Source: Candidatus Rokuibacteriota bacterium (GTDB lineage Bacteria > Methylomirabilota > Methylomirabilia > Rokubacteriales > CSP1-6). From it: a DNA stretch of 64,000 nucleotides. Both the position numbers and the translations under genes were made by a program. The notes under the pieces were generated by a model. That model ran no database searches. It saw only the letters and a program-made list of their open reading frames with translations, and was not told the origin of the DNA. Position 1 is the first letter of the stretch. Each line of letters starts with the position of its first letter. Positions 1 through 64,000 of the stretch are shown piece by piece. The stretch spans positions 1,041 through 65,040 of the forward strand of contig QHSV01000236.1 in assembly GCA_003221655.1 (NCBI GenBank). The letters run 5' to 3'.

Positions 1-1
1 G

Positions 2-1312
<1,311 letters not shown>

Positions 1313-1355
1313 CGTCCAGGATGCGATCGCAATTGTCGGTGAGGGAGGGGATGCG

Positions 1356-2423
1356 ATGAGCGACCCGATCAGGATCAGCCGTGCGGCCACGAAGAAGCCG
1401 AAGCCCAAGGACAGCGAGCTCACGTTCGGGACCGTCTTCACCGACCACATGTTCGTCATGGACTTCCAGGAGGAGAAGGGCTGGTACGATCCGCGGGTGG
1501 AGCCGTACGGGCCCTTCCCGCTGGATCCGGCGGCGGCCGTGCTCCACTACGCCCAGGCGGTGTTCGACGGCCTCAAGGCCTTCCGCGGGCGCGACGGCCA
1601 GGTCCGGCTCTTCCGGCCCCAGAAGCACGTGGAGCGGCTGATCCAGTCGTCACAGCGCCTGTGCATCCCGCCGCTCGATCCCGACCTCGCGCTGAAGTCG
1701 CTCGTGACCCTCGTCGGGATCGAGAAGGACTGGGTGCCGTCCACGGTGGGGACGTCGCTCTACGTCCGACCGACGATCATCGCGAGCGAGCCGTTTCTCG
1801 GCGTCCGGCCGGCGAAGTCCTACATCTATTACGTGATCCTGTCGCCCGTCGGCGCGTACTACCCCGAGGGGATCAATCCCGTGAAGATCCTCGTCGTCGA
1901 CAAGTATGTCCGTGCCGTCGAGGGCGGGGTGGGCGGCGCCAAGACCGGCGTCAACTATGCGGCGAGCCTCTACGCCGCGGAGGAGGCGAAGCACGCCGGG
2001 TTCACCCAGGTGCTGTGGCTCGACGGTCGAGAGCGCAAATACATCGACGAAGTGGGTACGATGAACATCATGATGAAGATCGGAGACGAGATCGTCACGC
2101 CGCCCCTCAGCGGAACGATCCTGGCCGGCGTCACGCGCGACTCGGCGCTGTCGCTGATGCGCGACTGGGGCCTCAGAGTCTCCGAGCGGCCGGTGACGAT
2201 CGACGAGGTCGCGGCCGCCGCGCGCAAGGGGACGCTCGAGGAGGTCTGGGGCACCGGCACCGCCGCGGTCATTTCACCCGTCGGCGAGCTCGCGTACAAG
2301 GGCGAGCGGCTCGTGATCAACGGAGGGCGGATCGGCACGCTGACCCAGAAGCTCTACGACGCGATCGTGGGGATCCAGTACGGGACGGCGCCGGATACCC
2401 GGGGCTGGACGGTTCCGGTCTAG
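1356..2423 (+). CDS. ilvE: Branched-chain amino acid aminotransferase (class IV PLP enzyme).
   Basis: 355 aa. GGAGGG RBS upstream of the ATG. Typical BCAT sequence throughout (e.g. VFDGLKAFRG, GTMNIMM, EVWGTGTAAVISPV). Confidence 0.85.
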   Translation: MSDPIRISRAATKKPKPKDSELTFGTVFTDHMFVMDFQEEKGWYDPRVEPYGPFPLDPAAAVLHYAQAVFDGLKAFRGRDGQVRLFRPQKHVERLIQSSQRLCIPPLDPDLALKSLVTLVGIEKDWVPSTVGTSLYVRPTIIASEPFLGVRPAKSYIYYVILSPVGAYYPEGINPVKILVVDKYVRAVEGGVGGAKTGVNYAASLYAAEEAKHAGFTQVLWLDGRERKYIDEVGTMNIMMKIGDEIVTPPLSGTILAGVTRDSALSLMRDWGLRVSERPVTIDEVAAAARKGTLEEVWGTGTAAVISPVGELAYKGERLVINGGRIGTLTQKLYDAIVGIQYGTAPDTRGWTVPV

Positions 2424-2432
2424 GCGACACCG

Positions 2433-2855
2433 ATGAGCGACTGCCTCTTCTGCAAGATCCGCGACGGGCAGGTTCCCTCGATGAAGATCTACGAGGACGA
2501 GCGGACACTCTGCATCATGGACATCAACCCGCTCAACTCCGGTCACTGCCTGGTGCTCACCCGGGTGCACGCCGCGACGATCTTCGACGCGGATCCGGCT
2601 GACCTGCAGGCCGCGATCACCACGGCCAAGCGTGTCGCCACGGCGCAGCGGGCGGCGCTGCAGCCGGACGGCCTGAACATGCTCCAGGCCAACGGCCCGG
2701 CCGCCTTCCAGTCGGTGCCGCACTTCCACCTGCATCTCATTCCGCGCTGGACCAACGACGGCAAGGGGTTCGACTGGAAGCTCGTCCCCGGCGACCGAGA
2801 GCGGATGATGAAGGTCGGCGAGAAGCTCCGCGCCGCGCTCCGCGGAGCGGCATGA
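2433..2855 (+). CDS. HIT (histidine triad) family hydrolase.
   Basis: 140 aa. Carries the HFHLHLIPR histidine-triad motif and an N-terminal CLFCKI segment. Its stop overlaps the next start (ATGA). Confidence 0.85.
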
Positions 2856-3259
2856 TGGTCGAACGGTCGATTCGCGTCGTCGTCGCCAAGCCGGGTCTCG
2901 ACGGCCACGACCGCGGAGCCAAGATCGTCGCGCGGGCGCTGCGCGACGCGGGCTTCGAGGTGATCTACACCGGGCTCCACCAGACGCCCGAGCAGATCGT
3001 CGCCACGGCGATCCAGGAGGACGCCGACGCCATCGGGCTCTCCGTCCTCTCCGGCGCCCACAACTACCTCTTCCAGCGGGTCCTCGAGTTGCTCGCCGAG
3101 CATGGCGCAGCGGATATCGCGGTCTTCGGGGGCGGGATCATCCCCCCCGAGGACATCGCCGCCCTCAAGGCGATGGGAGTCAAGGAGTTGTTCACGCCCG
3201 GCACCTCGACCCAGGACATCGTCCGGTTTGTCCGCGAGCACATTCGCGCGGCGGTCTGA
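2852..3259 (+). CDS. Acyl-CoA mutase small subunit, the B12-binding domain (partner of the large subunit at 2-1312).
   Basis: 135 aa with the DxHxxG cobalamin-binding signature ([10 protein letters not shown]) and a Rossmann-like B12-binding fold sequence. Confidence 0.85.
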
Positions 3260-3265
3260 ATTCTC

Positions 3266-4411
3266 GTGGACTTCGACCTGACCCCCGAACAGCAGCAGCT
3301 CCGTGACGTCGCACGCGAGTTCGCCCGGGCCGAGCTCGGCGACAAGATCGCGCCGTTCGACGAGCGCCACGAGTTTCCCCACGAGATCGTGACGAAGCTG
3401 GGCCCGCTCGGCTTCCTCGGCGCTCTCGTGGGCGAAGAGTTCGGCGGCGCGGGGCTCGATTATGTGTCCTTCGCGCTGATCGTGGAAGAGCTCTGCCGCG
3501 GCGACGCGTCGATCGGCATAACGATGTGGGCGCACAACTCGCTCTGCGCCAACCACATCGCGATCTTCGGGTCGCCCGAGCAGAAGCGGAAATACCTACC
3601 GCCCCTCGCCAGCGGCCAGGTGCTGGGGGCCTGGGGCCTCACCGAGCCGGGCTCGGGCTCCGACGCCGCGGCGCTCGCCACGCGCGCCGAGCTCAGAGAC
3701 GGCGAGTGGGTCCTGAACGGGAGCAAGGCCTTCATTACCAACGCATCGGTCGCCTCGACCGCGGTGGTCATGGCCCGCACCGGCCCGGAGCGGAGGTCCA
3801 AGGGCATCTCCACCTTCATCCTCGAGAAGGGCATGCCCGGTTTCCGCAGCGGCAAGCCCTATCGCAAGCTCGGCCTGCACGCGTCGAACACAGCCGAGCT
3901 GATCTTCGAGGACGCCCGCGTCCCCGAGGCCAACTTGCTGGGTGAGCGTGGCACCGGGTTCGAGCAGGCCATGAAGGTGCTGGAGGGGGGGCGCATCGCG
4001 ATGGCGGCGATGGGGGTGGGCATCGCGCAAGCGGCGGTGGACCAAGCGGTCAAGTACATGAAGCAGCGCACCGCGTTCGGGAAGACACTCGCCGAGTTCA
4101 ACGGGCTCCAGGGCATGATCGCCGACCTCGCCACCGAGGTCGAGGTGGCGCGACTGCTCACGCTGCGCGCGGCGTATTTGAAAGACGCGGGCCGGCCGGC
4201 AATGCACGCGGCGGCGATGGCCAAGCTGTTCGCGTCCGAGGCGGCAATGAAGGCGGCGACGAAGGCCGTGCAGATCCACGGCGGCGCCGGCTACATCACG
4301 GAGTTCCCGGTCGAGCGTATCTTCCGGGACGCGAAGCTCACCGAGATCGGCGAAGGCACGTCCGAGATCCAGCGCATGCTCATCGCCCGGGAGATCCTTC
4401 AGCTCACGTGA
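3266..4411 (+). CDS. Acyl-CoA dehydrogenase.
   Basis: 381 aa, GTG start. ACAD family signatures throughout ([29 protein letters not shown]). Confidence 0.88.
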
Positions 4412-5190
4412 CGGCGGCGCGCGGCGAGCTGATCGCCATCGAGGGCGTCACCAAGCGCTATCTCACCAGCTCGGGCCCGGTGGAAGCGCTCCACGACGTT
4501 TCGCTCTCGGTCGGGGAGGGCGACTTCTGCACGCTCATCGGCCCTTCCGGGTGCGGCAAGTCCACGCTGCTCGGCATGCTCGGCGGCCTCGTGGCGCCCG
4601 ACGAGGGGCGCCTCCTGGTCGACGGCCAGCCGGTGACGACGCCGGACCCGCGGCGCGTCGCCACCGTGTTCCAGGACGCCGGCCTCTTCCCGTGGCGGAC
4701 CGCGCTGCAGAACGTCGAATTCGGCCTCGAGCTCCAGGGCGTGCCGGCCGCACGCCGTCGCCGGACGGCCAGCGAGCTGCTCGGCCCGCTCGGGCTCTCC
4801 GGCTTTGCCGAGAAGTACCCGCGCGAGCTGTCGGGCGGGATGAAGCAGCGCGTAGCGATCGGGCGCGCGCTGGCGATCGACGCGAAGATCCTCCTGATGG
4901 ACGAGCCGTTCGGCGCGCTCGACGAGCAGACGCGGGTCCTGATGGGCGAGTGGCTCCTCGACATCTGGCGGCGTACGCGCAAAACCGTCATCTTCGTGAC
5001 CCACAGCCTGCACGAGGCGCTGTTCCTGTCGACCCGCGTCGCCGTCATGACGGCCCGGCCCGGGCGGATCAAATCGATCCTGGAGCTGTCGATGGAATAC
5101 CCGCGGTCGGTGGAGTCGCCCGAGATGGCGGCGCTCCGCGCCAAGCTCTGGAGCGAGATCCGCGAGGAGTCGCTGCGGGCGATGCGGTGA
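4408..5190 (+). CDS. ABC transporter ATP-binding protein, NitT/TauT (sulfonate/nitrate/taurine) family.
   Basis: 260 aa. Walker [13 protein letters not shown] signature LSGGMKQR, Walker [11 protein letters not shown] start overlaps the upstream stop (GTGA). Confidence 0.85.
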
Positions 5191-5933
5191 GAGTCCTCTG
5201 GTTGCGCCTCGGTCTTCTCGCCGCCCTCCTGGCGGTCTGGGAGGTCGCGGGACGCGCCGCGAACCCGCTCCTCGCCGTACCACCCTCGGCAGTCCTCCCG
5301 GCATTGCGCGATCTTCTGCTGCTCCGCTCCTACCCCGAGCTGCCGGCGAGCCTCTGGCTGACGCTGCGCGAGATCGGGGCGGCGTACATGCTGGCGGTCG
5401 CGGCCGGACTCGGCTGCGGCTTCGTGCTCGGCATGCACCGGCTCGTCGGTCGCGTCTGGGGACCCATGTTGGCGGCGCTCTACGCAGTGCCGGCGGTCGT
5501 CTGGTACCCCTCCCTGATGCTCTTCTTCGGCCTCGACGCGGCCTCGAAGATCGCATTCGGCTTCCTGCTGGGCTTCTTTCCGATCACCCTGTCGGTTCTC
5601 GCCGGCGTTCGCCAGGTGAACCCGCAGTTCGTCACCGTCGCGCGCGCGTACGGCGCGGGCGCGGTGACCGTCTTCCGTCGGGTCATGTTGCCCTCGATGC
5701 TCTTCACGCTCGTAGGGGGACTGCGGACCGGGCTCGCGCTGTGCGTGATCGGCGTCATCGTCGGTGAGATCCTCGGCTCGAAGGCCGGCATAGGTGCTCT
5801 CATCAACCACGCGTACGGTCTTCTACGGACCGCGGACTACGTCGCGCTCGTACTCGTGACGCTGCTCCTGGTCGTCGGCTCTGACGTCCTCGCGAGCCTC
5901 CTCGAGCGCCGTGCCCGGCAGTGGACGGAATGA
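5187..5933 (+). CDS. ABC transporter permease, NitT/TauT family (SsuC/TauC-like).
   Basis: GTG at 5187 overlaps the ATPase stop (GTGA). ~249 aa with six predicted TM segments and a TauC-like EAA-loop region. The long upstream extension of ORF 4551..5933 lies in the ATPase gene and is rejected. Confidence 0.75.
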   Translation: MRVLWLRLGLLAALLAVWEVAGRAANPLLAVPPSAVLPALRDLLLLRSYPELPASLWLTLREIGAAYMLAVAAGLGCGFVLGMHRLVGRVWGPMLAALYAVPAVVWYPSLMLFFGLDAASKIAFGFLLGFFPITLSVLAGVRQVNPQFVTVARAYGAGAVTVFRRVMLPSMLFTLVGGLRTGLALCVIGVIVGEILGSKAGIGALINHAYGLLRTADYVALVLVTLLLVVGSDVLASLLERRARQWTE

Positions 5934-5947
5934 GGCGACACCCCAAC

Positions 5948-6055
5948 GGTGGTCCGCAGGAGCGGAGCCGGCTCGCGCCCGTCTCAGGCCATCGCTTCCC
6001 GAAGGGTGGTCCGCAGGAGCGGAGCCGGGTCGCACCCGTCTCAGGCCACCCCCGG
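5948..6055. repeat. Two tandem ~44-bp copies (5948-5991 and 6005-6055; two mismatches) of the 3' half of a dispersed intergenic repeat family, in reverse orientation.
   Basis: Direct repeat ggtggtccgcaggagcggagccgg(c/g)tcgc(g/a)cccgtctcaggcca. Its reverse complement matches GGTGGCCTGAGA...GCGACCCGGCTCCG, found at 20792, 46245 and 61137. Confidence 0.7.
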
Positions 6056-6069
6056 TCCAAGCCGGCCTC

Positions 6070-6566
6070 ATGGACCCCGCTACAATAATCCGAGTCCGGG
6101 TCCTCCAGCTCGTGACCGTGCTCGCCGCGGTCGTTTCGTGGGAGGTCGTGGCGCGGGCGGGGTGGGTCGATCCGCTCTTCGTCCCGGCGCCGAGCGCTGT
6201 CGCCCGGGCGCTCCTCCGGATCGGCGGCACCGCGTTCGCCGGGCTGGGCGACACGCTCGGCAAGACCGCGGTCGCCTACGTGCTGTCGGTGACGCTCGGC
6301 GTCTCTACTGGAAGGTGCTGCTCCCGGCGATCGTCCCGTCGGTGCTCGCGGGGATGCGGCTCGGCGTCGTGTTCTGCCTGCTCGGGGTCCTCGTGGTCGA
6401 AATGTTCGCCGGGGTCCGTGGCATGGGCTACGTCATGGGCTCGCTCGCCAATGGCTTCCAGGCCCCCGAGCTGTTCGCGGCGACCGGGCTCGTGTCGGCG
6501 GCGTCGATCGCGATCGTTCTGGCGCTCGACCACCTGAACGACAAGCTCTCACACTGGCGCGGCTGA
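6070..6566 (+). pseudogene. Degraded second ABC permease (TauC-like). N- and C-terminal parts are in different frames and the central ~100 aa are missing.
   Basis: Frame 1 (from ATG 6070) encodes the N-terminal TM region and ends ...AYVLSVTLGVSTG near 6306. Frame 2 continues from about 6302 (LYWKVLLPAIVPS) to the permease C-terminus at 6566. Alignment with the intact paralog at 5187-5933 shows that the EAA-loop region is absent. Confidence 0.6.
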
Positions 6567-6675
6567 TCCCGTCCGGTCCAGGGTTTCTCAGGCCGCCGCC
6601 CAATTCCTGAACACCCCCCTCGTCACGTCTGCCGAAGCGCCCGAGATATCATTGGGTTAGCCCACTGTCCATCCC

Positions 6676-6691
6676 TGGAATGCCAATTGCT
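6676..6691 (+). promoter_or_regulatory. Candidate sigma-54 (-24/-12) promoter TGGAATGCCAATTGCT.
   Basis: The GG and GC dinucleotides sit at exact consensus spacing (TGGCAC-N5-TTGCW). It lies about 30 bp upstream of the ATG at 6720. Confidence 0.3.
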
Positions 6692-6719
6692 ATTTCCTGG
6701 ACACAGGAGGGAAACGGCA

Positions 6720-6923
6720 ATGGGCTCCTTGGTCGCGGCAGAGGTCGTCACCGTATACATGGCACTCGACGGCGCGCTCCACCACTCCCGGTGCAGTCAG
6801 CGGCTTTTACTCCACGGACAACGCGCGGGCCTCGAGCTCGACTTCTACTGCCTGGCGTGCGCCGAGTCCGTGACGATCCCGTTCTGCGTAATCGAGCGCA
6901 TCCCGATCGCGTACGGCGCCTAG
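6720..6923 (+). CDS. Small Cys-containing hypothetical protein (67 aa; C-x18-CxxC-x8-C).
   Basis: ATG preceded by AGGAGG (6705-6710). It lies in an otherwise non-coding 360-bp gap of lower GC. Codon usage is only moderately genome-like. Confidence 0.35.
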   Translation: MGSLVAAEVVTVYMALDGALHHSRCSQRLLLHGQRAGLELDFYCLACAESVTIPFCVIERIPIAYGA

Positions 6924-6928
6924 CCCTC

Positions 6929-7837
6929 CTACTCACCCCGAAGGGTCGGATCGAGGAGATCGCGGAGCCAGTCTCCCGTGCGGCTCACGACGATGGACGT
7001 GAGCATCAGCACGATCCCGGGAGCCGTCGAGATCCACCACGCCGAGTCGAGATACTCCCGCCCCTCGTGGACCATCCCGCCCCAGGACGGCGTCGGCGGC
7101 TGAACGCCGAGGCCGAGGAACGAAAGCGTCGCCTCGAGCACGATCGCGCGGGCCAGCTCGAGCGTGGCGATGACGACGAGCGACGAGAGCACATTGGGAA
7201 GGATGTGGCGGGCGATCACGCGCGCCACCGAGCCCCCGAGGGCGTGGATCGCGTCGACGAACTCGCGTGAGCGCAGCACCAGCACCTGCGATCGGAGGAC
7301 GCGCGCGTAGGTGACCCACCCCGAGAGCCCGATGACGACGATCAGCGTGGGGAAGCTCGGCCCGAGCACCGCGATGATCCCGATCGCGAGCAGGATGAAG
7401 GGAAACGCGAGCTGGGCGTCGGCGAGCGTCATGATCATGCTGTCGGTCCAGCCGCCGCGGAAGCCGGCCAGGAGGCCGAGCGTGGTGCCGACGATTCCGC
7501 CGACCACCACAGCCGCGAAGCCGACCAGCAGCGAGACCCGCGCCCCGTGGATCATGCGCGAGAGGACGTCGCGCTCGAGGTGGTCGGTGCCGAGCACGTG
7601 CGCCTTGCCATCGGCGGCAGAGAGCGTGGGGGCCGCCAGCCGCGCCCGCAGCGACTGGCGGACGGGATCGTGCGGCGCAATCACCGGCGCGGCCAGCGCG
7701 GTCACGACCAGCAGCAAGACAAACACCCCGCCGCCGAGCGCCATCCGCCGGGTTCGTCGCCCACGGCTCGAGCGGACCGTCGCCGCCCCGGCCGGGCCCA
7801 CGTCAGATCGAGCGGACGCGGGGATCGAGGAGACCAT
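6929..7837 (-). CDS. ABC transporter permease, peptide/nickel (DppC/OppC) family.
   Basis: 302 aa. TM segments, conserved EAA-type loop region and a C-terminal DppC-like tail. An alternative start at 7744 (MALGGG) is possible. Confidence 0.8.
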   Translation of the reverse strand: MVSSIPASARSDVGPAGAATVRSSRGRRTRRMALGGGVFVLLLVVTALAAPVIAPHDPVRQSLRARLAAPTLSAADGKAHVLGTDHLERDVLSRMIHGARVSLLVGFAAVVVGGIVGTTLGLLAGFRGGWTDSMIMTLADAQLAFPFILLAIGIIAVLGPSFPTLIVVIGLSGWVTYARVLRSQVLVLRSREFVDAIHALGGSVARVIARHILPNVLSSLVVIATLELARAIVLEATLSFLGLGVQPPTPSWGGMVHEGREYLDSAWWISTAPGIVLMLTSIVVSRTGDWLRDLLDPTLRGE

Positions 7838-8729
7838 AGACCAGGTCGATGCAGAAGTTGATCACGATGAAGAGTACGGTCGACAGGAACACCGTGCACT
7901 GCACGACGGGGTAGTCGCGGTTGTAGATCGACTGGATCGCGAGCCGTCCGATGCCCGGCCACGCAAATACCGTCTCCGTCACGACGGCGCCGCCGAGCAG
8001 CGTGCCGAACTGCAGCCCGGTGATGGTGACGATCGGGACGGCCGCGTTCTTCAGCGTGTGCTTGGTGACGACCAGCGCCTCGGACAGGCCCTTGGCGCGG
8101 GCGGTCCGGATGTAGTCCGCGCGCAGCACTTCGAGCACCGCCGACCGGGTGAGCCGGGCGATCGAGGCCATGGCGAAGGCGCCGAGCGTGAGCGCGGGCA
8201 GGACGAGATTCCGCCAGTCCTCCCGGCCGGAGGTCGGCAGGAGGCCGAGCTTCAGCGAGACGACCAGGATCAGGAGAATCCCGATGAAGAACGTCGGCGC
8301 GGACTGGCCGACGAGCGCCAGTCCCATGGTGACCTGGTCGACCGGGGAGTTGCGCCGAACCGCAGAGACCACGCCGATGGGCAGGGCGACGAGCGACGCG
8401 AGGACGAACGCCGTCAGGCCGAGCTCGAATGTCGCCGGCAGGTAGCCGAGTACCACGCGAAAGGCGGGCTGGCGAAAGTGGATCGACCGGCCGAAGTCCC
8501 CGCGGAGAACGTTGCCGAGGAAGACAACGTATTGCACAGGCAGGGGACGGTCGAGGCCGAGCTCGGCGCGGACGCGGAAGATCTCGCTGCGCGGGGCGTC
8601 GGGAGGCAAGAGCAACGGCACGGGATCGCCCGACAGGCGCATGACCACGAAGACGACGGTCGAGACGAGCCAGAGCGCGACCGCCGCGCGGAGGAGTCGG
8701 GAGCCGAGGAACGGGAGGAGCCCGCGCAT
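7803..8729 (-). CDS. ABC transporter permease, peptide/nickel (DppB/OppB) family.
   Basis: 308 aa with a typical DppB N-terminus (MRGLLPFLGSRLL...) and conserved membrane domain. Confidence 0.85.
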   Translation of the reverse strand: MRGLLPFLGSRLLRAAVALWLVSTVVFVVMRLSGDPVPLLLPPDAPRSEIFRVRAELGLDRPLPVQYVVFLGNVLRGDFGRSIHFRQPAFRVVLGYLPATFELGLTAFVLASLVALPIGVVSAVRRNSPVDQVTMGLALVGQSAPTFFIGILLILVVSLKLGLLPTSGREDWRNLVLPALTLGAFAMASIARLTRSAVLEVLRADYIRTARAKGLSEALVVTKHTLKNAAVPIVTITGLQFGTLLGGAVVTETVFAWPGIGRLAIQSIYNRDYPVVQCTVFLSTVLFIVINFCIDLVYGLLDPRVRSI

Positions 8730-8774
8730 AGGCGCGGGGGCGGAACCCGCCAGGCTCCGCCCCCGGAAGCCGGT

Positions 8775-10319
8775 CTACGCGCGGCGGAACTTGAAGTTGA
8801 AGCGGCGGATCTCGAGCTGCTGCAGCGGGTCCGGCGTCCACTCCACGTGCTTCTGGAGCCCGTAGTCCTCGTACGGCTGGATCACCGGAATCCACGGAAA
8901 GTGCTCCAGGGAGATCTTGGTCATCTTCCGGTACGCGTCGGCGCGGAACTTCTCGTCGACCGAGAAGCGGGCGGCGTTGCCGAGCTCGTCGAACTCGGGA
9001 TGACGCCAGTAGTCCTGCGGGCCACCGGGACCGAGCAGGCGCCACATCATGCCGTCGGGGTCGCGCAGCGTTGACGTCGGATCCGACCACCACACGCCCT
9101 TGAAGCTCTTGTCGCGGTTCTTCTGGGCGCGCACGGAATACTCGAAGAGCTCGACCTTGGCGTTGACCCCGGCGTCGCGCCACATGGCCTGAACGGCCTC
9201 GGCCATGGTCCTGTCGCCCGCCATGTAGCCCGCGGTGGTTTCGATGACGATCTCCTCGTTCTTGTAGCCGGCCTTGCGCAGACGCTCCCTGGCTTCCTTT
9301 GGATCGTAGGCGAGGGGCGGCAGCGAAGCGTCGAAGTGATTGTCGCCCTTGGCGATGGGGCCGCTGGGAACGACGCCTCGTCCTCGCCACAGCTCCTTGA
9401 CGATGGTCTCCCGGTCGATGGCCAGTGAGAGCGCCTGCTTGACCAGCGGGTTGTCGAGCGGCGGCCGCTTCGAGTTCACGGCGAGCACGTAGAGCCCGCC
9501 GTAGAGGGCGCCGCTCACCAGGGTGCCGGCGTTGGCCTTGACTCGTTCGCCCTGGTCGGGCGGAACCTGGGTGATCAGATCCACTTCGCCCTTGAGCAGG
9601 GCCGCCACCCGGGGCGCCATCTCGGGCAGGGCCCGAACGATGAGGCGATCGAAGTCCACACGGCCGCCCCAGTAGTCCGGGTTCGCCTCGAGCACGACCC
9701 TGTCGTCCTTCGTCCAGGAGACAAAGCGCACGGGTCCCGTGCCGACCGGCTTCTGGTTGAAGGTGTCGGGGCCGACCGCGTCCAGGTATTTCTTGGGCAC
9801 GATCTGCCCGCCGTAGAACCCGAGCCGCGCGGGCAGCAGCGGATCGGGCTTCTTGGTGTGAATGATCAGCGTCGCCGGGTCCGGCGCCTCGAGCCTATCT
9901 ACGGTCGTGAAGACGGTGTTGACCCGCATTTTGGTATTGGGATCGTAGGTGCGCTCGATGCTGAACTTGGCGTCCGCCGAGCTGAAGGGGTCGCCGTTGT
10001 GCCACTTGACGCCCTGGCGCAGCTTGAACACCCACGTCGTCTGGCCCTGGAGCTTCCACTCCATCGCGAGGCCCGGCGCCAGCTTGCCGTCCGGGCGCCG
10101 GCTCGTCAGGTTGTCGAAGAGATTGAACGAGATGCGGATGTCGTTCGACGATGTGCTCATGTGCGGGTCGAACTGGGCGACGTCGCCGCCCTGAGCGACG
10201 ACGAGCTCGCGCTTCTGCGTACCTTGCGAGTGCGCGGGGCTCGCGATCACGCCCGGCAGCGCGGCGCTGGCTCCGGCTGCCGCGATCTTGAGTACCTCCC
10301 GGCGGGTCATCTCGGCCAT
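8775..10319 (-). CDS. ABC transporter substrate-binding protein, family 5 (peptide/nickel type), Tat-secreted.
   Basis: 514 aa. Twin-arginine signal (MAEMTRREVLKIAAAGASAALPG). GGAGG RBS 6 nt upstream. SBP_bac_5-like sequence. Confidence 0.85.
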   Translation of the reverse strand: MAEMTRREVLKIAAAGASAALPGVIASPAHSQGTQKRELVVAQGGDVAQFDPHMSTSSNDIRISFNLFDNLTSRRPDGKLAPGLAMEWKLQGQTTWVFKLRQGVKWHNGDPFSSADAKFSIERTYDPNTKMRVNTVFTTVDRLEAPDPATLIIHTKKPDPLLPARLGFYGGQIVPKKYLDAVGPDTFNQKPVGTGPVRFVSWTKDDRVVLEANPDYWGGRVDFDRLIVRALPEMAPRVAALLKGEVDLITQVPPDQGERVKANAGTLVSGALYGGLYVLAVNSKRPPLDNPLVKQALSLAIDRETIVKELWRGRGVVPSGPIAKGDNHFDASLPPLAYDPKEARERLRKAGYKNEEIVIETTAGYMAGDRTMAEAVQAMWRDAGVNAKVELFEYSVRAQKNRDKSFKGVWWSDPTSTLRDPDGMMWRLLGPGGPQDYWRHPEFDELGNAARFSVDEKFRADAYRKMTKISLEHFPWIPVIQPYEDYGLQKHVEWTPDPLQQLEIRRFNFKFRRA

Positions 10320-10397
10320 TACACGCCTCCCTCGGCGGTGCGTGGGTTTCGGACGTCAGAGGGCTCTATATGGGGGCGGTTCGCGACGCCTGTCAAG

Positions 10398-10419
10398 GCC
10401 CCGGCCCGCGGGCCGGGGC
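10398..10419 (-). terminator. GC-rich perfect hairpin (GCCCCGGCCC/GGGCCGGGGC) immediately after the stop of the gene at 10420. Putative intrinsic terminator without a U-tract.
   Basis: 9-10 bp palindrome directly abutting the TAA stop. A TTGACA -35-like hexamer follows on the minus strand (10396-10391) for the downstream operon. Confidence 0.4.
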
Positions 10420-11745
10420 TTAGCTGGTGGCGGGAAGGGTGAGGGGTGAGCGGCGCACACGCGCCTGCACGTCAGTGACGACGTCCCGCTCGAGCGTGAT
10501 CTCGACCTCGTGCTGCTCCACCGACCAGTGACTGACCGTCGCGAGCCACCCGAAGCGGCGTTGACGCTGGGGCACGACCCGACGCCCGCGGTAGACGACC
10601 GTGCGCCGATCAGGCGTGGCGAGCTGCTCGTGCTCTTCGGGGGCGCCACCGCCGAGCCGCAAGACCTCCTCGTATCGCGTCGTCCCCGGCACGATGCGTG
10701 CGAGTGTATCGCGCGAGAAGATGACGCCGGTCTGCCGCGCGGCGTCGCCGGGCCCAAACTGAACGCGACTCGCGAGCTGCGCGCCCGCCCGACGCGCGAT
10801 CATCATGAAGAGGGGCATCGCCAGGTTGCCGAGGGCGAAGAAGACGATCGGGATCAGGACCGGCGCCCAAGACCGCAGGCCCTTGAAGTAGCCGAACTGC
10901 ACCGTCAGGACCTGGGGACTGATGCCTTCGGAGCGGTCGAGGAAGAGCGAGATCTCCTCGGTCGAGTCGAGCGTCTCGCTGAGCCGGCGTCCCGCCGTGC
11001 GCGGGAAGATGTCGTAGATCTTGAGGTGCTCGGCGTCGCGAAAGTTTAGGACGAGCTGCGACGGGTCGTCGGCGAGACGGATGACACGGTCCCGATGCTC
11101 GAAATAGAGCGGGAACAGGGCGCGCGGCCGCACGTCGTTGAACGTGAGCGAGATCGCGTGGTGCGGGCCCCAAAACGCGTCCTCGATCCACGTCGCCGTG
11201 CGCCGCTTGACGAGGTCCGTCACCTGCATCCGGAGGTTCATCAGCCAGGTGCGGTTGGCGAGCAGGGGCGTCCAGGGGATCCGCACGTAGGTCACGGGCG
11301 ACGTGAGGCCGAGCGGGCCACCCAGGCGGATGATCGTCACGAACGGCGCGCCGCCGGCGACGGGCTCGGGCGGCAGCTCCTCGCCGATACGATAGAGACT
11401 CTGCGCGAAGAGCGGCAGGCGCCCCTCCTTGATCGGCGTGAACCCGCGCGCCGCGACGTACGCGGCGAGCGCCGCGTCGGGCGGCCCGTCCGCCGCGCTC
11501 GCGCCGACCGAATTCGGCCAGAGGAGATAGAGATCCTGCTGGATGGCGGCGGCGCTCCGGGTCGGCGGGATCACGAGGCTCCAGAGGACGTCCAGCGTGA
11601 CGGCGCTGAGCTCGGGCGTCACGGTCGCGCGCACGAAGAGCGGGCCGATCGTGAACTCGGGGTTCGGCCGCGAGGCGAGGAAGACCTGTCCTTCGGCGGC
11701 AACGGGGGCCACGAGCAGGAGCGCCGCGATCCAGACGCGGATCAC
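10420..11745 (-). CDS. Uncharacterised membrane protein, paralog 1 (signal peptide, ~280-aa N-terminal domain, one TM segment, ~115-aa C-terminal domain).
   Basis: 441 aa, GTG start 12 nt after the upstream stop. About 50% identical over its full length to the next gene. No recognised catalytic motif. Confidence 0.6.
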   Translation of the reverse strand: MIRVWIAALLLVAPVAAEGQVFLASRPNPEFTIGPLFVRATVTPELSAVTLDVLWSLVIPPTRSAAAIQQDLYLLWPNSVGASAADGPPDAALAAYVAARGFTPIKEGRLPLFAQSLYRIGEELPPEPVAGGAPFVTIIRLGGPLGLTSPVTYVRIPWTPLLANRTWLMNLRMQVTDLVKRRTATWIEDAFWGPHHAISLTFNDVRPRALFPLYFEHRDRVIRLADDPSQLVLNFRDAEHLKIYDIFPRTAGRRLSETLDSTEEISLFLDRSEGISPQVLTVQFGYFKGLRSWAPVLIPIVFFALGNLAMPLFMMIARRAGAQLASRVQFGPGDAARQTGVIFSRDTLARIVPGTTRYEEVLRLGGGAPEEHEQLATPDRRTVVYRGRRVVPQRQRRFGWLATVSHWSVEQHEVEITLERDVVTDVQARVRRSPLTLPATS

Positions 11746-11757
11746 CGGAGAGCTCTC

Positions 11758-13110
11758 TCAGGCCCGCCCCGGCTGGGTCAGGCGACTCCTGTGGACCTGG
11801 GCCTGGATGTCGCGGACTCTGTCGCCGTCGAGCTCGATCTCGACCTCATGGTGCTCGACGTCCCAGCGGTGCACGGTCGCGAGCCAGCCGAGCCGCCGTT
11901 GCCGGTAAGGCACGACACGCCGCCCGCGGTAGACGAGGGTACGGCGGCCCGGCGCGCTGAGACGCTCGCGCTCCTCCGGGTTGGGCCCGCAAAGGCTGAG
12001 GATCTCGTCGTACGTCGTCTCGCCCGGCGAGATGCGCGCGAGCGTCTCGCGCGGGACGACTGTCCCGGTATCGTGCCGGGCGGGAGCGCTACTGCGCGGC
12101 CCGAAGTGAATGCGTCCCTGGATCCGCGCGCCGACACCCTTGGCGAGGGTCGTGACCAGCGGCCCCGCGAGGTTGCCCAGGACGAAGAAGAGCGTGGCGA
12201 AGAGGACCGGCGCCCAGGCCTTCCAGCCCGTGAAGTATCCGAACTGCACCGACAAGACTTGAGGTCGAATTCCCTCGGACGGATCGAGATAGGCCGAGAC
12301 GATCTCCGTGGCCCGGCGGGTCTCGCTCGATCGCCGCTGGCTCGAGCCCGGATAGACCTCGTGGATTTTCAGGTGATCCGAGTCTGCGAAGTTGATGATG
12401 AGCTGGGAAGGATCGTCGGCGAGGTGGACGACGCGATCGCGATGGGCAAGGTACATCGGGAACGTCGCGCGCGTCCTGACGTCGTTGAAGCTCAGGGTGA
12501 TCACGTGACGCTCGCCCCAGAGGACGTTCTCCAGCCAGGTGGCTTGCTTCGGCCGCCGGAGAGTCGTCAGGCGCATCCGGAGCTCGACGAGCCACGTGCG
12601 ATCGACGAGCCGGGGCGTCCACGGGATCCGGATCCAGCTCGCCGGCGCGCCCTGGCCGAGCGGGCCGCCCTCTCGGGAGTAGGTGACGAACGGCGCGCCG
12701 CCATCAAGTGCCTCGGGTCGCGGGCGCTGGGGGCCTGAGTACACGGCCCGTGCCGAGAGCGGCAGTCGTCCTTCCCGCGTCACCTGGAATCCACGCGCCT
12801 CGACGGTGCGGCGGAGCTCGGGCTCGGGCGCGCCGGCAACGGCCTCGCCGTCCACCTCGCCGGGCCAGAGAAGGTAGAGGTCCTGCTCGCGCACACCGCC
12901 GCTGACGGTGGCCGGCACCACGACGCTGAAGAGCACGGTGACGTCGACCGGCCCGGCGGCGGGCCCGACGTTCGCCCGGACGAAGAGCGGGCCGATCGTG
13001 AACTCGGGCTTGGGGTGGGTCGCGATGAAGACCTGGGCCGTCCCGACTCCCGGACTCGCGCCGAGCAGGATGAGCAGGCCGATGAGGATGGTAAGCGGAC
13101 GACTATGCAA
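11758..13110 (-). CDS. Uncharacterised membrane protein, paralog 2 (same architecture as 10420-11745).
   Basis: Collinear homology with paralog 1 begins at a TTG at 13110 (LHSRPLTILIGLLILL...). The Ser/Arg-rich N-terminal extension of ORF 11758..13428 overlaps the SBP gene and is rejected. ~450 aa. Confidence 0.55.
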   Translation of the reverse strand: MHSRPLTILIGLLILLGASPGVGTAQVFIATHPKPEFTIGPLFVRANVGPAAGPVDVTVLFSVVVPATVSGGVREQDLYLLWPGEVDGEAVAGAPEPELRRTVEARGFQVTREGRLPLSARAVYSGPQRPRPEALDGGAPFVTYSREGGPLGQGAPASWIRIPWTPRLVDRTWLVELRMRLTTLRRPKQATWLENVLWGERHVITLSFNDVRTRATFPMYLAHRDRVVHLADDPSQLIINFADSDHLKIHEVYPGSSQRRSSETRRATEIVSAYLDPSEGIRPQVLSVQFGYFTGWKAWAPVLFATLFFVLGNLAGPLVTTLAKGVGARIQGRIHFGPRSSAPARHDTGTVVPRETLARISPGETTYDEILSLCGPNPEERERLSAPGRRTLVYRGRRVVPYRQRRLGWLATVHRWDVEHHEVEIELDGDRVRDIQAQVHRSRLTQPGRA

Positions 13111-13126
13111 GCGACAATGACTCGCG

Positions 13127-14098
13127 CTACACCCGAACAGGCGTGAACTCCCGGGTGTAATGGTCGGCGAGGAGGAGCTTCTTCTTGATGAGGCCGTGCT
13201 CGAGGAGCGTCTCCTGCATGACCACGAGCGCCTCCACGTTGATCTGACCGTCGACGGGCAGCAACGGACCGGAGATCTTGTGGGCGCCGAGCACCGCCTC
13301 CGGGGTCCAGCCGAGCTTCTTGGACACGAGCTCCGCCGCGTCTCTCGGGTTCTCGCGCATGAGCTTGAGCGCACGGAAGAGCGCTCGCTGGCTCTTCCGG
13401 ATCGCGTCGGTCTGCTTGACGATCGCATCCTCGGACGCGTACTGGATCTGACTGATCCACTTCGGCGTCACCGAGTCCAGGCGCAGGAGGACCTTGGACT
13501 TGCCCTGGAGCTCGGTCACCGCTCCGCCGTCGCCCCAGACGTAGGCGGTGATCTCCTTGCGGGCCATGGCCGCGAGCTGTGCGTCGAGGCCGCCGAGGCC
13601 GACAACCTGGACGTCCTTGTCCGGGTCCCAGCCTTCCTTCTTGGCGAGCATGCGAGCGAAGACCCACGTCGTGGCGCCCACGCGGGTGACACCGATCACC
13701 TTGCCCTTCAGGTCGCCGACCCGCTGGACGTCCAGCGCGACGTTCAGCGTGAAGTGGTTGCCCTCGGTGTGCGTCGCGATCATCTTGATCGGCGAGCCGG
13801 CCTCGCGGAAGACGAGAATGTCGGTGCTGCCGGTGATCCCGACGAGACACTCGCCGGCCATCACCGCCTTGAGAAGATCCGGGCCGCCGCGAAACGGCAC
13901 GAACTCGGCAGCGAGCCCCTCGGACTTGAAGAAGCCCCGCTCGAGGGCGACGATGACCGGGCCCGCCATCGAGTAGTCGCCGAGCACCGCCGTCCCGATC
14001 TTGACCGCGGTCTGCGCGCGGGCCGCGCGCGTCAGGACGGGGGTCGTCGTCGCGGCGAGGGCACCGGCGACGAACCGGCGGCGTGTGGTCACGGTCAT
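13127..14098 (-). CDS. ABC-type substrate-binding protein, NMT1/THI5/SsuA-like (sulfonate/nitrate/taurine family), Tat signal.
   Basis: ATG at 14098 preceded by AAGGAGG. TRRRFVAG twin-arginine motif with an AxA cleavage site. NMT1-like periplasmic binding fold sequence. Confidence 0.8.
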   Translation of the reverse strand: MTVTTRRRFVAGALAATTTPVLTRAARAQTAVKIGTAVLGDYSMAGPVIVALERGFFKSEGLAAEFVPFRGGPDLLKAVMAGECLVGITGSTDILVFREAGSPIKMIATHTEGNHFTLNVALDVQRVGDLKGKVIGVTRVGATTWVFARMLAKKEGWDPDKDVQVVGLGGLDAQLAAMARKEITAYVWGDGGAVTELQGKSKVLLRLDSVTPKWISQIQYASEDAIVKQTDAIRKSQRALFRALKLMRENPRDAAELVSKKLGWTPEAVLGAHKISGPLLPVDGQINVEALVVMQETLLEHGLIKKKLLLADHYTREFTPVRV

Positions 14099-14242
14099 GG
14101 ACGGGGCCTCCTTATCAGTCACAGGCGCCCCTCGCGCTTCGCGCTGCGGCGGCGCACATCCGGGCGGCCTTGACTTTCACACGACACGCGGTGATCGTAC
14201 AACTTCGTGAGCGGCGTCCACAATCTCACCGAGCGGACCTAG

Positions 14243-15028
14243 ATGACCGAGGCGCTCGTCACCTACGAAGCCAGGGACGGAGTCGGCTGGATCACGCTCA
14301 ACCGGCCGAACGTCCTGAACGCGCTGTCCACCGAGCTCGCCGCCGCGCTCGCCGATCACGCCGCGACCGCCGCGACCGACGCCCGCGTCGCGCAGGTGGT
14401 CGTGCGCGGGGCCGGCCGGGCGTTCTGCTCGGGCATGGACCGGACCGCGCTCGCGGCGGGGTCGATCGGCGAGGCGTTCTATCGGCACTGGAACCGCGCG
14501 CTCGACCGCCTGGAGGACATGCCGAAGCTCACGGTCGCCGTCCTGCATGGCTACTCGATCGGTGGCGGCCTGCAGCTGGCGCTCGCGTGCGATCTCCGTT
14601 TGGTCACCGACGACGCCATCCTCGGCCTCGGCGCGACCCGCCACGGCCTCGTTCCCGACGGCGCAGTGCTACGCCTGGCGCGCGTCGTCGGCGTGGGGCG
14701 CGCCAAGGAGCTGGCGCTCCTGAACGACCACGTGAGCCCCGCCGAGGCGCGCGCCATCGGCCTCGTCAACTGGGTGTGTCCGCGCGCCGACCTCGACCGG
14801 GCGCTCGCGACTGTCATCGGGAAGGCGCGCGGCGCCTCTCCCACCGCGACCGCCCACACCAAGCGACTGCTCCACGACTCGTTCCACCGCGACCCGCGCG
14901 GGCTGATCGAGGAGGTGCTGAGGGCGCAGCGCGAGTGCGTGGCGTCGTGGGAGATGGACGAGTCCAACCGTGCGTGGAAGGAGAAGCGGGAGGCGCGCTT
15001 CTATCCGCCGGCCGGCTTGCCCTCCTGA
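14243..15028 (+). CDS. Enoyl-CoA hydratase/isomerase (crotonase family).
   Basis: 261 aa. Crotonase fold motifs (ITLNRPNVLNAL, GGGLQLALACD). Confidence 0.85.
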   Translation: MTEALVTYEARDGVGWITLNRPNVLNALSTELAAALADHAATAATDARVAQVVVRGAGRAFCSGMDRTALAAGSIGEAFYRHWNRALDRLEDMPKLTVAVLHGYSIGGGLQLALACDLRLVTDDAILGLGATRHGLVPDGAVLRLARVVGVGRAKELALLNDHVSPAEARAIGLVNWVCPRADLDRALATVIGKARGASPTATAHTKRLLHDSFHRDPRGLIEEVLRAQRECVASWEMDESNRAWKEKREARFYPPAGLPS

Positions 15029-15029
15029 G

Positions 15030-15785
15030 ATGGCCGACGACGTCATTCTGGAAACCGAGGGGCTCACCAAGGAGTTTCGCGGCTTCGTCGCGGTGAAGGA
15101 CGTGAGGCTGCGCGTGCGCCGTGGGACGATCCACGCGCTCATCGGCCCCAACGGCGCCGGCAAGACTACCTGCTTCAATCTCCTGACCCATTTCCTGGCA
15201 CCCACCCGCGGGCGCATCCGCTTCAAGGGTCGCGAGATCACCGGCTCCCGGCCCGCGGACATCGCCCGGCTGGGTCTCGTGCGCTCGTTCCAGATCTCGG
15301 CCGTGTTCCCCCACCTCTCGGTACTGGAGAACGTGCGCGTCGCGCTCCAGCGCACGCGCGGCGCGTCGTTCGACTTCTGGCGGTCGGAGCGAGTGCTCGA
15401 CGGCCTGAACGGCCGCGCGGTCGAGCTGATCGAGGCGGTGGGCCTCGCAGCGTTCGCGCGCACGCCCGCCGTGGAGCTGCCGTACGGGCGCAAGCGCGCC
15501 CTGGAGATCGCGACGACGCTGGCGCTCGAACCGGAGATGATGTTGCTCGACGAGCCGACCGCCGGGATGGCCCACGACGACGTGGAGCGCATCTCGGCGC
15601 TGATCAAGCGCGTGGCGGCGAACCGCACGGTCCTGATGGTCGAGCACAACCTCAGCGTGGTCGAGAATCTCTCGGACATCATCACGGTCCTGGCGCGGGG
15701 CGAAGTCCTCGCGGAGGGCGACTACCGGAGCGTGTCGCGGAACCAGGACGTGATCCAGGCCTACATGGGCTCGGGCCATGCCTGA
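15030..15785 (+). CDS. livG: ABC ATP-binding protein, LivG-type (HAAT family).
   Basis: ATG two nt after the upstream stop. Walker A GPNGAGKTT. LivG-like sequence. Confidence 0.85.
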   Translation: MADDVILETEGLTKEFRGFVAVKDVRLRVRRGTIHALIGPNGAGKTTCFNLLTHFLAPTRGRIRFKGREITGSRPADIARLGLVRSFQISAVFPHLSVLENVRVALQRTRGASFDFWRSERVLDGLNGRAVELIEAVGLAAFARTPAVELPYGRKRALEIATTLALEPEMMLLDEPTAGMAHDDVERISALIKRVAANRTVLMVEHNLSVVENLSDIITVLARGEVLAEGDYRSVSRNQDVIQAYMGSGHA

Positions 15786-16482
15786 GCCGCTGCTCGAGGT
15801 TCGCGACCTCCACGCCTGGTACGGCGAGTCCCACATTCTGCACGGCGTCGATTTCGAGATCGGCCCGGGCGAGATGGTGACGCTCCTGGGCCGCAACGGC
15901 GCCGGCAAGACGACGACGCTCAAATCGATCATGGGCATCGTCGGCCGGCGGCGGGGCTCCATCCGCTTCGAGGGCCGCGAGCTCATCGATCTCCCGTCCA
16001 ACCGTATCGCGCGGCTCGGGCTTGCGTTCTGCCCGGAGGAGCGCGGCATCTTCGCGAGCCTCACCGTCGAGGAGAATCTCTTGCTCCCGCCGGTGGTCCG
16101 GCCCGGCGGGCTCGGGGTCGACGCGATCTACGGGCTCTTCCCCAACCTCCGGGAGCGGCTCCGGGCGGGCGGCACGACGCTGTCGGGTGGCGAGCAGCAG
16201 ATGCTGGCGATCGGCCGCATCCTGCGAACCGGCGCCCGGCTCCTGCTGCTCGACGAGCCGACCGAGGGGCTGGCCCCGGTGATCGTCCAGCAGATCGGTG
16301 TCACGCTCCGGCGGCTCAAGAGCGAAGGATTCACCGTCCTCCTCGTCGAGCAGAACTTCCGCTTCGCCGCGACCGTCGCCGACCGTCACTACGTGATGGA
16401 GCACGGCCGGGTGGTGGACATGATTCCGAACGGAGAGCTCGACGCCAACATGAACAAGCTCCATGACTACCTCGGGGTATAG
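15778..16482 (+). CDS. livF: ABC ATP-binding protein, LivF-type (HAAT family).
   Basis: 234 aa. Walker A GRNGAGKTT. Signature LSGGEQQMLAIGR. Confidence 0.85.
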   Translation: MPEPLLEVRDLHAWYGESHILHGVDFEIGPGEMVTLLGRNGAGKTTTLKSIMGIVGRRRGSIRFEGRELIDLPSNRIARLGLAFCPEERGIFASLTVEENLLLPPVVRPGGLGVDAIYGLFPNLRERLRAGGTTLSGGEQQMLAIGRILRTGARLLLLDEPTEGLAPVIVQQIGVTLRRLKSEGFTVLLVEQNFRFAATVADRHYVMEHGRVVDMIPNGELDANMNKLHDYLGV

Positions 16483-16524
16483 TGCCGGCGGACGACCAAC
16501 ATCTGTCGCGAAGGAGCGCAGCGC

Positions 16525-17736
16525 ATGACCATCGCACGCATCGTCGCACTCATCGGCGTTCTGGCCCTGGCCTCGAGCCCGGCCCGCGCCCAGATTTCCG
16601 ACGGCGTCGTCAAGATCGGGGTCCTCAACGACCAGTCGAGCCTCTACGCCGACCTGGCCGGCCAGGGCTCGGTGGTGGCGGCGCGGATGGCGGTCGAGGA
16701 CTACGGGGCCGCCGCAAAGGGCCTGAAGGTCGAGATCGTGTTCGCGGATCACCAGAACAAGGCCGACGTCGGCTCCCAGCTCGCCCGCCAGTGGTACGAC
16801 GCCGAGAAGGTGGACCTCATCCTCGACGTCCCCAACTCCGGCGTCGCGCTCGCCGTCAACCAGATCACCCGCGACAAGGGCAAGGCGTTCATCGTTTCCT
16901 CTGCGGCGTCGTCCGACCTCACCGGCAAGGCGTGCTCGCCCAACACGATCCACTGGACGTACGACACGTGGGCGCTCGCGAACGGCACCGGCAACGCGGT
17001 CGTGAAGACCGGCGGCGACACCTGGTTCTTTATGACCGCCGACTACGCGTTCGGCCACGCGCTCGAGCGCGATGTCGAGGCGGTCGTGCTCAAGAACGGC
17101 GGCAAGGTCCTGGGCAAGGTCCGGCACCCGCTCAACACCCAGGACTTCTCGTCGTTCCTGCTCCAGGCGCAGGCCTCGAAGGCCAAGATCATCGGCCTGG
17201 CCAACGCCGGCGGCGACACCACCAACGCCATCAAGCAGGGCGCCGAGTTCGGCATCGTGAAGGGCGGCCAGAAGTTCGCAGGTCTCCTGGTCTTCCTCAC
17301 CGACGTGCACGCGCTCGGCCTCGAGAAAGCCCAGGGGCTGACCTTCACCGAGACCTTCTACTGGGATCTCAACGAGAAAACGCGCGCGTTCGCGAAGCGG
17401 TTCGCCGAGCGCAATCGGGGGATCCATCCGACGATGATCCACGCCGGCGTCTACGCCGGGACGCTGCACTACCTCAAGGCCGTCGAGGCGCTCAAGAGCG
17501 ACGAAGGCGCCAAGGTCATCGCCAAGATGAAGGAGCTACCGACGGACGACCCGCTCTTCGGCAAGGGGACTATCCGCGTCGACGGCCGCAAGATCCATCC
17601 AGCGTACCTCGTCGAGGTGAAGAAGCCGGCCGAGTCGAAGTACCCGTGGGACTACTACAAGATCCAGGCGACCATCCCGGCCGAGCAGGCGTTCCGGCCG
17701 CTCGACCAGGGAGGGTGCGAGCTCGTCAAGAAATAG
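16525..17736 (+). CDS. Periplasmic substrate-binding protein, LivK/Leu-Ile-Val-binding-protein family (type I PBP).
   Basis: 403 aa with an N-terminal signal peptide. Type I periplasmic-binding-fold sequence. Confidence 0.8.
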   Translation: MTIARIVALIGVLALASSPARAQISDGVVKIGVLNDQSSLYADLAGQGSVVAARMAVEDYGAAAKGLKVEIVFADHQNKADVGSQLARQWYDAEKVDLILDVPNSGVALAVNQITRDKGKAFIVSSAASSDLTGKACSPNTIHWTYDTWALANGTGNAVVKTGGDTWFFMTADYAFGHALERDVEAVVLKNGGKVLGKVRHPLNTQDFSSFLLQAQASKAKIIGLANAGGDTTNAIKQGAEFGIVKGGQKFAGLLVFLTDVHALGLEKAQGLTFTETFYWDLNEKTRAFAKRFAERNRGIHPTMIHAGVYAGTLHYLKAVEALKSDEGAKVIAKMKELPTDDPLFGKGTIRVDGRKIHPAYLVEVKKPAESKYPWDYYKIQATIPAEQAFRPLDQGGCELVKK

Positions 17737-17878
17737 GCGCGGTGCGGCGGACGCGGGGCGGGGGCCAGGGGCGGCGAGGGGTGCTGCGACCACGCGGCAC
17801 GCGTGCGCATGGCCCTGCGCGGCTGGGCTCCATCCGGGCGCGGCCCACCCCGCGTCCGTCGGTGCGACACGCCTCGGC

Positions 17879-18763
17879 ATGACGATTTTGGGGGTGCCGA
17901 CGCAGGCGCTGTTCGGTCAGCTGCTGATCGGACTCATCAACGGCGCGTTCTACGCGCTGTTGAGCCTCGGGCTCTCGGTCATCTTCGGCCTGCTCAACAT
18001 CATCAATTTCACCCACGGCGCCCAGTACATGATGGGCGCGTTCGTGGCGTACTTCCTCTTGCAGTGGGCGGGGCTCGGCTACTGGTGGGCGCTCCTCATC
18101 GCGCCGGTCGTCGTGGGCATCACCGGCATCGTGCTCGAGCGCACGATGCTCAAACGCCTCTATCAACTCGATCACCTCTACGGCCTCCTGCTGACGTTCG
18201 GTTTCGCCCTGATCATCCAGGGGCTGTTTCGCCACGAATACGGCTCGTCGGGATTACCCTATTCGATGCCGCGCGAGCTCGCCGGTGGCCAGAATCTCGG
18301 CTTCATGTTCCTGCCCAACTACCGGGCCTGGGTCATCGTGTTCTCGCTCGCGGTCTGCCTCACGACCTGGTACGTGATCGAGCGGACGCGCCTCGGCTCG
18401 TACCTGCGCGCCGCGACCGAAAACCCGGCGCTCGTGCAAGCGTTCGGGATCAACGTGCCCCGGATGATCACGCTGACCTACGGGTTCGGCGTCGGCCTCG
18501 CCGCGCTGGCGGGCGTGCTCGCGGCGCCGATCTATCAGGTGAACCCGCTCATGGGCGCCGACCTCATCATCGTCGTCTTCGCGGTGGTCGTGATCGGCGG
18601 CCTGGGTTCGATCATGGGCTCGATCGTGACGGGCTTCGCCCTCGGAGTGGTCGAGGGCTTCACCAAGGTCTTCTACCCCGAAGCGTCGAACACGGTGATC
18701 TTCGTCATCATGGCGCTCGTGCTCCTGGTGAGGCCCAGCGGCCTCTTCGGGCGGGCCTCGTGA
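17879..18763 (+). CDS. livH: ABC permease, LivH-type.
   Basis: 294 aa. Typical LivH N-terminus (GLINGAFYALLSLGLSVIFG). Confidence 0.85.
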   Translation: MTILGVPTQALFGQLLIGLINGAFYALLSLGLSVIFGLLNIINFTHGAQYMMGAFVAYFLLQWAGLGYWWALLIAPVVVGITGIVLERTMLKRLYQLDHLYGLLLTFGFALIIQGLFRHEYGSSGLPYSMPRELAGGQNLGFMFLPNYRAWVIVFSLAVCLTTWYVIERTRLGSYLRAATENPALVQAFGINVPRMITLTYGFGVGLAALAGVLAAPIYQVNPLMGADLIIVVFAVVVIGGLGSIMGSIVTGFALGVVEGFTKVFYPEASNTVIFVIMALVLLVRPSGLFGRAS

Positions 18764-19737
18764 CGGCGACGGCCAACGAATACGTCGGGGCAGCCGCCCC
18801 GGCGGAGACGGGAGTGCCGATCCCCCAGGTGGTCGCCTTCGGGGTGATGACGACCATCCTCGTGGCGGCGCCGTTCCTCGTGTACCCGGTGTTTCTCATG
18901 AAGGCGCTGTGCTTCGCTCTCTTCGCCTGCGCCTTCAACCTCCTCATCGGCTACGTCGGGCTCCTCTCGTTCGGCCACGCCGCCTTCCTCGGCGCGGCGG
19001 GCTACGGCGCGGCGCACTCCGCGAAGGCCTGGGGGTTCCCACCGGAGCTGGCGATCCTCTTCGGCACCGCGGTGGCGGCTGCGCTCGGCGTCGTCATCGG
19101 CGCCCTGGCGATCCGCAGCAAGGGCATTTACTTCGCGAACATCACACTGGCGTTCGCGCAGATGGTCTACTTTTTCAGCGTGCAGGCCGGGTTCACCGGG
19201 GGCGAAGACGGCATCCAGTCGGTCCCGCGCGGCACCCTCCTCGGGGTGCTGAACCTGAACGAGACGCTGACGCTCTACTTCGTCGTGCTCGCCATTTTTC
19301 TCGCCGGGTTCCTCCTGATCTACCGCGCGATCCACTCGCCGTTCGGTCAGGTGCTGAAGGCGATCCGGGAGAACGAGCCGCGCGCCGTCTCGCTCGGGTA
19401 CCGCGCCGAGCGGTACAAGCTTCTCGCGTTCGTGCTCTCGGCGACGTTCGCCGGCCTCGCCGGGGCGACGAAGGCTCTCGTCTTCCAGCTCGCGTCTCTC
19501 ACCGACGTCCACTGGACGATGTCGGGCGAGGTGGTGCTCATGACGCTGCTGGGCGGGCTCGGCACGGTGTTCGGGCCGGTGGTCGGCGCGTTCATCGTGA
19601 TGGCGCTGGAGAACTATCTGTCGCAGCTCGGCGCGTGGGTCACCGTCGTCCAGGGCGTGATCTTCGTCGTCTGCGTGCTGACTTTCCGTCGCGGTGTCAT
19701 CGGCGAGCTCGGAAACCTCCTGCGAAAATCGCTCTAG
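18760..19737 (+). CDS. livM: ABC permease, LivM-type.
   Basis: GTG overlaps the livH stop (GTGA). ~325 aa. LivM-like TM protein. The upstream part of ORF 17803..19737 is rejected. Confidence 0.8.
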
Positions 19738-19753
19738 CGGGTCGGAGGGCCCC

Positions 19754-20554
19754 ATGGCGTACACGGACATCCTCTACGAGCAGCAGAGCGGCGTCGCCTG
19801 GATCACGATCAACCGGCCCGAGGTTCGCAATGCCTTCCGCACGACGACCGTGGCGGAGCTGACCGACGCGTTCCTGGACGCGCGCTGGGACCCGGCCGTC
19901 GGGGTCGTCGTGCTCACCGGCGCCGGCGACAAGGCCTTCTGCGCAGGCGGCGACCAGAAGGAGCGAGGCGAGGGCGGGTACGCCCCGGGTGCAGCGGGCG
20001 CGACCGGCCAGCGTCCGATGGACGTCGAGGCCCTGCACAGCTCCATCCGCCACATCCCGAAGCCGGTCATCGCGATGGTCAACGGGTTCGCGATCGGCGG
20101 CGGCAACGTCCTGCACCTGCTCTGCGACCTCTCGATCGCCTCCGAGAACGCCGTCTTCGGCCAGACCGGGCCGCGTGTCGGTAGTGTCGACGCGGGCCAC
20201 GGCACCGGATTCCTCGCCCGCGTCGTCGGCGAGAAGAAGGCGCGGGAGATCTGGTACCTCTGCCGCCAGTACTCGGCGCAGGAGGCTCTCGAGATGGGTC
20301 TCGTCAACCGGGTGGTGCCGCTCAGAGAGCTCCGCGCCGAAGTCGAGAAATGGTGCACCGAGCTCCTCGACAAGAGCCCGACGGCGCTCGCGCTCGCCAA
20401 GCAGTCGTTCAACATCGACTCCGAGCAGCGGGCCGGTGTGGCGCAGTTCGCCCACACCGCGCTCGGCCTCTACTACCAGACGGCGGAGGCGATGGAGGGC
20501 CGGAACGCGTTCGTCGAGAAGCGGCCGGTCGACTTTCAGAAGTTCCGGAAATGA
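19754..20554 (+). CDS. MenB-like crotonase (1,4-dihydroxy-2-naphthoyl-CoA synthase / BadI-type 2-ketocyclohexanecarboxyl-CoA hydrolase subfamily).
   Basis: ATG preceded by GGAGGG. Sequence [24 protein letters not shown] is closely MenB/BadI-like. Confidence 0.75.
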
Positions 20555-20557
20555 CCG

Positions 20558-20576
20558 GCCCGGCGCATGGCCGGGC
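20558..20576 (+). terminator. Hairpin GCCCGGC-gcatg-GCCGGGC three nt after the stop of 19754-20554. Candidate terminator.
   Basis: 7-bp GC stem with a 5-nt loop, followed by a C/T-rich tract. Confidence 0.35.
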
Positions 20577-20755
20577 TCCTCTCCCGCTACTTCGGCTTCA
20601 CGGACCGCTCCGCGGATCTCGCGACCGAGATCCGCGCGCGCTTCACGACGTTCATGGTGATGGCCCGGCCTTCGCCGTTTACTTCTGCCTGCCCTTGATC
20701 GAGTCCGCGGCGAAGTAATCGGCGTTCCGTAAGTCCCCGTTATCCTGGTCAATTT

Positions 20756-20784
20756 CTTGACACAGCCACCGGGCTTGGCTAGAC
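20756..20784 (+). promoter_or_regulatory. Sigma-70-like promoter TTGACA-N17-TAGACT.
   Basis: Perfect -35 and near-consensus -10 with 17-bp spacing, about 110 bp upstream of the TTG start at 20897. The predicted transcript leader would include the repeat element at 20792-20846. Confidence 0.45.
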
Positions 20785-20791
20785 TCTCGCC

Positions 20792-20846
20792 ACTGTAGCG
20801 GGGCCGTGAGCCGAGGGTGGCCTGAGAAGCAGACGCGATCCGGCTC
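20792..20846 (+). repeat. Copy A of the dispersed intergenic repeat family (tgtagcggggccgtgagcc...gggtggcctgaga...gcgatccggctccg).
   Basis: Shares the TGTAGCGGG(G/T)GCCGTGAG...GGGTGGCC(T/C)GA...GCGA(C/T)CCGGCTCCG core with 46245 and 61137, and in reverse with 5948/6005. Confidence 0.7.
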
Positions 20847-20896
20847 CGTTTGGCTCTACCCGCCTTGGCAGTAACACAGACCGTTCCGGAGGCAAT

Positions 20897-22870
20897 TTGG
20901 CGGCTGTTGCGAACAGCAGCGACGCTCAGGCGCTCGACCCTGAGCACGATACGTTCCCGAAGCTCGTCCGGCTCAACGCGCGCCGCCTCGGAAACAAGGT
21001 CGCGATCCGGGAGAAAGACTTCGGGATCTGGCAGGCGTACACGTGGTCCCAGTACTTCGAGCAGGCGCGCCTCATCGCGCTCGGCCTCGCCTCCCTCGGC
21101 TTCGCGCGCGGCGACCGCGTCGCCATCGTCGGCGATAACCGCCCCCAGCTCTACTGGGCGGTGATGGCGGCCCAGGCGCTGGGCGGCGTCCCGGTGCCGA
21201 TCTACCAGGACTCCATCGAGAAGGAGCTCGAGTACATCGTCGATCACGCCGAGGTCCGGTTCGCCGTCGTCGAGGATCAGGAGCAGGTGGACAAGCTCCT
21301 GAGCGTGAGGGCGCGCTGCCGGCACCTCCAGCACGTCGTCTACGATGATCCGCGCGGGATGCGCACGTATAGCGAGCCCGGCCTCGTGAGCCTGGCCGAG
21401 CTCTGCGAGCTGGGGAAGAAGTTCGAGGTGGGCCATCCCACGCACTTCGACGACGCGGTCGCCCGAGGCGCCGCGGATGACGTCGCCATCATCTGCTACA
21501 CCTCGGGCACCACTGGCGCGCCGAAGGGCGCCATGCTGTCCCACCGGAACCTGATCGCGACCGCGCGCAACGCGGCGCGTTGCGAGGGCCTGGACCAGGA
21601 CGAGGAAGTCCTGTCGTATCTGCCGATGGCGTGGGTCGGTGATCACATCTTCTCCTACGCGCAGGCGATCATCGTGGGGTTCGCCATCAACTGTCCGGAG
21701 AGCGCGGCGACCGTCCTCCCGGACCTGAAGGAGATCGCCCCGACCTACTTCTTCGGCCCACCGCGTATCTGGGAGAGCATCTTGACCGGGGTCATGGTCC
21801 GCGTCGAGGACGCGGCGCGACCGAAGCGCGCGATGGTCCACTTCTTCCTGCGCCTGGCGCAGGACATCGAGCGCAAGCGGCTTAGCCGGCAGGTGGTCCC
21901 CCTCTGGCAACGGCTGCTCTACCCGCTGGGGAGCATCCTCGTCTACGGCCCGCTGAAGGACAATCTCGGCTTCTCGCGCGTCCGCCGCGCGTACACCGCC
22001 GGCGAGGCCATCGGCCCGGAGATCTTCCTCTTCTTCCGCGGCCTGGGCGTCAACGTCAAGCAGCTCTACGGCATGACCGAGGCCAGCGTATTCGTCACCA
22101 TCCAGCGGGACGGTGACGTGCGAGTGGACACCGTGGGAACGGCGATCACGGACGTCGAAATCCGCATCTCGGGCGAGGGAGAGGTGCTGTTTCGGAGCCC
22201 CGGCGTCTTTCAAGGCTACGCGAAGAACCCGGAGGCCACGCGACAGACGCTGGAAGACGGCTGGATCCGATCCGGAGACGCCGGCTTCCTGGACCACGAC
22301 GGCCACCTGAAGATCATCGATCGGGCGAAGGACGTGAGCCGCCTGGCCGACGGGACGATCTTCGCCCCCAAGTTCCTCGAGAACAAGCTCAAGTTCTCAC
22401 CCTACGTCCGCGAGGCCGTCTGCATCGGTCAGGGGCGGCCCTGCGTGACGGCGTTCATCAACATCGATCTCGCGGCCGTGGGGAACTGGGCGGAGCGCCG
22501 GAACATTGCCTACACGAGCTACGCCGACCTGGCCCAAAAGGCGGAGGTCTACGAGTTGATCCACCGGGAGGTGGAGCGCGTGAACCGAAGCCTCGCCGAG
22601 GACGAGGTCCTGCGCGGCGCCCAGGTGAGGCGGTTCCTGATCCTGCACAAGGAGCTGGATCCGGACGACGAGGAGATCACGCGGACGCGCAAGGTGCGTC
22701 GGGGCTACATCGCGCAGAAGTACGCGCCGCTCATCGAGGCGCTCTACGCTGGGCGTGACCGTGTCCAGGTCGAGGCGATGGTGACGTACGAAGACGGCCG
22801 TACCGGCACCATGCGTGCGGACGTGAGCATCCGCGACGTCGACGTCTTCTCCGCCCAGGCGGCGCGGTGA
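20897..22870 (+). CDS. AMP-dependent synthetase/ligase (long-chain-fatty-acid-CoA-ligase-like), embedded in a Liv-type ABC cluster.
   Basis: 657 aa, TTG start with GGAGG 5 nt upstream. AMP-binding motif YTSGTTGAPKGAM. Confidence 0.85.
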   Translation: MAAVANSSDAQALDPEHDTFPKLVRLNARRLGNKVAIREKDFGIWQAYTWSQYFEQARLIALGLASLGFARGDRVAIVGDNRPQLYWAVMAAQALGGVPVPIYQDSIEKELEYIVDHAEVRFAVVEDQEQVDKLLSVRARCRHLQHVVYDDPRGMRTYSEPGLVSLAELCELGKKFEVGHPTHFDDAVARGAADDVAIICYTSGTTGAPKGAMLSHRNLIATARNAARCEGLDQDEEVLSYLPMAWVGDHIFSYAQAIIVGFAINCPESAATVLPDLKEIAPTYFFGPPRIWESILTGVMVRVEDAARPKRAMVHFFLRLAQDIERKRLSRQVVPLWQRLLYPLGSILVYGPLKDNLGFSRVRRAYTAGEAIGPEIFLFFRGLGVNVKQLYGMTEASVFVTIQRDGDVRVDTVGTAITDVEIRISGEGEVLFRSPGVFQGYAKNPEATRQTLEDGWIRSGDAGFLDHDGHLKIIDRAKDVSRLADGTIFAPKFLENKLKFSPYVREAVCIGQGRPCVTAFINIDLAAVGNWAERRNIAYTSYADLAQKAEVYELIHREVERVNRSLAEDEVLRGAQVRRFLILHKELDPDDEEITRTRKVRRGYIAQKYAPLIEALYAGRDRVQVEAMVTYEDGRTGTMRADVSIRDVDVFSAQAAR

Positions 22871-23655
22871 GCCACCCCGCGCCCGCGGGCCCGGTGCTCG
22901 AGGTGAACGGCGTGAGCGTGCGGTTCGGCGCGCTGATCGCGGTCAACCAGGTGAGCCTGAGCGTCGCGCGTGGCCAGATCGTGGCCATCATCGGCCCCAA
23001 CGGCGCCGGCAAAACGACGCTGCTCAACGCCGTCAGCGGGTTCTACCACCCGTACGAGGGACGGATCGCGTTCGAAGGCAAGGACCGTACGCGCCTGCAG
23101 CCGCCCGACGTCGCCGCCCTCGGCATCGCCCGCACGTTTCAGAACGTCGCCCTCTTCAAGGGCATGAGCGTGCTCGACAACATCATGACCGGGCGATTGC
23201 TGAAAATGCGGGGGAGCTTCCTGCTCGAGGCGCTCTACTGGGGACCGGCCAAGCGCCAGGAGCTCGAGCACCGGGCCTTCGTGGAGCGGATCATCGACTT
23301 CCTCGAGATCCAGGCGATCCGCAAGACGCCGGCGGGCCGACTGCCCTACGGACTGCAGAAGCGCGTCGAGCTCGCCCGCGCGCTCGCCGCCGAGCCGAAG
23401 CTCCTGCTGCTCGACGAGCCCATGGCGGGCATGAACGTCGAGGAGAAAGAGGACATGTGCCGCTTCATCCTCGACGTCAACCACGAGTTCGGGACGACCA
23501 TCGCGCTCATCGAACACGACATGGGTGTGGTCATGGACATCTCCGACCGGGTCGTGGTGCTCGACTACGGCCGCAAGATCGCCGACGGCCCGCCGGCCGA
23601 GGTCCGGAAGGACCAGGCCGTCCGCGACGCGTACCTGGGCGTGGCGCATGAGTGA
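22867..23655 (+). CDS. livG: ABC ATP-binding protein, LivG-type.
   Basis: GTG overlaps the upstream stop (GTGA). Walker A GPNGAGKTT. Confidence 0.85.
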   Translation: MSHPAPAGPVLEVNGVSVRFGALIAVNQVSLSVARGQIVAIIGPNGAGKTTLLNAVSGFYHPYEGRIAFEGKDRTRLQPPDVAALGIARTFQNVALFKGMSVLDNIMTGRLLKMRGSFLLEALYWGPAKRQELEHRAFVERIIDFLEIQAIRKTPAGRLPYGLQKRVELARALAAEPKLLLLDEPMAGMNVEEKEDMCRFILDVNHEFGTTIALIEHDMGVVMDISDRVVVLDYGRKIADGPPAEVRKDQAVRDAYLGVAHE

Positions 23656-24586
23656 TCTTCTCTACATGGTGCTGGTCGCGCCGTTCAAGGACATGGCGGG
23701 CGCGCCGGCGTTTCTCGTCGAGGTGCTGATCGGTGGCGTCTTCGCTGGCCTCATGTACTCGCTGGTCGCGCTCGGGTTCGTGCTGATCTACAAGGCCTCA
23801 GGCGTGTTCAACTTCGCTCAGGGCGTGATGGTGCTGTTCGCGGCCCTCACGCTGGTCGGGCTGCTCGAGCGCGGCGCGCCCGTCGTCGTGGCCCTCGCCC
23901 TGACGGTCGCGGTGATGGTGGGGCTGGCCTACGCGATCGAACGGGTCGTGCTGCGCCCGCTCGTCAATCAGCCGCAGATCATCCTGTTCATGGCGACCAT
24001 CGGCTTGAATTTCTTCCTCGAGGGGTTCGGGGAGATGGCGTGGGGCGCCAACGTGAAGAAGCTCGACATCGGCATTCCCGATCGATCGTTCATCGTGCGC
24101 GGGGTCCAGATCAACGAGCTCGAGCTGACGGCGGCGGTGACGGCCGCGGTCCTGGTCACGCTGCTGGCGCTCTTCTTCCAGACGACCCGCATCGGCCGGG
24201 CCCTGCGCGCGGTCGCCGACGACCACGAGGCGGCGCTCTCCATCGGCATCCCGCTCAAGACGATCTGGGTCGTCGTGTGGTCGGTGGCGGGGGTCGTCGC
24301 GATCGTCGCCGGGCTGATGTGGGGCGCCAAGAGCGGCGTGCAGTTCAGCCTCTCACTGATCGCACTCAAGGCGTTGCCGGTGCTCATCCTCGGCGGCTTC
24401 GAGTCCGTGCCAGGCGCCATCGTGGGCGGGCTCATCATCGGCGTCGGCGAGAAGCTGGGCGAGGTGTACTGGGGGCCGCTCGTTGGGGGTGCCATCGAGA
24501 ACTGGTTCGCCTACGTCCTGGCCCTCGCCTTCCTGCTGGTGCGACCACAGGGCCTCTTCGGCGAGAAGATCATCGAGCGCGTGTGA
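23648..24586 (+). CDS. livH: ABC permease, LivH-type.
   Basis: ATG at 23648 overlaps the livG stop. 312 aa LivH-like. Confidence 0.8.
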   Translation: MSDLLYMVLVAPFKDMAGAPAFLVEVLIGGVFAGLMYSLVALGFVLIYKASGVFNFAQGVMVLFAALTLVGLLERGAPVVVALALTVAVMVGLAYAIERVVLRPLVNQPQIILFMATIGLNFFLEGFGEMAWGANVKKLDIGIPDRSFIVRGVQINELELTAAVTAAVLVTLLALFFQTTRIGRALRAVADDHEAALSIGIPLKTIWVVVWSVAGVVAIVAGLMWGAKSGVQFSLSLIALKALPVLILGGFESVPGAIVGGLIIGVGEKLGEVYWGPLVGGAIENWFAYVLALAFLLVRPQGLFGEKIIERV

Positions 24587-24590
24587 TGCG

Positions 24591-25667
24591 GTGATCTACC
24601 GAGAGGCCGGGCAGTTCAAGACGAGCTACGCGAGCGATCAAGCGGTTTTCCCGATCGTCCAGGACCGGGTGTTCGTTCTGGCGGCGGTGGTGGCGGCGTT
24701 CGTGGTGCCGCCGCTGGTCGCCGGCGACTACTGGCTCCAGGCGATCCTGATCCCGTTTCTGATCTACGCGCTCGCGGCCATCGGGCTCAATCTGCTGACC
24801 GGTTACGCCGGCCAGCTCTCGCTCGGCACCGGAGGCTTCATGGCGGTCGGCGCCTACTCGGCGTTCAAGCTGACCACCGCGTTCCCTCAGCTCAGCATCA
24901 TCGCCGTCTTCCTGCTCTCGGGCCTGGCCGCGGCCGCCATCGGCCTCCTGTTCGGCATCCCGAGCCTCAGGATCAAGGGCTTCTACCTCGCCGTCGCGAC
25001 GCTGGCCGCGCAGTTCTTCCTGATCTGGCTCTTCAACAAGGTCGCGTGGTTCACCAACTACGCGTCGTCGGGCACCATCACCGCACCCGATCGCACGGTG
25101 CTCGGCGTGACCGTCACCGGCCCGAACGCGCCGGCGGCGGCGCGCTATGTGATGGCGCTGGCCTTCGTCGCAGTCTTCGCACTGGTCGCCAAGAACCTGG
25201 TCCGCGGTCGCATCGGCCGGTCCTGGATGGCGATCCGCGACCGCGACATCGCCGCCGAGATCATCGGCGTGCGGCCGCTCCGGACAAAGCTGCTCGCGTT
25301 CGGGATCAGCTCCTTCTACTGCGGCGTGGCGGGCGCCGAGCTGGTCTTCCTCTACCTCGGCAGCGCCGAGACGCTCGCCTTCGACATCAACCAGTCGTTC
25401 CTCGTGCTCTTCATGGTGATCATCGGCGGCCTCGGGAGCATCCTGGGGTCCTGGCTGGGCGCCGCGTTCATCATCCTGCTGCCGATCTTCCTCACCAGAC
25501 TGCCGCACAGCCTTGGCCTCACCATGTCGGTCGCGCTGCAGAAGCAGATCGAACTGATGATCTTCGGGGGCCTGATCCTGTTCTTCTTGATCGTCGAACC
25601 TCATGGACTGGCGCGGCTCTGGCAGATCGGCAAGGAAAAGCTGCGCCTCTGGCCGTTCCCTCACTGA
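24591..25667 (+). CDS. livM: ABC permease, LivM-type.
   Basis: GTG five nt after the livH stop. ~358 aa. LivM-like. Confidence 0.75.
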   Translation: MIYREAGQFKTSYASDQAVFPIVQDRVFVLAAVVAAFVVPPLVAGDYWLQAILIPFLIYALAAIGLNLLTGYAGQLSLGTGGFMAVGAYSAFKLTTAFPQLSIIAVFLLSGLAAAAIGLLFGIPSLRIKGFYLAVATLAAQFFLIWLFNKVAWFTNYASSGTITAPDRTVLGVTVTGPNAPAAARYVMALAFVAVFALVAKNLVRGRIGRSWMAIRDRDIAAEIIGVRPLRTKLLAFGISSFYCGVAGAELVFLYLGSAETLAFDINQSFLVLFMVIIGGLGSILGSWLGAAFIILLPIFLTRLPHSLGLTMSVALQKQIELMIFGGLILFFLIVEPHGLARLWQIGKEKLRLWPFPH

Positions 25668-25684
25668 CTCAGGAGGACACACCC

Positions 25685-27001
25685 ATGACGTGGAGAGTTG
25701 CGCTTGTCGGGATAGTGGCGCTGGCCGTCGCCGCCGGTCCGTGGGTCACCAGGGTGCAGGCGGCCGGCGAGATCTTCATCCCGCTGCTCGTCTACCGGAC
25801 CGGACCCTACGCGCCCAACGGGATCCCCATCGCCAACGGGGCCATCGACTACTTCACCCTCGTCAACGAGCGCGACGGCGGCGTGAACGGCGTCAAGATC
25901 GCGTTCGAGGAGTGCGAGGACCAGTACGACACCAAGCAGGGCGTCGAGTGCTACGAGCGGTTGAAGACCAAGAATCCCGTGCTGGTGAACCCGTACAGCA
26001 CCGGCATCACCTATCAGCTCATCCCGAAGGCGCCCGTCGACAAGGTCGTCGTGCACTCAATGGGGTACGGCATGACCGCCACCGCCGACGGCCGTTGGTT
26101 CCCGTGGGTGTTCAACTTCCCGATGACCTACTGGAGCCAGGCCTCGGCCTTCGTGAAGTACGTGGCCGCGCAGGAAGGCGGCATGGACAAGCTCAAGGGC
26201 AAGAAGATCGCGCACATCTATCACAACAGCCCGTATGGCAAGGAGGCGAACCCGACCCTCGAGGAACTGGCGCGCCGCCACGCGTTCGAGCTGACGTTGC
26301 TCGCGGTCGACCATCCCGGCCAGGAGCAGAAGGCCACGTGGCTGCAGATCAGGCGGCTCAACCCCGACTGGATCTACATCTCCGGCTGGGGCGTCATGAA
26401 CCAGGTCGCGATCAAGGAAGCGGCGGCCATCGGCTTCAAAATGGACCGGGTGGTCGGCAACTGGTGGACGGGGACCGAGGTCGACGTGATTCCCGCCGGT
26501 GACGCAGCGAAGGGTTACAAATCCATGAACTTCAACGCCCCGGGCGCAGGGTTCAAGGTACACCAGGACATCAACAAGTTCCTGTACGACAAGGGAAAGG
26601 GCGCCGGCAGGCGGGACGGCATCGGCGAGGTGCTCTACAACCGGATGGTGGTCAACGCCATGCTCAACGTCGAAGCCATCCGGACCGCGATGACGAAGCA
26701 CGGCAACAAGCCGCTCACCGGCGAGCAGGTGCGCTGGGGCTTCGAGAACCTCAACCTCACCGAGAAGCGGCTGGAAGAGCTGGGGATGAAGGGCATGATG
26801 CGCCCTTTGCGGGTGACCTGCGAGAACCACGAGGGGAACGGGCAGGCGTTCGTCCAGCAGTGGGACGGCAAGAAATGGAACGTCGTCTCCGACTGGATCG
26901 AGCCGATTCGCGAGGTGGTGCGGCCGAAGCTCGAGGCGGCGGCCGTCGACGAGGCCAAGAAGCTCGGCTACACGATGCGCGACTGCGCGAAGGAGAAATA
27001 G
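25685..27001 (+). CDS. Periplasmic substrate-binding protein (type I PBP, Liv-type cluster).
   Basis: ATG preceded by AGGAGG. Signal peptide MTWRVALVGIVALAVAAGPWVTRVQAAG. 438 aa. Confidence 0.8.
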   Translation: MTWRVALVGIVALAVAAGPWVTRVQAAGEIFIPLLVYRTGPYAPNGIPIANGAIDYFTLVNERDGGVNGVKIAFEECEDQYDTKQGVECYERLKTKNPVLVNPYSTGITYQLIPKAPVDKVVVHSMGYGMTATADGRWFPWVFNFPMTYWSQASAFVKYVAAQEGGMDKLKGKKIAHIYHNSPYGKEANPTLEELARRHAFELTLLAVDHPGQEQKATWLQIRRLNPDWIYISGWGVMNQVAIKEAAAIGFKMDRVVGNWWTGTEVDVIPAGDAAKGYKSMNFNAPGAGFKVHQDINKFLYDKGKGAGRRDGIGEVLYNRMVVNAMLNVEAIRTAMTKHGNKPLTGEQVRWGFENLNLTEKRLEELGMKGMMRPLRVTCENHEGNGQAFVQQWDGKKWNVVSDWIEPIREVVRPKLEAAAVDEAKKLGYTMRDCAKEK

Positions 27002-27011
27002 AGGCGCGACG

Positions 27012-27830
27012 GTGGCGAGCGCCGCGCCGAGACCGCTCCTGTCGGTCAGCAACATCGAGGTGATCTACGACCACGTGATCCTCGTGTTGAAGGGCGTCTC
27101 GCTCCAGGTCCCCGAGGGGGGCATCGTCACCCTCCTCGGGGCCAACGGCGCCGGCAAGAGCACGACCCTCAAGGCGATCTCGGGGCTCCTCCGGACGGAG
27201 CGCGGCGAGGTGACCAAGGGGACGATCGAGTTCCAGGGGCGAGCGATCCACCGGCAGAACCCCTCCGAGGTGGTGAAGCACGGCATCGTGCAGGTGATGG
27301 AGGGGCGGCACGTGTTCGAGCACCTGACGGTCGAGGAAAATCTCCTGACGGGGGCCTACACGCGTCGCAACGGCCACTCCACGAAGAAGGATCTCGAGGT
27401 CGTCTATCACTACTTTCCGCGGCTGGTCGAGCGCCGCGGGTTCAAAGCGGGCTACATCTCGGGCGGCGAGCAGCAGATGGTGGCCATCGGCCGCGCGCTG
27501 ATGGCGCGACCGAAGATGATGCTGCTCGACGAGCCGTCCATGGGCCTGGCGCCCATGCTCGTGAAGGAGATCTTCGACATCGTCGGCCGCCTGCACCGGG
27601 AGGAAGGGGTGGCGGTGCTCCTGGCCGAGCAGAACGCGACCATGGCATTACAGGTTGCCCAGCATGGCTATGTCATGGAGAATGGCCGGATCGTGCTGGA
27701 CGGTGACGCGAAGACGATCAGCGAGAACGAGGACATCAAGGAGTTCTATCTGGGGCTGACCGGCGTCGGCCAGCGCAAGAGCTATCGGGACGTGAAGCAC
27801 TACCGACGACGGAAGCGATGGCTGTCGTGA
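27012..27830 (+). CDS. livF: ABC ATP-binding protein, LivF-type, with a ~30-aa basic C-terminal extension.
   Basis: Walker A GANGAGKST. Signature ISGGEQQMVAIGR. C-terminal tail ...GQRKSYRDVKHYRRRKRWLS. Confidence 0.85.
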   Translation: MASAAPRPLLSVSNIEVIYDHVILVLKGVSLQVPEGGIVTLLGANGAGKSTTLKAISGLLRTERGEVTKGTIEFQGRAIHRQNPSEVVKHGIVQVMEGRHVFEHLTVEENLLTGAYTRRNGHSTKKDLEVVYHYFPRLVERRGFKAGYISGGEQQMVAIGRALMARPKMMLLDEPSMGLAPMLVKEIFDIVGRLHREEGVAVLLAEQNATMALQVAQHGYVMENGRIVLDGDAKTISENEDIKEFYLGLTGVGQRKSYRDVKHYRRRKRWLS

Positions 27831-28609
27831 CGTCGGGGCCGACGCAGCTCGAGCTCCGAGGCGTCTCCAAGTCCTTCGGCGGCGTCCAGGCCGTGAGTCG
27901 CGTCAGCGTCGACGTCCCGAAGGGCCAGATCCTGTCCATTATCGGTCCCAACGGCGCAGGCAAGACCACCTTGCTCAACTGCATCAGCAGCGTCTTTCAC
28001 CCGGAGACCGGCACCATCGTCCTCGAGGGCCAGGACCTCACCCGGCTCTCGCCGGCCCGCGTCGCCGGCCGGGGCGTCGCCCGCACCTTCCAGAACATCG
28101 CGCTCTTCCGGGGCATGACCGTCGTCGACAACCTGATGCTCGGCCGCCACATCCACATGAAGAACGGCGTGTTTCGCTCCATGCTCTACTGGGGCCCCGG
28201 CCGTCGGGAGGAAGTCGAGCACCGCCGGGTAGTCGAGGACATCATCGACTTCCTCGAGATCGAGGCCATCCGCAAGCGGCCGGTCGGCTCGCTCCCGTAC
28301 GGGCTCCAGAAACGGGTGGAGCTGGGACGAGCCCTGGCGCTCCACCCCAAGGTGCTGCTGCTCGACGAGCCGATGGGCGGGACGAACCACGAAGAGAAAG
28401 AGGACATGGCCCGTTTCATCCTCGACGTCAACGACGAGTGGGGGACCACCATCATCCTCATCGAGCACGACATGGGCGTGGTCATGGACATCTCCCAGCG
28501 TGTGATCGTGCTCGACCTCGGCGAGAAGATCGCCGAGGGAACGCCGGCCGAGGTCAAGGCGCACCCCCAGGTGATCAAGGCGTACCTCGGCACCAAGGCG
28601 AGTGTGTAG
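27818..28609 (+). CDS. livG: ABC ATP-binding protein, LivG-type.
   Basis: 263 aa. Walker A GPNGAGKTT. Confidence 0.85.
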   Translation: MAVVTSGPTQLELRGVSKSFGGVQAVSRVSVDVPKGQILSIIGPNGAGKTTLLNCISSVFHPETGTIVLEGQDLTRLSPARVAGRGVARTFQNIALFRGMTVVDNLMLGRHIHMKNGVFRSMLYWGPGRREEVEHRRVVEDIIDFLEIEAIRKRPVGSLPYGLQKRVELGRALALHPKVLLLDEPMGGTNHEEKEDMARFILDVNDEWGTTIILIEHDMGVVMDISQRVIVLDLGEKIAEGTPAEVKAHPQVIKAYLGTKASV

Positions 28610-28620
28610 GAGGCGAGCCC

Positions 28621-30537
28621 ATGCCGGAGATGACGCTTCCCCAGTTCCTGCTCAAGAACGCCCGGGAGCATCCGACCGCGTCGGCGCTGCGGGAGAAGGA
28701 GAAGGGTATCTGGCAGGAGTGGAGCTGGGCGGATTACCTCGGGCACGTCCGTGCCTTCGCCCTCGGCCTCGTGAGCCTGGGGTTCGGGCGCGACGACAAG
28801 CTCGCCATCCTGAGCGACAACCGACCTCAAGTGTACGCCGCCATGGTCGCAGCGCAGGTCGTGGGCGGGATCCCGGTGCCCGTCTTCCAGGACGCCATCG
28901 CGCGAGAGATCCAGTACGTCATCGATCACGCCGACGCGACGATCGTCTTCGCCGAGGACCAGGAACAGGTGGACAAGATCCTCGAGCTCAAGGGGAGCCT
29001 CCCCAAGGTCGCGAAGCTGATCTACGAGGATCCCAAGGGGCTCCGCCACTACGCCGATCCGCTCCTCATGAGCCTCGAGAAGCTGGAGGAGCTGGGCCGG
29101 AAGCTCGACGGCGAGCGGCCCGGGCTGTTCGAGGAGCTGGTGAGGTCGACGAAATCCCACGATGTGGCGCTGATCTGCTACACCTCCGGCACCACCGGCG
29201 CTCCGAAGGGCGCCATGATCTCGCACGCCAACCTCGTCAGCGCGATCCAGGGGATCCTCGAGGTCGAGCACTACGGCAGGACAGACCAGATGCTCGCCTA
29301 TCTGCCCCCGGCCTGGATCGGCGACACGTTCTGGTCGCTCGCCGGCTCCCTCATCGTCGGCTGCACGGTCAACTGCCCGGAGCGTCCGGAAACGGTGCTC
29401 GAGAATCTGAGAGAGATCGGCCCGCACTTCATGATCGCGCCGCCGAGGATCTGGGAGAACCTGGTCTCCACGGTCCAGATCAAGATGGCGGACGCGTCCT
29501 GGGCGAAGCGCCGTCTGTACACGTGGCTCATGCCGGCCGGGGAAGAGGCGGCACGACGCGCGATGGAGAAGCGGCCGCTCTCGCTCCGGCTGCGCATCCT
29601 CCACGCCCTCGGCGAATTCCTCGTCTTCGCCCCGCTGCGCGACCAGCTGGGCTTTCGGCGCACCCGCTACGCGTACACGGGCGGGGCCCCGCTCGGCCCG
29701 GAGATCTTCCTCTTCTTCCGCTCCCTCGGGATCAACCTCAAACAGGTGTACGGTCAGACGGAGGCGGGCGGTGTGTCCTGCGTCCAGCGCGATGGCGACA
29801 TCAAGCTCGGCACGGTGGGCAAGCCCTTCCCCAACACCGAGGTCAGGCTCACCGAGACGGGCGAGGTCATCAGCCGGAGCCCGTGCGTGTTCGTCGGGTA
29901 CTACAAGAACCCGGAGGCGACGATCGCGACGCTTCGGGACGGGTGGCTCTACTCCGGCGACGCCGCGCTGTTCGACCAGGACGGCCACCTGATCGTCATC
30001 GACCGCGCGAAGGACGTCACCGCTCTCGCCGACAGCACCAAGTTCGCGCCACAGTTCATCGAGAACAAGCTCAAGTTCAGCCCCTACATCAAGGAGGCGG
30101 TGGCGGTTGGCCAGGACCGGCCCTACGTCGGCGCCATGGTCAACATCGACATGGAGAACGTCGGCAAGTGGGCCGAGCGTCGACAGATCGCCTACACGAC
30201 GTACACGGACCTCGCCCAGAAGACGGAGGTCTATGACCTGATCGCCGAGGAGGTCGAGCGGGTGAACCGGGACCTGCCGGACGGCACGCGCATCAACAAG
30301 TACGTGCTCCTCCACAAGGAGCTCGACCCGGACGACGAAGAGGTCACACGCACGCGCAAGGTGCGTCGCGGCTTCGTGGCCAAGAAGTACGCGGACATCA
30401 TCGAGGCGCTCTACTCGGAGGCCCGGTCGGTCGGGGTCATCGCGGTGATCACCTACCAGGATGGGCGGCAGGCCACCGTGCGCACGGAGCTCGCCATCCG
30501 CCAGGTCGGCGCGGCGCGCGAGCTGGCGGGGGTGTAG
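28621..30537 (+). CDS. AMP-dependent synthetase/ligase (second fatty-acid-CoA-ligase-like paralog).
   Basis: ATG preceded by TAGGAGG. ~55% identical to the gene at 20897-22870. YTSGTTGAPKGAM motif. 638 aa. Confidence 0.85.
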   Translation: MPEMTLPQFLLKNAREHPTASALREKEKGIWQEWSWADYLGHVRAFALGLVSLGFGRDDKLAILSDNRPQVYAAMVAAQVVGGIPVPVFQDAIAREIQYVIDHADATIVFAEDQEQVDKILELKGSLPKVAKLIYEDPKGLRHYADPLLMSLEKLEELGRKLDGERPGLFEELVRSTKSHDVALICYTSGTTGAPKGAMISHANLVSAIQGILEVEHYGRTDQMLAYLPPAWIGDTFWSLAGSLIVGCTVNCPERPETVLENLREIGPHFMIAPPRIWENLVSTVQIKMADASWAKRRLYTWLMPAGEEAARRAMEKRPLSLRLRILHALGEFLVFAPLRDQLGFRRTRYAYTGGAPLGPEIFLFFRSLGINLKQVYGQTEAGGVSCVQRDGDIKLGTVGKPFPNTEVRLTETGEVISRSPCVFVGYYKNPEATIATLRDGWLYSGDAALFDQDGHLIVIDRAKDVTALADSTKFAPQFIENKLKFSPYIKEAVAVGQDRPYVGAMVNIDMENVGKWAERRQIAYTTYTDLAQKTEVYDLIAEEVERVNRDLPDGTRINKYVLLHKELDPDDEEVTRTRKVRRGFVAKKYADIIEALYSEARSVGVIAVITYQDGRQATVRTELAIRQVGAARELAGV

Positions 30538-30539
30538 CC

Positions 30540-31424
30540 TTGGCCTTCTTCTTCGACCTCTTCGTGAACGGGCTGATGATCGGGTCGATGTACGCGCTGG
30601 TCGCCCTCGGATTCGTCCTGATCTACAAGGCCACCAGCGTGGTCAACTTCGCCCAGGGTGATCTGGTGATGTTCGGCGGCTACATCGCGGCCGCGCTCGT
30701 GGTCCTGTACAAGCTTCCGCTGGCCATCGCGCTGCCGGTCTTGCTCGGGTCGATGATCGCGCTCGGCTTCATCGTCGAGCGCGGCGTGTTGCGGCCGATG
30801 GTGGGGCAGAACGTGATCTCGGTGGTCATGGTCACCATCGGGCTGTCCCAGGTCTTCCAGGGATCGGCCGCCATGCTCTGGGGCGCCCAGACCAAGAGCA
30901 TTCCGCTCCCGATCCCTCTCGAGCCGTACGTGATCTGGGAGATCTACATCTCTCCCGTCAACCTCGTCGCCGCCCTCGTGTCAGGCGTCTTCCTGGTCGC
31001 CTTCGCCTGGTTCTTCAGAAAAAGTCGAATGGGTATCGCCATGCGAGCGACCGCTAACGACCAGCAGGCGGCGATGGCGGTGGGCATCAACGTGCGCTTC
31101 ATCTTTGCGCTCTCGTGGGCCATCGCCGGGCTGGCGGCCGCCCTCGGTGGAGTCCTGTGGGGCAACCTCATCGGCGTGGACACCCAGCTCGCGCTGGTGG
31201 GCCTCAAGGTCTTCCCGGCCGTCATCCTCGGTGGCCTCGACAGCGTTCCTGGCGCCCTGGTCGGAGGCCTCATCATCGGGGCGGTCGAGAGCGTGGCCGC
31301 CGGCTACGTCGATCCCTACGTGGGCGGGGGCACCAAGGACTTCCTGCCCTACGTCCTCATGATCCTCGCGTTGATGGTCAGGCCGTACGGGTTCTTCGGG
31401 CGCGAGATCATCGAGCGGGTCTGA
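30540..31424 (+). CDS. livH: ABC permease, LivH-type.
   Basis: TTG start. 294 aa LivH-like. Confidence 0.8.
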   Translation: MAFFFDLFVNGLMIGSMYALVALGFVLIYKATSVVNFAQGDLVMFGGYIAAALVVLYKLPLAIALPVLLGSMIALGFIVERGVLRPMVGQNVISVVMVTIGLSQVFQGSAAMLWGAQTKSIPLPIPLEPYVIWEIYISPVNLVAALVSGVFLVAFAWFFRKSRMGIAMRATANDQQAAMAVGINVRFIFALSWAIAGLAAALGGVLWGNLIGVDTQLALVGLKVFPAVILGGLDSVPGALVGGLIIGAVESVAAGYVDPYVGGGTKDFLPYVLMILALMVRPYGFFGREIIERV

Positions 31425-31437
31425 GGGCGATAGCCAG

Positions 31438-32505
31438 ATGATCAACCGCGAGTGTGGCGTGTACCAGACGACCTACGAAGGCGACATGGCTCTCTACCCG
31501 CTGCCGCTCGCCCGCTACTCCACCCTGGGCGCGGTCGCGATCCTGCTTCTGCTCCCGCTCGCCCTCGACAGCCACGCCATGTCGCTCGCCAACCTCATGC
31601 TGCTGGCCAGCATCGGTGCCATCGGGCTCAATATCCTCGTCGGCTACACCGGTCAGGTCTCGCTCGGACACGGCGCCTTCATGATGGTGGGCTCCTACAC
31701 GGCCGCCCTGGTCACCGTGAGGCTCGGTCTGCCCTTCTGGGTGGGTCTGCCGGCGGGAGGGGCGGTGGCGGCTCTGGTCGGAGCGTTCTTCGGCATCCCC
31801 TCGCTCCGCATCAAGGGCCTCTACCTCGCCATCGCCACATTGGCCGGCCAGTTCATCATCGAGTGGACGATCAACCACAGCACCTGGATCAGCGGCGGCG
31901 TGCAATCGACCCTCTACGTGCCGACGCCCACGTTCCTCGGCTGGGAGATCAACAGCGAGTATCGGCGCTACTTCATGGTGCTGCCCGTCGCGATCGTCGC
32001 CTACGTGGCGGCCCTGAACCTCGTGCGGAGCCGGGTCGGTCGCGCGTTCATCGCGGTCCGCGACCGCGACATCGCGGCCGAGATCATCGGCGTGGACATC
32101 TTCCGCTACAAGCTCCTCGCGTTCGCCGTCAGCTCCTTCTACGCGGGCGTGGCGGGCGCTCTCTGGACCTACTATCTCAAGATCGCGAACTACGAGCACT
32201 TCACGCTCGCCACCTCGGTGTCGTACCTGGCGATGATCATCATCGGCGGACTGGGCAGCGTGCTGGGCTCGGTCTTCGGCGCCGTCTTCATCACCCTGCT
32301 GCCGATCGTGCTCGTATACGTGGTCGAGGGCGGCGCCGCCCTCTTCGGCTTCAAGTACGCGGCGATCGCCGACTTCCTGGCGAACCTCAGACTGATCATC
32401 TTCGGCGGGCTGATCATCCTGTTCTTGGCCATCGAGCCGGAGGGGCTCTTCCGGATGTGGGGCAACGTGAAACGGTACTTTCGTCTGTGGCCGTATTCAT
32501 ATTGA
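31438..32505 (+). CDS. livM: ABC permease, LivM-type.
   Basis: 355 aa LivM-like. Confidence 0.8.
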   Translation: MINRECGVYQTTYEGDMALYPLPLARYSTLGAVAILLLLPLALDSHAMSLANLMLLASIGAIGLNILVGYTGQVSLGHGAFMMVGSYTAALVTVRLGLPFWVGLPAGGAVAALVGAFFGIPSLRIKGLYLAIATLAGQFIIEWTINHSTWISGGVQSTLYVPTPTFLGWEINSEYRRYFMVLPVAIVAYVAALNLVRSRVGRAFIAVRDRDIAAEIIGVDIFRYKLLAFAVSSFYAGVAGALWTYYLKIANYEHFTLATSVSYLAMIIIGGLGSVLGSVFGAVFITLLPIVLVYVVEGGAALFGFKYAAIADFLANLRLIIFGGLIILFLAIEPEGLFRMWGNVKRYFRLWPYSY

Positions 32506-32552
32506 GGAGATGGGGCGTTCGATCCTGTCGTGCCACTGACAAGGAGGGCGAC

Positions 32553-33782
32553 ATGAAAGTCAGAGGATGGTTGACAGCGGTTCTCACCATCGTGCTGGTG
32601 GTGGGGCTGGTGGTGCCGGCGATGGCCAGTCACGTCATCAAGTTCGGTGGACAGTGCGACCGCACCGGGGCGACCAAGGTCGTCGGGGTGGAGATCTGCC
32701 CCGGCCTGACCGACTACGTGGCCCTCGTCAACAAGAAGGGCGGCGTGCTCGGCCACAAGCTCGAGTACACGGAGATCGAGCACGGGTACACGGTGGACCG
32801 CGGCGTGGAAGCCTACGAGCGGCTCAAGCGCGACGGCGCGGTGGCCATCTTCGACTACGGGACGCCGATCGTGTACGCGTTGACGCCGCGGCACATGGAC
32901 GACAAGATCCCGGGCATCACGCCGGGGTTCGGCCGAGCGGACTCCACGGACGGCACCGCCTGGCCCTTTATTTTCCCGATGGCCGCGACCTACTGGTCTC
33001 AGGCGGGCGCCGGCATGCAGTTCATCAAGGACAACGGGGCCAAGAAGGGCACGAAGATCGCTCACATCTACTACGACAACCCGGCCGGGCGCGAGGGCAT
33101 CCCGATCGTGGAGGCCGTGGCCAAGAAGGAGGGTTACCAGCTCCGGCTGTTCGCGGTGCCGCCGCCGGGAGTCGAGATGGGACCTCAAGTGATCGACATC
33201 ACGCGGCGCTTCAAGGCCGACTGGGTGCTCGGCCACCTGTTCGGCCAGGCGCCGGCTGTGTCCATCAAGGAGTTCAAGCGGGCCGGCTTTCCCATGAACC
33301 GCTTCGTCAGCTTCGTGTGGGGCGCCGGGGAGGCGAACATCGAGGGCGCCGGGTGGGACGTGGCCCAGGGCTACATCGGCATGCAGTACAGCTCCACCGG
33401 CCGCGACCTGCCCGTAATCCGGGAGATCGCACAGAAGGTCTACAAGGACGAAGGCAAGGAGGTGCCCAAGTACGTCGGCAGCGTTTACTACAGCCGGGGC
33501 GTGCTGAACGGTGCCATCCTCGCCGAGGGCGTCCGGCTCGCCGTCCAGAATCACGGCCTGCCAGTGACCGGCGACAAGGTGCGGCTCGGGTTCGAGGCGA
33601 TCAAGAACTTCGACCTCCAGGGGTTCTTGCCGCCCATGACCGTGACCGCGAAGGACCACGAGGGCGGCGGCTGGGTGCGGATGTACCAGGTCAAGGGCAC
33701 GGAGTGGGTGGCCATCACCGACTGGATCCGAGGCTACCGTGATGAAGTCATGACGCTGGTGAAGCAGGCCAACAAGAAGTAA
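32553..33782 (+). CDS. Periplasmic substrate-binding protein (type I PBP, Liv-type cluster).
   Basis: ATG preceded by AAGGAGGG. Signal peptide. 409 aa. Paralogous to 25685-27001. Confidence 0.8.
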   Translation: MKVRGWLTAVLTIVLVVGLVVPAMASHVIKFGGQCDRTGATKVVGVEICPGLTDYVALVNKKGGVLGHKLEYTEIEHGYTVDRGVEAYERLKRDGAVAIFDYGTPIVYALTPRHMDDKIPGITPGFGRADSTDGTAWPFIFPMAATYWSQAGAGMQFIKDNGAKKGTKIAHIYYDNPAGREGIPIVEAVAKKEGYQLRLFAVPPPGVEMGPQVIDITRRFKADWVLGHLFGQAPAVSIKEFKRAGFPMNRFVSFVWGAGEANIEGAGWDVAQGYIGMQYSSTGRDLPVIREIAQKVYKDEGKEVPKYVGSVYYSRGVLNGAILAEGVRLAVQNHGLPVTGDKVRLGFEAIKNFDLQGFLPPMTVTAKDHEGGGWVRMYQVKGTEWVAITDWIRGYRDEVMTLVKQANKK

Positions 33783-33784
33783 CG

Positions 33785-34585
33785 GTGGCCATGCTCCGGC
33801 TCAACAACGTCGAGGTGGTCTACGACCGGGTCATCCTGGTCCTCAAGGGGATGTCGCTCGAGGTGCCGGAGCAGCGGATCATCACCCTGCTCGGGTCGAA
33901 CGGGGCCGGCAAGAGCACGACGCTCAAGGCCATCTCCGGCCTCCTCAAACCCGAGCGGGGTGAGATCACCACGGGCTCGGTCGAGTTCGCCGGCGAGCGG
34001 ATCGATCACCGCGGACCGGAAGAGATCGTCAAGCGGGGCATCACGCAGGTCATGGAGGGCCGCCGCGTCTTCGACGACCTGACGACGGAGGAGAACCTCC
34101 TGTCGGGTGCCCACACGCGCCGCGGCCTGGCCGAGATCCGCACCGACCTGGCCGCCGTCTACGAGTATTTTCCGCGGCTGGCCGAGCGGAGAACGCTCAA
34201 GGCCGGTTACCTGTCGGGGGGCGAGCAGCAGATGCTGGCGATCGGCCGGGCCCTGATGGCTCGGCCGCGCCTCATGCTTCTCGACGAGCCGTCGCTGGGG
34301 CTCGCCCCGCTCCTGGTCGAGGAGATCTTCCAGATCATCCAGCGGCTCAACCGTCAAGAGAAGCTCACCGTGCTACTGGTCGAGCAGAATGCGGCGATGG
34401 CGCTCACCATCGCCGAGCACGGCTACGTCATGGAGAACGGACGGATCGTGCTGGACGGCCCCGTGGCAGCGCTGCGCGAGAATCCCGACGTGAAGGAGTT
34501 CTACCTCGGCCTCACCGAGGTGGGGACCCGCAAGTCGTACCGCGACGTCAAGCACTACAAACGGCGCAAACGGTGGCTCAGCTAG
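33785..34585 (+). CDS. livF: ABC ATP-binding protein, LivF-type, with the same basic C-terminal extension (...RKSYRDVKHYKRRKRWLS).
   Basis: 266 aa. Walker A GSNGAGKST. Confidence 0.85.
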   Translation: MAMLRLNNVEVVYDRVILVLKGMSLEVPEQRIITLLGSNGAGKSTTLKAISGLLKPERGEITTGSVEFAGERIDHRGPEEIVKRGITQVMEGRRVFDDLTTEENLLSGAHTRRGLAEIRTDLAAVYEYFPRLAERRTLKAGYLSGGEQQMLAIGRALMARPRLMLLDEPSLGLAPLLVEEIFQIIQRLNRQEKLTVLLVEQNAAMALTIAEHGYVMENGRIVLDGPVAALRENPDVKEFYLGLTEVGTRKSYRDVKHYKRRKRWLS

Positions 34586-34599
34586 AGGAGGGCTGCGTC

Positions 34600-35076
34600 A
34601 TGCGACGGAACGACGTGAGGAGAGGCGTGCTGATGCTGGTAGGAGCTGTGGGCCTGGCGGCCTGCGCAACGATGCAGCCCGAGCCGACTCTCTACGAGCG
34701 GTTCCGCGTCATCGACGGCGTGGGCACCCCACGTCAGGGGCGAGATGCGATCGGGGTCGTTGTCGAGAGCTTTGTGGCCAACATGGTCGCCGACAGCCGG
34801 GTCAATGCGCGGTTCAAGGACATGCCGCCGGCCGCGAAGGGGAAGCTGACGTCCAACCTCGCCGACCAGATCTGCGAGGCGACCGGCGGGCCCTGCTCCT
34901 ACTACGGCAAGGACATGAAGGCGACGCACACGGGAATGAAGATCACCGAGCCGGAGTGGAACGCGACGGTCGAGAACCTGGTCAAGGCGCTCGACACGCA
35001 CAAGGTGGCCGAACGCGAGAAGAAGGACCTGCTCGGCGCCCTCGGCCCGATGAAGGCGGACATCGTCGGCCAGTAG
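34600..35076 (+). CDS. Group I truncated haemoglobin (2/2 Hb, trHbN-like) with a lipoprotein signal peptide.
   Basis: GAGGAGGG RBS upstream. Signal MRRNDVRRGVLMLVGAVGLAAC (lipobox LAAC). Globin core aligns with trHbN (AIGVVVESFV..., GGPCSYYGKDMKATHTGMKI). Confidence 0.7.
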   Translation: MRRNDVRRGVLMLVGAVGLAACATMQPEPTLYERFRVIDGVGTPRQGRDAIGVVVESFVANMVADSRVNARFKDMPPAAKGKLTSNLADQICEATGGPCSYYGKDMKATHTGMKITEPEWNATVENLVKALDTHKVAEREKKDLLGALGPMKADIVGQ

Positions 35077-35080
35077 GCGG

Positions 35081-36598
35081 ATGGGCCCCCAGGCGTTCAC
35101 GGTCTACGACATGCTGGCGCGGGCAGCGACGCTCCACCGCGATGCGCCCGCGCTGATCCAGGGACCGCGCCAGTGGTCCTTCCGCCAGCTCCAGGAGCGG
35201 GCGGATTCGCTAGCGGCCGGACTCGCCGGGCTGGGCGTTTCGCGGGGCGATCGCGTCTGCATTCTCGCCCAGAACGACGCGGCCTATGTGGACCTGTACG
35301 GCGCGTGCGCTCGCCAGGGCATCATCGCGTACCCCATCAACTGGCGGCTCACCGCGCCAGAGGTCGAGCGGGTGGTCGAGCGGGCCGCGCCCAAGATGAT
35401 CGTCGCGGACGCCTCCACCCTGCCGGTGGTGGGCGAGTGGCCCCGCACACAGCGCGCCGTCGCTCACTGGTATCAGCTCGGCGATGCTCCCGCAGAGGGC
35501 TTTCAGGCGCTGTCCAGCCTCTACCGCGAGGGCGTGGCGCCGGCCGCCGCGGACGTCACCGGCGACGATCCCTTCGCGGTGATCTCCACGGCGGCGGTTG
35601 ACGTGATTCCGCGCGGCGCCGTGCTCACGCACACGAACGTCCTCACCGCCTCCTTGGTGATCATCGCCTCTCTCGGCTTCACCGCGGTGGACCGGTATCT
35701 GCTGGCCCTACCGTTGTTCCACGTCACGGCGCTGGGCAATCTGGTGGCGCACCTGCACGCGGGCGGGGCCGGAGTCATGATGACCCGCTTCGACGCCGAG
35801 GAAGCGGTGCGGCTGATCGATGCCCACCACATCACGCACGTCTCGGACTTTCCTCCGGTGCTGGCCAATCTCCTGGACGCGGCGCAGAAGCTCGGCAGCA
35901 AGCTGGCGAGCCTCACGCACGTCTCCGGTCTGGATGCGCCGCCGACCATCCAGCGTCTGCACGCGGAGACGCAGGCCCAGTTCTGGACGGGCTTCGGCCA
36001 GTCCGAGACCAGCGGATTCGTCAGCATTCAGCGCGCGCGCGACAGGCCCGGCGCCGCCGGCAAGCCCATTGCGGTATGCCGGGTGCGTCTGGTCGACGAC
36101 GACGACTGTGACGTGCCCCTGGGGACGCCCGGGGAGATCGTGGTGCGCGGGCCGGTGGTGTTCCAGGGTTACTTCGGCCAGCCGGAGGCGACCGCCTACA
36201 CGCTGCGCAACGGCTGGCACCACACGGGCGACGTGGGCCGCTTCGACGATGACGGCTGGCTCTACTACGTCAAGCGCATGCCGGAGAAGGAACTGATCAA
36301 ACCCGGCGGCGAGAACGTCTATCCCGCCGAGGTGGAATCGGTGATCGTCCAGATGGACGGCGTCAGCGGCGTGTGCGTGTACGGCGTTCCCGACGTCAAG
36401 TGGGGCGAAGCCATCAAGGCGGTCGTGGAAGCTCGGCCCGCCGACCGCTATACCGCTCAGCAGATCGGCGACTTCGTCGTCTCGAAGATCGCTCGCTTCA
36501 AGCGCCCGAGCCGCGTGGTGTTCACCGAGGCCCTGCCTCGGACGGCCGAGGGCGGCGTGGACCGTGACGCCGTGAAGGCTCGCTGGGGCGACGAGTGA
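35081..36598 (+). CDS. AMP-dependent acyl-CoA synthetase/ligase.
   Basis: 505 aa. Adenylate-forming enzyme motifs (GEIVVRGPVVFQGY, TGDVGRFDDDGWLYYV). Confidence 0.85.
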   Translation: MGPQAFTVYDMLARAATLHRDAPALIQGPRQWSFRQLQERADSLAAGLAGLGVSRGDRVCILAQNDAAYVDLYGACARQGIIAYPINWRLTAPEVERVVERAAPKMIVADASTLPVVGEWPRTQRAVAHWYQLGDAPAEGFQALSSLYREGVAPAAADVTGDDPFAVISTAAVDVIPRGAVLTHTNVLTASLVIIASLGFTAVDRYLLALPLFHVTALGNLVAHLHAGGAGVMMTRFDAEEAVRLIDAHHITHVSDFPPVLANLLDAAQKLGSKLASLTHVSGLDAPPTIQRLHAETQAQFWTGFGQSETSGFVSIQRARDRPGAAGKPIAVCRVRLVDDDDCDVPLGTPGEIVVRGPVVFQGYFGQPEATAYTLRNGWHHTGDVGRFDDDGWLYYVKRMPEKELIKPGGENVYPAEVESVIVQMDGVSGVCVYGVPDVKWGEAIKAVVEARPADRYTAQQIGDFVVSKIARFKRPSRVVFTEALPRTAEGGVDRDAVKARWGDE

Positions 36599-36608
36599 TC
36601 CGGGCCGC

Positions 36609-37757
36609 GTGACGGTCTTCGGCGAGCACCATGAGATGTTCCGCGCGACGGTGCGCGCCTTTGTCGAGCGGGAGGTGATGCCGCACGTCGAGGCGTGGGA
36701 AGCGGCCGGTCGCATTCCGAAGACGATCTGGCCGCGCATGGGCGAGCTGGGCTTCCTGGGCGTCGAGTACGACGAGAAGTACGGCGGCGCCGGCGCTGAC
36801 CTGTTCACCACGGCGGTCCTGCACGAGGAGTGCGCGCGGTCGCGGTCCGGCTCGTTCGCGATGGCCGTCGGCGTCCACACGGACATGGCCTCGCCCCACC
36901 TCTACTGGACGGGCAGCGAGCCGCTGAAGGAGAAGTATCTGCCGGCGATCTGCGGGGGCGAGAAGCTCTGCGCGATCGCGGTCACCGAGCCCGGGGGCGG
37001 CAGCGACGTGGCCGCGATCCGTACCCGCGCCACCCGCGACGGCGCCCACTACGTCCTGAACGGCTCCAAGATGTTCATCACGAACGGCGCGCTGGCGGAC
37101 CTGTACTTCGTTGCCGCCCGCGTCGAGGCCGGCGAGACCACGCGCCGCCACCGGGGCATCTCGATGTTCCTGGTCGAGCGCGAGACGCCGGGCTTCGGCG
37201 TGAGTCGTACGCTGGCCAAGACGGGGATGCTCGCCTCGGACACCGCGGAGCTCTCCTTCCAGGACGCGCGCGTGCCGGCCGAGAACCTGCTCGGGCGCGA
37301 GGGCGTCGGGTTCTACGAGGTCATGCGCGTCTTCCAGCGTGAGCGCCTGGTGGCCGGCCTGCACGCGGTCGCCATGTCCGAGCGCGCGCTCGAGGACACC
37401 ATGGCCTACGTCCGCGAGCGCCAGGCGTTCGGCGGCCCGCTCTCGGAGAAGCAGACCGTGCGCCACAAGCTCGCCGATCTCGCCACGCTGATCGAGGCCG
37501 GGCGCTGGCTCACCTACGCGGCGTGCCAGACATACGCCAGGGGCGATGAGGCGGTGCGCGAGGTCTCCATGGCCAAGCTCTTCACCGCCGAGATGGCCAA
37601 CCGCGTCGCCTACGACTGCGTGCAGCTCCACGGCGGCTACGGGTACATGCGGGAGTACGCGATCGAGCGCTTCGCGCGCGACGTCCGGCTTTTTACGATC
37701 GGCGGCGGCACCAGCGAGATCATGAAGGAGATCATCGCCAAGGAGCTCGACCTCTAG
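36609..37757 (+). CDS. Acyl-CoA dehydrogenase.
   Basis: GTG start. 382 aa. ACAD family motifs (TEPGGGSD, QLHGGYGY). Confidence 0.88.
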   Translation: MTVFGEHHEMFRATVRAFVEREVMPHVEAWEAAGRIPKTIWPRMGELGFLGVEYDEKYGGAGADLFTTAVLHEECARSRSGSFAMAVGVHTDMASPHLYWTGSEPLKEKYLPAICGGEKLCAIAVTEPGGGSDVAAIRTRATRDGAHYVLNGSKMFITNGALADLYFVAARVEAGETTRRHRGISMFLVERETPGFGVSRTLAKTGMLASDTAELSFQDARVPAENLLGREGVGFYEVMRVFQRERLVAGLHAVAMSERALEDTMAYVRERQAFGGPLSEKQTVRHKLADLATLIEAGRWLTYAACQTYARGDEAVREVSMAKLFTAEMANRVAYDCVQLHGGYGYMREYAIERFARDVRLFTIGGGTSEIMKEIIAKELDL

Positions 37758-37764
37758 CACCCGC

Positions 37765-38607
37765 GTGAGCGCGCCTGACTTCGTCGCCATCGGGCACGTC
37801 ACTCTCGACCGCATCGGCGAAGCCACGCGCCCGGGCGGCGCGGCGCTCTTCGCCGCCGTCACCGCCCATCGGCTCGGGCTCTCCGTCGGACTCCTCACGA
37901 GTCACGGGGACGACTTCCCGCTCGACCTGATTCCGTCCAAGATCGAGGTCGTCAGCATCCCGGCGGCCGACACGACCCGGTTCGAGCACCGGCAGGGCGC
38001 CGGCGGGCGCGTGTCCCACGTGCGCGCCGTCGCCGACCCCCTGACCGTGGCCGACGTTCCGGACGACTGGCGGGAAGCGGCGCTGACCTTGCTCGCCCCT
38101 GTGCTCGACGAGGTCGACCCGATGATCGCGACCCTGTTCACCGACGGCGCCGTGGGTGCGGCGGCCCAGGGGTGGCTGCGTGACACGGCGCCCGACGGGC
38201 TGGTCGTGCCCCGCACCTGGCGCTCTCCCGATCGCCTCTTGCAGTCGGTCCAGGCCCTGTTCCTGAGCCGCGAGGACATCCTGGGTCAGGAGGACGAGGT
38301 GGTCGAGTGGTTCCAGCGCATGCCGGTCGGCGTCCTCACCGCCGACCGCGACGGTGCGCTCCTGTTCGTCAACGGCGAGCGGTACGAGGTTCACCCGCGC
38401 GCGGCGCGAGAGGTGGACCCGACCGGCGCCGGCGACGTCTTCGCGGCGACCTTCCTCATCCAGTATCAGCGCGCCAGCGACCCGTGGGAGGCCGCGACCG
38501 CTGCGGCGTGCGCGGGCTCGCTCGCCGTCGAGGGGGAGGGCTGGTCGACTGTCGCGGATCGCGCAACGCTCGACGCCGCGCTCGCCGACTACGCGCGCAA
38601 CGGGTGA
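37765..38607 (+). CDS. PfkB-family carbohydrate/nucleoside kinase (ribokinase-like).
   Basis: 280 aa. C-terminal DPTGAGDVFAATF anion-hole motif. Confidence 0.75.
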   Translation: MSAPDFVAIGHVTLDRIGEATRPGGAALFAAVTAHRLGLSVGLLTSHGDDFPLDLIPSKIEVVSIPAADTTRFEHRQGAGGRVSHVRAVADPLTVADVPDDWREAALTLLAPVLDEVDPMIATLFTDGAVGAAAQGWLRDTAPDGLVVPRTWRSPDRLLQSVQALFLSREDILGQEDEVVEWFQRMPVGVLTADRDGALLFVNGERYEVHPRAAREVDPTGAGDVFAATFLIQYQRASDPWEAATAAACAGSLAVEGEGWSTVADRATLDAALADYARNG

Positions 38608-38638
38608 CGGCGGCTGGCGGCGGGTCAGGTCGGGCGCG

Positions 38639-39021
38639 ATGGGGGTCGAGAGGACCACGCGGCACGCGTCCGCTGCTCCGGAGCGGCTGGGCTCCATCCA
38701 GGCGCTCCACTCCAGACGGGGCGCGCGATCTGGGATGCGCTTCCGATCGAGGCGAAGGGCGAGACGTGGGGCGACGAGATCTACTTCGGCATCGGCCTCA
38801 CGGCGGCCGCCGAGGCGCCCCGCGAGGTCGTTGACGCGGGCGACCTCGGCTACTGGCCGCCGGGCCGCGCCTTCTGCATTTTCTTCGGCCCGACGCCGGT
38901 GAGCCACGCCGACGAGTGCCGCCCGGCGAGCCCAGTGAACGTCGTGGGCAAGGTCGTGGGCGACGCCCGGGTCTTCAAGAAGGTGCGCGCGGGAACGCGT
39001 GTGACGATCGAGCGGCAATGA
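38639..39021 (+). pseudogene. Cyclophilin-like-fold protein gene (DUF3830/Cyclophil_like-type) with a frameshift at a G5 homopolymer directly after its ATG. It may be a sequencing indel or a true pseudogene.
   Basis: Frame 1 encodes ...HAARVRCSGAAGLHPGAPLQTGRAIWDALPIEAKGETWGDEIYFGIGL...GDLGYWPPGRAFCIFFGPTPV...TIERQ* with no in-frame start codon. ATG 38639 is in frame 2 and joins frame 1 if the run atGGGGGt had six Gs. Confidence 0.45.
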
Positions 39022-39043
39022 CCCGACTCCGGAGGAGGGCGCG

Positions 39044-39694
39044 ATGAAGATCTTTCTCGACACGGCGAACCTGGGCGAGATCAAGGAGGGCGTGGCGCTC
39101 GGCGTGGTCGACGGGGTGACCACCAACCCCTCGCTGATCGCCAAGGAGAAGCGTCCGTTCCGGCCGCTCGTCGAGGAGATCTGCGCGATCGTCCCGGGCG
39201 ACGTGAGCCTCGAGGTGGTCGCCACGGACTTCGAGGGCATGGTCAAGGAGGGCGAGGAGCTGGCGCAGGTCGCGCCGAACGCCGTCGTGAAGTGCCCCCT
39301 CACGAAGGACGGCCTCAAGGCCGTGAAGTATCTCTCCGGCAAGGGGATCCGCGTCAACCAGACGCTCTGCTTCTCGGCGACCCAGGCGCTCCTCTCGGCG
39401 AAGGCGGGCGCCGTCTACATCAGTCCGTTCCTCGGACGCCTCGACGACATCTCCCACGTCGGCATGGACCTCGTCCGGGACATCTGCGAGATCTACCGCG
39501 TCCAGGGCTTCAAGACGCAAGTGCTGGCGGCGTCGATCCGCAGCCCGCTCCACGTCGTGGACGCGGCGAAGGCCGGCGCGCACGTCGTGACGCTGCCGTT
39601 CGCGGTGCTCGAGCAGCTCATGAAGCACCCGCTGACCGACATCGGCCTCAAGAAGTTCCTCGACGACTGGGCGAAGCTCGGCGAGAAGATCTAA
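39044..39694 (+). CDS. tal: Transaldolase / fructose-6-phosphate aldolase family (short Tal).
   Basis: 216 aa, [22 protein letters not shown]... typical of FSA/TalC-type transaldolases. Confidence 0.85.
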
Positions 39695-39715
39695 CGCCGA
39701 GTACGAGTCGAGGCG

Positions 39716-40030
39716 ATGTCGGGTGCCACGGAGATCCCGACGCTGGCCGGCACGATGGACGAGCTGGCCCGTCGGGGTTTCACCGAACACTTCATCCCGG
39801 CGAATGGAAAGCTTCGTGCCGCGGACAGCGGGAAGGTGTTTCCCGCGGACGAGGTGATGATTTCGGAGTATCACCGTTTCGAGGGCGTCTCGGACCCGGA
39901 CGACATGGCGATCCTCTATGCGATCGAGACACGCAGCGGCCTTCGCGGGACGCTGGCCGACGCCTTCGGTGTCTACGCGGACCCGGTGGTGGGCGCGTTC
40001 ATGAAAGAGGTCGTGTTACGGCCGAGCTAG
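39716..40030 (+). CDS. Conserved hypothetical protein (104 aa).
   Basis: Genome-like codon usage. Its stop forms a CTAG palindrome with the convergent gene at 40027. No family assignable from sequence alone. Confidence 0.45.
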   Translation: MSGATEIPTLAGTMDELARRGFTEHFIPANGKLRAADSGKVFPADEVMISEYHRFEGVSDPDDMAILYAIETRSGLRGTLADAFGVYADPVVGAFMKEVVLRPS

Positions 40031-40815
40031 CGCCCCCGGAAGGCCGGCTGGCGCTTTTCGCGCCAGGCCTTGTGACCCTCGGCCTTGTCCTCGGTCAGCT
40101 CGAGCGTCGCGAAGCGATAGAGATCGACCAGTGACGCGTCCGATATATTGGGGATGTCCAGGCCCGCGAGCAGGGATTCCTTCGTGAGCCGTGCCGCGAG
40201 CGGCGGCAACGACGCGACGTGCCGCGCCACCTCGAGCGTCTTGTCCATCAGCCGCGCGTGCGGCACCAGCCACTGCGTGAGCCCGATGCGATAGGCTTCC
40301 TCCGCCGTGAGCGGAAAGCCGAGGGCCAGACGCATCGCGTGGCCCTTGCCGACCCAGCGGGCGAGCCGCGCACTGCCGCCGTACGCGGGAAGAATGCCGA
40401 GGGCAACTTGCGGCAGCCGCCACTCCGCCCGCTTGGACGCGACCAGGAGATCGCAGCAGAAGGTCACGATGCAGCCGATGCCGACGGCGTAGCCGTTGAC
40501 GGCGCCGATGATCGGCTTGGGGAAGCTCGCGAGGACCTCGAACGGCCGGGCCCTGCGCTTGGCGATGCCCTTGATGAACTCCGCGGCCGACTTCATCGTG
40601 TGCGTTCGCGGGTCCTTCAGGTTCGCGCCGGCCGAGAAGGCGCCGCCCGCCTCGTCGCCCGTCAGGACGGCGCACCGGATCGTGTCGTCGTCCTCCATGG
40701 CGGCGAAGCAGCGGGTGATGCCCTCGTTGAAGTCGGAGCCCCACGCGTTGCGCGCCTCGGGGCGACTCAGGGTGACGATCCCGATCTCGTCGCGACGCTC
40801 GAATGAAACGGGCAT
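40027..40815 (-). CDS. Enoyl-CoA hydratase/isomerase (crotonase family).
   Basis: 262 aa. Crotonase motifs (AVNGYAVGIGC). Confidence 0.85.
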   Translation of the reverse strand: MPVSFERRDEIGIVTLSRPEARNAWGSDFNEGITRCFAAMEDDDTIRCAVLTGDEAGGAFSAGANLKDPRTHTMKSAAEFIKGIAKRRARPFEVLASFPKPIIGAVNGYAVGIGCIVTFCCDLLVASKRAEWRLPQVALGILPAYGGSARLARWVGKGHAMRLALGFPLTAEEAYRIGLTQWLVPHARLMDKTLEVARHVASLPPLAARLTKESLLAGLDIPNISDASLVDLYRFATLELTEDKAEGHKAWREKRQPAFRGR

Positions 40816-40854
40816 GGTTGGCTCCTGCGGGTGAGATGGTCGCCGAACTGCACG

Positions 40855-42468
40855 TCAGGTATCGTCGCCGTACACGACCCGCTCGCCGAGCTCGTCGTCC
40901 TGGATCATCTGGGCGAGCCGCGAGTGCTGGATCTTGCCGCTGGAGGTCTTCGGAATCGTGCTCGACCGGACGAGGATGACGCGCGCCGGCCGATGGCCAA
41001 GCGCCTTGTGGACGCGGCGCGTGATCTCCCGGACGATTTCGTGGTAGTCGTCGGGTGACGCGCTCTCGCTCCGCACCTCGACGACGACGTGGAGCCGCTG
41101 CGTGCCCGTCCGCTCGCTGTCGATGCCGACCGCGGCGGAATAGCGCACACCGTCCACGCGATCGACCACCTCTTCGATGTCGGCCGGGATCACGTTCACG
41201 CCGCCGAGGATGATGAGATCCTTGAGACGGCCCGTCACGTAGAGAAAGCCTTCGGTGTCGACGAACCCGAGGTCGCCGGTCCTGAGCCAGCCGCCGGGCA
41301 TGAGCACCTTCGCGGTCTCGCCGGGATTGTTGTAGTAACCCTGCATGACCCCGGCGCTCCTGACGCAGATCTCACCCTCCACGCCCACCGGGCGCTCCGC
41401 GGCAGGCGCCTCGTCGCGGGGCGCCAGGATCCGCACCGAGACGCCTCGGCACGGCTGGCCGACCGAGAGGAACCGCCCGCTCGTGTCGAGCCTGAGCGGC
41501 GCGCCCCGCGGCCAGATGGCGACCGCCAGCGTCGCCTCGGCGAGACCGTAGCAGGGCGAGATGACGCGCTTGATAGCGAAGTGCGACTCGAACGCCTCGA
41601 TCGTGGAGGGGCGCACGGGCTCGGCGCCGGAGAGCGCGGCCTTGAGGCTGCTGAGGTCGAGTCCGGTCGTGTCGCGGACGTTGCGCACGCAATTCCGGTA
41701 GCCGAAGTCGGGCGAGACGGTGAACGTCGCGCGGATCTCCGTGATGAGCGCGAGCCACTGTCTCGGGTTCCGGAGATCGGGCGGCAAGAGCCAGAGCGGC
41801 GTCCCCAGGAGCGGTGGCGTGAAGGCGCAGCCGATGAGGCCCATGTCGTGGTAGAGCGGCAGCCACGACACGACGCGGTCCTCCACGGTGATGCCAGCCG
41901 CCTCTGCCATGAAGTGGATGGTCGACACGACATTCTTGTGGGTGAGCATGACGCCCCGCGGATGGCCGGTGCTTCCCGAGGTGTACTGCAGGAAGGCGAG
42001 GTCCTCCTCCGTCGCCGCGGCGGGCGTCGGGAGCGGCGCATCCACGTCGAGGTCGGGCGGCTCCAGGACGGTGCCCACGTTGGGCGCCAGTGCCCGACTC
42101 TGGTCGACGCCCGCGCGGAACCAGCCGATGGTCGCGACCGCGACCGCCTCGGAGTCGCGGAAGATGTTGGCAGTTGTCTCCACGCCGAGCGTGGGGTAGA
42201 GCGGCACCGGAACCGCGCCGATCCGCAGGGCGCCGAAGAACGTGTAGAAGAACTCCGCGCACGTCGGGTAGATGAGGCAGACCTTGTCGCCCGCGCCCAC
42301 GCCCGCCCGCGCGAGCCCGGCCGCGTACCGCGCGCTTTGCGTCCATAGCCGCCCGTACGTCACGGTCTCGTCGAAGAGCTGGAAGTATTGCTGGTCGGGC
42401 GAGAGCGCTGCGCGCCGCCGCATCATCTCGGTGAGAGTCGAGGCACCCCTCACGTCATCGTGGACCAT
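40855..42468 (-). CDS. Fatty-acyl-AMP/CoA ligase (FAAL-like AMP-dependent synthetase).
   Basis: Preferred start is ATG at 42468 (MVHDD...) with GGAGGAG 6 nt upstream. The ORF track extends to a GTG at 42516. Motif FLQYTSGSTGHPRGVMLTHKN is typical of FAAL/FadD32-like enzymes. Confidence 0.8.
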   Translation of the reverse strand: MVHDDVRGASTLTEMMRRRAALSPDQQYFQLFDETVTYGRLWTQSARYAAGLARAGVGAGDKVCLIYPTCAEFFYTFFGALRIGAVPVPLYPTLGVETTANIFRDSEAVAVATIGWFRAGVDQSRALAPNVGTVLEPPDLDVDAPLPTPAAATEEDLAFLQYTSGSTGHPRGVMLTHKNVVSTIHFMAEAAGITVEDRVVSWLPLYHDMGLIGCAFTPPLLGTPLWLLPPDLRNPRQWLALITEIRATFTVSPDFGYRNCVRNVRDTTGLDLSSLKAALSGAEPVRPSTIEAFESHFAIKRVISPCYGLAEATLAVAIWPRGAPLRLDTSGRFLSVGQPCRGVSVRILAPRDEAPAAERPVGVEGEICVRSAGVMQGYYNNPGETAKVLMPGGWLRTGDLGFVDTEGFLYVTGRLKDLIILGGVNVIPADIEEVVDRVDGVRYSAAVGIDSERTGTQRLHVVVEVRSESASPDDYHEIVREITRRVHKALGHRPARVILVRSSTIPKTSSGKIQHSRLAQMIQDDELGERVVYGDDT

Positions 42469-42536
42469 TCGCGACTCCTCCATAGTCGTGGGGGGCCCCG
42501 ACATGGCTCCCCCCACCCCCCAACGAGCGGCGCGGG

Positions 42537-44267
42537 CTAGTCAATCCGGGTGCCGAGCGTCGCCAGCGTCGCGTGTGCTTCGCCGTCTCTCAGATAGAGC
42601 ACCGAGACGATGTCCCCGGCCCGGCGGGCGCGGACCAGGCTTCGAAGATCTTCGAGCCCGTCGACGGGAGTCCCGCCGAGGCGGACGATCACGTCGCCAT
42701 CGCGCAGGCCCGCCTGCGCGGCCGCTGTTCCGGGGAGGACGCTCGAGAGCCGAAGACCATCGGCCCCCGGGCGGGGCAGGGCGACGATGCCGAGGAACGC
42801 GCCGCCGGGAGTGCCGACCTGGCGCCGGCTCGGCGGCGGAACCTTCGCGTAGACCGGACGGGCATCCGTCGCGAGACGCTCGATGACGCGTACGGCAACG
42901 GCGGCGACGCGAGCCATGCCGGCCGCGTCGATCTTGTCCGCGGTATCGGTCGGACGGTGGTAGTCCTCGTGGCCCCCGGTGTGGAAGAACAGGACCGGGA
43001 CCCCGGCGTCGTAGAACCGGGTGTGGTCGGAGGGCCCGTGCGGCGAGCCCTGGAGGTCGGCCGTGATCCCTTCCTTCTGTGCCGCCTCGCTCACGAGCGC
43101 CCGCAGCCCGCTGCCGCTGTCGCCGCCGCCCACGTTGAGGCGGCGGGTCCGGAGCCGGCCGACCATGTCGAAGTTCAGCATCGCGACGGTCCGCGTGAGC
43201 GGCACCACCGGCCGGCCCACGTAGTGACGCGAGCCGATCAGGCCCAGCTCTTCGGCGCCGAACAGCGCGACGACGAGCGTGCGGCGCATCCCGCCGGCCG
43301 CCGCGAACGCGCGCGCCAGGCCGAGGGCCACGGCCGTGCCGGAGGCGTTGTCATCCGCGCCGGGGTGGACGACGCCATCGACGCGACCGAGATGATCGTA
43401 GTGCGCGCCGATGACGACGGCTTCGTCGGCGAGCGCCGGGTCGGCGCCGGGCAGGATGCCCACAACGTTCATGCCGCGGACTTCGTCGGACACGATGTCG
43501 ACCCGAATCCGCGCGCGCGCGCCCGTCGCGAATGGCCCGGGCGCGTGCGCCGCGACGAGGGCATTCGCCGCCTCGGTCGTCGTGCGGCCCGCGGCGGCCA
43601 GTACGGCGTCGGCCGCCTCGCGCGTGAGCGCCCCGGACACGAGACCGACTCGGACCGCCGTCGTGTCCGGTGACGGCAGATCGGGACCCGCGAGCAGCAG
43701 TGCGAGGGCCCCGCGGCGCTTCGCCGCGATCAGCTTGTCGAGGCGGCTCACTCGCGCTCCAGCCGGGTGGACCGGCGCCCCGTCCAGCGCGAGCGCGACC
43801 TTGCCGCGGACGTCCACCCCTGCATAATCGTCGTAGCCACTGTCGGGGAGGTCGGCGCCGTAGCCCACGAAGACGACGTCACCGGTGACCTCGCCGCCGA
43901 GCGAGCCGCCGTGCGGGATCCAGTCGCGTCCGAGCTCGAGCCGCCGCGGGGCCGGGCCGGACAGCTCCAGTGCGCTCGCCGGGCCGCCGTGCGACGAGGT
44001 CTCGAGGACGAACGTCTGGAGGAACGATCCCTGGTCGCCGCCCGGACGGAGCCCGGCGGCGGCCAGCGCGTCGGCGATCTGCCGCGCGGCGCGATCGCCG
44101 CCGGCGGTACCCGATCGCCGACCCTCCATCTCGGGCGCGGTCAGCGCGCTCACGGCCTCGGCCAGCTGCTCCGCGGACGGCGGGACGACAGCGGCCCGCG
44201 CGAATACACCGGTCGCCCCGAGCAACAGGGACACCGCCAAGAAGAGAAGCACGCGAGGGCGAGTCAC
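42537..44267 (-). CDS. Secreted M28-family metallopeptidase (aminopeptidase) with a PA domain and a C-terminal PDZ domain.
   Basis: 576 aa. Signal peptide. M28 zinc-ligand region (HYDHLGR..., DDNASGTA, EELGLIGS). C-terminal PDZ-like segment. Confidence 0.75.
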   Translation of the reverse strand: MTRPRVLLFLAVSLLLGATGVFARAAVVPPSAEQLAEAVSALTAPEMEGRRSGTAGGDRAARQIADALAAAGLRPGGDQGSFLQTFVLETSSHGGPASALELSGPAPRRLELGRDWIPHGGSLGGEVTGDVVFVGYGADLPDSGYDDYAGVDVRGKVALALDGAPVHPAGARVSRLDKLIAAKRRGALALLLAGPDLPSPDTTAVRVGLVSGALTREAADAVLAAAGRTTTEAANALVAAHAPGPFATGARARIRVDIVSDEVRGMNVVGILPGADPALADEAVVIGAHYDHLGRVDGVVHPGADDNASGTAVALGLARAFAAAGGMRRTLVVALFGAEELGLIGSRHYVGRPVVPLTRTVAMLNFDMVGRLRTRRLNVGGGDSGSGLRALVSEAAQKEGITADLQGSPHGPSDHTRFYDAGVPVLFFHTGGHEDYHRPTDTADKIDAAGMARVAAVAVRVIERLATDARPVYAKVPPPSRRQVGTPGGAFLGIVALPRPGADGLRLSSVLPGTAAAQAGLRDGDVIVRLGGTPVDGLEDLRSLVRARRAGDIVSVLYLRDGEAHATLATLGTRID

Positions 44268-44297
44268 ACGGGCATCTTACTCCAGCTTTAGCGGGGT

Positions 44298-44804
44298 TTA
44301 TGCCGCTCGCGACTTGACGGAAGCCACTCGGCCACCGGTCATCTGCACGAGGTCGGCGGGCGTCAGCTTGAAGACCGTATTCGGATGACCGCCCGCCGCC
44401 CAGATCTCCGGCCACTGCATCAGATCCTCGTCGATCAGGATCGTCAGCGGCTCGGCATGCGCGACGGGAGCGACGCCGCCGATCGCGAAGCCCGTCCGGG
44501 CCCGCACGAAGTCGGCGTCGGCCCGCGCCACGGGTTCGGCGACCAGCCCGGCCACCCTACGCTCGTCGACGCGGTTCGCGCCGCTCGTGATGACCAGGAC
44601 CGCGCCCTGGGTGTTCTCGCCGCGGAAGACCAGTGACTTCGCGATCTGGTCGACACGGCAGCCGACCGCGCGCGCGGCTTCGGCCGAGGTCCGCGCGGAC
44701 TGCTCGAGGGCGACCACGGTGTGGCCGCCGCCCGCGGCGGCGAGGACGTCCTGAACCCGCCGGACGCTCGGGCCTAGCATCGGGTCCGTCCCTTCATCCG
44801 CCAT
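44298..44804 (-). CDS. YbaK/ProX-type aminoacyl-tRNA deacylase domain protein.
   Basis: 168 aa. YbaK-like sequence. Its start overlaps the upstream stop (TGATG). Confidence 0.75.
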   Translation of the reverse strand: MADEGTDPMLGPSVRRVQDVLAAAGGGHTVVALEQSARTSAEAARAVGCRVDQIAKSLVFRGENTQGAVLVITSGANRVDERRVAGLVAEPVARADADFVRARTGFAIGGVAPVAHAEPLTILIDEDLMQWPEIWAAGGHPNTVFKLTPADLVQMTGGRVASVKSRAA

Positions 44805-45538
44805 CAGAGACCGCGGACGGCTCGCGAAACCTCGCCGGGCTCCGGCCTCACCTGAATGCTGTCGGCCAGCGAGAGCCAGCGGACGATCCCCTGCCGGTCG
44901 ATGACGACCGTCGTCGGTCTCGGGACATCCTGCCCTTTATTCCCGCCGCGGGCGTGCACGAGACCGTAGCGCCGCGTCACCGTCAGGTCGCGGTCCGTGA
45001 GGAAGCGGTAGCGCGCCCGAAGCCGCTCGGCGAGCGCCTGGCTCCGCTCGTTCGAGTCGGGACTGATGGCCAGAATTTGCACACCGGCGTCGCCGAGCTC
45101 CGTGAGGACAGCTCCAAGCCCTTGGAGCTCCGAGACGCAGAAGGGTCACCAGTAGCCGCGGTAGAAGACGAGGACGACCGGCGTCCGGTCGCGAAAGGAC
45201 GCGAGGGTGACCGGGGCGCCCGCCGCGTCCGGCAGCGTGAAGTCGGGCGCAGGTTCGCCGACGTGAAGGGCAGGCGCCGTCGTCGGGATCCTCGCGAGCG
45301 CGAAGTTGAAGTAGCCGCCGAGCACGAGCAAGGCCGCCGAGAACACGAGGGCCGCGAGGTTTGGCCAGCGCGCGGCCCGCCACGAGGCAAGCGCCGCGAT
45401 CGCTGTCGCCAGGGCGAAGGCCGTGAGGTAGAGCGCCGGATGGTTGCGGATGACGGGCACCCGCAACAGGGAGACGTAGCCGGCGACGGCGCCGAGCGAG
45501 AGGGCGACGCTCAGAAGCGCCGGCCAGTACCTCGTCAT
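44804..45538 (-). CDS. Candidate selenoprotein: membrane-anchored peroxiredoxin-like (PRX_like2/redoxin) thiol-disulfide oxidoreductase, with an in-frame UGA (plus 45146-45148) at the first position of a U-P-F-C redox motif.
   Basis: ATG 45538 overlaps the LmbE stop (ATGA). Three N-terminal TM segments, then ...APDFTLPDAAGAPVTLASFRDRTPVVLVFYRGYW-TGA-PFCVSELQGLGAVLTELGDAGVQILAISPDS... in a single frame. ORFs 45146..45730 and 44804..45082 are in the same frame and separated only by this TGA. Confidence 0.6.
45108..45131 (-). other. SECIS-like mRNA hairpin downstream of the UGA of the Prx-like gene.
   Basis: mRNA GGAGCUCCAAG-GG-CUUGGAGCU: 8-9 bp stem with a G-rich apical loop, starting 15-17 nt after the UGA. 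Confidence 0.45.
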
Positions 45539-46233
45539 CGCCCGAGGACGACCCGGTCGAACGTCTCCGCGTACCCGTAGCCCTTCGACTTGCCGAGCTC
45601 GGCCGAGCGCTCGCGCACGCGCTTCTCGACGGCCGGGAAGTCGGCGAACTGACTCGCGTGGCAGGCCAGAGCCTTGAGCTTCAGATCCATGACGTCGGAG
45701 ATATCGACCACGAGGTGCGGGTTCTCCCACTGCATGAGATGGATCTCGAGCACTTTGTGGGGCTCGTAGTCGGGCATGAGCTCCGGAAACGCCAGGTGGT
45801 CGCGGGCGAGCGGGTACACGCAGTCGAGGGCGACCCCCGCGGTGATCCGGTGGTCGCGGTGGGAGCCGCCGAGGTTGTAGCTACGTTGCGGGTTCATGGC
45901 GATGACGAGGTCCGGGCGCCAGCAGCGGATCTGTCGGGTGACATCACACCGGAGCTCGCGCGTGTCCTCGACCTCGCAGTCGGGATAGCCGAGGAACTCG
46001 ACTCGCGCGACGCCGAGCGTGCGGGCGGCGTTTCGCTGCTCCGCCTCGCGGATCAGGGCCAGGCGCTCGGATGTCATCGTGCGATCGCCCGAGCCCTTGT
46101 CGCCGTTGGTCACGATCACGTACGTGACCTCGCAGCCCTCCTTGACCAGCTTGGCGATGGTCCCGCCGGCCCCGAACTCGGAATCGTCAGGGTGCGCCGT
46201 CACCACCATGACGCGCTCGATCTTCTCGGCCAA
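45535..46233 (-). CDS. PIG-L/LmbE-family N-acetylglucosaminyl deacetylase (MshB/BshB-like).
   Basis: 232 aa. VMVVTAHPDDSEFGAGGT N-terminal motif of LmbE-like deacetylases. Confidence 0.8.
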   Translation of the reverse strand: MAEKIERVMVVTAHPDDSEFGAGGTIAKLVKEGCEVTYVIVTNGDKGSGDRTMTSERLALIREAEQRNAARTLGVARVEFLGYPDCEVEDTRELRCDVTRQIRCWRPDLVIAMNPQRSYNLGGSHRDHRITAGVALDCVYPLARDHLAFPELMPDYEPHKVLEIHLMQWENPHLVVDISDVMDLKLKALACHASQFADFPAVEKRVRERSAELGKSKGYGYAETFDRVVLGR

Positions 46234-46244
46234 AAGAGTCTCCT

Positions 46245-46389
46245 TTGTAGCGGGGGCCGTGAGGCCGGATCGGATCGGGGGTGGCCTGACATAGGCGCGA
46301 CCCGGCTCCGTGGCGCCCGCTCAACCGTTAGCTCAACCGTCAAAGGTCGTAGGCGCGACCGGGCTCCGCGGCGCCCGCTCGACCGTTAG
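46245..46389 (+). repeat. Copy B of the dispersed intergenic repeat family. Its 3' half is tandemly duplicated (46291-46331 and 46351-46389).
   Basis: ttgtagcgggggccgtgaggccggatcggatcgggggtggcctgac...gcgacccggctccgtggcgcccgctcaaccgttag, then a second copy aggcgcgaccgggctccgcggcgcccgctcgaccgttag. Confidence 0.7.
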
Positions 46390-46447
46390 AGGTTCTTTAC
46401 CAGCATACCGATTCTGGGCGTGGGGGGCGAACGGCTATAATTGCGTG

Positions 46448-48094
46448 ATGTCGATCGCCGCCCCGCGCCGGGTGGGGATCGCGGGCTTGCTCGGGCTCCT
46501 CGCCGGCGCGATCGTCCTGATGCCGGCGCCCGGGAATCCAGGGGCTCTCAGGCTCGCCGGAGTAGGCCTGCTCTGGTGGTACGCGGCTCTCGCCGCGCCA
46601 CTCGCCGCAGTCCTTCTGGTGATCGTCGTTCGGTGTGCGTCTCCCGAGGCTGGAACCGCAGGTGGCTCGGCCGCCCTCGCGGCGTGGACGTCACCGGTGG
46701 TCCTCGCCCTCGTGGCCGCACGCGTTTTCTCGGGGGCGCCGGAGGCGCCGACGATCGCGCTCGCCATCCTCGTGGCCCCGCTGATCGCGCTGCTTTATCC
46801 GGCCACGGACGCAGCGCAGCGACCGAACCGCGTCGCGGCGCTGGGGATCAGCGCCGGCGTCGGATTGGTCCTTTGGGCGAATCTCCTCCTGCTCGCGGAC
46901 GTCGCCGGCTTGCTGGGTCTCCCTCGCTGGGCGACGAGCATCGTCGCGGCATGCGTGGCCCTTCTGGCCGTCGCACTGCTGCGTGGCGACTCCGGCCTCT
47001 GGCTCCTATACGTGAGCGGCCTGGGGTTCGTGGCGTTGGTCACGGTCGTCGCCGTCGCTCTCGCCGCCTCTCCCTGGGGCGCCTGGAAGGACGTCGCGTC
47101 GCGGCCTGCGCTCACGTTCGGAGCGCGCAATCCGTGGGTGACCGAGGGCCGGACGCTAGCCGCGCCGACGACGCTCGAGTTCACGGAGGCTCATCGCGTT
47201 ACGGCGCTGAGCCCCGCCACCTATCGCGTCCTCGAGCCCGGCCGGTTCCGCGAGTGGCGGCTTCGCGCCGGCGAATCGCTGTCGCTCCGGGCAGGCGATC
47301 ATCTGGTGATCGGCGCCGGAGCGCGTTTGATGTTCGAGGCCGGAAAGCGGGTCCCGGGGGCGGCCGCCTCGGGTGCCACGTGGGCCGACCCGCCGGAGCG
47401 GAGCGGACTTTCGACGGTCGTGCATTCGCTGGGCGCCGCGCTCACGCTGGTCGGTGGCGCCGTCGCCCTCGTCGTACCCGAGCGGGCGCTGACGATCCGG
47501 GCTGTCTCCACGGGGTCAGGGCTCGTGCTGGCGTTCGTGCTCGGGGCCCTCTGCCTCGGCGTTTACGGGGCCTACTCGGCCTCCTGGCTCTCCATCGGCG
47601 CGCCCGCGCTCGCGGCCGTCTTCAGCGTCCCGGATGCTGTCGTCCCCGGACGGGCGGGCAGCGCCGTGGCGGTGCTGAGCGCCGTCGTGCTGCTCCTTCT
47701 CCTCTCGGCAACTGTGCTGGCGCTGCGGGGCGTCCTCGGCCGAGCGTGGGGTGAAGCGAGGACCGCGCTGACGGACCCCACCATGGCATTCCTCGTCGTC
47801 GCCGCCTCCATCGGCAGCCTGTGGCCGGGCGACGCATCGCGAGCCCTCCTGGCCGGACTCGGGCTGACCGCGTCGGCCGCCGTCGCGCCCCGTGTCGCGG
47901 GCGACAGCCCGGAGGCCCGGCTGGCGGGTTCGCTGGTCGGCGTGATCGCGTTCGCCGGTCTCTCCGTGCTCGGGCCGCGCCTGCCGGCGTGGGCCGACAT
48001 TGTGTGGACATACCCCGCGCTGGCCGCGGCGCCCCTCGCATGGGTGGTAGTGCGAGCGGAGACCGTGCGACGGGCGAGGCGAGCACTTCAATGA
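46448..48094 (+). CDS. Polytopic integral membrane protein, function unknown (Ala/Leu/Gly-rich, about 12 or more TM segments).
   Basis: ATG at 46448. 548 aa of mostly hydrophobic sequence. No recognisable motif. Confidence 0.5.
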
Positions 48095-48152
48095 TCGGCC
48101 AGCGAGCACGGAATGTTGCCGCGGCCTCGCGACGCTGACACAATAGGTCCCC

Positions 48153-50966
<2,814 letters not shown>

Positions 50967-50969
50967 CGC

Positions 50970-52403
50970 ATGCGCCGGACCAAGATCGTTTGCACGATCG
51001 GTCCCTCGAGCCGCAGCATCGCCGAGCTCGATCGCTTGGTCGGAGCTGGCCTGGACGTCGCCCGCCTCAACTTTTCGCATGGCACGCACGACGAGCATGC
51101 GGAGGTTCTCCGGCGGCTCCGTGAGGGCGAGGCGCGATGGGGCCGCCCGGTCGCCATCCTTCAGGACTTGCAGGGGCCGAAGATCAGACTGGGAACGTTT
51201 GGCCCGGGTGGGGGCGCCCGCGTCGACCTCGAGCCGGGCCGGACGTTCACCCTCTACGCCCGTCCGGTCGAGGGCACCGCGGAGCGGGCCTCGCTCACCC
51301 ATCCGGAGTATTTGAAAGACCTGCGGTCCGGCGACGAGATCTGGATGGACGACGGGATGATCCAGCTCCGCGTCGAAGCGGTGTCGCCGGACGACGTGCG
51401 GTGCCGCGTGGTCGTCGGCGGACGCATCAGCGATCACAAAGGGCTCTCGCTGCCGCGGATCACGCTGCCGGTGTCCTGCCTGACGCCGAAGGACCGCGAC
51501 GACCTGCGCTTCGGTCTCCGCCAGGGGGTGGACTTCGTCGCGGTCTCGTTCGTCCGGTCGGCCGAGGACATCGAAGAGGTGCGGAGCTTTCTGCGGGCCG
51601 AGGCCGCCGGGGACCTGCCGATCGTCGCGAAGCTCGAGCGTCACGAGATCCTCGGCAATCTCCCGGGCATCTTGAACAAGGTGGACGCGGTCATGGTCGC
51701 GCGCGGCGACCTCGGCGTCGACGTGCCGATCGAGGACGTGCCCCATATCCAGAAGGAGATCATTCGCCAGGCGCGCGACGCGAAGGTCCCGGTGATCGTC
51801 GCGACCCAGATGCTGGAGTCGATGGTCACGCATCTGCGGCCCACGCGTGCCGAGGTCTCGGACGTCTCGACGGCGATCTTCGACGGCGCCGACGCGATCA
51901 TGCTGTCCGCCGAGACCGCCACCGGGCGGTATCCCGGCGAGGCGGTCTCCGTCATGGCGCGGATCGCCGAGCGCGCCGACGGCGCGATGCTGGCCGTTGA
52001 ACGGGAGCGGCGGCGGCGGCCGGGCGGGAGCTTCCAGGAGGCCATCTCCGACGCGGCGGCGACGGCCGCGCACATGCTCGGCGCGCGCGCCATCGTGGCG
52101 TTCACCGAGTCGGGCTTCTCGGCCCGCCTCATCTCGCAGGCCCGGCCGGGCGTGCCGATCATTGCGCTGACGCCGTTCGTCGAGGTGCAGCGGCGGCTGG
52201 CGCTTTCGTGGGGCGTCTCCTCCCGTCTCATCCGAAAGGTCGAGTCGACCGACGAGATGATCGAGGAGGTCGAAGCGACGCTGCTGAGCAACGGCTCGGT
52301 GCGCCCCAACGACGTGATCGTCATCATCTCCGGATCGCCCATGTGGGTCCGGGGAACGACCAATCTATTGAAGCTCCACCGGGTGGGCGAGCGCCGCGCG
52401 TGA
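50970..52403 (+). CDS. pyk: Pyruvate kinase.
   Basis: 477 aa. MRRTKIVCTIGP N-terminus and conserved PK core (MVARGDLGVDVP). Confidence 0.93.
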   Translation: MRRTKIVCTIGPSSRSIAELDRLVGAGLDVARLNFSHGTHDEHAEVLRRLREGEARWGRPVAILQDLQGPKIRLGTFGPGGGARVDLEPGRTFTLYARPVEGTAERASLTHPEYLKDLRSGDEIWMDDGMIQLRVEAVSPDDVRCRVVVGGRISDHKGLSLPRITLPVSCLTPKDRDDLRFGLRQGVDFVAVSFVRSAEDIEEVRSFLRAEAAGDLPIVAKLERHEILGNLPGILNKVDAVMVARGDLGVDVPIEDVPHIQKEIIRQARDAKVPVIVATQMLESMVTHLRPTRAEVSDVSTAIFDGADAIMLSAETATGRYPGEAVSVMARIAERADGAMLAVERERRRRPGGSFQEAISDAAATAAHMLGARAIVAFTESGFSARLISQARPGVPIIALTPFVEVQRRLALSWGVSSRLIRKVESTDEMIEEVEATLLSNGSVRPNDVIVIISGSPMWVRGTTNLLKLHRVGERRA

Positions 52404-55400
52404 GGGTCGCGCTCGGGCGCCCGGCCGTCCGCCGCGTGGTCCCGGTGCTGATCGGCCTCGTCGTGCTCTGGTTCGTCGCGGGCATCTTCCTGGCGCGTGC
52501 GCTCGCCGCGCGACACGACACCGCCGCCACCGCCACGCTCGCGTCCGTTCGAACGATCGTCGCGGCGGCGCTCGAGGAGGTGCGTCGCGAAGCGTCGCTC
52601 CTGGCCCAGGATCCGGCCGTCGTGGAGGGTGCGACTCGGAGCGACTGGGCCGCCCTCGTGCGCGGCGCGTGGCCGCGGATTCTGGCGCTGACGCAGGAGC
52701 GCCGCGCCGACCTGCTGCTGATCGTGGACGCGAGCGGCGCTCCGCTCGTCCAGGTGCCGGCCGCACGGCACATCGTCGCGGCGGCGGTCGCTCGACCTCC
52801 CGAGGTCGTCGCGCGCCTTGCCGTCATCGACGAGCGGCCCTACGTGCTCGGGATCGCGCCGATGCCCGCCGGTCTGGTGATCGTCGGGCGGCGCTTCGAG
52901 TCGCTCGCCGGAGCGGTCGCGCGCCTGCCATCGCGCCCTGCGCTCGTGGTGGTGGTGGGCGATCGAGCCCTCGGCTCCACGTTGCCCGGCGCGCCCCCGC
53001 TCGGCTGGGACACCGCGGTGCGGACCGGGCAGATCACGATCAGCGGGGAGCTCTGGTTCGCACGTCAGCTCGGCGAGGCGGGCGGCGGTCTCTGGGCGCT
53101 CGTCCCGGCGCGGGAGCAGCGCCGGGAGAGCAGCCAGCTCTGGTTCTGGTGGGCGGTTTCGCTGTCGGCGGCCGGCGCCACCGCCGTTGGGATCGCCGCG
53201 GTTTCTGTATCGCCCCCGGCCGGACGCGAGGCGTCCGCGGCCGGACGCGAGGCGTCCGACAACCGCCGGAGTCGGGAGCTCGAAGCGCTGCACGCGGTCG
53301 TGGTGGCGACCGGCAGCGGCGACGATCTGGCCCTCACCGCCGAGCGGACGCTCGAGGTCGTGTGCGGCCTCGCGGGGATCCCCTTCGGAGGCGTGTTCCG
53401 GTTCGACCGGGCGACCCAGACGCTCGTCCTCACCGCCCACCGTGGTCTCCTGCCCGACGACGTCGAGCGCTTGCGTGTCCGCTCGCTCGACCAGAGCCAC
53501 GTCGGCGAAGTGATCCGCAGCGGCCGGCCGGTGGTGACCGATCTCACGGCCTCCCGTGTGCTGGCGCCCGACGTCGTCGAGCGCGTGCAGGCCGGCGGCT
53601 ACCGAACGCAGCTCGGGCTGCCGATTCCGGTGAACGGCGAGACATGGGGCGTCATGGCTCTCATCACGCGAGAGGCTCGGACCTTCGATGCTGATGAGCT
53701 GACGCTGCTCCAGGCGGTCGCGCACCAGGTGGGACAGGCGGTGGCGCGCGCCGCGCTCCTGGCCGAGGGCCGGGAGAAGAGTCGTCGCCTCGAGACACTC
53801 GCGCGTCTGGCGCAGACGCTGACCGCCACGCTGTCGCTCGACGAGGTGTTCCGCCGCGTGGTCGATGCGGCGGTCGAGCTGTTCGGGTCCAGCACTGCGC
53901 AGCTCTGGCTCGTGGACGACGACGACCGCCACGTCTCGCTGCGGGCGGCCGCGGGGATCCAGTCGTCGGAAGGCGTCGAGCGCCAGCGCGTCGGCGAAGG
54001 ACTCGTCGGGATGGTCGTCGCGACCCGCGAGCCGCTGACGGCGGTCGACGCGCTTCGGGACCCGCGGGCGCGCAACGTCGAGCGGGTCCGCGCCGAAGGC
54101 GTGGTCAGCGTCGGAATCGTGCCACTTCAGCTGGGCGAACGGGTGCTGGGGGTTCTGGCCATCGGCGTACGGGCCCGGCACGAATACACCGCCGAGGAGC
54201 TGCGGCTCCTCGGTTTCCTCGCCTCGCACGCGGCGAACGCGATCAACAACGCCCAGCTCTATCGCGAATCGACCCGGCAAGCGCAGCGCATGAGCGCGCT
54301 GACCGACCTGGTGCGTCTGGTGTCCGAGACCCTCGACTTCGACCCCGCCGCGCAACGCGTCGCCGACAGCGTGTGCTCGTTGCTCGGGGCCCGGGCCTCG
54401 TGCCTCTACCGGGTCGACCCGGCCTCCGACGCTCTCGTCGCGTTCGCGACTTCGAGGGACGCCGATCAGCTCTTCCAGTGGCAGCCGGTGCTGCCGCGCG
54501 GCACCGGGATCGCCGGGCTCGCCGTCAGCCAGCGCTGTTCGGTCGCTTCGGCCGACGTGCTGGCCGATTCTCGCATCACGTACACCGACGACACACGTGC
54601 CCGTGTCGCGCAAGAGGCGCACCGCTCCCTGCTCGCCGTTCCGCTGCTGGTGCAAGGACGGATGTTTGGCGCGCTCGCCGTCAGTGATCGCGTCGGACGT
54701 GTCTTCGATGAGTCCGAGATCCGTCTCGCGCAGGCTTTCGCCGACCAGGCCGCACTGGCGCTGGAGAACGCGCGGCTCTACACGGAGGCGACGCGCCGCC
54801 GGCTCGAAGCGGAAGAGCTGGCCCGGCTGGCGCGGACGCTGACCGAGAGCCTCGATCCGCGGGCGGTCGGTGACCAGATCGCCGAGAGCGTGCTCGTGCT
54901 CTTCCGGGTGAGATCGTCCGTGCTGCGACTGCTGCAGCCCGACGGGTCGCTGGTGACCCTGGCGCGCGGGGGTCATCTTCGCGATGCCTCGCCGCTCGGG
55001 ACCGTGCTGCCCGCGGGCGTCGGGGCGTCCGGGCGAGCGGCCGTCGAGGGCCGAGCCGTGACGTCGCCCGACGTCTTCAATGACCCGTCGATCGTTCTGA
55101 GCGACGAGGTCGCGGAGACGATGCGGCGCGAAGGCGAGGGCGCGCTGCTCGCCGTGCCGCTCCGGGCGAAAGGGCGGATCATCGGCACGCTGTCGCTGGG
55201 AGACGCCTCGGGCCGGGTCTTTTCGGAGGCGGAGGTCGGGCTGCTCCAGGCCTTCGGCGACCAGGCGGCGCTCGCGCTCGAGAACGCGCACCTCTTCTCG
55301 CTCGAGACGGCCCGTCGGGGGCAGATCACAGCCCTCGCCGAGGCCGAGCGCGAGTTCGCCCGCGAGCTCGACCCCGACCGTCTTCTCACGCTGGTCGTCG

Positions 55401-57466
55401 AACGCGCCACCCGGCTCTTCGATGCCCACGGCGTCATCTACCTCGTGGACGCGGACGGCGGGCTGGCGCCGCGCGCCTGGACGCGGGACGGCGGGTTCGA
55501 GGACCTGGCGATCGCCTTCGGGCACGGCGTGGTCGGCGCCTGCGCCGAGCAGCGCCGCGGACTCATCGTCAACGATTACGCGGCGTCGCGCTTCGCCCTG
55601 CGCAAGTGGGTCGATATGGGCGTGCGCCGCGCGATGGCGTTCCCGCTCAGCGTGCAGGAACGGCTGCTCGGCGTCATCGCGATGAATCGAACCAGCCCCG
55701 CCGCCGCGCCATTTCTCGACGAGGACCTGGCGGTTCTGGAGAGCTTCGCCGCCCGCGCGGCCATCGCCCTCGAGAACGCGCGACTCTACGCGCAGAACCG
55801 GCGGCAGGTCGAGGAGCTCTCGGTGCTCTACGAGCTATCGCGGGCGGTCACCGGCCAGCTCGATCGCGCCACGCTGCTCGAGGCCATCCGGGCCCAGGTG
55901 GCCCGCATCCTCGACGCCGCCAACATGGCCATCGTGCTCCTCGACGACGAGCGGCGGGATCTCGAGGTGGTGCTCCGTACCGTGAACGGTGCGCGCGACA
56001 TGCGGACGCCCCTCCGATACCCGAGCCACGCCGTGGGACTGATGTCGGTCGTGCTCGTGACGGGCGAGGCGGTCCTGACGGAGGACTACATCGCCGAGTG
56101 TTCGCGTCGCGGCGTCGAGCCCGTGGCGACCTTCGCACACCCGCGACACTGGCTCGGCGTCCCGATGAAGGCCGGAGACACGGTGATCGGCGTTCTGACG
56201 TTGCGGAGCGCGGAGCGGGCGTTCACCGAAGCCGACGAGCGGCTGTTGACGAACATCGCCGATCTCGCCGCGCTGTCACTGCGCAACGCGCGCCTCTTCG
56301 AGGAGCGCACCCGCGCGTATGGCGAGCTGGCCGCGGCGCAGGATCAGCTCGTGCGCACGGAGAAGCTCCGCGCGCTCGGCGAGATGGCCTCGGGGGTGGC
56401 GCACGACTTCAACAACCTGCTCGCGTCGATCCTGGGACGGGCCCAGCTCACGCTCCAGCGAATTCAAGATCCGCAGCTTCGCAAGTGGATCCAGGTCATC
56501 GAGCGCGCCGCCCTGGACGGCGCGCAGACCGTCCGCCGGCTGCAGGAGTTTACGCGGATCCGCCGCGATCAGCAGCGTTTCGTCGAGGTCGACCTCAACG
56601 ACGTCGTGCGCGGCGCGCTCGAGATCACCCAGTCGCGCTGGCGGGAGGAGACGCGCAGCCGGGGCGTCGCGGTCGACGTGCAGACCTCGTTCGCGAGCCT
56701 GCCGCCGGTGGCGGGCGATCCCGCCGAGCTGCGCGAGGCGATGACCAATCTCATCCTGAACGCGGTGGACGCCATGCCGACGGGTGGCACCCTGACGCTG
56801 ACCACGGCCGTCGAGAACAACGAGGTCGTGGTGACGGTGGCCGACTCCGGCGTCGGCATCCCGGATGGCATCCGGGGCAAGATCTTCGACCCGTTCTTCA
56901 CCACGAAGGGACCGCAGGGCACCGGGCTCGGGCTCTCGATGACGTACGGGATCCTCTCCCGTCACGGCGGGCGCATCACGGTCGAGAGCCACGTCGGGCG
57001 CGGCACCGCGTTCCGCCTGACCTTCACACCTGGCGAAGCCCCCGACCTGGACGGGCTGGCCCCGGCACCCGAGCCCACCCCGCTTGGCGTCTCGCTGCGG
57101 TGCCTGGTCGTCGACGACGAAGAAGAGGTCGGTACGGTGCTCGGCGATGTCCTGACGACGGAAGGCCATCGGGTCGTGGTGCTCACCGACGGAGGCGAGG
57201 CGATCGCGCGATTCCGCGCGGAGCCCTTCGACCTGGTATTCACCGACCTGGCGATGCCGCGGGTCTCGGGCTGGCAGGTGGCGCAGTCGGTCAAGGAGAT
57301 CGCGCCTGCGGTGCCGGTCGTCCTCGTCACCGGCTTCGGCGTCGAGCTGTCAGCGGAGGAGCGCCAGATCCACGGCGTCGACCTGGTGGTGGTGAAGCCG
57401 TTGAAGATCAAAGACGTCCTGGACGTCGTTGCGCGCGTGGCCCGCCGGCGCGCTCGGCAGACCTGA
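52400..57466 (+). CDS. Hybrid sensor histidine kinase (~1688 aa). Two TM segments flank a ~280-aa extracytoplasmic domain. These are followed by about six to seven GAF domains, HisKA, HATPase_c and a C-terminal receiver domain.
   Basis: GTG overlaps the pyk stop (GTGA). Repeated GAF-like blocks. H-box EKLRALGEMASGVAHDFNNLL. G-box GTGLGLSM. Receiver LVVDDEEEV...FDLVFTDLAMP. The upstream extension of ORF 52208..57466 is rejected. Confidence 0.8.
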   Translation: MRVALGRPAVRRVVPVLIGLVVLWFVAGIFLARALAARHDTAATATLASVRTIVAAALEEVRREASLLAQDPAVVEGATRSDWAALVRGAWPRILALTQERRADLLLIVDASGAPLVQVPAARHIVAAAVARPPEVVARLAVIDERPYVLGIAPMPAGLVIVGRRFESLAGAVARLPSRPALVVVVGDRALGSTLPGAPPLGWDTAVRTGQITISGELWFARQLGEAGGGLWALVPAREQRRESSQLWFWWAVSLSAAGATAVGIAAVSVSPPAGREASAAGREASDNRRSRELEALHAVVVATGSGDDLALTAERTLEVVCGLAGIPFGGVFRFDRATQTLVLTAHRGLLPDDVERLRVRSLDQSHVGEVIRSGRPVVTDLTASRVLAPDVVERVQAGGYRTQLGLPIPVNGETWGVMALITREARTFDADELTLLQAVAHQVGQAVARAALLAEGREKSRRLETLARLAQTLTATLSLDEVFRRVVDAAVELFGSSTAQLWLVDDDDRHVSLRAAAGIQSSEGVERQRVGEGLVGMVVATREPLTAVDALRDPRARNVERVRAEGVVSVGIVPLQLGERVLGVLAIGVRARHEYTAEELRLLGFLASHAANAINNAQLYRESTRQAQRMSALTDLVRLVSETLDFDPAAQRVADSVCSLLGARASCLYRVDPASDALVAFATSRDADQLFQWQPVLPRGTGIAGLAVSQRCSVASADVLADSRITYTDDTRARVAQEAHRSLLAVPLLVQGRMFGALAVSDRVGRVFDESEIRLAQAFADQAALALENARLYTEATRRRLEAEELARLARTLTESLDPRAVGDQIAESVLVLFRVRSSVLRLLQPDGSLVTLARGGHLRDASPLGTVLPAGVGASGRAAVEGRAVTSPDVFNDPSIVLSDEVAETMRREGEGALLAVPLRAKGRIIGTLSLGDASGRVFSEAEVGLLQAFGDQAALALENAHLFSLETARRGQITALAEAEREFARELDPDRLLTLVVERATRLFDAHGVIYLVDADGGLAPRAWTRDGGFEDLAIAFGHGVVGACAEQRRGLIVNDYAASRFALRKWVDMGVRRAMAFPLSVQERLLGVIAMNRTSPAAAPFLDEDLAVLESFAARAAIALENARLYAQNRRQVEELSVLYELSRAVTGQLDRATLLEAIRAQVARILDAANMAIVLLDDERRDLEVVLRTVNGARDMRTPLRYPSHAVGLMSVVLVTGEAVLTEDYIAECSRRGVEPVATFAHPRHWLGVPMKAGDTVIGVLTLRSAERAFTEADERLLTNIADLAALSLRNARLFEERTRAYGELAAAQDQLVRTEKLRALGEMASGVAHDFNNLLASILGRAQLTLQRIQDPQLRKWIQVIERAALDGAQTVRRLQEFTRIRRDQQRFVEVDLNDVVRGALEITQSRWREETRSRGVAVDVQTSFASLPPVAGDPAELREAMTNLILNAVDAMPTGGTLTLTTAVENNEVVVTVADSGVGIPDGIRGKIFDPFFTTKGPQGTGLGLSMTYGILSRHGGRITVESHVGRGTAFRLTFTPGEAPDLDGLAPAPEPTPLGVSLRCLVVDDEEEVGTVLGDVLTTEGHRVVVLTDGGEAIARFRAEPFDLVFTDLAMPRVSGWQVAQSVKEIAPAVPVVLVTGFGVELSAEERQIHGVDLVVVKPLKIKDVLDVVARVARRRARQT

Positions 57467-57485
57467 ACGGAGGAGGACGACCGCC

Positions 57486-58274
57486 ATGGACTTCCAGTTC
57501 TTGACCCTCGAGCGCCGCGATGGGGTCGCCACGATCACGCTCAACCGCCCCGACGCGTTCAACGCGTTGAGTCTCGCCCTCGGCCGGGAGCTCTTCCACG
57601 CGGCGCTCGAGGTCGACGAGGACCCGGCGATCCGCTGCGTCGTGGTGACGGGCGCGGGTCGAGCCTTCTGCGCCGGCGGCGACGTCAAGGACTTCGTCGA
57701 CAACCTGGAGCGCATCGGCGTGCTCGTCAAGGAGCTGACGACCTATCTGCACGGGACCGTGTCCCGATTCTGTCGGAGCGACAAGCCCGTCATCATGGCG
57801 GTGAACGGCGTCGCGGCCGGCGGCGGGCTCAGCTTCGCCCTCTCCGGCGACCTCGTGGTCGCCGCCGAGTCCGCGCGGTTCACGATGGCCTACTCGAAGA
57901 TCGCCGCCACGCCCGACGGGTCGTCGTCGTACTTTCTCCCACGATTGGTCGGTCTCCGGCGCGCGATGGAGCTCTACTTCACCAACCGCGTGCTCTCGGC
58001 GCGCGAAGCCCTGGAGTGGGGGCTGGTGACCCGCGTGGTGCCCGACGCCGAGCTCGCCACGGCGGTCGCGGCGCTCGCCCGCGAGATGGCCCAGGGACCG
58101 TCGAAGGCGTTCGGCGGCGCCAAGCGGCTCTTCCACCAGTCGACGTGGGAGAGCCTCGAGACGCAGATGGAGCTCGAAGCGCAGGCGATCGCCGCGAGCG
58201 GCCACACCGAAGACTTCCGCAACGGCGTGAGCGCGTTCGCCCGCAAGCAGGCGCCGACCTTCCGCGGACGGTGA
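57486..58274 (+). CDS. Enoyl-CoA hydratase/isomerase (crotonase family).
   Basis: ATG preceded by GGAGGAGG. 262 aa. Crotonase motifs (ITLNRPDAFNAL, AVNGVAAGGG). Confidence 0.85.
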   Translation: MDFQFLTLERRDGVATITLNRPDAFNALSLALGRELFHAALEVDEDPAIRCVVVTGAGRAFCAGGDVKDFVDNLERIGVLVKELTTYLHGTVSRFCRSDKPVIMAVNGVAAGGGLSFALSGDLVVAAESARFTMAYSKIAATPDGSSSYFLPRLVGLRRAMELYFTNRVLSAREALEWGLVTRVVPDAELATAVAALAREMAQGPSKAFGGAKRLFHQSTWESLETQMELEAQAIAASGHTEDFRNGVSAFARKQAPTFRGR

Positions 58275-58297
58275 CGCTGATGCGCGCAGGAGGGGCT

Positions 58298-58558
58298 ATG
58301 CTGAACCCGACGGCCTTCGCCAACTCGCTCGCGATTCTCTCGGGCGGCTTCTACATCCTTTTCTATGTCTTGGCGGTCGTGTGGCGAGACGCGTTCCGGT
58401 TCCTGTTCAACGCGCAGTTCTTCGGAGCCGACGTCGCCGCGCTCTTGCCCCAGCAGTTGACCTATGGCGGATTCGTCGGGACCTTCGTCGTCCTGATCGT
58501 GTTCGCGTGGCTCGCCGCCTTTGGCTGGGCGTGGCTCTACAATCGGCTTGCCGCCTGA
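58298..58558 (+). CDS. Small membrane protein (86 aa, two TM segments), function unknown.
   Basis: ATG preceded by AGGAGGGG. Hydrophobic sequence ILSGGFYILFYVLAVV...FVVLIVFAWLAAFGWAWLY. Confidence 0.5.
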   Translation: MLNPTAFANSLAILSGGFYILFYVLAVVWRDAFRFLFNAQFFGADVAALLPQQLTYGGFVGTFVVLIVFAWLAAFGWAWLYNRLAA

Positions 58559-58621
58559 GGGTGTCGACGCACCCGTGGCCCTCGGGTACAATCTTGATCG
58601 CGATTCCGCGAGGAGACCCAC

Positions 58622-59401
58622 ATGACTAGTCAGGAAGCGGCTCGAGGTTCCGGAACGGTGGTCAAGCTCTTCTACCGGCCGGGTTGATCGTCCTGCGCCA
58701 AGACGAAGGAGCTCCTCTCGTCTTGGGGGGTCGAGTTCGACCCGGTCGACGTGCAGGCGAACCCGGCCGGCTACGCCGAGCTGGCGCGGCTGGGGATAGG
58801 CCGCGTGCCGGCGGTGACCGTCGGCGACCGCGCCGCGCACGGGTGGAACCCACCGGCATACGCCGCGCTGCTCGGCATCCCGTACTCGGCGGACATCAAG
58901 CTTGCCCCGACCGAGCTGGCCAAGCGGCTCGACATCATCCTCGATGCGACGCAGGGGCTCATTCGCGGCGTGCCGGATCAACACATGGACTGGCGGCCGC
59001 CGGAGCGCGATCGGACCCTGCGTAACCTCGGCTATCATGTGTTCCGGCTCTCGCTGGCATTCGTGGACGGTATGGACCTCGGCGAGTTCCCGGCGTCCTG
59101 GCTGCTGGACCAGGCGCCCGCCGATCTTCGCGACGGGCCGGCCATCGCGCGCTATGGCGCCCTCGTGCGCGGACGCATCACCGGGTGGTTCGAGGGGGCA
59201 TCGCCCCGCGAGTTCGAGCGCGTGATCAAGGTCTACTATGGCCCCCAGTCGGGCCACGCCCTGCTCGAGCGCACGACGTGGCACGCCGCGCAGCACCTGC
59301 GCCAGCTCTACGCCCTGGCCGAGCGCCTTGCGATCACGCCGCCGGGACCGATGCCGACCGACGCGTTCGTGGGACTGCCCCTTCCCGACGCTCTCTGGTG
59401 A
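58622..59401 (+). CDS. Candidate selenoprotein: glutaredoxin-like thioredoxin-fold domain (U-S-S-C, UGA at 58685-58687) fused to a DinB_2/YfiT-like metal-binding four-helix-bundle domain.
   Basis: ATG 58622 with GAGGAG 7 nt upstream. One frame reads VVKLFYRPG-TGA-SSCAKTKELLSSWGVEFDPVDVQANPAGYAELARLGIGRVPAVTVGDRAAHGWN.... The frame continues through DinB-like His motifs (QHMDW, GYHVF, TWHAAQHLRQL) to the stop at 59399-59401. 259 aa including Sec. Confidence 0.6.
58698..58726 (+). other. SECIS-like mRNA hairpin 10 nt downstream of the UGA of the Grx-DinB gene.
   Basis: Perfect 9-bp stem CCAAGACGA/UCGUCUUGG enclosing the loop AGGAGCUCCUC (contains GG). Its spacing from the UGA matches bacterial SECIS geometry. 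Confidence 0.5.
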
Positions 59402-60168
59402 CGAGGGTCGACTACGACCGGACTCTCTGGCGCGCGTATCGCGCCGGTCGTGCTCTCTCCAAGGACACCGGCCGGCTCTGGATGGACGCGATCGCCCGCT
59501 ACCTCGGTGGCACGCGCTCAGGCCTGACCGTCCTCGATCTCGGGGCCGGCACGGGGCGCTTCGCGATCCTGCTGGCCGATGCGTTCGACGCCCGCGTCGT
59601 CGCCGTCGAGCCGTCGGAGAAGATGCGCGTGGAGGCGGAGCGCTACAGCGCACACCCGCGAGTGGACCACCGCGCCGGCGCCGCGGAGACGATCCCCGCC
59701 GCCGACACCGAGTTCGATTTCGCGTTCCTGTCGATGATCATCCATCACGTCGGGGACGTCGCCGCCTGCGCGGGTGAGCTCCACCGGGTGGTCAAGCCCG
59801 GCGGGCTCGTGTTCATCCGCAACGTCTTCAGCGGGCGCCTGGACGGTGTGCCGCACTACGCGTTCTTCCCGTCGGCCCGCGCCGTCGACGAGGCGCGCCT
59901 GCCGACGCTCGAGGCAGTGCGGCAGGCCTTCGTCGCGCAGGGATTCGAGCTCACGGCCCTCGATACGCTGGTGCAGGAGATCGACCCGAGCCTCACGGCC
60001 CACTACGAGCGAATCAAGCGGCGAGCGCTGTCGACGTTCGAGTTGATCACCGACGCCGAGTTCGACGAAGGCCTCACCCGGATGCGCCACGCCGCCGCCC
60101 GCGAGACCGCGCCGACTCCAGTCCTCGAAGCCATCGACCTGCTCGTCCTCCGCCGCCGAACGACCTGA
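59398..60168 (+). CDS. Class I SAM-dependent methyltransferase (Methyltransf_11/25-like).
   Basis: GTG overlaps the upstream stop (GTGA). VLDLGAGTGRF SAM-binding motif. 256 aa. Confidence 0.75.
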   Translation: MTRVDYDRTLWRAYRAGRALSKDTGRLWMDAIARYLGGTRSGLTVLDLGAGTGRFAILLADAFDARVVAVEPSEKMRVEAERYSAHPRVDHRAGAAETIPAADTEFDFAFLSMIIHHVGDVAACAGELHRVVKPGGLVFIRNVFSGRLDGVPHYAFFPSARAVDEARLPTLEAVRQAFVAQGFELTALDTLVQEIDPSLTAHYERIKRRALSTFELITDAEFDEGLTRMRHAAARETAPTPVLEAIDLLVLRRRTT

Positions 60169-60171
60169 CCG

Positions 60172-61107
60172 CTAGTCGTCTTCAGCCCAGGCCGTCGTGA
60201 GCCGACGAGCGAGGGCGCGGTGGCCCCTGATGAAGTAGGCGAGCATGGCGCCGGTCGCGAGGAGGTTGCCGACGAAGATGGTCCACCCCGCCAGCTCGTC
60301 CAGGACCCACTTCGCCGCGATCAACACACCGCCGACGAAAAACACCTCGAACGCCGTGAAGAAGATCACCAGGGCGAAGACGAAGAGCGGCTGGCGCTCG
60401 GCGCCCGCGATCAGCGCGGCGCCGACAATTCCGAACAACGCGAACGCGATCCCGTGCACGACCGTATAAGAGATGATCGCGGCCCCGGGATCGGGTTGAC
60501 GAAGGATCGCGGCGCCCAAGAGCCGCGGTGTCCGCAGCGGCTCGCCCTGAATCCAGTCGATCGCCAGGAACCAGAGCGCGACGGCGGCGGCGCCGAGCAG
60601 GCCGGCCACGACGCCCTCGCGGAACACGCTGCCCCAGGAGCCGATCAGCGTGCGCGACAGGACGCGGTGGGCGCGGAAGAAGTACCAGAGCATCGCGAGG
60701 GAGGCGAGGAGGTTGCCGCCGAGGATCGCCCACCAGACCAGGGCGCCCAGCATCGACTTCCCGAGCGCCCCGACGATGCCGAAGACGAACACCTCGAAGC
60801 TGGCGAAGAGGATCACGAAGGCGACAAACAGCGTGGGCTCGCGCTCGCTGACGGCCATGAGGCTCGCGGCGACGACGCCGAACGCGATGAACGCCAGGCC
60901 GTGGATGATCGTGTAGCCGAGGACGTTGCCCACGGTGGGCCGAAGTCCAATCGGGTTGGTCACGCCCTGGAAGACCGCGGCGCCCAGGAGCCCCGGGGTC
61001 AGGAACGGCTGGCCGCGCCAGATGTCGAAGAGGAGGAACCAGACGGCGACGACAGCCGCGCCGATCAAGCCGGCCACGACCCCTTCCTTCAGGATCGACC
61101 GCTGCAC
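60172..61107 (-). CDS. Integral membrane protein with an internal tandem duplication (two ~150-aa homologous halves), function unknown.
   Basis: 311 aa. Both halves share EGVVAGLIGAA..WFL.FD...G.P..TP.LLGAA......HG.AF..FG.V.A.L.A..ER.P..F...VIFF..FEVF..G......L..W.I..GNLLA..AML.YF.R.HR.L.R.L. Confidence 0.55.
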   Translation of the reverse strand: MQRSILKEGVVAGLIGAAVVAVWFLLFDIWRGQPFLTPGLLGAAVFQGVTNPIGLRPTVGNVLGYTIIHGLAFIAFGVVAASLMAVSEREPTLFVAFVILFASFEVFVFGIVGALGKSMLGALVWWAILGGNLLASLAMLWYFFRAHRVLSRTLIGSWGSVFREGVVAGLLGAAAVALWFLAIDWIQGEPLRTPRLLGAAILRQPDPGAAIISYTVVHGIAFALFGIVGAALIAGAERQPLFVFALVIFFTAFEVFFVGGVLIAAKWVLDELAGWTIFVGNLLATGAMLAYFIRGHRALARRLTTAWAEDD

Positions 61108-61136
61108 GGACGGTATTGTATCGGAGCGCCTGGTTG

Positions 61137-61202
61137 TTGTAGCGGGTGCCGTGAGCCCGGCTCAGACCGAGGGTGGCCCGAGAGAGAAGCGACCCGGCTC
61201 CG
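61137..61202 (+). repeat. Copy C of the dispersed intergenic repeat family.
   Basis: ttgtagcgggtgccgtgagcccggctcagaccgagggtggcccgagagagaagcgacccggctccg, collinear with copies A and B. Confidence 0.7.
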
Positions 61203-61252
61203 ACACGCCCGGTCTACCCTGAGGCGACTTCGGCTCGGCTTCTCCTTCTCCG

Positions 61253-61897
61253 TCACTCGTCGCGGGCGAATCTGACGCCGTAGTCGGAGTAACGAAGGTG
61301 CGGCGGCAGAGACGAGCGATGGGCGACCGGGCTCCACGGGTCTGCGTGACGCCACGCGCCGCCGCGACTCACGCGCCGCGTGCCGGTTACCGGGCCGCGC
61401 GGATTCCGGTCAGGCGAGCGGCGGTAATAGTCCTCGGCGAACCAGTCGCCGCACCATTCATGGCAGACGCCGGAGAGATCGGTGAGCCCCAGCGTGTTGC
61501 CCGGCGTCTCGCCGACGCGGGGCGGACGGTCGAACGTGACGCCAGGCTTCGCGTCGTCGCCCCACGGGTAGCGCCGACCGTCGAGGCCGCCGCGCGCGGC
61601 CTTTTCCCACTCGGCCTCCGTCGGCAGCCGCGCGCCCGACCACTCGGCGAACGCGCCGGCGTCGGTCCACGAGAGACCGACGACGGGCTGGCGCGGGTCG
61701 GCGAACGCCGGATTGGACCAGAACGGCGGCGATGAGGCGCCGGTGGCCGCCATGTACGCGGCGAAGTCTCCGTTCGTCGCGGGTGTGCGCGCGATGAGGA
61801 AAGTGTCGACCCAGACGACATGGGCCGGGCCCTCGGACGGGTGACCGTGAGCCCAGCCCATGCTGAACGGCCCCGCTGGAACGCGCGCGAAGTCCAC
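61253..61897 (-). CDS. FGE-sulfatase domain protein (formylglycine-generating-enzyme / EgtB C-terminal-domain family), stand-alone 214 aa.
   Basis: GTG start. Motifs FSMGW, RTPATNGDF, GLTDLSGVCHEWCGDWF and RGGAW are characteristic of the FGE-sulfatase fold. Confidence 0.7.
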   Translation of the reverse strand: MDFARVPAGPFSMGWAHGHPSEGPAHVVWVDTFLIARTPATNGDFAAYMAATGASSPPFWSNPAFADPRQPVVGLSWTDAGAFAEWSGARLPTEAEWEKAARGGLDGRRYPWGDDAKPGVTFDRPPRVGETPGNTLGLTDLSGVCHEWCGDWFAEDYYRRSPDRNPRGPVTGTRRVSRGGAWRHADPWSPVAHRSSLPPHLRYSDYGVRFARDE

Positions 61898-61957
61898 GCC
61901 TTATAATAGGGACCTTCCGGGAAGTAGTGCCAGGCGAGCCTATAAAAGGAGACGCCC

Positions 61958-63130
61958 ATGAACGTCGCCCCGCGGATGGCCCGGCTCGGAACCGAGTCCG
62001 CGTTCGAGGTGCTGGCCCGCGCGCGGCAGCTCGAGCGCGCCGGCCGCGAAATCATTCACCTGGAAATCGGCGAGCCGGACTTCGACACGCCGGCGCATAT
62101 CAAGGAGGCCGCAAAGCAGGCGCTCGACGCGGGGGCGACGCACTACGGCCCGTCGGCGGGGCTGCCGGAGCTTCGCGAGGCGATCGCCAAGCACGTCGCC
62201 GAGACGCGTGGCGTTCCGGTCTCGCCCGAGGAAGTTGTCGTCACGCCGGGCGCCAAGCCGATCATGTTCTTCACGATCATGGCCCTGATCGGCGATGGCG
62301 ATGAGGTGATCCACCCGAATCCTGGATTTCCGATCTACGAGTCCGTCATCAATTTCGTCGGCGGCGTCCCGGTGCCGATTCCGCTTCGCGAGGACAGCGG
62401 CTTTGGATTCGATCTCGAGCTGTTCGAGCGCCGCGTCTCGTCGAAGACGAAGCTGATCGTCATCAACTCACCGGAGAATCCCACCGGCGGCGTGCTCGAC
62501 CGTGACCAGCTCGAACGCATCGCGGCGATCGCCGTCACGCGGAAGATCCCGGTGCTGACCGACGAGATCTACCGGCAGTTCCTCTACGAGGGTGACTTCG
62601 CCTCGATCATGGGCCTGCCGGGGATGCGAGACCAGACCATCCTGCTCGACGGCTTCTCGAAGTCGTATGCGATGACCGGCTGGCGCCTCGGCTACGGCGT
62701 GATGCCGCCGCCCCTCGCCGAGCACGTGGCGCGGCTCATGGTGAACTCGAACTCCTGCACGGCCTCGTTCGTGCAGCTCGCCGGCATCGCGGCGCTCCAG
62801 GGCGATCAGACGCCGGTCGCCCGCATGGTGGCCGAGTTCAAGCGCCGGCGCGACCTGCTCGTGGACGGCCTCAACCAGCTGCCCGGCGTTCGATGCGCCC
62901 GACCGCGCGGCGCCTTTTACGTGTTCCCGAACATCACGGGGACCCGCCGGCCGTCGGCCGAGGTCGCCGAGCGGCTCCTGACCGAGGCCGGCGTGGCGGC
63001 GCTGTCGGGCGCGGCGTTCGGCGCTCACGGTGAGGGATATCTCCGGTTCTCGTACGCGAACTCGGAGGCCAATTTGCGCCTGGCGCTCGAGCGCATGCGG
63101 CCGGTGTTCGAGGGCTTCGCGAGGACATGA
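61958..63130 (+). CDS. Pyridoxal-phosphate-dependent aminotransferase, class I/II (aspartate/aromatic aminotransferase-like).
   Basis: 390 aa. AAGGAG RBS. Motifs SPENPTGG, SKSYAMTGWRLGY (PLP-lysine region). Confidence 0.85.
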   Translation: MNVAPRMARLGTESAFEVLARARQLERAGREIIHLEIGEPDFDTPAHIKEAAKQALDAGATHYGPSAGLPELREAIAKHVAETRGVPVSPEEVVVTPGAKPIMFFTIMALIGDGDEVIHPNPGFPIYESVINFVGGVPVPIPLREDSGFGFDLELFERRVSSKTKLIVINSPENPTGGVLDRDQLERIAAIAVTRKIPVLTDEIYRQFLYEGDFASIMGLPGMRDQTILLDGFSKSYAMTGWRLGYGVMPPPLAEHVARLMVNSNSCTASFVQLAGIAALQGDQTPVARMVAEFKRRRDLLVDGLNQLPGVRCARPRGAFYVFPNITGTRRPSAEVAERLLTEAGVAALSGAAFGAHGEGYLRFSYANSEANLRLALERMRPVFEGFART

Positions 63131-63152
63131 CGGCGGCCGAGCCCCGGTCGGC

Positions 63153-64000
63153 GTGAGCCGGAGTACCGTCGCCGACGTCGTCGTCGACGGCTTGAAGCGG
63201 GCCGGCACGCCGCGGCTCTTCGGCGTGGCGGGTCTTGAAACGAACCTCCCGCTGCTCGAGGCGGCGCGCGAGGGCGAGCTGCCGCTGACGCTCGCGTCCG
63301 GGGAGACCGCCGCGTGCATCATGGCCGCGGTCACCGGCGATCTCGTCGAGGCGCCGGGCGCGGTGGTCGTGGGATCCGGCCGCGGCGTCGCGGCGGCCCT
63401 CGCCGGCATCGCCCAGGCGCGCGTGGACCGCGCGCCGATGATCGTCTTGACCGACGACCACCACGGGGACATCGGCGCCTGCAAGGCGAGCCTCAGCGTA
63501 GCGGCAGAGTCGGCGGCGCAATGGATCGCGCACGCGACGCGGCTGGCCGCCACCGAGCCACGGGGTCCGGTGCATCTCGAAATCCGACCCGAGGTCGCAC
63601 GTCAGCCGGCACTGCTCGTCGCGACGTCGTGCCGGCCGGATCCGCTGCCCGCGCCCGATCCCGGCGCGCTCGACGCGGCGGCCCGACTGCTCGCCGTCGC
63701 GTCTCGCCCGCTGCTCGTCGCAGGACTACATTGCCGCTCGACCAGCGTCCAGCCGTGGGTCCGTGCGCTCGCGGAGGCGCTGCCCGCGCCCGTGCTGGTG
63801 ACGCGCAGGGCCAAGGGCGCGCTGCCGGACCCGCACCCGCTGATGCTGGGCACTCTCGGCGGTGACGGCGCCGACGAGCAGTTGCTGAAGCGTGCGGATC
63901 TCATCGTCGAGCTCGGGCTCGACGCGCTCGAGCTCGTTCAGGCACCCTGGTGGTCGACGGTCACCGTGCTCAGCGTCGGGCCGCCGGAGGCGCTGGGCGA
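63153..64000 (+). CDS. Thiamine-pyrophosphate-dependent enzyme (acetolactate-synthase-like N-terminal and central domains), 3'-truncated at the window end.
   Basis: GTG start. TVADVVVDGLKRAGTPRLFGVAG matches a TPP_enzyme_N N-terminus. The reading frame is open to the window edge. Confidence 0.7.
   Translation, partial: MSRSTVADVVVDGLKRAGTPRLFGVAGLETNLPLLEAAREGELPLTLASGETAACIMAAVTGDLVEAPGAVVVGSGRGVAAALAGIAQARVDRAPMIVLTDDHHGDIGACKASLSVAAESAAQWIAHATRLAATEPRGPVHLEIRPEVARQPALLVATSCRPDPLPAPDPGALDAAARLLAVASRPLLVAGLHCRSTSVQPWVRALAEALPAPVLVTRRAKGALPDPHPLMLGTLGGDGADEQLLKRADLIVELGLDALELVQAPWWSTVTVLSVGPPEALG

Follow-up and report, generated by a model that had tools for sequence, protein, structure and literature searches.

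The question raised by this locus is whether a TGA dividing two minus-strand open reading frames marks the end of one protein or is a codon within another, and if so which amino acid it specifies. The initial annotation of the window (the whole 64,000-nucleotide stretch analysed here, from a Candidatus Rokuibacteriota bacterium) had the two frames in one register, separated by that TGA only, and both this and the accompanying translation were correct. The TGA, at 45148..45146 on the minus strand, is the sole interruption between the ATG and the terminal TGA of the gene (Table 1); translation across it reads ...VVLVFYRGYW-*-PFCVSELQGLGAVLTELGDAGVQILAISPDS..., giving the active-site motif W-U-P-F-C. 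Comparison of homologous sequences leaves almost no doubt that the in-frame TGA is a genuine codon for selenocysteine (Sec), in a thioredoxin-fold redox protein with a membrane anchor, from a Rokubacteria-type bacterium of soil or groundwater. Most of the refuting tests applied to the initial interpretation turned out in its favour. As an overall account we consider it highly probable that the gene specifies a 244-residue selenoprotein, with Sec insertion directed by an RNA hairpin, that acts as an oxidoreductase of the ResA/TlpA/CcmG kind built on a peroxiredoxin-like scaffold.

Table 1. Features of the locus and its neighbours, in window coordinates.
Feature	Position	Strand	Details and basis
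Complete selenoprotein gene (predicted)	44804..45538	-	244 codons; ATG 45538; Sec-UGA is codon 131; terminal TGA 44806-44804; related loci L001-L004 align from residue 1
In-frame UGA, predicted Sec (U131), position 1 of U-P-F-C	45146..45148	-	TGA in 86 homologous loci; aligns with first Cys of WCPxC
TGC codon of Cys134, the second UxxC residue	45137..45139	-	Invariant column C134; alignment to PDB 2cx3
Bacterial SECIS hairpin (predicted)	45110..45129	-	8-bp stem, AGCUCCAA (45129-45122) with UUGGAGCU (45117-45110); tetraloop GGGC (45121-45118)
Three TM helices, N-terminal anchor, ~aa 5-81 (predicted)	45296..45526	-	Hydropathy scan; no Pfam family in aa 1-92
AhpC-TSA/Redoxin thioredoxin-fold catalytic domain, aa 93-221	44876..45262	-	Pfam; model of homologue P0014; Foldseek
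PIG-L/LmbE-type deacetylase, BshB-like, upstream	45535..46233	-	Scores under the NCBIfam cut-off; stop codon shared by overlap with the start of the redoxin gene (ATGA)
YbaK/tRNA_edit-type deacylase homologue, downstream	44298..44804	-	Start codon overlaps the stop codon of the redoxin gene (TGATG)
M28 peptidase (PDZ domain at the C terminus), following gene on this strand	42537..44267	-	Annotation; synteny

Conservation of the TGA and its pairing with cysteine

In two collections of related loci the homologous codon is TGA in 86 cases and TGC or TGT in 10, and 86 of the 120 database homologues listed terminate exactly at ...RG[YSA]W. Given the same TGA in so many homologous loci, and so many listed homologues ending at that one place, its conservation is far beyond chance. 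Taxa with the Sec form are Rokuibacteriota, Acidobacteriota (Blastocatellia), Gemmatimonadota (Longimicrobiales) and Planctomycetaceae. Sequencing error is not the explanation, as the TGA recurs across more than 40 independent assemblies, one of them a contig (L077) whose encoded protein is 100% identical and in which the TGA is likewise present. The closest genome match is to a metagenome-assembled genome (MAG) of Candidatus Rokuibacteriota, assembly JAHFDK01, with 96% identity. A Methylomirabilota MAG has been reported with 63 predicted selenoprotein genes (PMC13188914). Rokubacteria are placed by GTDB within Methylomirabilota.

The suggestion that the UGA stands in for the first Cys of WCPxC is supported by the Cys homologues, with whose W-C-P-[FY]-C the U aligns at the first Cys; there is little or no variation in columns W130, U131, P132 and C134. 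Among homologues the two halves do not occur as genes that are separate by nature, the Cys forms being single full-length proteins (P0014, P0051, P0056 and P0064). From codons +13 to +40 past the TGA, variation is mainly synonymous. The Pfam model AhpC-TSA (PF00578) spans the TGA (aa 93-221, E = 2.7e-31, 108.5 bits, where the gathering score is 26), and the Redoxin model crosses it also (E 4.2e-23). At related Sec loci, gene callers routinely yield pairs of ORFs of 134 and 110 aa, and the N-terminal fragments, which stop where the Sec codon is, carry the NCBI label 'redoxin domain-containing protein'. When the window was screened throughout for in-domain TGAs with a 50-codon filter, one TGA deep inside a coding domain was found, that of the redoxin gene, the three other matches being ordinary gene boundaries; a second selenoprotein candidate (Grx-DinB) has an N-terminal part below the filter and was missed by it.

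The hairpin 3′ of the UGA

A hairpin downstream of the UGA had been described initially with a GG loop. The hairpin is present, but a loop of 2 nt is sterically impossible and so the structure is corrected to a GGGC tetraloop on an 8-bp stem. Counted from the UGA, the stem begins at 16 nt and the loop at 24 nt, and the energy is -10.7 to -11.9 kcal/mol depending on the amount of flank scored. In the bSECIS model (PMC13188914) the loop is of 3-9 nt with G at its first two positions, the stem of 4-16 bp, the spacing 16-37 nt and the energy -7.5 kcal/mol or lower; the window hairpin, with 8 bp, GGGC, a spacing of 24 nt and -10.7 kcal/mol, lies within all of these bounds. The SECIS prediction that the initial annotation had proposed for this region thus yields a hairpin of the SECIS type, and one that is under selection at the RNA level.

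The evidence for that selection is site-specific. Codons +7 (CTC), +8 (CAA), +10 (CTT) and +11 (GGA) of the stem show zero synonymous variation among 43 unique sequences of the Rokubacteria type, even though three of them are rare in the codon usage of the window (CAA 9%, CTT 3%, GGA 8%), and all that varies is the third base of the Gly codon in the loop (G, A, C or U). The identical 20 nt of the hairpin are kept in a locus (L158) whose protein is only 51% identical. Other clades retain a hairpin at the same place via compensatory changes: by RNAalifold and pair counting on the locus sequences it has 7 bp, at nt 18-34, with 96% of cells paired and double changes in 4 of the 7 pairs, a score reached by 0 of 500 shuffles. 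Pertinent too are the Cys forms. One (L160) encodes nearly the same peptide, S-E-L-K-G-L-G, in common codons and the hairpin is absent. Of five distinct Cys-form peptides, three (representing 5 of 9 Cys loci) are without a hairpin even at a relaxed threshold and one has a weak 4-bp stem; another, that of L015/L148, has a hairpin compliant with the bSECIS model, from which it follows that the conserved Q-L-x-x-L peptide in itself goes some way towards favouring a stem of this kind.

Set against versions of the sequence with synonymous recoding, the overall folding energy is not significant (p = 0.10 over 63 nt, 0.22 over the local region), and as GC-rich sequence folds anyway, it is on the site-specific conservation that the case for the hairpin rests. 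A 66-nt minimum-energy fold, in which GGAGCUC is paired with the downstream T-E-L codons, was rejected in favour of the local hairpin as the conserved element, because the codon for Leu +17 varies freely among homologues. Rfam scans gave no match, either with the whole window at the gathering threshold or with 44900-45300 at E up to 10, which is uninformative given how poorly bacterial SECIS elements are represented there.

An octamer, GGAGCTCC, is common to the hairpins of both selenoprotein candidates and has only two occurrences in the window. The initial proposal that a GGAGCUCC core constitutes a lineage-specific SECIS flavour does not hold. GAGCUC is just the most frequent codon pair for Glu-Leu, and the structural roles of the shared sequence differ, it being the 5′ strand of the stem here and an apical ministem plus loop in the Grx-DinB gene; it was rejected as a lineage SECIS motif.

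The loop of the E. coli fdhF SECIS is GGUC. Like that element, the window hairpin is inside the coding sequence just past the UGA and has a small apical loop starting with GG. It differs in the placing of the loop, which at 24 nt from the UGA is a few nt further away, in that the third loop base is free (GGNC), and in that a bulged U was not identified.

Fold, membrane anchor and gene neighbourhood

The triple-helix anchor noted initially is conserved among homologues: of 86 N-terminal halves put through a hydropathy scan, 81 have three hydrophobic segments. A homologue with 38% identity to the window protein (P0014) has three long helices in its AlphaFold model, and pLDDT is above 90 in most of the catalytic domain. 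Foldseek searches with that model give TM scores of 0.87-0.90 with BCP/AhpE structures (5epf, 3hjp) and 0.82-0.88 with ResA.

Prx-like thiol:disulfide oxidoreductase selenoproteins are a class defined by pfam00578 together with UxxC or UxxU (PMC9312934, PMC13188914, PMC2398784), with WP_010940744.1 as a reference and 'Prx-like 1' as their name in the GOS survey. The predicted window protein falls in this known class, the placement being by PF00578 and UxxC. Compared with the family by its definition, it has in common PF00578, Sec first in UxxC, many homologues with Cys and a bSECIS that follows immediately, and adds the conserved three-helix membrane anchor; it also differs in belonging to a subfamily centred on soil and groundwater Rokubacteria and in being split into two ORFs by current annotation. 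The curated NCBIfam selenoprotein models score below cut-off with it (SelL-related NF040769, 46.5 of 120 bits; WAxxUGC NF041054, 30.5 of 300; PrxU NF040737, 28.9 of 270). When compared by description with PRX_like2 (cd02970), the features seen are a CxxC-type motif, a second Cys at the peroxidatic position and a lack of the other catalytic residues, and two distant homologues (P0112 and P0115) are named 'peroxiredoxin-like family protein' by NCBI.

With ResA, TlpA and CcmG it shares a thioredoxin fold, W-C-x-x-C (with Sec for the first Cys) at the start of helix 1, Pro at the cis-Pro position, and an N-terminal membrane anchor, the extracytoplasmic location of the domain that characterizes those proteins being predicted here. 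They have one TM helix as against three, and a nucleophilic Cys as against Sec. By analogy with their mode of action as membrane-anchored thiol:disulfide oxidoreductases, transposed to a peroxiredoxin-like scaffold, the U131 selenolate would be the nucleophile attacking a disulfide, sulfenate or peroxide substrate, C134 as the presumed resolving residue would convert the adduct to an intramolecular selenenylsulfide, and a membrane or periplasmic reductant, as redox partner, would regenerate the enzyme. The scores with the NCBIfam models for ResA (39.9 against 170 bits) and TlpA (29.7 against 230) are far below the cut-offs, and in the part of the gene neighbourhood examined nothing for cytochrome maturation was noted.

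A different function for the same selenoprotein, that of being chiefly an extracytoplasmic scavenger of peroxide, which would oxidize Sec131 to the selenenic acid as in GPx with Cys134 resolving, is doubtful but has to be taken seriously. That Sec is a good peroxidatic residue is established for GPx. Further, the best PDB matches in sequence and structure include BCP/PrxQ and AhpE, the closest in sequence being 2cx3 (E 1.9e-12) with Cys134 aligned to the BCP-type peroxidatic Cys, and AhpC-TSA is the top Pfam family. However, the Prx motif P...T/S..C reads R...U..C in the window protein, and the position of the BCP catalytic Arg is occupied by the near-invariant Pro206, so that Arg, Sec and Pro stand where these enzymes have their catalytic Pro, Thr/Ser and Arg; the PxxxT/SxxC with conserved Arg of BCP/PrxQ peroxiredoxins was accordingly not found in it. 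None of the NCBIfam models for peroxiredoxins approaches its cut-off (53.9 against 140 bits), and oxidoreductases of the ResA type are equally good matches to the fold.

For the preferred thiol:disulfide oxidoreductase, the three TM helices most likely run N-in/C-out, which would put the thioredoxin-fold domain outside the cytoplasmic membrane. Positively charged residues (K+R) in the three-TM forms are enriched in loop 2 (3.0) relative to loop 1 (1.3), and Sec and Cys homologues without the three-helix anchor bear signal peptides or lipoboxes. Both argue against the opposite, N-out/C-in, arrangement, in which a cytoplasmic catalytic domain would cooperate with the upstream BshB-like deacetylase in a redox pathway for a low-molecular-weight thiol. 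That proposal derives some appeal from the charge distribution of the window protein itself, which is neutral (3 K+R inside and 3 outside), from the LmbE protein being most similar to BshB1, and from the ATGA overlap of the LmbE and redoxin genes, which suggests translational coupling of a pairing that is conserved in the clade. With the synteny being lost in more divergent three-TM Sec forms, it is nevertheless unlikely. The operon context described initially is real as to the presence of the LmbE (with its overlap), YbaK and M28 genes, but their order is clade-specific: LmbE-redoxin-YbaK-M28 is kept only within the close clade, and three-TM Sec forms of greater divergence have other surroundings. 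The operon as a functional signature was rejected, since synteny ends beyond that clade.

Decoding of the UGA and what it implies

For a ribosome at the UGA, the hairpin within the coding sequence would recruit SelB with Sec-tRNA(Sec), so that Sec would be inserted and termination avoided. Counting against this, tRNA-Sec, selA, selB and selD were not found in the window, in which SelB- and SelD-like motifs were also sought, nor was tRNA-Sec found by ARAGORN in 1.14 Mb of related loci, although the motif and ARAGORN searches are weak tests. Read-through without Sec, by near-cognate insertion of Trp or Cys or because of a lineage-wide reassignment of UGA, is very improbable. In E. coli, termination at UGA is weak when the next base is C, and two database homologues (P0070 and P0102, YWWPFC) have W at the Sec position, for which either translation with code 4 or a real TGG codon may be responsible. 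However, TGA serves as an ordinary stop here too, both the redoxin gene and its LmbE neighbour terminating with it, and just one is deep in a domain anywhere in the window; moreover, the position is that of a redox-active Cys in homologues, a classic Sec/Cys pair, and plain leakiness would leave the selected hairpin unexplained.

That the TGA is a true stop, making the locus a pseudogene or the source of a membrane peptide of 130 aa plus a C-terminal fragment translated on its own, is scarcely credible even with automatic gene callers annotating two ORFs and with Sec machinery missing from the sequence searched, for it would cut one thioredoxin-fold domain in mid active site, at a TGA kept in 86 loci over several phyla with purifying selection on either side and a selected RNA hairpin exactly at the place expected of a SECIS, when the Cys forms are single proteins and the CCC TTC TGC that follows contains no start codon from which a fragment with PFC at its head could be made.

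With Sec insertion, the understanding of selenocysteine biology is unchanged, the protein being of an already known kind of bacterial selenoprotein. A broader proposal is that the three-TM U-P-F-C proteins are a distinct, unannotated subfamily of extracytoplasmic, membrane-anchored selenoproteins, with a frozen SECIS (GGNC on 7-8 bp), sequence-specific recognition by SelB in Rokubacteria, and, in the core clade, functional coupling to BshB-like and YbaK-like genes. The SECIS nucleotides are unchanged across about 50% protein divergence, which would point to that kind of recognition; all of the proposal's elements holding together is a speculative prospect and an improbable one. If true, coupling through overlapping genes would link selenium-based periplasmic redox chemistry to low-molecular-weight thiols or to quality control of aminoacyl-tRNA.

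This gene family is systematically mis-annotated, those 86 of the 120 listed homologues being N-terminal fragments that end at the Sec codon. The locus could help to train predictors of bacterial SECIS elements and selenoproteins for high-GC uncultured phyla, and it is a clean natural case of a SECIS limiting codon choice, with rare stem codons fixed, a loop base free and the pattern gone in a Cys form. Recognition of the Sec codon restores a complete redox enzyme, probably extracytoplasmic, that is found widely among the Rokubacteria, Acidobacteriota, Gemmatimonadota and Planctomycetes of soil and groundwater.

The in-frame TGA and its conservation

Reading through the TGA at codon 131 of the redoxin gene gives a 244-residue product in which three hydrophobic stretches are followed by ...APDFTLPDAAGAPVTLASFRDRTPVVLVFYRGYW-U-PFCVSELQGLGAV...ILAISPDS.... 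Once Cys is put in place of the TGA, the Pfam models AhpC-TSA (E 2.7e-31, aa 93-221) and Redoxin (E 4.2e-23) each match as a single domain that spans it. The initial annotation of the gene was accurate, the loop of its hairpin excepted. When the whole window was screened for TGAs flanked on either side by strong coding signal and open frame, the hits were this site and three gene junctions of the ordinary kind.

Features of the redoxin locus and of the second candidate
Feature	Position	Strand	Description
Redoxin gene start	ATG 45538	minus	overlaps upstream gene's stop (ATGA)
In-frame TGA	45148-45146	minus	sole interruption of the redoxin frame
Putative SECIS hairpin	45129-45110	minus	AGCUCCAA-GGGC-UUGGAGCU, 8-bp stem, 4-nt loop beginning GG
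Redoxin gene end	terminal TGA 44806-44804	minus	in the frame opened by ATG 45538
Upstream gene		minus	PIG-L/LmbE deacetylase; closest BshB1, 105 bits vs cut-off 182
Downstream gene		minus	YbaK/tRNA_edit homologue; then M28-PDZ peptidase
Second candidate selenoprotein	58622-59401, TGA 58685-58687	plus	glutaredoxin VKLFYRPG-U-SSC fused to DinB_2
Octamer copies	45110-45131 and 58706-58713		the two putative SECIS regions

Among 5.8 billion proteins searched, 346 homologues emerged. Close ones are mostly 134-154 aa long, cover the N-terminal half alone and terminate exactly at ...VVLVFYRGYW (RG[YSA]W being the C-terminal end in 86 of the 120 homologues listed). Distant ones are full-length, rather than halves encoded by naturally separate genes, and carry FYRG[YNS]W-C-P-[FY]-C, with Cys at the U position of the proposed U-P-F-C motif. 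Among 156 loci collected by scanning GTDB genomes and JGI metagenomes, the homologous codon is TGA in 86, TGC in 9 and TGT in 1. The TGA forms are spread over many independent assemblies, including a contig (L077) whose encoded protein is 100% identical to the window's and the best genome match (L001, 96%), a Candidatus Rokuibacteriota MAG from groundwater; Sec forms occur too in Acidobacteriota/Blastocatellia, Gemmatimonadota/Longimicrobiales and Planctomycetaceae. The recurrence of the TGA at the homologous codon in many assemblies, together with the full-length Cys homologues, rules out an error in sequencing, pseudogene status and a natural split into two genes. Elsewhere TGA serves as an ordinary stop in the source organism, since both the redoxin and the LmbE gene end in it.

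Two JGI-predicted proteins (P0070, P0102) have Trp at the Sec/Cys position (FYRG[YQ]W-W-P[FY]C), which could reflect translation of TGA as Trp under code 4 by the pipeline, or a true TGG. In P0021 the first ~108 residues of an LmbE-like protein are joined directly to the TM-redoxin N-terminal half, suggesting a deletion or assembly chimera, and in P0001 the sequence beyond the Sec codon is in a shifted frame. Both are examples of gene callers being misled by this locus. Metagenome contigs L127-L132 carry two TGA-containing redoxin paralogues on the same strand ~1.46 kb apart (1678 and 3139 in L127), with motifs IYRAHW-U-PYCKQQLAAF and VFYRGHW-U-PYCTAQLGKL, that appear to be tandem selenoprotein genes.

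The hairpin following the UGA

SECIS prediction, proposed earlier as a check, yields a hairpin of -10.7 to -11.9 kcal/mol whose loop lies 24 nt past the UGA and which satisfies all constraints of the consensus bacterial SECIS model in the form quoted in a review of 2026 (PMC13188914). The stem initially placed downstream of the UGA stands, but its loop gives way to a 4-nt GGGC. The strongest evidence for this putative SECIS is comparative. In 43 unique Rokubacteria-type sequences codons +7 CTC, +8 CAA, +10 CTT and +11 GGA are invariant, with synonymous variation present in the flanking codons, and the only position free to vary in the hairpin is base 3 of Gly codon +9 in the loop, where A, G, T and C all occur. 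Several of these codons are rare in the window's genes (CAA 9% of Gln, CTT 3% of Leu, GGA 8% of Gly codons). The identical 20 nt are kept in the three-TM Sec forms L157 and L158 at 51-63% protein identity. The three-TM Cys form (locus L160, protein P0014) has nearly the same peptide at that position and no hairpin, S-E-L-K-G-L-G being encoded by the common codons GAA CUC AAG GGG CUC GGC. Other Sec clades have different stems in the same place (UCAGCUU/AAGCUGA, UCAGCUC/GAGCUGA, GCAACUC/GAGUUGC, CUCAGCUG/CAGCUGAG and UCGAGCUG/CAGCUCGA), with GGN or GUN loops. From 11 other-clade sequences RNAalifold derives a helix of 7 bp at nt 18-34, 4 of whose pairs show compensatory changes. Pairing holds in 96% of its cells; shuffles give 82%, with 0 of 500 attaining the observed figure, and sliding the partners gives 43% at most.

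A Cys form (L015/L148) also has a model-compliant hairpin, so the formation of one is favoured in part by the Q-L-x-x-L peptide itself. Total folding energy of the redoxin hairpin region is not exceptional relative to synonymous recoding, and no Rfam model matches the hairpin.

A second candidate and the selenocysteine capacity of the lineage

The second candidate (Pfam Glutaredoxin 4.3e-11, DinB_2 4.9e-07) has weak similarity to NCBIfam 'Uxx-star' glutaredoxin-like selenoprotein models, and after its UGA comes a hairpin whose lower stem of 9 bp (CCAAGACGA/UCGUCUUGG) carries an apical ministem of 3 bp; the AGCU loop lies 22 nt downstream of the UGA. The palindromic octamer GGAGCUCC (=GGAGCTCC) has only two copies in the 64-kb window, one per putative SECIS region; about 2.6 are expected from base composition (worked out by hand), and GAGCTC occurs 60 times. 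Its initial reading as a lineage-specific SECIS flavour finds no support: no other codon pair for Glu-Leu is as common as GAGCUC. As the roles of the two copies differ (5' stem strand in the redoxin hairpin, apical ministem plus loop in the Grx-DinB gene), the octamer probably arises incidentally from Glu-Leu codons in thioredoxin-fold helix 1.

No tRNA-Sec or sel genes were found within the 64-kb window. GTDB places Rokubacteria in Methylomirabilota. A Candidatus Methylomirabilota contig (L036) has at position 4964 a TlpA-like gene interrupted by an in-frame TGA (FWATW-U-PDC) and then a 7-bp hairpin, putatively another Sec-type thiol:disulfide oxidoreductase of the same broad lineage. One Methylomirabilota MAG is reported to have 63 genes predicted to encode selenoproteins (Deng et al. 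2026, as cited in PMC13188914), and Sec-type hydrogenases have been reported from this phylum as well (PMC13582414). Together with the second candidate and the L036 gene, these reports give indirect support for Sec capacity of the lineage.

Chemistry, location and place among selenoproteins

In sequence the protein comes closest to BCP peroxiredoxins (2cx3, E 1.9e-12) and to thioredoxin-family CxxC proteins (3hdc, 3ia1). Since FYRGYW-U-PFC aligns with BCP FFPAAF-S-PVC, Cys134 is at the peroxidatic Cys position; the catalytic Thr/Ser of BCP is replaced by Sec131 and the Pro by Arg, and the BCP catalytic Arg aligns with the near-invariant Pro206. The conserved residues W130, U/C131, P132, C134 and P206 form the thioredoxin-like oxidoreductase signature of ResA/TlpA/CcmG-like proteins. 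The AlphaFold model of P0014, used as proxy (pLDDT above 90 in most of the catalytic domain), superposes on BCP/AhpE (TM 0.87-0.90) and just as well on ResA (TM 0.82-0.88). No NCBIfam model reaches cut-off for the redoxin protein, including the SelL-related, WAxxUGC and PrxU selenoprotein models. On balance thiol:disulfide oxidoreductase chemistry seems preferable to peroxidase chemistry.

Three TM segments are predicted in 81 of 86 N-terminal halves, with mean K+R (N-terminus 1.7, loop 1 1.3, loop 2 3.0, after TM3 1.6) that would favour N-in/C-out, the window redoxin by itself being neutral. Anchor-less Sec and Cys homologues have signal peptides or lipoprotein boxes. We infer, with moderate confidence, an extracytoplasmic catalytic domain. 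The anchor, devoid of Cys and of any Pfam family, is shared by a Sec form from Planctomycetaceae (L019) and by the Cys form P0014.

The LmbE-like (ATGA overlap), YbaK and M28 neighbours described initially are present, and the overlaps at start (ATGA) and stop (TGATG) suggest co-translation. This order is kept in essentially all long-enough close-clade contigs (redoxin identity at least 73%) and is absent at loci of 57-62% identity and at L157 and L158, where an exonuclease/MFS pair, or PALP, Cys_Met_Meta_PP, TauE and ferredoxin/POR genes, are found beside the redoxin gene. It follows that the operon is no signature of the family. Sulfur-metabolism genes near L158/L159 (at L158 PALP, Cys_Met_Meta_PP, TauE, FCSD and DsrE) and near the Cys form L160 (APS kinase and PALP) hint at a role of some divergent members in the metabolism of sulfur or thiols. 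Divergent from the operon, 46310-48094 (plus) encodes a polytopic membrane protein of 594 residues that is highly hydrophobic and that Pfam, at E up to 0.001, assigns to no family.

The literature defines families of prokaryotic selenoproteins by the combination of a domain and a Sec motif, and in the GOS survey 'Prx-like 1' ranked among the most abundant selenoproteins (PMC2398784). The redoxin gene has both the domain and the Sec motif of the Prx-like family (PF00578 with UxxC; PMC9312934). Particular to it are the conserved three-helix anchor, a distribution centred on soil/groundwater Rokubacteria and the lack of correct annotation. The locus is very probably a selenoprotein gene with a functional-looking SECIS, a well-supported case of a kind already expected.

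Follow-up and report, generated by a model that had tools for sequence, protein, structure and literature searches.

Does the single in-frame TGA of a glutaredoxin-DinB gene in this Rokubacteria contig end translation, or is it read as selenocysteine (Sec)? Within the window, by which we mean the whole stretch of 64,000 nucleotides that was analyzed, a frame of 259 codons (Sec22 included) opens with an ATG and closes with a terminal TGA (59399-59401), and one TGA is its only interruption. The original prediction described this frame as continuous except for that codon, with a GAGGAG ribosome binding site ahead of an ATG at 58622. Sequence and translation bear out all of this, and the observation of an interrupted glutaredoxin-DinB frame is confirmed. 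We think it very probable that the gene encodes a selenoprotein in which a SECIS-decoded Sec (U22) sits in a glutaredoxin (Grx) domain, fused to a DinB/YfiT domain with a histidine triad, and that the product acts as a selenium-dependent thiol-transferase or reductase. The features are collected in Table 1.

Table 1. Features of the glutaredoxin-DinB locus, in positions of the window.
Feature	Position	Strand	Basis or remark
Shine-Dalgarno-like GAGGAG	58610..58615	+	Read from sequence; ATG 6 nt further on
Full CDS of the predicted selenoprotein	58622..59401	+	Translation; Pfam Glutaredoxin and DinB_2
Glutaredoxin/NrdH-like thioredoxin-fold domain, residues 14-70	58661..58831	+	PF00462
In-frame UGA, inferred Sec codon U22, first position of U-S-S-C	58685..58687	+	Aligned-codon counts
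TGC codon, Cys25, second (resolving) residue of U-x-x-C	58694..58696	+	Conservation
SECIS-type hairpin	58698..58726	+	12-pair stem with internal mismatch or bulge; MFE, covariation
Second hairpin, 6 bp GGGUCG/CGACCC	58728..58743	+	MFE fold; directly 3' of the SECIS-type hairpin
DinB_2/YfiT-type four-helix bundle, residues 104-229	58931..59308	+	PF12867
His triad codons H139, H221, H225	59036-59038, 59282-59284, 59294-59296	+	Conservation
Class I SAM methyltransferase gene	59398..60168	+	Methyltransf_11, E=1e-20; GTGA overlap at 59398-59401

The UGA codon and its cysteine counterparts

Around the UGA the local peptide is LFYRPG-U-SSC-AKTKELL, and the frame is conserved on both sides of the codon. 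Matches in tblastn cross the TGA uninterrupted in 78 loci, coding conservation persists upstream of it (peptide YYRPG) and downstream (SSCAKTKELL), and 67 of 77 homologous loci have an ATG in frame with it, 8-32 codons further 5'. Species-level genomes supplied 80 homologous loci, of which 79 have TGA at the aligned codon and one (L052) has TGC, with no instance of TAA or TAG; the terminal stops of the same gene vary, with TGA in 41 cases, TAG in 29 and TAA in 8. Loci with the TGA form span Rokubacteria/Methylomirabilota, Binatia, Acidobacteriota, SAR324 and Thermodesulfobacteriota, and three remote representatives that are truncated at the N-terminus (L081, L082 and L083) also have TGA at this position (3/3).

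The TGA had been predicted to replace the first Cys of a CxxC motif. The Cys that aligns with U was found in the homolog P0065, in L052 and in a varied set of 49 full-length representatives (CSSC in 28 of these, CTSC in 17), and all 51 full-length family members (100%) have Cys at the position equivalent to U22. L052 and P0065 look like recent reversions from Sec to Cys in which the SECIS sequence is kept. The homologs carry Cys or TGA at this position. The second cysteine of the motif is fixed as well: the Cys25 codon is invariant across all loci and the residue is present in 51/51 full-length members. The retention of TGA over TGC (79 versus 1) implies selection here for something other than Cys, and on these sequence comparisons the in-frame UGA almost certainly encodes Sec in a glutaredoxin-like active site.

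Recoding of the UGA need not yield Sec, or need not yield it every time: Cys could be inserted by a SelB-dependent tRNA(ReC)/selC*-type tRNA, or the codon could be passed by near-cognate read-through. The gene would then give a Cys-form Grx-DinB enzyme, still produced by way of the SECIS. There is precedent for this, since selC*/tRNA(ReC) systems, in which Cys is delivered to UGA, are noted in Sec-utilizing lineages (PMC13582414). However, the mechanism is rare and still requires the Sec machinery, the preference for TGA over TGC has been held over the long term, and a classical Prx-like selenoprotein gene elsewhere in the window behaves in the same way, so we regard it as very unlikely that this is how the codon is read.

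The hairpin downstream of the UGA

If the UGA is read as Sec, a SECIS element would be expected in the mRNA just downstream, and the original prediction placed there a 9-bp stem with bacterial SECIS geometry. Folding, the published constraints and covariation all favor this. A perfect 9-bp stem begins ten nucleotides after the TGA, where 58698-58706 (CCAAGACGA) pairs with 58718-58726 (UCGUCUUGG) under the cap AGGAGCUCCUC. The apical loop (58710-58714) reads A-G-C-U-C and begins 22 nt past the UGA; across loci it follows the pattern A-G-Y-U-S with 4-5 nt, in which the A and the U are invariant and the G is found in at least 90% of sequences. The 29-nt hairpin has a minimum free energy (MFE) of -16.2 kcal/mol in the window, with a range of -20.4 to -9.4 over 77 loci. 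The bSECIS model allows a loop of 3-9 nt with G in one of its first two positions, a stem of 4-16 bp, a distance of 16-37 nt from UGA to loop and an MFE of at most -7.5 kcal/mol (PMC13188914), and the hairpin satisfies these constraints with its 4-5 nt loop, second-position G, 12 pairs, 22-nt distance and MFE.

Taken as a single sequence the fold is modest compared with chance: the 61-nt fold has -28.7 kcal/mol, a z-score of -2.15, and 5/200 shuffles were equally good. It is the comparative evidence, namely the TGA and TGC counts, stem covariation and suppressed synonymous change, that puts the hairpin beyond chance. Stem positions pair in 89% of cells as against no more than 50% in slid-partner controls, compensatory pairs occur at 22-34 (AU 43, CG 11) and 23-33 (AU 21, GC 17), and the observed covariation score was reached by 0/500 shuffles. 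Over the 13 codons that follow U the synonymous difference is 0.30, below the lowest value (0.312) of 205 other stretches of the gene, and this minimum of the gene coincides with the hairpin. The amino acid conservation after the UGA is partly a protein-level constraint, since the K-E-[FL]-L that follows the UGA is also conserved in the Cys forms. The second hairpin is less conserved among distant members; 86% of its cells pair, with compensatory changes at 46-57 (GC 36, AU 12) and 45-58. Rfam at gathering thresholds gave zero matches anywhere in the 64-kb window.

We believe that an unusually invariant and covarying SECIS of this kind is a ready probe, or the basis of a covariance model, for finding further genes, and it should be useful for studies of SelB recognition in an uncultured, selenoprotein-rich phylum.

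Two domains in one chain

The N-terminal part of the protein had been predicted to be a Sec-glutaredoxin-like domain. With U read as C, it matches PF00462 (Glutaredoxin) in Pfam with E=4.3e-11 and 43.3 bits, above the cut-off of 22.9, and the fold agrees. The fold was taken from a model of P0065, the Cys homolog, which is 65% identical to the window protein; the N-terminal part of that model is a thioredoxin fold that matches NrdH and Grx structures in Foldseek with TMt of 0.82-0.86. On this model U22-S-S-C25 would sit just ahead of the helix at residues 22-33, and the cis-Pro position, P63, is 100% conserved in full-length members. The best Grx matches in NCBIfam are the YruB and NrdH types, all below cut-off. 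A profile search against PDB sequences returned only Grx, NrdH and one DinB-like protein, with weak E-values.

The C-terminal part had been called DinB_2/YfiT-like, and three lines of evidence agree with that: the PF12867 match (E=4.9e-7, 30.7 bits, cut-off 24.8), the predicted fold and the histidine triad. In Foldseek the DinB part of the P0065 model matches YjoA, YfiT, DR0053 and mycothiol S-transferase with probability 1.0, with TMt of 0.66-0.86 to 3dka, 1rxq, 6iz2 and 8f5v. Of the histidines in the helices that had been pointed out, H139 (96%), H221 (98%) and H225 (100% of the 51 full-length members) are conserved, and H121, in QHMDW, is not. In the model the triad lies on helices 2 and 4. 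A GLPxP tail at the C-terminus is conserved as well. The metal ligands of BstA/YfiT are H67, H160 and H164 (PMC5815605), and by sequence the H...HxxxH of the window protein corresponds to them and is a predicted metal site. The U/C-x-x-C pair and the DinB-type His triad are conserved together in the family, which suggests one integrated, putative redox or thiol-transfer enzyme.

We picture the following course of events for the selenoprotein reading, in which the catalytic steps are inferred from the domains. The UGA at 58685-58687 would be read as Sec during translation to give a 259-residue protein, with the mRNA hairpin at 58698-58726 and its G-containing apical loop serving as the SECIS that recruits SelB with Sec-tRNA(Sec). 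The product would carry an N-terminal U22-S-S-C25 redox domain fused to a putative metal-binding H139/H221/H225 bundle, and the two may work as one catalytic unit. Like that of bacillithiol and mycothiol S-transferases, the DinB-type metal site may bind its substrate, either a thiol or an electrophilic or oxidized compound, or may activate it. The U22 selenolate would attack this substrate, a selenenylsulfide with C25 would result, and thiol reductants of the cell would re-reduce it. The net role would be that of a selenium-dependent thiol-transferase or reductase. Having the UxxC and His-triad sites fused and co-conserved leads to testable ideas on the coupling between DinB-type transferases and redox recycling.

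EgtB consists of a DinB_2 domain and an FGE domain in one chain. The window protein resembles EgtB and SenA in having a DinB_2 domain with a three-His site and, in Rokubacteria, an FGE-sulfatase gene nearby, and it differs from them in having an N-terminal Grx domain and no FGE domain in the chain. This raises the question of whether the Grx-DinB protein is half of a split EgtB/SenA-like sulfoxide/selenoxide synthase, completed by the FGE protein encoded at 61253-61897. That neighbor has an FGE-sulfatase domain (PF03781, E=1e-45) and resembles, below threshold, the C-terminal half of EgtB (91 bits) and that of SenA (88 bits). Its gene is within 5 kb in 46/77 loci, directly adjacent in some. 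However, these scores are far under the cut-offs of 360 and 420 bits, the EgtB and SenA models of NCBIfam gave zero matches to the Grx-DinB protein, and the two genes are convergent, not transcribed together. They are associated only within the syntenic block of Rokubacteria, and shared ancestry accounts for the proximity; the association is absent from all distant Sec-containing loci, and in L058-L080 the FGE gene is lost and the Grx-DinB gene kept. A split EgtB with this neighbor is not supported, and we give it only a very slight chance of being right.

Other neighbors tell us little about the selenoprotein. Translational coupling through GTGA to a SAM methyltransferase had been proposed, and the overlap and the Pfam identity hold; the coupling is not general, with the methyltransferase downstream in just 12/77 related loci, and we rejected it as a functional partner and consider it a lineage-specific local neighbor. 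We also rejected a conserved operon, as nothing recurs in distant loci except the Grx-DinB gene itself. Among the loci compared, no conserved neighbor with a functional clue was found outside the syntenic Rokubacteria block.

How new is this selenoprotein? A Sec-containing glutaredoxin (UxxC) is among the characterized prokaryotic selenoproteins, citing Clostridium oremlandii work (PMC13188914). Sec-glutaredoxins are thus already an established class, and the DinB fusion is the new part. Like Sec-Grx (PF00462), the window protein has a thioredoxin-fold Grx domain, Sec in the first position of U-x-x-C and a SECIS within the coding sequence after the UGA. In contrast to Sec-Grx, which is small and has a single domain, it adds a DinB/YfiT domain of ~160 aa with a His triad, and its Grx domain is nearer to the NrdH/YruB types and far under every NCBIfam Grx cut-off. 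It is also weakly similar (E 5e-7 to 3e-4) to the Grx-like selenoproteins UXX-star and HUGP/GUXX-star of NCBIfam, with scores of 20-30 bits against cut-offs of 66-325, which places it outside these families. Per their names, these proteins have Sec three residues from the C-terminus, whereas here Sec is residue 22 of 259.

On the DinB side, the protein shares the four-helix bundle and H...HxxxH triad of BstA/YfiT, MST and mycothiol-dependent maleylpyruvate isomerase, and the P0065 model matches 1rxq, 3dka, 6iz2, 8f5v and 2nsf with a Foldseek probability of 1.0, although sequence identity to the DinB/YfiT thiol transferases is only 15-20%. These transferases stand alone and use a diffusible low-molecular-weight thiol, whereas the window protein has a covalently attached U-x-x-C module. 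In its layout, with a thiol-handling module of thioredoxin fold ahead of a helical module for the substrate, the protein is like the glutathione S-transferases (GSTs), which are weak whole-chain Foldseek matches (probability 0.7-0.95, TM-scores ~0.3). Judged from the model, this likeness is an analogy and not homology, the helical domains having unrelated folds.

The prediction that no Sec-Grx/DinB fusion has been described agrees with what we found: none appears in the selenoproteome literature searched, although the groundwater-MAG survey of Deng et al., outside that literature, may list this gene under "Grx", and no NCBIfam model covers the family or scores above cut-off for the Grx-DinB protein. 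That literature also reported no selenoprotein in the DinB/YfiT superfamily. We tentatively propose, with somewhat less than even confidence, that these selenoenzymes form a family not described before, the first in the DinB/YfiT superfamily to depend on selenium, with a GST-convergent layout in which a Sec-x-x-Cys glutaredoxin module is joined to a His3-metal four-helix bundle. The family would be common in Rokubacteria/Methylomirabilota, would occur in five or more further lineages and would be truncated systematically in annotation. The bacterial selenoproteome would gain a well-supported family, and a first link would be made between selenium and the DinB/YfiT thiol-transferase fold, for which few physiological substrates are known.

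Annotation and probable selenocysteine use in the lineage

Public annotation mis-annotates this gene, so that the protein is truncated and its active site is missing. Gene callers report just the ORF that follows the TGA, 58751-59401, and the database proteins of close relatives are nearly all of 216-229 aa and labelled as DinB family or hypothetical. Such calls would be correct if the TGA were an ordinary stop, a pseudogene lesion or a sequencing error, with GTG 58751 as the start of a DinB-only protein of ~216 aa and the 21 codons upstream as leader or non-coding sequence. We consider this highly improbable, because TGA recurs in 79 independent assemblies while the terminal stop varies freely, the frame and its peptide are conserved upstream, the called starts disagree among relatives (216, 218, 229 and 234 aa), the Cys homologs are full length, and a protein begun at the GTG would be missing the first strand of the thioredoxin fold and the redox motif. 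There is also no conserved internal start, as the codon at GTG 58751 is GTG in only 33/77 loci and is replaced by GTC, ATC or another non-start in the other 44. The family exposes a systematic annotation error, which recurs in essentially all of the public genomes and metagenomes compared, and taken as a whole the interpretation as a Sec-containing glutaredoxin-DinB protein is supported.

Decoding of UGA as Sec requires selA, selB, selD and tRNA-Sec in the same genome. With ARAGORN the window gave no tRNA and 60 loci gave a single tRNA-Ser, with no tRNA-Sec in either, and tblastn with approximate E. coli SelA, SelB and SelD queries gave no match for selA, selB or selD in the window plus 80 loci. 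The search covered the window and 1.3 Mb of related loci, which are small fractions of genomes, and given this and the approximate queries the negative result carries little weight. Reports on the phylum point the other way: one Methylomirabilota MAG is predicted to have 63 selenoprotein genes (PMC13188914), and Sec-type hydrogenases are reported within Methylomirabilota (PMC13582414). Together with a second selenoprotein gene in the window, this literature indirectly backs Sec decoding in the source lineage. The second gene is the Prx-like one, with the motif W-U-P-F-C and its TGA at 45148-45146; among its relatives the codon is TGA in 29 and TGC in 1, and an invariant stem follows the TGA. 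Four other junctions in the window at a same-frame TGA (3257+, 50964+, 40857- and 11760-) are ordinary gene boundaries by their context.

Codon conservation in the Grx-DinB gene

We conclude that the Grx-DinB gene is a genuine, widely conserved and mis-annotated selenoprotein gene, and we have high confidence that its UGA is recoded. The frame, the upstream GAGGAG, the single TGA and the 9-bp stem of the original prediction were all borne out on the sequence, where translation around the TGA gives LFYRPG-U-SSC-AKTKELL, and once U is read as C, Pfam recovers both of the claimed domains above gathering scores: Glutaredoxin at residues 14-70 (E=4.3e-11) and DinB_2 at residues 104-229 (E=4.9e-7). 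The mechanical ORF list calls only the downstream portion, 58751-59401. Nearly all close homologs among the 1933 found by protein search are 216-229 aa long and carry DinB_2 alone, indicating that their calls began at assorted starts just past the TGA. The homologous protein P0065 is full-length (258 aa), with C-S-S-C at the active site.

Coordinates of the Grx-DinB gene, its second hairpin and other features of the window
Feature	Position	Strand	Remarks
GAGGAG	58610-58615	+	upstream of ATG 58622
Grx-DinB frame	ATG 58622 to stop 59399-59401	+	sole interruption is TGA 58685-58687
Second hairpin, 6 bp	58728-58743	+	RNAfold; directly 3' of the SECIS hairpin
AhpC/TSA (Prx-like) second selenoprotein gene	45538 to 44804	-	membrane-anchored; Pfam E=7e-32, U as C
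1752-aa ORF	52208-57466	+	C-terminal part kept upstream in 36/77 relatives
DUF5676 protein, small, two TM	58286-58558	+	PF18926, E=8e-10; adjoins the Grx-DinB gene upstream
311-aa hydrophobic protein, internal repeats	60172-61107	-	downstream in 32/77 loci
Stand-alone FGE-sulfatase-domain protein	61253-61897	-	PF03781, E=1e-45

Scanning with one genome per species gave 80 loci, mostly from Rokubacteria/Methylomirabilota, with the rest labelled Binatia, Acidobacteriota, SAR324, Thermodesulfobacteriota and Deferrimicrobiaceae. The codon aligned to the window TGA is TGA in 79 of these, TGC in one (locus L052) and TAA or TAG in none, and every readable locus, when translated past the stop, keeps both the frame and the YYRPG-*-SSCAKTKELLSSWG peptide. 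The terminal stop of the Grx-DinB genes varies (TGA 41, TAG 29, TAA 8). An in-frame ATG lies 8-32 codons 5' of the TGA at 67/77 loci, and there is no conserved internal start, the codon at window GTG 58751 being GTG in only 33/77 loci.

An exhaustive profile-free search matched 396 clusters (at 50% identity) to P0065 at E<=1e-10. Among the best 150 of these, 49 are full-length with C-x-x-C (CSSC 28, CTSC 17) and another 56 are N-truncated with a complete DinB domain; in all three N-truncated relatives whose DNA was examined, a TGA codon stands where the first Cys would be (FWQPA-U-TSC, YWQPG-U-TSC and YYRQG-U-FTC). The full-length C-x-x-C members taken with these three show that the Sec/Cys pair is a property of the whole family. 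In P0065, L052 and the 49 full-length clusters alike, the residue aligned to U is the first Cys of CxxC, as had been proposed.

Hairpins downstream of the UGA

The perfect 9-bp stem pairs 58698-58706 with 58718-58726, starting ten nt past the TGA, and RNAfold adds three further pairs and a 4-nt loop. Judged on this sequence alone, the fold stands out only modestly (z=-2.15), so the comparative evidence is the real test. When 78 sequences were aligned over the 60 nt from the UGA onward, 89% of cells in the SECIS hairpin columns paired, compared with at most 50% when the 3' partners were slid. Compensatory pairs occur at columns 22-34 (AU 43, CG 11) and 23-33 (AU 21, GC 17), columns 24-32 alternate between GU and AU, and the observed covariation score was reached by none of 500 shuffles. 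In the protein, these stem changes couple K-to-R with S-to-A substitutions.

The consensus bSECIS model has a loop of 3-9 nt, a stem of 4-16 bp, a G in the first two loop positions, a spacing of 16-37 nt and an MFE of at most -7.5 (PMC13188914). The Grx-DinB hairpin lies within all of these constraints: the apical loop A-G-Y-U-S, in which A and U are invariant and 90% or more of the sequences have the G, starts 22 nt past the UGA, and the 29-nt hairpin has an MFE of -16.2 kcal/mol in the window, a value that rises above -9.4 in none of the 77 loci. The SECIS-like hairpin of the original prediction therefore fits the bSECIS geometry, with a stem that covaries across loci.

Its stem codons are almost frozen. 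Across the 13 codons after U the synonymous pairwise difference is 0.30, and all 205 same-size windows elsewhere in the gene are above this value (minimum 0.312, median 0.438). Amino-acid conservation after U is partly a protein-level constraint, since K-E-[FL]-L is also found in Cys forms. The second hairpin covaries as well (columns 46-57, GC 36 vs AU 12; GUC/GAC vs AUC/GAU), is less well conserved among distant members, and may assist recoding or ribosome pausing.

Protein architecture and proposed chemistry

The AlphaFold2 model of P0065, which is 65% identical to the window protein, has a mean pLDDT of 86.6 and a pTM of 0.77; in it, four long helices come after a beta-alpha-beta thioredoxin-fold domain. 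In Foldseek, the N-terminal part matched structures of NrdH and Grx, and the C-terminal part matched DinB/YfiT folds (YjoA 3dka, YfiT 1rxq, DR0053 6iz2, mycothiol S-transferase 8f5v and MDMPI 2nsf); none of the matches is a solved chain holding both parts.

Across 51 diverse full-length members, C22/U22, C25, P63 and H225 are 100% conserved, H221 98% and H139 96%, and E216, R217, R227, Q228 and a C-terminal GLPxP tail are conserved too. The His-containing helices originally pointed out stand in part, with H139, H221 and H225 conserved and H121 (QHMDW) varying. In BstA-H bacillithiol transferases, which are all metal-dependent (PMC5815605; PMC10950700), three metal-binding histidines are the sole invariant residues (PMC5815605), and the H...HxxxH pattern of Grx-DinB matches them. 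Joint conservation of U/C-x-x-C and these histidines argues for a single integrated enzyme. Our confidence in its specific chemistry is low to moderate; most likely, a thiol, or a substrate that is electrophilic or oxidised, would be bound or activated at the DinB metal site and then attacked by the U22 selenolate, with C25 as the resolving residue.

Sec-glutaredoxins (PF00462, UxxC) are an established selenoprotein class (PMC13188914), and Grx-DinB is a fusion family new within it. The original prediction knew of no described Sec-Grx/DinB fusion, and that 2026 review mentions neither such a fusion nor a DinB/YfiT-type selenoprotein; nor do the GOS analysis, the deep-Sep paper and the BSepDB main text. 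A broader literature search likewise found neither, and a generic Grx listing may exist (Deng et al., BSepDB tables). The protein reaches the cut-off of no NCBIfam model, and public names are "glutaredoxin" and "hypothetical protein", with truncated calls named "DinB family protein".

Selenocysteine use, paralogs and genomic neighbourhood

The evidence for Sec use by the source organism is indirect and good; the window and related loci were the regions searched for tRNA-Sec and sel genes, and none were found there. Scanning the window for coding frames interrupted by TGA revealed the AhpC/TSA gene, with TGA at 45148-45146 (-) in the active site FYRGYW-U-PFC. The codon at U is TGA in 29 and TGC in one of 30 metagenomic relatives, where an invariant 9-bp stem, AGCUCCAAG/CUUGGAGCU, follows the UGA, the lone variable base lying in its G-rich loop about 25 nt from the UGA. 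In published work, 63 selenoprotein genes were predicted in one Methylomirabilota MAG (PMC13188914), and the phylum is also reported to have Sec-type group 4 hydrogenases (PMC13582414).

Some MAGs hold two paralogs of the family (loci L052 and L077 in DATKEI01; L028 and L079 in JBKPAK01), and DATKEI01 has both a Cys form, L052 (TGC), and a Sec form, L077. Retention of the SECIS-like hairpin sequence, or of the peptide that it encodes, in L052 and P0065 suggests that both reverted recently from Sec to Cys. Locus L055 has, besides the intact gene (L055:9210), a truncated extra copy about 4.5 kb upstream (L055:4742). This copy covers the first ~20 codons, with the TGA and half of the SECIS hairpin (the 5' side), before diverging, and probably reflects either an old duplication or faulty assembly. 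In the 721-aa homolog P0214, residues 468-715 form the Grx-DinB module, and there is an additional N-terminal fusion.

The locus is syntenic within Rokubacteria, with an enoyl-CoA hydratase upstream (58/77) and a convergent FGE-sulfatase gene (46/77) and an aminotransferase (43/77) downstream; distant Sec-containing loci have no neighbour in common. The coupling to a methyltransferase originally noted holds for the window, where the ORF overlapping the gene end encodes a class I SAM methyltransferase, but such a gene is present at only 12/77 loci.

The FGE-sulfatase neighbour, whose association is limited to the syntenic Rokubacteria block, is intriguing because EgtB consists of DinB_2 plus FGE. 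A split EgtB is not supported, since the neighbour's similarity to EgtB and SenA, in their C-terminal halves, is sub-threshold and the Grx-DinB protein resembles neither; no direct link between the two genes was found. The DUF5676 gene is present at only 7/77 related loci, and the 311-aa protein has no Pfam or NCBIfam match. Judged from its sequence, the 1752-aa ORF reads like many repeated sensor-like segments ending in a histidine-kinase and receiver module.
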